A stretch of DNA of 26,018 nt, taken from IMG/VR virus record IMGVR_UViG_3300033067_000187, positions 1 through 26,018 of that record; one strand, written 5' to 3'. The notes below the pieces were generated by a model, which did no database searches, had not been told where the DNA came from, and worked only from the letters and a program-made list of their open reading frames with translations. This document shows positions 1-26,018 of this stretch, piece by piece (positions within the stretch are counted from its first letter, which is position 1; the number at the start of each line of letters is the position of its first letter). The position numbers and the translations under genes were made by a program. This DNA comes from a virus. Its lineage: Duplodnaviria > Caudoviricetes.

Positions 1-2
1 TC

Positions 3-1901
3 AAGATCGCGTACTACGACCCCGTGGTGGCACGTCCTGTGGTGCGCTACGTCAGCGCCGAGGATGTGATCCTGCCCTACGACTCGACGGCGCTGGAGTT
101 CTCGCAGCGTGTGACGCGAAGGCTCAAGTACGCAGAGCCGTTCTTCGATGCCTTGGTGGACAAGGGGTTCTATTACCTGCCCGAGAATCTTGAGGAGCAG
201 ACCCCGGCAATCGACTCGACCGATCCCATCAAGCAGGAGAAGGACAAGCTCGCAGGCACGCAGGAAGTCAGTCAGGAGTTGCACACTCTTTACGAGACGC
301 AAGTGCCCTACGAGTTCAAGAACCTCGACAGCACAGAAGCTGAGGGCGAAGAATCCCCTGAAGAAAAGCCTTACATCGTCACTTTCTCGGTGACGCACAA
401 CCGCATCGTTGGCGTGCGGCGTAACTGGGAGCAGGGCGATACGACGTTCACTCCCAAGGAACACCTGATCAAGTATCTGTACATCCCCGGTTTCGGGCCT
501 TACGGATTCGGGCTGCTGCACCTGATCGGCGGTTCCGCCGAGACAATCACTTCCACGCTGCGCCAGTTGATCGATGCGGGCACGCTGTCGAACCTGCCTG
601 CCGGGTTCCGCGATTCGAACCTGCGCATCACGAACGATTCGGATGCAATCAAGCCGGGAGAGTGGCGCGACATTGACGTAGGTGCAGGGCAGACGCTCTC
701 GCAGAGCTTCTTCGCACTTCCTTACAAGGAACCGAGCGGCACGCTGGCGGCGCTGATGAAAGACCTGATCGCTGACACGCAGCGTTTGGCCGCGACCAGC
801 GATCTGAAGCTCTCCGACATGAGCGCGCAGGCTCCGGTAGGCACGACGCTGGCGCTGCTGGAGCGGATGTTGCGCTCGTTGACTGCCATTCAGGCGCGCA
901 CGCATGCTTCGCTAGGCCGCGAATTCAAACTGATCAAGCGGTTGGTCTCTACTTACATGTCGGAGCAGTACGAGTACGAGGTTCCGTACACGGGTAGCGA
1001 GCCGCCGACGCGCAAGGGTGACTACGCACTGGTTGACGTGATTCCGGTGAGTGACCCGAACGCTGCAACGATGAGCCAGCGGATCATCTTGTGGCAGGCT
1101 GTTCACATGCTGGCGCAGTCGGCGCCCGATCTTTACGACCAGCGAGAGCTTCATCGAAGCATGCTGTCCGTGTTCGGGGTCAAGAACATCGACAAGCTGC
1201 TGCCGCCGCCCAACGAGCCTCAGCCGACCGATCCGGTGTCGGAAAACTCCGCGTTGATGACCGGCAAGCCTGCGAAGGCGTTCATCATGCAGGATCACAT
1301 GGCGCACTTGCAGGTACACAAGGCGATGCTGCAAGACCCGTGGGTGGCTCAGACGCTCGGGCAGAACCCCAACGCGCAGGCTATTCAGGGCGCTGTAATG
1401 GCGCACATCATGGAGCACATGGCGTTCGCGTATCGGCAGCAGATGGAGCGCGCGATGGGTGTCGCGCTGCCGCCGCCTGATCAGCCGTTGCCGCCTGAAA
1501 TCGAAGCGCAACTCAGTCCGATGCTGGCAGAAGCCTCTCAGATGGTGTTGCAGCAGAACGAACAACGCGCCGCTGCGGAAGAAGCCAAGAAGACCGAGAA
1601 CGATCCGTTGAGCGTGATCCAACGCGAGGAGTTGGGGCTCAAGAAGCTCGACAGTGAGCGCAAGGCCAAGGACAGCGAACGTGACTTCATCATCGCGGCG
1701 GGCAGGTTGATGCTCGACCGACAGCGTGAAGCCAATGCTGCCAAGCAAGGTGCGTTCAAGATCGGGGCCGACATCGCCAAAGCCAAGATGAAGGAAGGCG
1801 AAGGGCGTAAGAAGCTCGCGCTCACGGCTGCGACGAGTGCCATGACCAATGCTTCGAAGCAAGGTCAGTCCAAACAGAAGTCTTCGAAGAAGGAGGAGTA
1901 G
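3..1901 (+). CDS. Portal protein, podovirus type (5'-truncated)
   Basis: The frame is open from base 3 (KIAYYDPVVARPV...), so the true start lies upstream. Motifs GFGPYGFGLLHLIGG, LRQLIDAGTLSNLP, PLPYKEPS-like and APVGTTLALLE, plus a long helical C-terminus, resemble portals of environmental podophages. It sits at the head of the head-gene cluster. Confidence 0.85.
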   Translation, partial: KIAYYDPVVARPVVRYVSAEDVILPYDSTALEFSQRVTRRLKYAEPFFDALVDKGFYYLPENLEEQTPAIDSTDPIKQEKDKLAGTQEVSQELHTLYETQVPYEFKNLDSTEAEGEESPEEKPYIVTFSVTHNRIVGVRRNWEQGDTTFTPKEHLIKYLYIPGFGPYGFGLLHLIGGSAETITSTLRQLIDAGTLSNLPAGFRDSNLRITNDSDAIKPGEWRDIDVGAGQTLSQSFFALPYKEPSGTLAALMKDLIADTQRLAATSDLKLSDMSAQAPVGTTLALLERMLRSLTAIQARTHASLGREFKLIKRLVSTYMSEQYEYEVPYTGSEPPTRKGDYALVDVIPVSDPNAATMSQRIILWQAVHMLAQSAPDLYDQRELHRSMLSVFGVKNIDKLLPPPNEPQPTDPVSENSALMTGKPAKAFIMQDHMAHLQVHKAMLQDPWVAQTLGQNPNAQAIQGAVMAHIMEHMAFAYRQQMERAMGVALPPPDQPLPPEIEAQLSPMLAEASQMVLQQNEQRAAAEEAKKTENDPLSVIQREELGLKKLDSERKAKDSERDFIIAAGRLMLDRQREANAAKQGAFKIGADIAKAKMKEGEGRKKLALTAATSAMTNASKQGQSKQKSSKKEE

Positions 1902-1903
1902 GC

Positions 1904-2413
1904 GTGTTTGAGGAAATTGTCAGGCGAATCATCGATACGGAGGGGGGCCTTACTTACGATCCTCAAGATCGGGGTAACTGGACGACTGGAGTCGTCGGAA
2001 AAGGCATCCTCAAGGGTACGAAGTACGGTATTTCGGCTGCTGCGTACCCTCAACTCGACATCGCGGCGCTCACTGTCGAGGATGCGGTCGATATTTACTA
2101 CAAGGACTACTGGTTGCTGGTCGAAGGGCCGCTTTTACCCGTAGAAATCGCTGAGTTGGTCTTCGATTCTGCTGTAAATAGCGGCGTTTTTCAGACGAAA
2201 AAGTGGCTTCAAGCGGCTCTAGGGGTCACTGTTGATGGTGTAATTGGGCCTAAGACGAAGGCTGCGATTGCGAAAGCTGACCCCGGAAGATTGGCCTCGC
2301 GTTTCGTCGGTTTTCGTCTTGAAGGGCTGCTTCGCAGTGAAACTTGGACGCGTTATTCGCGCAGTTGGACCCGGCGCATTGCGAAAGCGCTGCAAAATGT
2401 AAAGGAACCGTAG
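1904..2413 (+). CDS. Endolysin, glycoside hydrolase family 108 lysozyme with C-terminal peptidoglycan-binding region
   Basis: N-terminal EGG..DPQDRG...GTKYGIS catalytic motif, YYKDYW, FDSAVNSG, and LQAALGVTVDGVIGPKT wall-binding motif. GTG start follows an AGGAGGAG RBS. Confidence 0.9.
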   Translation: MFEEIVRRIIDTEGGLTYDPQDRGNWTTGVVGKGILKGTKYGISAAAYPQLDIAALTVEDAVDIYYKDYWLLVEGPLLPVEIAELVFDSAVNSGVFQTKKWLQAALGVTVDGVIGPKTKAAIAKADPGRLASRFVGFRLEGLLRSETWTRYSRSWTRRIAKALQNVKEP

Positions 2414-2595
2414 TGAAGGTTGACAGGGAAGAGATGAAAGAAGCTCTGCAAAAAGAGCTTTACAGAAACGAAGGGCTTGTTCTACGCGGAGCTTCTTCTT
2501 GGGAGTCGTATCAATCGTTGCTTGGAGAACGTCGCGGTCTTCTCAAAGCAATTGATCTTCTTGATGACTGCGCTGAAAAGGAAAGAAATCGCTAA
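2413..2595 (+). CDS. Small helical hypothetical protein (60 aa)
   Basis: The GTG overlaps the endolysin stop (TAGTG) and the stop overlaps the next ATG (TAATG). This start is preferred over the track's 2344. Confidence 0.7.
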   Translation: MKVDREEMKEALQKELYRNEGLVLRGASSWESYQSLLGERRGLLKAIDLLDDCAEKERNR

Positions 2596-2948
2596 TGGAC
2601 GTTCCAACTGTTAATCCCCGCAAGATGCCGCAGCCGGTCAGTTACAAGATTCTTTGTGCTGTTCCGAAGGCGAGCGATAGTTACGACTCTGGTATCGTCA
2701 AGTCGAGTACTACCGTTTCTCACGAAGAAATCGGCACTGTTGTTCTCTTTGTGATTGAACTCGGCCCCGACGCTTACGAAGATGCGAAAAAGTTCCCTTC
2801 CGGTCCCCTTTGTAAGAAGGGTGACTTCGTTCTTGTCCGCGCTTACTCCGGTACGCGCTTCAAGGTGGAAGGTCAAGAGTTCCGGATCATCAATGACGAC
2901 ATGGTGGAAGCCGTTGTGGATGATCCGCGTGGTTTCTCTCGCGTGTGA
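2595..2948 (+). CDS. groES: GroES/Cpn10-like co-chaperonin
   Basis: PQPVSYKIL, mobile-loop-like SGIVKS, VIELGPDAY, KKGDFVLVRAYSGTRFKVEGQEFRIINDDMVEAVV match the Cpn10 pattern (GD.V....Y.GT..K..G.E......DI.AVV). Confidence 0.88.
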   Translation: MDVPTVNPRKMPQPVSYKILCAVPKASDSYDSGIVKSSTTVSHEEIGTVVLFVIELGPDAYEDAKKFPSGPLCKKGDFVLVRAYSGTRFKVEGQEFRIINDDMVEAVVDDPRGFSRV

Positions 2949-2956
2949 GGTAAGAC

Positions 2957-3937
2957 ATGGCTGATTACAAAGGTGAAGAGTTTGAGTTCCCCGACGAGAA
3001 AAGTACTCCTGCCGAAGGCAAGGACGAACTTGACATTGAGGTTGTAGACGACACTCCCGAAGAAGATCGCGGGCGGGTGCCGCTGGGTGAAGAGCCCGAC
3101 GACATCGCTCCGGACGAGGACATTGCCAAGTACTCGGAGGAAGTGCAGAAGCGCATCAACAAGCTCAAGCGGTCGCAGCATGACGAGCGGCGGCAGCGCG
3201 AGGCGGCGCAGCGCGAGCGGGATGCTGCGGTGGACTACGCGCGGGCAGCACTGACGCAGCTTGAGCAGACCCGTAGGGAGCTTGTCGGTTCTCAGAAAGT
3301 TGCTGCGGAGTCTTCCAAGGAGGCGGCTGACAAGTCTCTGGCGCAGGCGAAGCGGGCTCTGGCTGAGGCGTACGAGTCGGGCGATTCTGAGAAGGTCGCA
3401 GACGCGCAGGAGGCGGTCTCTCTGGCTGTCTGGAAGCTTCAGACGGCGGCGCAGGCAGCACCTGTGCAGGCGCCTGCGGACGGGGCTGCGGGCGAAGGGG
3501 GTAGACAAACTGACGGGCGTGTTGTACAAATGCCCCCGACTACTCCAGCCAATTTCGACCCAAAGCTGGTCAAGTGGTGGAATCGAAACCCTTGGTTCCA
3601 GCGCGACCAGTCAATGACTCGGGTGGCTATAGGGTTGCATGAAGACCTCGTTCGGAAGGGCATTGACCCCGCTACCGACGCCTACTACACGGAGCTAGAC
3701 AAGCGTCTCCTCGCTGTCTTCCCCGATAGGTTCCCCGCTGATGATGGTGGTGGCTCGCCCACCGAACCTTCCAAGGGCAAACCTAGTTCAATCGTTGCGC
3801 CTGCTGCGCGCACGCCGAATTCCACTCCCAAGAAGATCGTCATTACAGCCTCGGAGCGCCGCATCGCGGAGCAGTTGGGCATCGATCTTCAAACTTACGC
3901 CAAAGAAAAGCGGCGCTTGGAGATTAACAATGGCTGA
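2957..3937 (+). CDS. Putative capsid scaffolding protein
   Basis: Acidic N-terminus, long coiled coil (YSEEVQKRINKL...), WWNRNPWF, and a C-terminal helix-turn-helix-like ITASERRIAEQLGIDLQTYAK. It lies between portal and capsid genes. Function is inferred. Confidence 0.65.
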   Translation: MADYKGEEFEFPDEKSTPAEGKDELDIEVVDDTPEEDRGRVPLGEEPDDIAPDEDIAKYSEEVQKRINKLKRSQHDERRQREAAQRERDAAVDYARAALTQLEQTRRELVGSQKVAAESSKEAADKSLAQAKRALAEAYESGDSEKVADAQEAVSLAVWKLQTAAQAAPVQAPADGAAGEGGRQTDGRVVQMPPTTPANFDPKLVKWWNRNPWFQRDQSMTRVAIGLHEDLVRKGIDPATDAYYTELDKRLLAVFPDRFPADDGGGSPTEPSKGKPSSIVAPAARTPNSTPKKIVITASERRIAEQLGIDLQTYAKEKRRLEINNG

Positions 3938-4394
3938 TCGTAACCCTCGCTCTACTGAAGAGCGCACTGCATCAACTCGTGAGCGTCTTGCACGCGAGTA
4001 CACCCCGCCAAGCTTGCTGCCGACGCCTGATCCGCAAGATGGTTACAAGTTTCGCTGGGTAGCTGTTTCGGTTGTCGGTATTGACGACCCTGCAAACGTT
4101 TCGAAGAAGTCGCGGGAAGGCTGGGAACCTGTCAAGGCAGAGGATCATCCTGAACTGGCGCTTGCTCCGAACAAGAAGGGTCTTGTTGAAATCGGCGGTC
4201 TTGTACTTTGCAAGATGCCCGAAGAGATGGTGATGGCGCGGGATGCTTACTACGATCAGCAGACGCGAAACCAACTTCAAGCGGTGAACACGCAGTACAA
4301 ACAGTCGGAAGGTCCAAAGATGCCCATCCTCGTCGAGAACGAAGAGTCCTTGACTGAGTTTGGTAAGCAAAAATTCGGTAGCGGAACTAAGTAA
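3930..4394 (+). CDS. Conserved head-module hypothetical protein
   Basis: ATG at 3930 follows a GGAG RBS and overlaps the upstream gene end (preferred over the track's 3741). Motifs YKFRWV, REGWEPV, IGGLVLCKMP. Confidence 0.75.
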   Translation: MADRNPRSTEERTASTRERLAREYTPPSLLPTPDPQDGYKFRWVAVSVVGIDDPANVSKKSREGWEPVKAEDHPELALAPNKKGLVEIGGLVLCKMPEEMVMARDAYYDQQTRNQLQAVNTQYKQSEGPKMPILVENEESLTEFGKQKFGSGTK

Positions 4395-4405
4395 CGGAGG
4401 AATTC

Positions 4406-5005
4406 ATGTCTTCGATTGCAAACCCGTATGGTCTCCGACCGATCAACATGATCGGCGGTCAGGCTAACAACGGTGGCGGAATGCGGGAGTACCGCATGTC
4501 TGCCAACTCTGCCACGGGGCTTTTCAGTGGCGATCTGATTCAAATCAGTGCTGGCGAACCTGTACCGCTTACTGCGACGCCTACTACTTCGACGGCGGGT
4601 GTCGTGGGTGTGTTTGCGGGGTGTACTTACGTTGACCCCGTACTGAAGTACGAAGTGCATTCGCAGTTTCTTCCTGCGAATGCTGTGAACTCGGGTTACA
4701 CGAATATCCGTGTTCGCGTTTACGAAGACCCTGACCAGCTTTACGTGGTTCAGGCGACTGGCGCTGTCACCAAGGCTTCGATTGGTAAGAACGCTCCTCT
4801 GGGTAACTTCAGCAACGGTTCGACGGTCACGGGCAACTCCAAGGTCAGCCTGACCCACGGCTCCATTGCTGTTACGGCGACGCTGGCTGTTCGCATTGTT
4901 GATCTTGTGGATGGCGGCGGTTCGACCCCCGGTGATGCGTACACGGATTGCATCGTCAAGCTGAACCACGGCGTGCATGCCTACTACAACTCTACCGGAC
5001 TGTAA
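4406..5005 (+). CDS. Putative capsid decoration/cement protein
   Basis: GGAGG RBS; beta-rich, G/T/A-rich protein immediately upstream of the major capsid gene. Function is inferred from position. Confidence 0.55.
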   Translation: MSSIANPYGLRPINMIGGQANNGGGMREYRMSANSATGLFSGDLIQISAGEPVPLTATPTTSTAGVVGVFAGCTYVDPVLKYEVHSQFLPANAVNSGYTNIRVRVYEDPDQLYVVQATGAVTKASIGKNAPLGNFSNGSTVTGNSKVSLTHGSIAVTATLAVRIVDLVDGGGSTPGDAYTDCIVKLNHGVHAYYNSTGL

Positions 5006-5015
5006 GGAGTAAGAA

Positions 5016-5927
5016 ATGGCAATCTCTCGTGCCCAAATGCTCAAGGAACTGCTTCCGGGCCTGAATGGTCTGTTCGGTCTTGAGTACTCGCGCTACGAGG
5101 CGCAACACACTGAGATTTACGAGACGGAATCTTCGAATCGTTCGTTCGAAGAAGAAACCAAGCTCGGCGGTTTCAGTGCGGCGCCTAACAAGACGGAAGG
5201 CTACGCAATCGCTTACGCGGAAGCGCAAGAAGCGTGGACTGCTCGCTACACCCACGAGACCATCGCGCTTGGTTTCGCCATCACCGAAGAGGCGATGGAA
5301 GACAACCTGTACGACACGGCTTCCCGGCGTTACACCAAGGCGCTTGCGCGGGCAATGTCGTACACCAAGCAAGTGAAGGCGGCTTCCGTTCTCAACAACG
5401 CTTTCTCTGGCTCGTTTGTCGGTGGCGACGGTGTTTCGCTGTGCAGCACTTCGCATCCGCTGCTCAACGGTGGCGTCAACTCCAACCGTCCTGCGGTTGG
5501 TGCGGACCTGAACGAAACCTCGCTGGAAGCTGCCATCATCCAGATGACGCAGTGGACGGATGAGAAGGGTCTGCTGATTGCTGCGCGCGGTCGTAAGCTG
5601 ATCATCCCGCCGCAACTGATGTTCGTTGCCAAGCGTCTGCTCGAAACTGAGAAGCGCGTGGGTACTTCGGACAACGACCTGAACGCGATCAAGTCGATGG
5701 GTGTTGTTCCCGGTGGTTACACCATCAACAACTTCCTCACCGACCCGAACGCGTGGTTCCTGATGACGGACGTTCCTAACGGGCTCAAGCACTTCACCCG
5801 TGTCGGGATGTCTACCAAGATGGAAGGTGACTTCGATACGGGCAACGTTCGTTACAAGGCGCGTGAGCGTTATTGTTTCGGCTACAGCGATCCGCTCGCT
5901 CTCTGGGGCTCGCCGGGTTCGTCGTAA
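5016..5927 (+). CDS. Major capsid protein
   Basis: AAGGAG RBS; MAISRAQMLKELLPGLN start, ARYTHETIALGFAITEEA.EDNLY, LIIPPQL, FLTDPNAWFL, DFDTGNVRYKARERY motifs. Strongly biased codons, followed by a terminator-like hairpin. Confidence 0.9.
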   Translation: MAISRAQMLKELLPGLNGLFGLEYSRYEAQHTEIYETESSNRSFEEETKLGGFSAAPNKTEGYAIAYAEAQEAWTARYTHETIALGFAITEEAMEDNLYDTASRRYTKALARAMSYTKQVKAASVLNNAFSGSFVGGDGVSLCSTSHPLLNGGVNSNRPAVGADLNETSLEAAIIQMTQWTDEKGLLIAARGRKLIIPPQLMFVAKRLLETEKRVGTSDNDLNAIKSMGVVPGGYTINNFLTDPNAWFLMTDVPNGLKHFTRVGMSTKMEGDFDTGNVRYKARERYCFGYSDPLALWGSPGSS

Positions 5928-5930
5928 TAC

Positions 5931-5955
5931 AGGGGGCTTCGGCCCCTTCTCCTTT
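5931..5955 (+). terminator. Intrinsic terminator-like hairpin with cUUCGg tetraloop and weak U tract
   Basis: AGGGGGC-TTCG-GCCCCTT forms a 7-bp stem (one G-U) and is followed by CTCCTTT, 3 nt after the capsid stop. The interrupted U tract suggests it is leaky. Confidence 0.7.
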
Positions 5956-5956
5956 A

Positions 5957-6022
5957 CCGGGCCTCACCGCCAGCGACAGTCCCGGCTGTTGCGCAAACGT
6001 TGGCGGCTTCAAGCGCAAGGAG
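5957..6022 (+). ncRNA. Candidate structured cis-regulatory RNA (pseudoknot/kissing-loop) in the 5' leader of the 6029 gene
   Basis: Three interleaved complementarities: CCGGG 5957-61/CCCGG 5981-85; CCGCCAGCG 5967-75/CGTTGGCGG 5998-6006; TTGCGC 5989-94/GCGCAA 6013-18. The last abuts the AGGAG RBS at 6018-22. Confidence 0.5.
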
Positions 6023-6028
6023 TAACAA

Positions 6029-6481
6029 ATGGCTTTCCAGACTTTTTCCGGCCCGATTCGTTGTGGCACCGCTAAAGAAGGTGCTGCGCGTAATACGGGC
6101 CTCGTCGTTTTGGCTCAGAGCGACACCGTTGCCGGTAGCGACACTACGAAGACCAGCAGCATCATCCTGCCTGCTTGGGCGCAAGCTGTTGAAGTGGATG
6201 TGGATGTCACGACTGGCTTCAACGGCACCACGCCAACTGTCTCTGTGGGCGTAGCTGGCGGTTCTGCTACGGCGATCATGGCAGCAGGCAACGTGGCTTC
6301 GGGCGGTCGAGTGGACACGCGGACGCTGCTCACGCTGGCTGGGCTTGTTGACGCTACCGGCGTTGAGCGCACCCTGACTTTCACGGTAGGCGGCACCGGC
6401 GTTACTACGGGCGCTGCTCGTGTGACGGTGCGCTACATCCAACGCGGCGACGGTGGCGTTTACGCTCCTGTCTCTGGCTAA
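6029..6481 (+). CDS. Hypothetical virion structural protein
   Basis: AGGAG RBS; MAFQTFSGPIR start; beta-rich, T/G/A/V-rich; ends TTGAARVTVRY. Confidence 0.7.
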   Translation: MAFQTFSGPIRCGTAKEGAARNTGLVVLAQSDTVAGSDTTKTSSIILPAWAQAVEVDVDVTTGFNGTTPTVSVGVAGGSATAIMAAGNVASGGRVDTRTLLTLAGLVDATGVERTLTFTVGGTGVTTGAARVTVRYIQRGDGGVYAPVSG

Positions 6482-6490
6482 GGGTGACTG

Positions 6491-6796
6491 ATGAAGCCCC
6501 GCTCTGTTTCTGTTACGGGCGTCGGCACGACCAACCCGCTATTGCTTAACCGCGATGGCGGGTCTTTCTCTGTCGGGTTTGTAGCGGAAGTTACTGGAAC
6601 CGTTACTTACACTGTTGAGCATACTTACGACGACATCATGGACTCCGCCGTTACTCCGGTGTGGTACACAAACGCGTCCGTGGGTTCTAGCTCGGCTACC
6701 AAGGAGGGGGCGTACACGACTCCTGTCGTTGCACTCCGTGTCAATGCTTCTGCTGGCACGGGTACTGTAAAACTAACCGTTGTGGAGGTTGTGTAA
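6491..6796 (+). CDS. Hypothetical virion structural protein
   Basis: Beta-rich 101 aa (VTGTVTYTVEHTYDD...PVVALRVN...GTVKLTV), in the operon direction. Confidence 0.7.
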   Translation: MKPRSVSVTGVGTTNPLLLNRDGGSFSVGFVAEVTGTVTYTVEHTYDDIMDSAVTPVWYTNASVGSSSATKEGAYTTPVVALRVNASAGTGTVKLTVVEVV

Positions 6797-6936
6797 TGGC
6801 TACTGGAAAAATGCCCCCGTTCATGAAGGGTAAGCCTGCGATGCCGCCTGCCAAAGGCAAGGCCGCAAAGTCAGGCAAGGCTGCGCCTGCTATGCCGTTC
6901 AAGAAGGGCGGCAAGGTAGGTAAGCGGGGCTGCTAA
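6796..6936 (+). CDS. Small basic Lys/Pro/Met-rich protein, 46 aa (not in the ORF track)
   Basis: MATGKMPPFMKGKPAMPPAKGKAAKSGKAAPAMPFKKGGKVGKRGC. TAATG overlaps at both ends, GGAGG RBS upstream, and it fills the gap exactly. Confidence 0.8.
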   Translation: MATGKMPPFMKGKPAMPPAKGKAAKSGKAAPAMPFKKGGKVGKRGC

Positions 6937-7616
6937 TGGCTACTTCCGGCACCGCGCTGTTCAACATCAACTTCCTAGAGATAGCTGAGGAGGCGTTTGA
7001 GCGTTGCGGGCGGGAGATGAGAACAGGCTACGACTTGCGTACTGCTCGTCGTAGCCTGAACCTTCTTACGCTTGAGTGGGGCAACAAGGGGATTAATTTC
7101 TGGACGATGGAGGATAAAAGCGTGACGCTTGTAAAAGGTCAAGCTTCGTACGACATCGACAGGGACACCATCGACGTTCTAGAGGCGGTGGTGCGTGACA
7201 ACGCTAACGACCCTTCCAAGCAGACGGATTTCAGCCTGACCCGCAAATCGATGGCTGATTACACGACGATTTCTTCGAAGCTGTTGGAAGGGCGTCCTTC
7301 GCAGTACGTGGTCGAGCGTCTTAGAGACGGTACTAGGCTCACGCTGTGGCCTGTGCCTGCTGCGGATGGGCAGAAGTTGATCTACTGGCGCTTACGGCGC
7401 ATTCAAGACATGACTGCGGGTACTGAATATGCGGACGTGCCGTTTCGCTTTCTACCTGCGCTTACAGCGGGGCTTGCTTACTACATCGGCTTGAAGACCA
7501 AGGACGCTGACAAGATAGCGCTTGAGGCTGAGTACGTGAAGCAGTGGCAGCTAGCGAAGAGCGCTGATCGGGATCGTTCAAGCTTCTTTGCGATCCCTTC
7601 CGTCAGGAGAGCGTGA
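6936..7616 (+). CDS. Head-tail adaptor / tail tubular protein A-like
   Basis: MATSGT..F...EIAEEAFERCG, YDLRTARRSLNLL..EW.N.G.N.WT, GRPSQY, LWPVP, DVPFRFLP..AGLAYY. Typical podophage adaptor architecture and position. Confidence 0.7.
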   Translation: MATSGTALFNINFLEIAEEAFERCGREMRTGYDLRTARRSLNLLTLEWGNKGINFWTMEDKSVTLVKGQASYDIDRDTIDVLEAVVRDNANDPSKQTDFSLTRKSMADYTTISSKLLEGRPSQYVVERLRDGTRLTLWPVPAADGQKLIYWRLRRIQDMTAGTEYADVPFRFLPALTAGLAYYIGLKTKDADKIALEAEYVKQWQLAKSADRDRSSFFAIPSVRRA

Positions 7617-7861
7617 TGGGGCAGTTTGCGCGGGGGTCTCGGGCGCTTGGAATTTGCGACCGCTGCGGGTTTCAGTTCTTGCTCTCGTCTCTGCGAGGGG
7701 AGGTTGTAAAAGGTTCGCCAGTAGGCAACAAGGTTTGCCGTGATTGCTACGACCCTGATCATCCGCAGAACTTCATTGATCAAGTAAAGACCGACGACAA
7801 CAAGCCCTTGCGCGATCCGCGCCCAGATACGGGGCTTGAGGAATCGAGGAAGTTGTCATGA
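7616..7861 (+). CDS. Small zinc-finger-like protein
   Basis: CDRC...CRDC cysteine pairs, HPQ and PRPD motifs. The ATG overlaps the upstream TGA (alternative GTG at 7613). Confidence 0.75.
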   Translation: MGQFARGSRALGICDRCGFQFLLSSLRGEVVKGSPVGNKVCRDCYDPDHPQNFIDQVKTDDNKPLRDPRPDTGLEESRKLS

Positions 7862-8022
7862 AAATTCCGTCCCCAAAGAGCATGCTCAAGGCACCCGCGC
7901 TGCCTAAGCCCGCTTCTGTGATGAAGGCGCCCAAGCCGCTAAAGCCTGTAAAGGCGACTAAGCCCGCAAAGCTTGCGACTGTGAACAAGAACATCGGAAG
8001 CAACTGGTCGAAGATCAAATGA
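7858..8022 (+). CDS. Small basic Lys/Pro-rich protein, 54 aa (not in the ORF track)
   Basis: MKIPSPKSMLKAPALPKPASVMKAPKPLKPVKATKPAKLATVNKNIGSNWSKIK. ATGA overlaps at both ends. Confidence 0.75.
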   Translation: MKIPSPKSMLKAPALPKPASVMKAPKPLKPVKATKPAKLATVNKNIGSNWSKIK

Positions 8023-8657
8023 ACTACAGCGAACTCAGGCAAAGCGTAAAGCAGATGTGCGATGACTTCTCCGAGGAGTTTGAGTACGAACTTAAGGGGA
8101 TGGTTCTTCGTGCGGAAAAGGCGATCTATCAAGATGCCAACCTTCCATCGCTGAAACGCAACGCCATTGGCTACATGTCTAGGGGGTTGCAGTTCCTTGA
8201 CCTTCCAGATGAGCTTCTGTCGGTGCTCTCAGTGTCAATAAACACCCCCCAAGGAAGAAAGTTTTTGCTTGTAAAGGATGTGTCCTTCCTTGGTGAGGCT
8301 TTTCCGGTAGCTACTGTTGAAGGGCTCCCCGAGTACTACGCTCTTTACGATGATGCTGTACTGCTGCTCGGGCCTACGCCTGACGCAGACTACGAAACGG
8401 AGTTGAACTACCGCGCGTACCCGGAGTCGATCACTACTGATGACGCGGCTACGACCATGCTTTCAACGCAGTTTGTACAGGTTCTTTTCTGGGCGGTGAT
8501 GCGCGAAGCAGTTCGCTTCCAGAAGGCCGAAGAGGATGTGGTGAAAAATGCGGACACTATGTACGCTCAATTACTGCCGCAGATCAAGCAGCACGCTTAC
8601 GGATGGAACAGGCAAGATTCCTACCGTAGTGGCGAGCCTCGTCAGGACGTTCGTTAA
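8019..8657 (+). CDS. Second adaptor/tail tubular-like protein
   Basis: MNYSEL...AEKAIY, GLPEYYA, LGPTPDADY..ELNY...PESI. Same P..Y / PxPD pattern as 6936..7616. Confidence 0.65.
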   Translation: MNYSELRQSVKQMCDDFSEEFEYELKGMVLRAEKAIYQDANLPSLKRNAIGYMSRGLQFLDLPDELLSVLSVSINTPQGRKFLLVKDVSFLGEAFPVATVEGLPEYYALYDDAVLLLGPTPDADYETELNYRAYPESITTDDAATTMLSTQFVQVLFWAVMREAVRFQKAEEDVVKNADTMYAQLLPQIKQHAYGWNRQDSYRSGEPRQDVR

Positions 8658-8679
8658 TGTTTACACAAAGGAGGAGCTA

Positions 8680-9003
8680 ATGGCTCTCGATCAAGACCTT
8701 CAAGCGTTGGTGCAGGATGCTGATGTTGGGCTAGTTCTGCAAGCGCATCATGTTCAAGCAATGCGCGACAACGCGAAAGCTCTTGTGGCAAACACTGACG
8801 CCATCAAGAACACGACTTTCCCAACTTCTGACGCGGATCGCAAATCTTCGCTGCTCAACAATTTGATTTACAACTACATGAAGCCTTCCACGGCTACGAC
8901 GCCCGAAGGCATTCAGACGGACGTAACGCGCGACGCTGCGTGGGTCAAGGCTGCTGCGGAAGCTGTGTGGGCTCAGTGCAATGGATTCATTAAGACCCCG
9001 TAA
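8680..9003 (+). CDS. Hypothetical protein (107 aa)
   Basis: Strong AAGGAGGAG RBS before ATG 8680 (preferred over the track's 8548). Confidence 0.7.
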   Translation: MALDQDLQALVQDADVGLVLQAHHVQAMRDNAKALVANTDAIKNTTFPTSDADRKSSLLNNLIYNYMKPSTATTPEGIQTDVTRDAAWVKAAAEAVWAQCNGFIKTP

Positions 9004-9172
9004 AAAAGGGCTTCCCGCTGATTACGACGAAGCCGTTCGGTGGTGGCGGGAAGACAGGGCTTTTCTTGTCGCTACTGAGCGGCTTCTCATCAAACAGGAA
9101 CGGCGCTCTAGTTGGCTTGAGCACGAAGTAAATAGGTTGGAGCAAGAGAACATCAAACTGAAGGCGAAGTAA
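8981..9172 (+). CDS. Small coiled-coil hypothetical protein
   Basis: Fills the gap; stop coupled to the next start (TAATG); heptad-like C-terminus. Confidence 0.55.
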   Translation: MDSLRPRKKGLPADYDEAVRWWREDRAFLVATERLLIKQERRSSWLEHEVNRLEQENIKLKAK

Positions 9173-9990
9173 TGACTTTACCCAGTGCGTACCCTATCAG
9201 CATGTCTCAAGTGCTTGACGAACTCAAGCTCTTCAACCCCTCGCGTGCCTATCCCATCAGCTTGCTCGATACGGATGTTTTGCACCTTGCACGAAAGACT
9301 GCTGGCCCCGTAAGCTTCTCTGACTTGCTGGGTAGAAGCGGCTTCTCTCCTGTGGTTGTTGCTGGGTTCACTCCGCCTAGCCCTATCCCAGTTTCTTTTG
9401 AGGGTAACGGGGTTCTCAACGCCACGATTTCTTGTACGCCGTCCGGGGGCTCTGGAAGCCTCTCTTTCGCGTGGACTGTGCAAGCTACAGGTGGTGTCGG
9501 AACCTACATCGTGGGTTCTGCGGGCGCCACGGCTACGGTAGCTACGTCAGGACAAACCGCCCCTGCTTCCGGCAATGCAGTCGTGAGATGCACTATCACG
9601 GACCTCATTACAGGAGCAACCGCGTTCGGAGACGTAACTATTAACTGGGCGTGGACAACGCCTGCGGTGACGCCGTTCACCATCACGGGGTTCAACCCTG
9701 CGTCTCCTATTTTCGTAGGGACTGTTGGCTCGGGTGTGCAAGGCACTTCTGTTCAGGTACTACTTGCCAACGGTTCGGGCAACTTCGCGTATTCGTGGAG
9801 TGTGTTCTCAAACACTGCGGCGGGGGGCTTTTCTGGCGGCACGACTGGCAGCAGCGTAAATTTCAACACAGGCTCCTTTAGCGCCGGTAGTGGAGTGCGG
9901 GAAACGATTCTGAGTGTGGTCGTTACGGATAATGTGACTGGCCGTACTCAACAAGAGTATGTAACTATTGAATGGGAGTGGATTGTATGA
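9172..9990 (+). CDS. Putative tail-fibre tip adhesin with two Ig-like repeats
   Basis: N-terminal MTLPS..PISMSQV..EL...ISL.D.DV..LA...GPVSFSDLLG resembles fibre-capping domains of phage adhesins. Two internal repeats follow (GF.P.SPI.V...G.GV...GSG..S/Y.W.V...C/V.TD..TG.T....VTI.W.W). Confidence 0.55.
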   Translation: MTLPSAYPISMSQVLDELKLFNPSRAYPISLLDTDVLHLARKTAGPVSFSDLLGRSGFSPVVVAGFTPPSPIPVSFEGNGVLNATISCTPSGGSGSLSFAWTVQATGGVGTYIVGSAGATATVATSGQTAPASGNAVVRCTITDLITGATAFGDVTINWAWTTPAVTPFTITGFNPASPIFVGTVGSGVQGTSVQVLLANGSGNFAYSWSVFSNTAAGGFSGGTTGSSVNFNTGSFSAGSGVRETILSVVVTDNVTGRTQQEYVTIEWEWIV

Positions 9991-10172
9991 GTAGAGAAGA
10001 ACTGATCATGGCATTTCTTGAGAAGCAGCGTAACGAACTTGCATCTGAGAACGTCGTTCTTCGTGCAGACCTGACGCTGGCTTCATCGCAGATTCAACAC
10101 CTTGAGACGCTGTTACGTGAACAAAAGGTCGATCCGCCACTTAAGCAGGCCAAGGCGAAGACTGTTAAATAG
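9987..10172 (+). CDS. Small coiled-coil hypothetical protein (possible fibre assembly factor)
   Basis: ATGA overlap with the upstream gene and a GGGAG RBS; LEKQRNELA heptad pattern. Confidence 0.6.
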   Translation: MSREELIMAFLEKQRNELASENVVLRADLTLASSQIQHLETLLREQKVDPPLKQAKAKTVK

Positions 10173-10184
10173 AAAGGTAAAGCC

Positions 10185-10568
10185 GTGGCTGATGTCGCTA
10201 ACACCGCCGCAGCTACTTCTGTAGTTGCGGGCATCACTGCGTTGTGGTTGGACAGATTTTCGCATCAGTTTTTTGGTATCCCTATCTCAGCGTTGGTAGC
10301 TGCGTTTGCAGGGGCGGTGATCATTCTGCTGGTTACAGAGCCCCAGAAGTTCTTGTCTGCGCTTTCTAGAGTTCTAGCTAGTACCGTGGCGGCGGGTTTT
10401 ACAACGCCGCTTGTCGCGCATCAAAACGACTTTCTTAGCTCTCACCAACTCGGTGTTGCGTTCCTTCTTGGGCTGTTCATCCTCATCCTCATCCAAGCTA
10501 GTGTGGAAGTAGCGAAGAAACTCCCTGAAGACTTGCGCCAGAAATGGTTGGGCGGCGGGAACAAGTGA
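10185..10568 (+). CDS. Putative holin
   Basis: Small protein with 3-4 hydrophobic segments and a charged C-terminus. AAAGG RBS, GTG start, directly upstream of the spanins. Confidence 0.65.
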   Translation: MADVANTAAATSVVAGITALWLDRFSHQFFGIPISALVAAFAGAVIILLVTEPQKFLSALSRVLASTVAAGFTTPLVAHQNDFLSSHQLGVAFLLGLFILILIQASVEVAKKLPEDLRQKWLGGGNK

Positions 10569-10575
10569 GGTAAGT

Positions 10576-10881
10576 ATGGATGTAGCTCACAAGCTTCTGG
10601 CTCTTGCGGCAAGCTCGATTTTTTTGTGGACTGTTTGGCGAGCAAACCAGTCTTCAAAGAGCGACGGTTTTGTTGTAAAGATAGTGCTGTTCGTTTTCTC
10701 GGTCACTTCGTTTGCGTTCTTGTTGTTGGCTATTACAGCTACTGAAGAGACTACTCAAATCTTCGGGTTGTGGTTACTTACTACGATGTTGATCACCCTT
10801 AGCGTTTGGTTGTGGTGGGGCGCATACCGTTACGCGCATCTTGTCTCAAAACTTCACAGTATGCGAAAGGAAAGGCAGTGA
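10576..10881 (+). CDS. Membrane protein, second holin/antiholin-like
   Basis: Three hydrophobic helices and a basic C-terminal tail. GAGG RBS; inside the lysis cassette. Confidence 0.55.
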   Translation: MDVAHKLLALAASSIFLWTVWRANQSSKSDGFVVKIVLFVFSVTSFAFLLLAITATEETTQIFGLWLLTTMLITLSVWLWWGAYRYAHLVSKLHSMRKERQ

Positions 10882-11360
10882 TTCTTCCGTTCGCACCATA
10901 TGGAGTGCCGATCAAGGTCTTTCTTGCCGCAGCGCTCGCGCTCGCGGCTTTTTTCAGTGGGGGCTACTTTGGGTGGACTATTGGCAGCGCAGAAGTGGCA
11001 GCGCTTCGGGAGAAGCATTCCAAGGCTCTCGCCAAGGCTGAAGAAGCTGCGCGGCTTCAGGAGCGCAGCTATGCAGAGACTCAGGAACAGGTTTCCAAGA
11101 AGTACGAAGCGCAGAAGCAAGAGCTTGCTAGGGCTGCTGCTGGGGCTAGGGCTGACAGCGAGCGGTTGCGCGCAGCTATCGCCGCCTACGCCCGTGCAAC
11201 TCCCTCCCCCACCGGCCAACCTGATGATCGAGCCGCCGCCCTCGGGGAGCTACTTGGAGAAGCTGACGGCTTGGCGGAAGAAAACGCAAGAGCGGCTGAC
11301 TCCCTCGCAGAACAAGTGAGGGGCTTGCAGGAACTCATTACCAAACAAAGGAGTGAATGA
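10878..11360 (+). CDS. Inner-membrane spanin (Rz-like)
   Basis: GTGA overlap start. A single N-terminal TM segment is followed by an Ala-rich coiled coil (ARADSERLR...LGELLGEAD...ARAAD), and a lipoprotein ORF is embedded in it. Confidence 0.8.
   Translation: MILPFAPYGVPIKVFLAAALALAAFFSGGYFGWTIGSAEVAALREKHSKALAKAEEAARLQERSYAETQEQVSKKYEAQKQELARAAAGARADSERLRAAIAAYARATPSPTGQPDDRAAALGELLGEADGLAEENARAADSLAEQVRGLQELITKQRSE
11071..11319 (+). CDS. Outer-membrane spanin lipoprotein (Rz1-like), embedded in the +1 frame
   Basis: AGGAG 7 nt before ATG 11071. Basic n-region, LLGLLLGLGL h-region, lipobox-like TASG/C, then a Pro-rich mature region (SPPTPVQLPPPPANLM). Confidence 0.8.
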   Translation: MQRLRNRFPRSTKRRSKSLLGLLLGLGLTASGCAQLSPPTPVQLPPPPANLMIEPPPSGSYLEKLTAWRKKTQERLTPSQNK

Positions 11361-11782
11361 TGGCTTCAGGGTGCTACAACAAGTTTGAAGAGCGTCGCGT
11401 ACAGGGTCTGGTCGGAGACCTCGACGCATTGACCTACTACGCGATGTTGGTCGGAGCGAGCTACGTGTTTGACAAGAAGGGCCACCAGTTCCGCAGCGAT
11501 ATTACTGGTGAGCTTGCTACAGGCGGGGGCTATACGTCCGGGGGCCTTCCTGTGTCGGTGTCACTGACTGTCGATAGCGTAAATGACCGTATCGATTTGG
11601 TTCTGGGGGCGCTCAACATCGACCCCGCTACTTTCAGCGCGGCAGGAGTTGTGTATTACGTGCGGCGCGGCGGTGCGGCTTCTGCTGACGAGGTTGTAAT
11701 GTTTAATGACTTCGGCGGGGTTCGTTCACCAAGCAACGTGCCGTTCTCGGTCGGCGCTTCTACTTTCCGTATCCAGCAATAA
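11357..11782 (+). CDS. Conserved phage structural protein (tail/appendage-associated)
   Basis: AAGGAG RBS (ATG 11357 or 11360). HQFRSDITGE...GYTSGG...A.GVVYY...DFGG pattern; beta-rich. Confidence 0.65.
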   Translation: MMASGCYNKFEERRVQGLVGDLDALTYYAMLVGASYVFDKKGHQFRSDITGELATGGGYTSGGLPVSVSLTVDSVNDRIDLVLGALNIDPATFSAAGVVYYVRRGGAASADEVVMFNDFGGVRSPSNVPFSVGASTFRIQQ

Positions 11783-11791
11783 GGAATAGAG

Positions 11792-12208
11792 ATGGCTACT
11801 TCTACTACGGTTGATCGCAACGCGGCGCTTACCGGACGCAAGACAGTGTTGGAGGCTGCTGGGCCGCTTGCAGCGCCTTCGCTTTGCTGGATGGCTGGGG
11901 CTACCTTGTTGATTCGGCAGTTCACTACCGGCATCACTACGCCTTCGAACGGGGACATGGACTTGAGCCTTGGTGCGGCTACTGCTGCTCAGACGGGCAC
12001 TGTTACTGAGCTTCAGGTGCGCGACCGTAACGATGCTGTACATCGCACGTTTACGGTCGGTGGTCCCGGTTCTGGCAGAGACATCGTTGTGTCGATTGTC
12101 GCGGGTTCTGGCAGCGGCGTCAGTTTCGACGGCAGCAACAACCTTGTTGTTTCGCAGGCGGGTGCTGGCATCGATCCTTGGGTTCTTCGTTACACGCAAC
12201 AGGCTTAA
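11792..12208 (+). CDS. Hypothetical structural protein
   Basis: AAGGA RBS; beta-rich, T/G/A-rich (AAQTGT...TVGGPGSGRDI). Confidence 0.65.
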   Translation: MATSTTVDRNAALTGRKTVLEAAGPLAAPSLCWMAGATLLIRQFTTGITTPSNGDMDLSLGAATAAQTGTVTELQVRDRNDAVHRTFTVGGPGSGRDIVVSIVAGSGSGVSFDGSNNLVVSQAGAGIDPWVLRYTQQA

Positions 12209-12211
12209 CCT

Positions 12212-13408
12212 ATGCCGACTATCCGGATTCCTAACAAGAGCGCTAGCGGGGGTGTAGCTGCTAGCGGTACGCCTGCTGCTCGTGGCGCGGGTGTTGTCGA
12301 TACTCCTCCTGCGTGGGGGTCTATCAACCCTGTGTACACGGAGGGCGTTGCTTACACCTATCCGCTTCCCGTAACTGATGCTCAAGGGCATGCAATTACG
12401 ATTACAGCTATCAACCCCCTACCTTCCGGGTTCACTATTGTCGGGGTGGGGCTTCGCTATGACGGTACGGTAGCTGCTGGGAACATCGCCAACTTCAGGT
12501 TGCGGGCCACAGCCAACGGGCTGTCTACTGACTCTGTAGCGTTTTCCGCGAACATACAAGCGCCGCCAGTTGCAAGCGGCTTCTTTACAGGTTGGCAGCC
12601 TATCCAACGCATCGCGGCATTAAACTCAGGCGACAACAACAACGGTATTTCTTACGCTGGTAAACAAGCACGCTTTATCGGGATGCCTGACGGACGGTAT
12701 TTTTTTATCGGAGGAGACAACCTTAATTCAGGGGAACAACGTATTTGGTCGTTGAACCCGAGTATTTGGAGAAATACTGCCGTTCCTAACGGGTGGAAAC
12801 TTGAGCACCCATACTGGCCTGCGGACGGAAATGTTTACCCTGTGCATCATGACTGTAGCTCAGTAACGTGGGATAGTAAGCGGAGAGTTTTTTGCCAGGT
12901 AGGGGGCTTTAACTACGGGAATGGTTCAGATGCGCCAGCGAACAAAATTCCTGTGGTTGAACGTGTAATGGAATTCAACCCTTTCAAAGCGCAAGGTACT
13001 CAGTGGCGTAATACCGGGGTTATTTACCAACAACAGGGTCTTGGTGCGCGAGGAAGTGAACGAGTAGGTGGTGCTTTCTACGACCCTGTACTTGATTACG
13101 TGTTTCACGGCGGTACAGCCGGTTCTTACATACACGCGTTTGATCCGGCTACACCGGGAAATGAAAAGTTCGCTTTCAAAGCGCGTGTAGATCAGCCAGA
13201 GCTTGAGTTGGCGCAAGATGGAGAGATGCTCCACTGCCTTGCTATTGATGTACTGAATAGATGGCTTTGGGTAATGTGGTCAGATATGTTCAATAACCCG
13301 ACGCGTTACATTTTTCGTTTTACGCTTCCGAATACGCGTGCGGGGCTTCCCAGCGATAACAGCACTATTAACTGGACTTCTAGGGGAAGCCCCCTACAGG
13401 AGGGTTAA
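12212..13408 (+). CDS. Adhesin-like protein part 1: Ig-like domain plus beta-propeller start (probably frameshifted)
   Basis: YTYPLPVTDAQGHAITIT...LPSGFTI is an Ig/cadherin-like domain. Kelch/propeller-like blades follow (FFIGGD, TWDSKRRVFCQVGGF, FYDPVLDYVF, AIDVLNRWLW). Confidence 0.65.
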   Translation: MPTIRIPNKSASGGVAASGTPAARGAGVVDTPPAWGSINPVYTEGVAYTYPLPVTDAQGHAITITAINPLPSGFTIVGVGLRYDGTVAAGNIANFRLRATANGLSTDSVAFSANIQAPPVASGFFTGWQPIQRIAALNSGDNNNGISYAGKQARFIGMPDGRYFFIGGDNLNSGEQRIWSLNPSIWRNTAVPNGWKLEHPYWPADGNVYPVHHDCSSVTWDSKRRVFCQVGGFNYGNGSDAPANKIPVVERVMEFNPFKAQGTQWRNTGVIYQQQGLGARGSERVGGAFYDPVLDYVFHGGTAGSYIHAFDPATPGNEKFAFKARVDQPELELAQDGEMLHCLAIDVLNRWLWVMWSDMFNNPTRYIFRFTLPNTRAGLPSDNSTINWTSRGSPLQEG

Positions 13409-13410
13409 CG

Positions 13411-14421
13411 TTGTCGGGGGGTTCCACTGTTGTAATGGACGGGCAAGTTAGAAAGTGGTACTCGTGGTTACAAGGACCGAAAGGAGCCTTGTTGGGTGAT
13501 CCTCCTGCTGGCTGGGGAAATAACTTTCAGTATGGGCAGTGCGGGCGTCCGGAGTCTCCGATGCTTAACGGAGACTATGGAAGCGCTAATACGGGCGTGT
13601 TGGTCGATCTTATTACAGGGGCTGTCGAACTAACTCAAGTTCCACACGCGCAATATACAGATGGTTTGGGGTGGAACATCCCCACGTTTACTTTTTACGA
13701 TAGCAACACATCGCACTTAGTTTACGGGCTTGTAAATGAATCTGGGTATCCGATAGGGGATGGTTTTGGCGGTCAAAAAACAGTTTCGTATGCGCTTAGA
13801 AGGAAGCCCGTACCCGCTTGGCTTTCGAATCTTCCTTTGTTTACGTGGCATGAGTTTCCAAACAGCAATTTTCACGTAGCAGCTAGTAATGTTTCTGATG
13901 CTAGCGGCGCAAGAGCCGTTCGGAGTAAATGGGCAGGCGCGGAAAACGCAAGCGCTTCTTTAGGAGGTAACGGTAGGGGCTGTTTGCTAGGGTTGTCAGG
14001 TACTGACGTGTGGCAGTTCAGTAGCGTTTCTCTGCGCAGAAAAGATTCGCAGTTGCTTTTTCACGGTGGGGGCGGAGCAGGAGCAAGCAACGGAAACGGC
14101 ATTATTAGTTTTACTTTGAACGCAGAGACTCCTTTCTGGTCGCTTCCTTTACCGCCCACTCCAGCTAGTTTGTGTATTCAAGTTCCGGGGGATAGCGGAA
14201 ACTTTGAGTTCAACAAAGCGCTTTCTTCTGGGCCTGATAGCGTGTTTAATGGGCAAAAAACGCCAGTAGCTGTACACGCGTACACAAGCTGTCACTTTTT
14301 TAATAACCTCGATCTTTGGGTACGTTTTGGCTCGCAAATGGTATGGCCCTCAGACGGGGGTTACTTTAATGGGGTACACGCGTTTTCGTGGTTGGAGACT
14401 TCGAAAGATATGGACGCTTAA
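13411..14421 (+). CDS. Adhesin-like protein part 2: beta-propeller region (-1 frame)
   Basis: The frame is open from 13384 and continues the propeller-like sequence (FYDSNTSHLV, LLFHGGG, P.AVHAY). A TTG start with AGGAGG 7 nt upstream is also possible. Confidence 0.6.
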   Translation: MSGGSTVVMDGQVRKWYSWLQGPKGALLGDPPAGWGNNFQYGQCGRPESPMLNGDYGSANTGVLVDLITGAVELTQVPHAQYTDGLGWNIPTFTFYDSNTSHLVYGLVNESGYPIGDGFGGQKTVSYALRRKPVPAWLSNLPLFTWHEFPNSNFHVAASNVSDASGARAVRSKWAGAENASASLGGNGRGCLLGLSGTDVWQFSSVSLRRKDSQLLFHGGGGAGASNGNGIISFTLNAETPFWSLPLPPTPASLCIQVPGDSGNFEFNKALSSGPDSVFNGQKTPVAVHAYTSCHFFNNLDLWVRFGSQMVWPSDGGYFNGVHAFSWLETSKDMDA

Positions 14422-15043
14422 TTACGCCCCCGATATGCCTGCGGCGGGGATTTATCCCGATAGAAGTTACGTTAAAAGTCCTTGGACTGAACAAGTTGTC
14501 GGCGGTTGTGACGGCGCGTGGCATTTGTATAACCCGGAGTCAAATTCTTGGACACCCAACATAGCTAGCGGGGATGTTGGTAGTTTTGCAGGGTATTCGT
14601 ACCGTCCTTTAGCTATTGAACCTGTAAGTAACGTATGTGTTTTTGGAGAGTCTGGGTCGCTCGCGTCACCTAAGTTGATCGAGCTAGATACATTTACTAA
14701 AAGAACTTCTGGTTCATGGACAGGGCCTGCGGTTACTTCTGGTAGGTTTAATGGTTCGGACGTTTCGTTAGCTTGGGACGATGACAACCTCTGTTTTTGG
14801 GCGTTAAAAGCACGCGCTACGACAGATGCGACATTCAACTTGTTCAAGATAACGCTCGTAGATAAAGTTACGTGTACCTTGTTTGTTGAAGAGATAGCTG
14901 TCGCCGGAAGCTCTCGTCCTTCGTTTGAGAACATGGCTACAAGCATCAATAAGTTTAAGTGGGTTCCCGAGCTTGGCGGGCTAGTTTTGTCAACTGGGTA
15001 CAATGCGCCGATTTTCTTTGTAAAGACTTCTGAAAAGGCTTAG
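14327..15043 (+). CDS. Adhesin-like protein part 3: beta-propeller C-terminus (back in the frame of part 1)
   Basis: Protein-like from about 14405 (KIWTLNYAPDM...YNPESNSW, AIEPVSN, LAWDDDNLCFW, KWVPELGGLVL). No convincing start or RBS of its own. Confidence 0.6.
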   Translation: MARKWYGPQTGVTLMGYTRFRGWRLRKIWTLNYAPDMPAAGIYPDRSYVKSPWTEQVVGGCDGAWHLYNPESNSWTPNIASGDVGSFAGYSYRPLAIEPVSNVCVFGESGSLASPKLIELDTFTKRTSGSWTGPAVTSGRFNGSDVSLAWDDDNLCFWALKARATTDATFNLFKITLVDKVTCTLFVEEIAVAGSSRPSFENMATSINKFKWVPELGGLVLSTGYNAPIFFVKTSEKA

Positions 15044-15045
15044 AC

Positions 15046-16251
15046 ATGGCTACTCACTACGACATGGCTTTTACAGCGGCAGATAACACGAACATTTTGT
15101 CTGTAGCTCCTGTAATAGGCGCGAATCTGGTCGCCGCCGATCAAGAAGCCAGTTTGATTAAAGTGCTCTCTAACCGGGGTGCTGCTGGGGATACCACAAG
15201 AAGCTTCAGAGCTTCCTTAGTTGATAATCCGACCGATAATTACATGGCTGTTTACGAAATTTACCGTGTAAACGATTCGGGTACGGATTTTGGGCCTATA
15301 GCACGCTTGCAGTGGGATTCTTACAACGCGCAGATAGCTGGCGGTTATCTTGCGAGAGTCACAAATAACGACGCTTCTACATGGAAAATCCAGCTTTACA
15401 AGTATTCTGGCGCTTCGGCGCTTACGGCGCTTGGGAGCGCGTATGCGTTCACAAAACCCGCAATTGGAGGTGCGGCCTCTTTTGCAGTTCAATGTGTAGA
15501 TGATCAAATTTCTGCTTGGGTAAACGGACAGCAAGTATTGACGCTTACGGATGCCACCGTAGCTTCGATGAACCAAGTAGGGTTTAGAGTTAGCGGGGCC
15601 TTTCCTGCGTACGAAGGCGTACATGTAGATCGTTTTTTTGTTACGTCACCGCAAGGTGGGGCGGATACTCAAGCGCCCACTGTTCCCGGCACGCCTACTA
15701 ATACGGCTACTGATACCACGTCGCTCACATTCAGTTACGCCGCTTCGACCGATAACATTGCTGTTACCGGGTACGAGATTCAAGCCACTGACGGAAGTAA
15801 CGCGAATGTCGGCGCTGTTTTTGATAACGGAAATTCCCTCTCTGTTACGTTGAGCGGGCTTTCTCAAGGCGTTACGCGCAAGGTGCAGGCGAGAGCCTAC
15901 GACGCTGCCGGTAATAGGTCCGCGTGGTCTGCGTTGTCTGCTGCGGCTACTACTACGCAGCGGCGGTTTCAGTTTCAGCTTTCGATTGCGCAAGCTAACG
16001 GCAACATCGTGAGTGGCGCAGGTACTACAAGCCTGTGGTGGGCTTGGTGGCCTTCGATTACGTCAATGCGAACCGAAGCGGCTGCGGCTAGCGGTACTGG
16101 AGCCAGTATCGACGGGTCTGGGGTCTTCGCTGTAAGCGCTCCCGCTACGCTTTCTGTTGGAGACAACCAAGGCATTTTGATTGTTTCTAATCAAGACGGA
16201 ACTCCTGACACGGCGGAACTGACTTTTGTCGGACCTGTAACGGTGATCTGA
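15046..16251 (+). CDS. Lectin-like beta-sandwich plus fibronectin type III domain protein (virion adhesin)
   Basis: DTQAPTVPG...TSLTFSYAASTDNIAVTGYEI...VQARAYDAAGNRSAWS is a bacterial-type FN3 signature. The N-terminal region (ISAWVNGQQVLTLTD...VGF...VDRF) resembles a ConA-like fold. Confidence 0.75.
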   Translation: MATHYDMAFTAADNTNILSVAPVIGANLVAADQEASLIKVLSNRGAAGDTTRSFRASLVDNPTDNYMAVYEIYRVNDSGTDFGPIARLQWDSYNAQIAGGYLARVTNNDASTWKIQLYKYSGASALTALGSAYAFTKPAIGGAASFAVQCVDDQISAWVNGQQVLTLTDATVASMNQVGFRVSGAFPAYEGVHVDRFFVTSPQGGADTQAPTVPGTPTNTATDTTSLTFSYAASTDNIAVTGYEIQATDGSNANVGAVFDNGNSLSVTLSGLSQGVTRKVQARAYDAAGNRSAWSALSAAATTTQRRFQFQLSIAQANGNIVSGAGTTSLWWAWWPSITSMRTEAAAASGTGASIDGSGVFAVSAPATLSVGDNQGILIVSNQDGTPDTAELTFVGPVTVI

Positions 16252-16252
16252 C

Positions 16253-16927
16253 ATGCAACGAACTCTGAGGGCTTCTTCAGGCGCAGCGGGGCTGCGCCTC
16301 CTCGGAGCTTCTTTCGCATCGGAGCAAGTGACTGAAGCGGGGGGCTTTGTAACGTCCTACCGCTCCGTGATTGCTGGCGCGGTGTCGATGGATGTTCCTT
16401 CAGGAATTCGGGTGCTTCGTCTGTCAACCAATGGCACAGTGAGGTTGCTCGCAGCTAACAGAGTTCCGGAGACTTACAGCTTTGCCGGAGCGCTGGTCTA
16501 CTCCTACCGCGCGATGCTTCCCGGTGCGGCTGCTGGGAACGGGCAAGTAGCGGTCTACCCGATAGATGTGACTGTTCTCCCAAACCTGTTGCAGAGTGGT
16601 TCTCCGCAGGCTCGCTCAAGCTCTGGGAAGGTCTTGGTAGGGGCGATGGACGTAACCCTGCTGCGCAGCCTCTCTCAGAGCGGCGCAGCTACTGCCAGAG
16701 GAGGTTCCGTAGGGGTGGCGGTAGCTGGGGCTGTCGTGGCGCAGTATCGACAAGTCTTGGCAGGGCAGGTAAGCTTCACGGAAAGCGTCGTCGTGGCTGG
16801 CGCTTTCGTCAATACGAGCCGCGCAGTCATCCCCGGTAAGCCTTTTGTCGGCGTCTCAGGGACAGGATGGACTCCTGTTCGCACTATGGGGCCGATGACT
16901 TGGCAACCTGTCAAGACGACTCGCTAG
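16253..16927 (+). CDS. Hypothetical repeat-containing tail/appendage protein
   Basis: Four AG.[FLV]V...R.[VM][IL].G repeats and a C-terminal WTPV...WQPV; coupled to its neighbours. Confidence 0.6.
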   Translation: MQRTLRASSGAAGLRLLGASFASEQVTEAGGFVTSYRSVIAGAVSMDVPSGIRVLRLSTNGTVRLLAANRVPETYSFAGALVYSYRAMLPGAAAGNGQVAVYPIDVTVLPNLLQSGSPQARSSSGKVLVGAMDVTLLRSLSQSGAATARGGSVGVAVAGAVVAQYRQVLAGQVSFTESVVVAGAFVNTSRAVIPGKPFVGVSGTGWTPVRTMGPMTWQPVKTTR

Positions 16928-16939
16928 ACGGAGACGACG

Positions 16940-18316
16940 ATGCCCAGCGCTTTTTCACCCCTACTGCGATTGGAACTCCCCGCAGTAGGGGAGCAAGACA
17001 ATACGTGGGGGGATACCCTCAATACCAACCTTGGCCCGCTGCTCGATCAAGCTATTGCGGGGGCTTTGGTTGTCGATCTGGCTTCAGGTGACAAGACCCT
17101 GCAAGTACAGAACGGTGCAATAGATGAAGCACGTAACGTAATGCTTCTGTGTGTAGGGGCTCTAGCCGCTGCGCGCACCATCACCATCCCTCCTACTTCC
17201 AAGCTTTACGTAGTCAGAAACTCGACTACTGGCGGGGTTGGTGTAAACATCAAAACCTCGACGGGCAACGTTGTAACTGTTCCAAGCGGGCAGGCTTACC
17301 TTATTGCTTGCGACGGCATCAACGTGTTCGCCGCAGGCGCTACTGGCGGCGTCACCAGCTACAACAGCCGTACAGGCAGTGTGTCTTTTCAGGCAGGGGA
17401 CTTCACCGCTGCCTTTGGTTTCACGCCTGCGCGGATCGACAGCCCCGCTTTCACTGGCACACCTACCGCTCCGACGCCGACAGGCAGCGACGACAGCACG
17501 CGCATTGCCACGACTAGCTTCGTTCGGTCGTTGATCGCGTCCACTACGGCGGGCGTCTCTACATTCAACGGACGCTCTGGCGCGGTGGTACTGACTAACA
17601 GCGACGTGGTGAATGCGCTTGGCTACACCCCGCAAAGCACGGCTATCTCGATCAACTCGGGTACCGGCTTGACCGGGGGTGGAGACCTAAGCGCATCGCG
17701 CACGTTGTCAGTGGTGCCTGACTCGACTGTGCAGCGTATTGAAGTGTCTGTGGGCGGTACTCCTATCGGTACCAAGAAGAAGCTCAACTTCATTGCGGGG
17801 GCCAACGCCAGCATTGCGGCAAACGACAACTCCGCTGCAAACCAGATCGACATCACTGTAACTGCTACGGGTGGCGGTGCTGCGGGCGTTACTAGTTACA
17901 ACGGGCGTACGGGCGCGGTGATGCCCCAGACTTCGGATGTGGTCTCCGCGCTTGGCTACACCCCGTTCAGCAGCGCAGGCGGGGTCATCAGTGGCAACGT
18001 GTCTGTTAGCGGAACACTGTCAGCAGCGAACATGACGGCGACTTCTGATCGTAGGCTGAAGAAAGCGATCCAAGCTATCGACCGCCAGAACTGCGACGCG
18101 TTCATCAACAGCGTCGAGGGCATGCAGTACGTCAAGGACGGTCAAGAAGAGTTAGGTCTCATCGCGCAGGATGTGGGCATCTACTTTCCGCAGCTTGTAA
18201 AGGAAGACGCTCAACGCTTCTTGGGGCTCAATTACAACGGGCTAGTCGCTATTCATCAGCAAGTACTAAGAGGTTTGCTTGAACGAGTACACACGCTAGA
18301 AGCCAAGCTTCTCTGA
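16940..18316 (+). CDS. Tail fibre protein with C-terminal intramolecular chaperone (peptidase S74-like)
   Basis: N-terminal anchor (LRLELP..GEQ..TWG...NTNL..LLDQAIAG), SPAFTGTPTAPT...STRIATTSFV fibre motif, TSDRRLKKAI autocleavage motif, GLIAQDV...P.LV, LNYNGL. Confidence 0.88.
   Translation: MPSAFSPLLRLELPAVGEQDNTWGDTLNTNLGPLLDQAIAGALVVDLASGDKTLQVQNGAIDEARNVMLLCVGALAAARTITIPPTSKLYVVRNSTTGGVGVNIKTSTGNVVTVPSGQAYLIACDGINVFAAGATGGVTSYNSRTGSVSFQAGDFTAAFGFTPARIDSPAFTGTPTAPTPTGSDDSTRIATTSFVRSLIASTTAGVSTFNGRSGAVVLTNSDVVNALGYTPQSTAISINSGTGLTGGGDLSASRTLSVVPDSTVQRIEVSVGGTPIGTKKKLNFIAGANASIAANDNSAANQIDITVTATGGGAAGVTSYNGRTGAVMPQTSDVVSALGYTPFSSAGGVISGNVSVSGTLSAANMTATSDRRLKKAIQAIDRQNCDAFINSVEGMQYVKDGQEELGLIAQDVGIYFPQLVKEDAQRFLGLNYNGLVAIHQQVLRGLLERVHTLEAKLL
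17348..17965 (+). repeat. Three dispersed GV.S/T.N.R.G.V...ALG/FG.TP coding repeats in the tail fibre
   Basis: Copies begin near 17348, 17552 and 17885. A fourth related copy lies near 20321 in the 20153 gene. Confidence 0.8.
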
Positions 18317-18323
18317 GGTAGAC

Positions 18324-20153
18324 ATGCCAATTCAGAAGCTTCTGTTTAGGCCCGGTGTGAATAGTGAAGTCACTACGCTCACCAATGAAGGAGGATGGAC
18401 CCGCTGCAACCGGGTCCGTTTCCGTTCTGGGCAAGCCGCAAAAATCGGCGGGTGGGTGCGCTTGTCCACGGACACCTTCTTGGGTATCGCACGCTCGCTG
18501 TTCAATTGGGCGACGTTGACCGGCAACAACCTCCTCGGTGTCGGAACGCATCTCAAGTACTACATCGAGCAGGGCGGTCGTTACACAGACATCACGCCTA
18601 TTCGAAGGTCCGCAACGCTTGGTACCGACCCTTTCTCCACGACTACTGGCTCGGCAGTTGTGATCGTCAGCGACCCCGCGCACGGCGCTGCGGACGGAGA
18701 CTTTGTAACGTTTTCTGGTGCGGTAGCTTTTGGTGGGTTCACTGTTCAGCAGTTGAACGCGGAGCACCAACTTCGCCTTCTCACGCCGAATAGTTACGCC
18801 GTTACCTTGAGCACGCAGGCTACCAGCGATGCGACAGGGGGTGGCGCTCCACTGGCGGAGTACGAAATTTCGGTTGGCAAGGCAATCTTCAGCGGGGGCA
18901 AAGGGTATGGAACGGGTGTGTATGGTCGCTCTACTTGGGGCTCTCCTGCGGTTGTGGGCATTGGCAACCAGCTTCGTCTCTGGTCTCAAGATGCGTTTGG
19001 CGAAGACCTGATCATCAATCCTCGCGGCGGAGACATCTACTTCTGGGATGTTTCTGCGGGTGGGCGCGCGGTCCCGCTTTCAACGCTCCCCGGCGCCGCC
19101 AGTACTCCTACGAAGGCTAACCATGTTCTCGTGTTCAATAGGTTTGTCATTCTTTGCGGTACGCAGGATTACCTGTCCGGGGCCTTTGACCCTCTTCTTG
19201 TGCGTTGGGGCGACCAAGAAAGCCTTATTGACTTTCACCCTGACATTACCGACCAAGCTGGCGGATTCCGCCTCTCTACTGGGTCTTTCATTGTCACTGC
19301 AAAGGCGACCAAGCAAGAAGTCTTGATCTGGACGGATCAGGCGTTGTACAGCATGCGCGCTGTCGAAGGCCCGGTGTACAGCTTTGATCTTGTGGATCAG
19401 AATGTGTCGATTGCTGGGCCGAACGCCGCTGCGCAAGCTGATAACGTTACTTACTGGATGGGCACCAACAAGTTCTTCCTGTACACCGGGCGTATCGACA
19501 CGCTTGAATGCTCGTTGAAGCGGGAAGTGTTTGACGACTTCAACACTGAGCAAAGCTGGCAAGTGACAAGCGGTTCGAACGAGCGTTGGAACGAAATCTG
19601 GTGGTTCTACCCGTCCAAGGGCTCTTTCGAGAACGATAGCTACGTAGTGTTCAACTACAAGGAGAACGTCTGGTACAACGGCAAGATGCGGCGCTCTGCT
19701 TGGATTGACAACGGAGTTCGGCGCTACCCAATGGCGGCTGTCGATGGAAAGGTGATGTATCACGAATACGGTACTGACGACGCCGAAAACGACGTTCCGC
19801 TTCCTCTTGGGGAGTTCATAGAGTCTTCGGATGTGGACATCGAAGACGGCGACAGGTTCACTTTTGTTTACAAACTGCTCCCTGATGTATCTTTTGAGGG
19901 GTCTGTATCGGAGAATCCTTCGCTGCGCATGCAGCTAAAGGTGCGTGATAGCTCTGGCGATCCTTACTACTCCGGCAAGCGCAACCTCGTTGAACGCGTG
20001 CGTGAACTGGAAGTCGAGGAGTACACAGACACGCTTTACCCGCGCTTGCGGGGGCGGCAATTCACTTTGCGCATCGAAGGCTCGACTGTCTTGGGTAGTA
20101 CGTGGCAGTTAGGCACCCCGCGAATCGGGCTTCGTAAAGATGGGAGGCGATAG
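18324..20153 (+). CDS. Tail nozzle / packaged-DNA stabilization protein (T7 gp12 / P22 gp10-like role)
   Basis: 609 aa, propeller-like (NRVRFRSG...KIGGW, LRLWSQD.FGEDL, LVRW.DQE, EVLIWTD, YWMG, EIWWFYPS, RLRGRQ). GAGG RBS; precedes the ejection genes. Confidence 0.7.
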   Translation: MPIQKLLFRPGVNSEVTTLTNEGGWTRCNRVRFRSGQAAKIGGWVRLSTDTFLGIARSLFNWATLTGNNLLGVGTHLKYYIEQGGRYTDITPIRRSATLGTDPFSTTTGSAVVIVSDPAHGAADGDFVTFSGAVAFGGFTVQQLNAEHQLRLLTPNSYAVTLSTQATSDATGGGAPLAEYEISVGKAIFSGGKGYGTGVYGRSTWGSPAVVGIGNQLRLWSQDAFGEDLIINPRGGDIYFWDVSAGGRAVPLSTLPGAASTPTKANHVLVFNRFVILCGTQDYLSGAFDPLLVRWGDQESLIDFHPDITDQAGGFRLSTGSFIVTAKATKQEVLIWTDQALYSMRAVEGPVYSFDLVDQNVSIAGPNAAAQADNVTYWMGTNKFFLYTGRIDTLECSLKREVFDDFNTEQSWQVTSGSNERWNEIWWFYPSKGSFENDSYVVFNYKENVWYNGKMRRSAWIDNGVRRYPMAAVDGKVMYHEYGTDDAENDVPLPLGEFIESSDVDIEDGDRFTFVYKLLPDVSFEGSVSENPSLRMQLKVRDSSGDPYYSGKRNLVERVRELEVEEYTDTLYPRLRGRQFTLRIEGSTVLGSTWQLGTPRIGLRKDGRR

Positions 20154-21877
20154 TGGCGTGGACTGCGCCGATCATTCCTAACCCTCCTGCTCAGTACGAC
20201 CAACGCATTTTTGAGCAGAGGGACCGGGCTCTGAATTCCGCTCTAGTTTTACTAGCGCGGATTTTGCCTTTGGTGGGTAGCGGTTCTAGTGGAGGAGGCG
20301 GGGGTACGCCTTCTGGGGATTACGTTTCGGCTTTCAACGGGCGCATCGGCAACGTTACGTTGTTGTCCGCTGATGTAACGGGTGCGCTTGGGTTTTCGCC
20401 TTCGTCCAGCACGCATAACCACACAGGTACTTACGCGCTTGTATCTCACACGCATACTGGGCTTTACGCGCCGGTCAGCCACGCTCACGTAATTGCCGAC
20501 ACGACTGGTTTGCAAACGGCGCTCGATGGCAAGGCTGCTACAGCGCATAACCATGACGGTGCGTATTCTCCCGTGGGCCACGGGCACGCTGTCGCGGATG
20601 TTACGGGGCTACAAACGGCACTGGATGGGAAAGCGGCTACTACGCATGACCACACAGGGGTCTATGCACCAGTCAGCCACACGCATGTAATTGCCGATAC
20701 GACTGGCTTGCAGACGGCGCTCGATGGTAAAGCAGCCACGTCTCACACGCACTCTTACGAGGCGGCAGGCGCTGTAGCTGCACATGAGGCGGCGGGCGAT
20801 CCTCACCCTCAGTACCTCACCAGCACCGAAGGCAACGCTGCTTACGCGACTACGGGGCATACGCACAGCGGAGTCTACGAGCCTGCCGACGCCACGATTC
20901 TCAAGGATGCCGATATTGGCGTTACGGTTGCTGCGCAGGGGCACACGCACGCGCAGTTGCACGATGCCGTCACGGTATCGGATTCGTCCTCGATTGACTT
21001 GACACTCACCGGGCAAGCCTTGTCTGCCGCTGCGATCTTCGGCACAACTGCCGGGACGGTCTGCCAAGGCAATGATTCTCGCTTGTCGGACGCCCGCGCC
21101 CCTACCGCGCACAGCCATGTAATCAGCGATGTAACGGGCTTGCAGGCTGCGCTAGACGGCAAGCAGGCGTCAGGCTCTTACCTAACCGATGCGCCGTCCG
21201 ATGGTAATGAGTACGTTCGCAAGAATGGCGCTTGGGCGGTTGAGACGGACTCAGGTGGCGGTGCTACTGACTTGTCTTACACCGCAGCGACCCGAGTGCT
21301 GGCGTCGAGCACGGGTGCGGGTGCAACCCTGCCGCTCGTTTCTTCTTCAGATGCTGGACTAGCTCCGGCATCGGGGGGCGGAACGACTAACTTCCTGCGC
21401 GCTGATGGCACGTGGGCCGCGCCTGCCGGGGGTAGTAGTCCTACAGTCGCAACCTTAGCGAGCGACCAAGCAACCGGCGCGAATACAACGCCCGTCACGC
21501 TTACAGGCTTGTCGTTTAGCTACGCGGCGAACGCAAAATACCGCATTTGGTTCATGGGCCGAGTCTCGCCCGCTGCCGCTACTACGGGTTGCGGGTTTCA
21601 GTTTGACCTGTCAAGTGCGGTGACGAGTATTGATGTTCAGTTCTTTCATCAACTCGCTAGCACCGGAACGCTCTCGGGCGGGCACTCTATTGCGGATGAT
21701 GCCTCTGTTGGCGTGTCCTCTGGCTTGCCGGGGACTGGCACCTATCCAGTTACGGGTCACGGACTGCTAATCACTACCGGCAACACCGGCACGGCACAAC
21801 TTCGTTTTCGCTCTGAGACAACCGCAGTCATCACGGCGAAGGCTGGTTTAACTTTGGTTGTAGAAAGGATTGAGTAA
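20153..21877 (+). CDS. Tail fibre/needle-like protein with His-rich phage tail repeats
   Basis: GTG coupled to the upstream TAG. Repeats of HxH.IAD.TGLQTALDGK, DSRLSDARAPTAHSH, DAPSDGNEYVRKNGAW, NFLRADGTWAAP, and a C-terminal beta-sandwich head. Confidence 0.75.
   Translation: MAWTAPIIPNPPAQYDQRIFEQRDRALNSALVLLARILPLVGSGSSGGGGGTPSGDYVSAFNGRIGNVTLLSADVTGALGFSPSSSTHNHTGTYALVSHTHTGLYAPVSHAHVIADTTGLQTALDGKAATAHNHDGAYSPVGHGHAVADVTGLQTALDGKAATTHDHTGVYAPVSHTHVIADTTGLQTALDGKAATSHTHSYEAAGAVAAHEAAGDPHPQYLTSTEGNAAYATTGHTHSGVYEPADATILKDADIGVTVAAQGHTHAQLHDAVTVSDSSSIDLTLTGQALSAAAIFGTTAGTVCQGNDSRLSDARAPTAHSHVISDVTGLQAALDGKQASGSYLTDAPSDGNEYVRKNGAWAVETDSGGGATDLSYTAATRVLASSTGAGATLPLVSSSDAGLAPASGGGTTNFLRADGTWAAPAGGSSPTVATLASDQATGANTTPVTLTGLSFSYAANAKYRIWFMGRVSPAAATTGCGFQFDLSSAVTSIDVQFFHQLASTGTLSGGHSIADDASVGVSSGLPGTGTYPVTGHGLLITTGNTGTAQLRFRSETTAVITAKAGLTLVVERIE
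20447..20743 (+). repeat. Three tandem 99-nt (33-aa) coding repeats
   Basis: Units start at 20447, 20546 and 20645 (HxHxGxYxPVxHxHxIADxTGLQTALDGKAATx). A partial fourth copy lies near 21110. Confidence 0.9.
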
Positions 21878-23238
21878 TGGCTATCACTTGGGCTCCGTTC
21901 GGTAACACCGCCTTTCCGACTTTCGGAGCGGATGATGTTGCTTACACTGCGCCGCAGATGAACGATTACGGCGAGCTAAGTGGCGGAAGCTGGGGGCTCA
22001 ACAACCCCTATGCCAACACCACGCTCAACGACTACTGGTTACAGCAGAACAACATTCCTGAGTGGATGTACAACTCCAGTAACGTTGCGTGGGAAGGTGA
22101 CGCTGACAACTTCGGCTTGAAGTTCAAGACTGCCGACAAGGAAGGTACCGTAATTCCTTACATGCGAACTGCTGATGGCGGTTGGGCGCCTGACATGTCC
22201 AAGCTCCGCACTCAAGAGTGGGATTCGACGGGCCTCGACAAAGAAGCATGGCTGGTCTTGGGCGCTGCGGCTGGAGCGCTGGGCGGCCCAGCTTTCGGTC
22301 TTGGCGCTGAGGGGGCTTCTGGGCTAGGAGCAGCGGCTGAGTCGTTCCCCGTGGCTTCGTACGGCGCTGTTAATGGCACCGCGCTCCCGGCTTTTGAGGC
22401 GGCAAGCATGGGGGCTTCGATTCCGTGGGCGGGGCCTGTAGGTATGGCTGAAGCTACAGCAGGCAGTTTCTTCCCTCTTGCTGGTGAAGCGGCTGCGGCT
22501 TCGATGAGCGGGTGGCCTGCGTGGATGCAGTCGCCTACAGCACTTACGCCCGAAGTAGTGGGCGGTTCAGGCTGGCCCGCGTGGATGGAAGCTGGCGCTG
22601 CGGGCATTCCTAGTGGCGCAACTTGGTTGACCCCTGAAGCAGTTGCAGCGGGCCTTGGTACAGGCCCTTCGTGGATCGATAAGGTCACTGGGCTCCCCGG
22701 CACGCTGCTCAACAAGGCAGTGGACAGCTTCACGAACGACCCCATTGGTACCGTCCTCAAGGGAGTGTCTATCGGCGGCGCGCTGGGCGGGCTGGTGGAC
22801 TCCGCTTCAGGGGGGTCGAGTGGTAGCGCCTCGGGGGGCCTCGGTTCGGTTGATGGCGCATGGAATGCTCCTTTACCTAAATTCGTTGCCAAACAAACCT
22901 ACACTCCGGCTCCTGCGGGCTACCGCCCCGGCTTTGATCCAGAGCATCAGTTCCTGAAGACGGATGTGGTACCCGGCTACAAACGCGGCGGGGGCATCGC
23001 GGCGGTAGGCGACGGCATGAGCGACAGCATTCCCGCTAGTATCGATGGGGTGCAGCCTGCTAGGCTGAGTCGTAGCGAGCATGTAATTCCCGCCGATGTA
23101 GTCGCGCACTTGGGCAACGGTTCTTCGCAGGCGGGCAGCGAGGTTCTGGATCAGATGACCGCGCGTATTCGTAAGGCTAAGACGGGCACCGATCAACAGG
23201 CCCCGCAGATCAACCCTAGCAAGTTCCTCCCGCGTTGA
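21877..23238 (+). CDS. Putative internal virion/ejection protein
   Basis: G/A-rich with hydrophobic stretches. C-terminal YKRGG...GDGMSDSIPA..DG.QPARLS..E.VIPADVVAHLGNGSS domain. Located after the tail genes. Confidence 0.6.
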   Translation: MAITWAPFGNTAFPTFGADDVAYTAPQMNDYGELSGGSWGLNNPYANTTLNDYWLQQNNIPEWMYNSSNVAWEGDADNFGLKFKTADKEGTVIPYMRTADGGWAPDMSKLRTQEWDSTGLDKEAWLVLGAAAGALGGPAFGLGAEGASGLGAAAESFPVASYGAVNGTALPAFEAASMGASIPWAGPVGMAEATAGSFFPLAGEAAAASMSGWPAWMQSPTALTPEVVGGSGWPAWMEAGAAGIPSGATWLTPEAVAAGLGTGPSWIDKVTGLPGTLLNKAVDSFTNDPIGTVLKGVSIGGALGGLVDSASGGSSGSASGGLGSVDGAWNAPLPKFVAKQTYTPAPAGYRPGFDPEHQFLKTDVVPGYKRGGGIAAVGDGMSDSIPASIDGVQPARLSRSEHVIPADVVAHLGNGSSQAGSEVLDQMTARIRKAKTGTDQQAPQINPSKFLPR

Positions 23239-23245
23239 GGTAATC

Positions 23246-24124
23246 ATGGCTGACCAAAACACTACTACCCAGCAGACCACGCAGCTACCTCAGTGGGCTG
23301 CGGACTACATGACGAACATGCTTGGGCGTACCCAAGCGCTCAGTAACACGCCTTACACGCCTTACGGCGGGCAACGTATCGCTGATTACACGCCGCTTCA
23401 GCAGCAAGCGTTTGATTTCGTCTCCAACATGCGAACCCCCGCCTACTTCAATGAAGGTGCCGGGATTCTTGGTGCGGTTGGCAATACTGGACCGGCGCCT
23501 AAGTGGACCGATTCGGGCATCGCTCAGTCTTACATGTCTCCGTACACGCAGAACGTGACTGACATTGCCAAGCGAGAGACTATCCGCGATGCCGACATCG
23601 CTAAGACTTCAATGGCAGCAAAGCTTGGCCCCGGCTCTTACGGCGGCTACAGGCATGGTGTCATGGAGTCTGAGCTAGACCGCAACACGATGCAGCGGCT
23701 AAGCGATATTCAGTCGCAAGGACTGCAACAGGCTTACACATCTGGCGCTACGCAGTTCAACGCAGATCGCGCCGCTAATCAAGAAGGCATGCGAACGCAG
23801 ATTGCTGCTGGCACCGGGTTGGGCGCTTTGGGTACGGGGCAGATGGGGGCTGACAACACGCTGGCTAACTTGCAGCTTTCGACTGGCGGCGCACAACAGA
23901 ATCTCAACCAGAAGTCTCTTGATACCGGCTACAACGACTTTACTGCCCAACGTAACTGGCCCTACGAGCAGCTTTCGTTCATGAACTCGATCCTGCGCGG
24001 TACACCGACGACTACCAACTCCACGACCAACACGACGACGAACGATGGTAGTGGCAACATCTGGTCGCAAGTGGCTGGTGCAGGAACTGGTCTTTACTCT
24101 CTTTGGAAGATGTTCGGAGGTTAA
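23246..24124 (+). CDS. Putative DNA ejection/pilot protein
   Basis: GAGG RBS. Q/T/N-rich helical protein (LPQWA..Y, YTPYGGQRIA, YMSPYTQNV, PYEQLSFM..IL.G.P) with a C-terminal amphipathic Gly-rich helix. Confidence 0.7.
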   Translation: MADQNTTTQQTTQLPQWAADYMTNMLGRTQALSNTPYTPYGGQRIADYTPLQQQAFDFVSNMRTPAYFNEGAGILGAVGNTGPAPKWTDSGIAQSYMSPYTQNVTDIAKRETIRDADIAKTSMAAKLGPGSYGGYRHGVMESELDRNTMQRLSDIQSQGLQQAYTSGATQFNADRAANQEGMRTQIAAGTGLGALGTGQMGADNTLANLQLSTGGAQQNLNQKSLDTGYNDFTAQRNWPYEQLSFMNSILRGTPTTTNSTTNTTTNDGSGNIWSQVAGAGTGLYSLWKMFGG

Positions 24125-24127
24125 GAA

Positions 24128-25534
24128 ATGAATCTCGTCGAAATTGCCAACGAACTTCAGATGATGGACGACAAGACCGTTGAGGGTTACTTGCGTAAGC
24201 CGATGGGTCAAGTACCGCCGTTTCTTGCTGCTGCGGAGATGAACCGCCGCAAGACTATTCGCACGCAGGGGAACGCGGGCAAGCCTGTCGATGTAACGCC
24301 TGTGGTGGACAAGATGACCAACAAGGGCCTAGCCGGGGTGCAGAAGTTCTCGGGCGGCGGCTTTGTTGATTACATGCAGAGCATCAACCCGTTCAGCGAC
24401 GAGAACATCGCAAGGATGCGCGCGACGCCGTGGTTCGCTGACGTGGGTTCTGACAAGTACACGGGCATGGGTCCGGGGCCGATGTACATCAAGACCCGCC
24501 AGCCTGAACGCGACATTCCTTCTCGCGCGGGGTTGTACAGCAACGAGGCTTACTCTGACTGGCCTTCTTTCAAAGGCGTTGATTCAGGATATTCTGGTCG
24601 CCCCGTCGAACCCGACTGGAAGATCACGCGTGACGTTGCACAAGGTGGCGTGGGTGTTCCGAGGAGAGCCTTCCCTGAACTCGATCTGAAGAACCTCCCT
24701 TCAACTGACCTGACGGATGTGCAGCAGGAGCTTAGTTACGAGAAGTTGCGTAAGAAGTACGGTAAGGGTGTCGCAGACAAGATTCTGGAAGACATCAGTA
24801 AGGAAAAAGAGGGCGTCAAAGCCCGCGAATCTACTGACAGGTACGAATCGCTGCTCAAGGCTGGCCTCGCCATGATGGCAGGACGTAGCCGCAACGCCAT
24901 GATCAACATCGGGCAAGGCGGCATTGCGGGGCTCGATGACTATCAAAAGCTCAAGGCACAGCGCCAAGCGGAACTGCGAGACCTCTCAGGTCAAGAGCGC
25001 GCGGCACTACTGCAACAAGGAGCGCGGGAAGACAACATCACTTCTGCCGGTATCGCGCAAGTAGACAAGGAACGTGATCGCCAGCATCGTACCTATCAAG
25101 ACGCCCTCGGAATTCGTGGTATGGAGTTCGGTGCCAAGGCTGAGGGGGCTAAGTTCTACCAGACTGCTGATCTTGCAATTGCCAAGCTGCAAGAAGACGC
25201 CAAGGCGCGGGGCGATTACAGAATGCTTCAGCAAGCTACGTTGGCTGCAAACATGCTTTCTCAGCAAGAGACCAAGGCAGTCGCTCTTGCAACCGCGCAA
25301 GTCAAGCAAGTCATGGCGTCGCCGCAGTTCTCTACGCTTTCTCCAGAAGAGCAAGCAATCAAGCAGCAAGAGCTTCTTTCGGTGTACACGGATCAGATCA
25401 TGCGTTCGCCGGAGTTCCAGAAGTCGCAAGAATTCTTCAAGGCGATGATTTCTAGAGGGCTTGGGCATCTCGGGCAGGCGCCGTTTAGCTCTGGAAACAT
25501 TCCTTACAATAGTCTTCCCGCTACGAGGAAGTAA
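24128..25534 (+). CDS. Putative internal virion/ejection protein
   Basis: Helical, with LLKAGLAMMAG.S.NAM.NIGQGG..GL..Y motif and a coiled-coil C-terminus; position within the ejection cluster. Confidence 0.6.
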   Translation: MNLVEIANELQMMDDKTVEGYLRKPMGQVPPFLAAAEMNRRKTIRTQGNAGKPVDVTPVVDKMTNKGLAGVQKFSGGGFVDYMQSINPFSDENIARMRATPWFADVGSDKYTGMGPGPMYIKTRQPERDIPSRAGLYSNEAYSDWPSFKGVDSGYSGRPVEPDWKITRDVAQGGVGVPRRAFPELDLKNLPSTDLTDVQQELSYEKLRKKYGKGVADKILEDISKEKEGVKARESTDRYESLLKAGLAMMAGRSRNAMINIGQGGIAGLDDYQKLKAQRQAELRDLSGQERAALLQQGAREDNITSAGIAQVDKERDRQHRTYQDALGIRGMEFGAKAEGAKFYQTADLAIAKLQEDAKARGDYRMLQQATLAANMLSQQETKAVALATAQVKQVMASPQFSTLSPEEQAIKQQELLSVYTDQIMRSPEFQKSQEFFKAMISRGLGHLGQAPFSSGNIPYNSLPATRK

Positions 25535-25536
25535 GC

Positions 25537-26018
25537 ATGACCTACAGCGTAAAGCTTCCTGATGGTCGAATGATCACGGGCATCCCTGACGATGTTCCGT
25601 TGTCGCAGGTTCAGCAACAGTTTGCTGCCATGCAGAGCAGTATGGGCAGCGGTACGGAAACTCCCCCTGCACCGGGGGACTTGCAGAAGCGTATCGCTGC
25701 CATTTTCGCTACTGCACCTGTAGAGCCTTCGAAGTCGATTTCGAACTCCTTTATGAAGGGGGTCGAGTCCTTTGCAAGCGCCAGCAGGACGGGGCTGGCG
25801 TCGATCTTCGGGGACGCGAACGAAGCGGCTGAGGCAGGTTCCGCACGCGGCGAAGAACTCGCAAAGCGTCGCGGACAATCTACGGGGCTCGATGGAATCG
25901 CAGGGGCCTACGAGAAGGGCGGGCTCAGTGCTGCGGCGGGCGAAATCGTCTCGCAGTTTCCGCATCTTGTTTTCGAGAACCTTCCGAACATGGCGGCGGT
26001 TGCCGGTGGCGCTAAAAC
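25537..26018 (+). CDS. Probable large ejection protein, 3'-truncated (not in the ORF track)
   Basis: ATG 25537 after a GAGGA RBS. MTYSVKLPDGRMITGIPDDVP... stays open to the window end. Confidence 0.7.
   Translation, partial: MTYSVKLPDGRMITGIPDDVPLSQVQQQFAAMQSSMGSGTETPPAPGDLQKRIAAIFATAPVEPSKSISNSFMKGVESFASASRTGLASIFGDANEAAEAGSARGEELAKRRGQSTGLDGIAGAYEKGGLSAAAGEIVSQFPHLVFENLPNMAAVAGGAK

Follow-up and report, generated by a model that had tools for sequence, protein, structure and literature searches.

A covarying double-pseudoknot leader RNA precedes a predicted capsid cement gene in an HTVC023P-like podophage and appears to be a long form of the Mu-gpT-DE core

The 101-nt gap (positions 5928–6028) that separates a major capsid protein gene from the gene of a 150-aa protein raises the question of whether this DNA carries a functional RNA and, if so, on which gene it acts. 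The gap lies in a window of 26,018 nt, the whole stretch of viral DNA analysed here (IMG/VR record IMGVR_UViG_3300033067_000187), which is filled on the plus strand by the virion module of an HTVC023P-like podophage, with portal, GroES, capsid, adaptor-like, tail, and ejection genes. The capsid protein shares 63.5% identity with its counterpart in Pelagibacter phage HTVC023P. An initial annotation of the window had described the gap as the only sizeable one in 26 kb, and this was borne out, since two longer apparent gaps (6797–6935 and 7862–8018) hold ORFs of 46 and 54 aa. These two ORFs (6796–6936 and 7858–8022, plus strand) overlap the start and stop codons of their neighbours; their products are very rich in Lys, Pro, and Ala and may be basic core proteins that condense DNA. 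A glycosyl hydrolase 108 endolysin gene (1904–2413) and a GroES-like co-chaperonin gene (2595–2948) also lie within the head module, adjoining the portal gene, and GroES is likewise located in the head module of HTVC023P-type isolates.

For the gap itself, a UUCG hairpin with a weak U tract had been proposed, followed by three interleaved helices in the order A-B-A'-C-B'-C', with C' ending on the first base of the AGGAG ribosome-binding site (RBS). All of these were recovered from the sequence (Table 1). The hairpin at 5931–5948 is followed by CTCCTTTA, and position 6018, which is the last base of the element and lies 10 nt upstream of the ATG at 6029, is the first A of AGGAG. The topology, described as a kissing-hairpin or double pseudoknot, needed one amendment: two pseudoknots are present, but there is no loop–loop kiss, as the loops pair with single-stranded flanks around a three-way junction. 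Dinucleotide shuffling of 5957–6018 reproduced the order A-B-A'-C-B'-C' with helices of at least 5, 9, and 6 bp in 2 of 1,500 trials, and the plain folding energy of the element was unremarkable (z −0.93).

Table 1. Features of the junction between the capsid and predicted cement genes in the window
Feature	Position	Strand	Evidence
Major capsid protein gene, Mu gpT-like, HTVC023P type	5016..5927	+	PHROG 371, E 3e-21; PF10124 and PF25209 above cut-off
UUCG hairpin (5931–5948) and weak U tract, terminator-like	5931..5956	+	Sequence; only loop bases changed in the X7 relative
P1a, helix A 5' strand CCGGG, pseudoknot partner of the P3 loop	5957..5961	+	Exact 5-bp complement in 125/125 leaders
P2a, helix B 5' strand CCGCCAGCG	5967..5975	+	Several pair types at each of the first 9 pair positions, 125 leaders
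Junction A between P2 and P3	5976..5976	+	A in 123/125
P3, 3-bp helix CAG/CTG closing the loop T-CCCGG	5977..5988	+	Outer C-G and G-C invariant; middle pair variable
P1b, helix A' CCCGG, inside the P3 loop	5981..5985	+	Pairs with P1a
U5989, lone pair U5990–A5996, 5-nt loop GCGCA holding P4a, junction A5997	5989..5997	+	Alignment and parse of 125 leaders
Helix C 5' strand TTGCGC	5989..5994	+	Pairs with GCGCAA, 6013–6018
P2b, helix B' CGTTGGCGG	5998..6006	+	Pairs with P2a: 9 bp, one G-U
P4b, helix C' GCGCAA, 4–6 bp with 5989–5994	6013..6018	+	Family P4 length exceeds that of shuffled loops
Shine-Dalgarno (SD) AGGAG, 6 nt upstream of ATG 6029	6018..6022	+	Sequence
Gene of the 150-aa predicted jelly-roll capsid cement (decoration) protein, N-terminal TFSGP motif	6029..6481	+	Structure model, homology, position

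Besides run X1, possibly the source, contigs from runs of four further studies (X2, X5, X7, and X8) cover the element, indicating that it is not an assembly error. The X2 contig covers 5794–6199 with two differences, both outside the element; an X5 contig covers 5957–6222, and X8 covers 5905–6045 with no differences. A relative in X7 differs at 15 of 226 bases; of the 11 changes listed, those inside the gap leave every helix untouched, lying in the loop of the terminator, immediately upstream of P1, or in the linker from P2 to P4. A relative in run X5, read over P2a, P1b, and P3, differs at two positions of P2a and seems to lack one U; its P1b and P3 are unaltered.

To place the element in a family, 80 loci were retrieved by capsid similarity, most of which carry a related element. 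The DNA ahead of cement-type gene starts gave 159 distinct regions. The strict 3-bp/6-nt core was present in 132 of them; seven of these were removed for a weak P2, which left 125 leaders with six or more of eight P2 pairs. The 27 regions without the strict core mostly had a longer P3 or loop; the rest comprised short forms, a single deletion, three false starts, and four genes with no leader. The 125 leaders include loci fetched by pattern, which imposes part of the core; 86 were retrieved by protein alone. The common architecture of the long form is P1a - P2a - A - P3a - N - P1b - P3b - R - Y - loop with P4a - R - A - P2b - linker - P4b - SD, and P1, P2, P3, the lone pair, and P4 of the window were all parsed in this order.

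Checked across homologous leaders (125 parsed), all three helices of the initial annotation covary. P1 occurs in nine sequence combinations, each exactly complementary over 5 bp, and its type switches 21 times on the capsid tree (51 rows) with pairing always complete, a number that module exchange could inflate. The top three pairs of P2 covary on an alignment made from sequence only; variation in P2 was measured in the 125 leaders, which were preselected for at least six of eight P2 pairs. In P3, the C-G and G-C pairs are invariant and the middle pair varies (UA 34, AU 20, CG 5, GC 1, and unpaired 1; n = 61). When the seven core pairs were scored on the sequence-only alignment of 61 rows, 96.3% of the cells were paired, with 83 double changes; none of 500 shuffles scored as high, and slid controls were 12–51% paired. 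The mean length of P4 was 6.06 bp, compared with 3.99 ± 0.08 for shuffled loops. P4 ends 0–2 nt upstream of the SD in 73 of the 125 leaders, overlaps it in 38, and is 3–8 nt off in 13. In three long forms without a pre-SD partner (L056, L060, and L480), the loop pairs with AUGGC instead. Pairing of the long-form loop with its own AUG region (3.14 vs. 2.98 for swapped targets) is a small excess that was given no weight, and pairing of P1a with the coding region was rejected (10 of 125 vs. 8.6 shuffled). These comparisons support the element in the window as a conserved, covarying double-pseudoknot RNA, an uncatalogued long form.

Overlooked in the initial annotation was the core of this RNA, a three-way junction of P2, P3, and a lone pair (C-G or U-A). 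On the MAFFT alignment, the lone pair was C-G in 55 rows and U-A in 5, with none unpaired; the single U-G row was that of the window, which is misaligned there. In the 86 protein-selected leaders it was C-G in 73 and U-A in 8, and five were mis-registered parses that read C-G by eye. The U-A pair recurs with different P1 types and protein subfamilies, in a scan that demanded both bases. The single-nucleotide junction linkers are A in 123, A or G in 124, and A in 120 of the 125 leaders.

The window copy is a rare variant of the long form. Its U at 5989, where all others have A or G, and its 5-nt loop each occur in 1 of 125 leaders, and the copy may be weakened by this off-consensus junction base and loop length. 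Model R2, built without the window sequence on an alignment fitted to model R1, which did include it, had its best place in 26 kb at 5955–6030 (19.8 bits, E about 9e-4), with a runner-up of 9.7 bits. Scans of IMG/VR for the sub-type of the window (U after P3 and a 5-nt loop) found it in none of 103 loci and, in a second scan, in none of 119 of about 140; protein-led scans for it reached only relatives of 36–46% identity. A pattern made from the window's own helices was discarded as a family probe after finding no true copy in 80 loci. The capsid protein of the window sits on a long branch (0.51 vs. a median of 0.056; capsid tree, 51 rows), in line with an atypical RNA variant. The copy amounts to a natural minimal mutant, which shows junction bases that are open to change.

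The protein encoded directly downstream had no PHROG or Pfam match. Its structure model (mean pLDDT 67.6) had the Pam1 capsid chain 7eel_H as its best Foldseek match (E 1.6e-4), and comparison with the KHP40 cement protein 7dou gave a Z of 9.2 and an rmsd of 3.6 over 116 aligned residues. It is 37% identical to the CRP-901 protein, which is in turn 72% identical to the "cement protein" of DSL-LC04. The Z-scores are middling; with the support of position and annotation, the product is predicted to be a capsid cement protein. Across the family, the genes after the element fall into 14 protein clusters of 61–246 aa, with little in common beyond an N-terminal TFSGP-type motif (94 full-length proteins). 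The motif is conserved at the protein level; a nucleotide-level constraint on its codons was ruled out, as synonymous positions vary freely. The joining of a TFSGP arm to unrelated bodies suggests a capsid-docking arm with exchangeable display domains.

When other genes separate the capsid gene from the cement-type gene (e.g., L040, L047, L063, and L068), the element stays directly upstream of the latter. It thus travels with the cement-type gene, not with the capsid gene, indicating a 5' leader instead of the free small phage ncRNA that the initial annotation had offered as an option. Stop-codon readthrough or frameshifting was ruled out, since the spacing from the capsid stop codon is not constant and can include entire genes. 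In a genome collection, 18 of the 120 loci covered (about 240 estimated) had a P2 of at least 6 bp; 16 were true and all upstream of the same gene type, and the other two were without P1 and look like chance. The 16 true hits, on metagenome-assembled contigs, are taken to be mis-binned phage DNA. Four cement genes directly after an inserted gene (L215, L221, L232, and L263) have no leader within the available sequence, which counts against an essential role for the leader. At L009 2521–2596, the RNA is kept upstream of a different, 94-aa gene; in L007 and L043, both close relatives, the gene start is the same and the RNA has been lost. Genes that we take, from their N-termini, to resemble GIY-YIG or HNH homing endonucleases often lie between the capsid terminator and the cement gene. 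Such genes were seen in L215, L232 (914–1504), L015, L024, L040, L047, and L062, and the leader after them is kept in some and absent in others.

The initial annotation could assign the RNA to no named Rfam family. This held for the long form: on the window, Rfam gave no match to Mu-gpT-DE (RF03012) at the gathering threshold (49 bits) or at E 10, RF03012 matched 0 of 20 and 0 of 5 long-form loci, and scans of the window and long-form loci against Rfam 15 returned terminator-type or chance matches only, with no riboswitch or ribozyme class. Direct membership of the long form in Mu-gpT-DE thus failed on score, but its core and position are common to that family, which has 53 positions in Rfam and is typed "Gene; sRNA". 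Short elements at the same position do match RF03012 (CRP-901 72.3 bits, L074 41.1, and L077 25.3); three of six short copies found by pattern pass its cut-off and the other three fall below. Like the long form, Mu-gpT-DE stands upstream of homologous genes (short in CRP-901 and long in DSL-LC04, before the 72% identical proteins) and has the core helix-A-CWG..CWG-AC-loop-GA-helix. As in the window, it comes after a Mu gpT-like capsid gene (PF10124) and directly before the SD and AUG of the next gene. Typical long forms have all of the core helix-A-CAG..CUG-AC..GA-helix, whereas the window keeps A-CAG..CUG, with U-A as the lone pair, and has UU for AC and AA for GA.

The two forms differ in their scaffolds. 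P2 has 9–11 bp in the long form and 4 bp in Mu-gpT-DE, whose outer helix CCUG/CAGG overlaps the SD, whereas the 9-bp P2 of the window ends 11 nt before it. The fixed 6-nt P3 loop of the long form pairs with the 5' end, and the short form has no P1. P4 lies beside or over the SD in the long form but on the AUG in the short form. The long form is best read as a double-pseudoknot version of the orphan Mu-gpT-DE core.

The structure line of RF03012 in the cmscan output contains neither the lone pair nor a loop–AUG pairing, and the model stops at the AUG, so it cannot hold the whole loop–start helix. Herein, a short-form scan with both the loop and the start codon left unfixed yielded 120 loci, of which 116 were parsed and 110 were distinct. 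All 110 copies have 4–6 Watson-Crick pairs between the small loop and the start region, on average 5.04 compared with 4.14 ± 0.10 when targets were swapped (none of 1,000 swaps as high). Among 100 copies with the CCA/UGG anchor (ten anchorless ones excluded), the pair at base +5 was G-C in 69 (codon 2 Ala, GCCA) and C-G in 31 (Gly, CCCA), with no mismatch. On a rough tree built from 73 columns, codon 2 switches between Ala and Gly 14 times, and at least six of these switches are forced. L531, L537, and L189 are among the loci whose loop–start codon pairing covaries with codon 2. P2b of the short form (CAGG) is part of the SD. Loop–loop kissing in the short form was rejected (3.32 vs. 3.43 swapped). 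Considering the AUG pairing of the short form together with the SD-adjacent pairing of the long form, the same loop closes on the initiation region in both. An orphan Rfam motif filed as an sRNA gains a testable function, as the covariation of loop and start codon points to translational control in cis. Mu-gpT-DE is named among families with unannotated covarying pairs in a passage of 10.1101/2020.02.04.933952. Full-text literature searches found neither the long form nor the loop–AUG pairing described, and term searches of two 2026 preprints gave nothing relevant; the supplementary data of these preprints, of PMC5737381, and of PMC10690425 may hold the motif.

With about even confidence, we propose that the leader acts as a translation off-switch on the predicted cement gene and that the switch is set by a virion protein. 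That the closed fold represses initiation is, on its own, quite probable. The initial annotation had a two-state RNA set the ratio of capsid to downstream proteins through RBS access, processing, or protein binding. The last helix does touch the RBS, and RBS access is still the best reading; the two-state route by way of a 7-bp hairpin found no support. P2, P3, and P1 would form a preformed scaffold, closure of P4 would block 30S loading, and a ligand reading the junction would tip P4 shut. As the product bodies vary across the 14 clusters, a common ligand must be the TFSGP arm, the capsid protein, a host factor, or a small molecule. The likeliest would be surplus cement protein without a capsid site, acting via its N-terminal TFSGP arm, or the conserved capsid protein, and cement output would then track capsid supply. 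Regulating a capsid-decoration gene at the RNA level would be a little-known means of setting virion stoichiometry.

For this off-switch we count the covariation in every helix, the initiation-site pairing in both forms, and the link to one gene class, to which protein-bound leaders are typically restricted. Several points count against it. TFSGP is not basic and is not a typical RNA-binding peptide, and the folded product body provides no common ligand. The SD itself is largely unpaired in most long forms, the window included, where blocking would have to be steric. Some cement genes are leaderless, and the RNA of L009 precedes a different gene.

The E. coli rpsO/S15 leader is an autogenous pseudoknot operator. 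Self-regulation of T4 gene 32 through a 5' pseudoknot is described in a passage of PMC10690425. As in these two leaders, a pseudoknot in the 5' leader lies by the initiation site and is tied to one gene class, although there is no homology in sequence or structure. The products of T4 gene 32 and rpsO bind nucleic acid, whereas here the product is a predicted virion surface protein with a variable body.

A constitutive, ligand-free brake and 5' shield, in which the knot protects the 5' end of the transcript and fixes a low initiation rate, predicts the identical pairing pattern, and we regard it as a less probable alternative to the off-switch. ViennaRNA, unaided, already places the loop–AUG helix in the ligand-free MFE of two short forms. 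A −10-like hexamer lies 6–11 nt upstream of P1a in 99 of 124 leaders, with distances peaking at 7–10 (counted without a shuffle control), and 68 of these 99 have a TTG at −35 spacing; P1 would thus bury the 5' end. However, a hairpin would suffice for a brake, which accounts neither for junction A's that hardly vary nor for a lone pair that covaries. The short form does without P1, and the window keeps P1 though no promoter-like site was found upstream of it. Its terminator-like hairpin and U tract (5931–5956) are, to judge from the bases, likely a leaky terminator or pause site, and P1a begins 8 nt past the hairpin. Given the missing promoter-like site and the poor U tract, the window leader would depend on transcription that starts upstream, passes the capsid gene, and runs on across a weak terminator. 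Promoter-less leaders have weaker U tracts (4.1 vs. 6.3 U; 7 vs. 66 leaders), a hint only, as hairpin calling went wrong in two or more of the seven.

Several translational riboswitches combine a compact junction of fixed nucleotides with a pseudoknot onto the SD or AUG. The present element has the same make-up, and one core is kept in two different scaffolds before products that are diverse beyond the N-terminus; these points speak for a small-molecule or ion riboswitch that would set the degree of capsid decoration. Like guanidine-III, SAM-II/V, SAM-SAH, and preQ1-II/III, it is a compact pseudoknot ending on the SD or AUG; its likeness to guanidine-III (CCGG...CCGG...GAC...AGAC) we take to be a surface one. 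Unlike those classes, it gave no Rfam match at E 10, has a three-way junction with two pseudoknots, and precedes a virion protein gene rather than one for metabolism or transport. No riboswitch family was matched, none of the 120 genome-collection loci (about half of the collection, one sub-pattern) placed the element upstream of a cellular gene, few unpaired bases are invariant, and one junction base tolerates A, G, and U. A riboswitch is unlikely on these grounds. A broader idea, which we hold to be rather unlikely, is that the Mu-gpT-DE core is a switch that senses a ligand, whether as a riboswitch of a new class or by responding to free capsid protein. In two scaffolds closing on the start codon or SD, it would set capsid armour in lytic phages of the most abundant pelagiphage group.

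In the switch of the initial annotation, a 7-bp hairpin (5973–5992) would compete with helix C and free the RBS. The hairpin can form and is in the nested MFE; the nested folds are close in the window (−18.6 vs. −18.0 kcal/mol), 5973–5992 is transcribed first, and no listed X7 change falls within it. Conservation is limited to its inner 3 bp, P3, which can coexist with all three helices. The four extra pairs are all possible in just 1 of 125 leaders, that of the window, and the first of them is A-A or A-G in 122 of the 125. The extension is confined to the window, indicating that the hairpin switch is not conserved, and in the family fold P4 stacking contributes a further −9.2 to −12.2 kcal/mol before any loop costs. 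We consider this switch very unlikely; the 7-bp hairpin may be a local folding intermediate in the window. A self-cleaving ribozyme, or a trans-acting or packaged small RNA, would suit a compact double pseudoknot with its own promoter-like site in most relatives but is hardly credible, since no ribozyme family was matched, HDV-like and twister folds have a helix order different from that of the long form, no terminator follows the element, and the short form pairs with the start codon of its own gene, which ties the element to translation in cis.

The family occurs in many aquatic phages. Cultured carriers are HTVC023P and DSL-LC04, with one copy of the long form per genome, and CRP-901, with the short form; Pag-Yong1 matched neither RF03012 nor the long-form model. 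L188 (HTVC027P) has, at about 3965–4053, a divergent element that RF03012 and model R1 left undetected, with apparently the same helix order and a CCTAG/CTAGG pair overlapping the SD.
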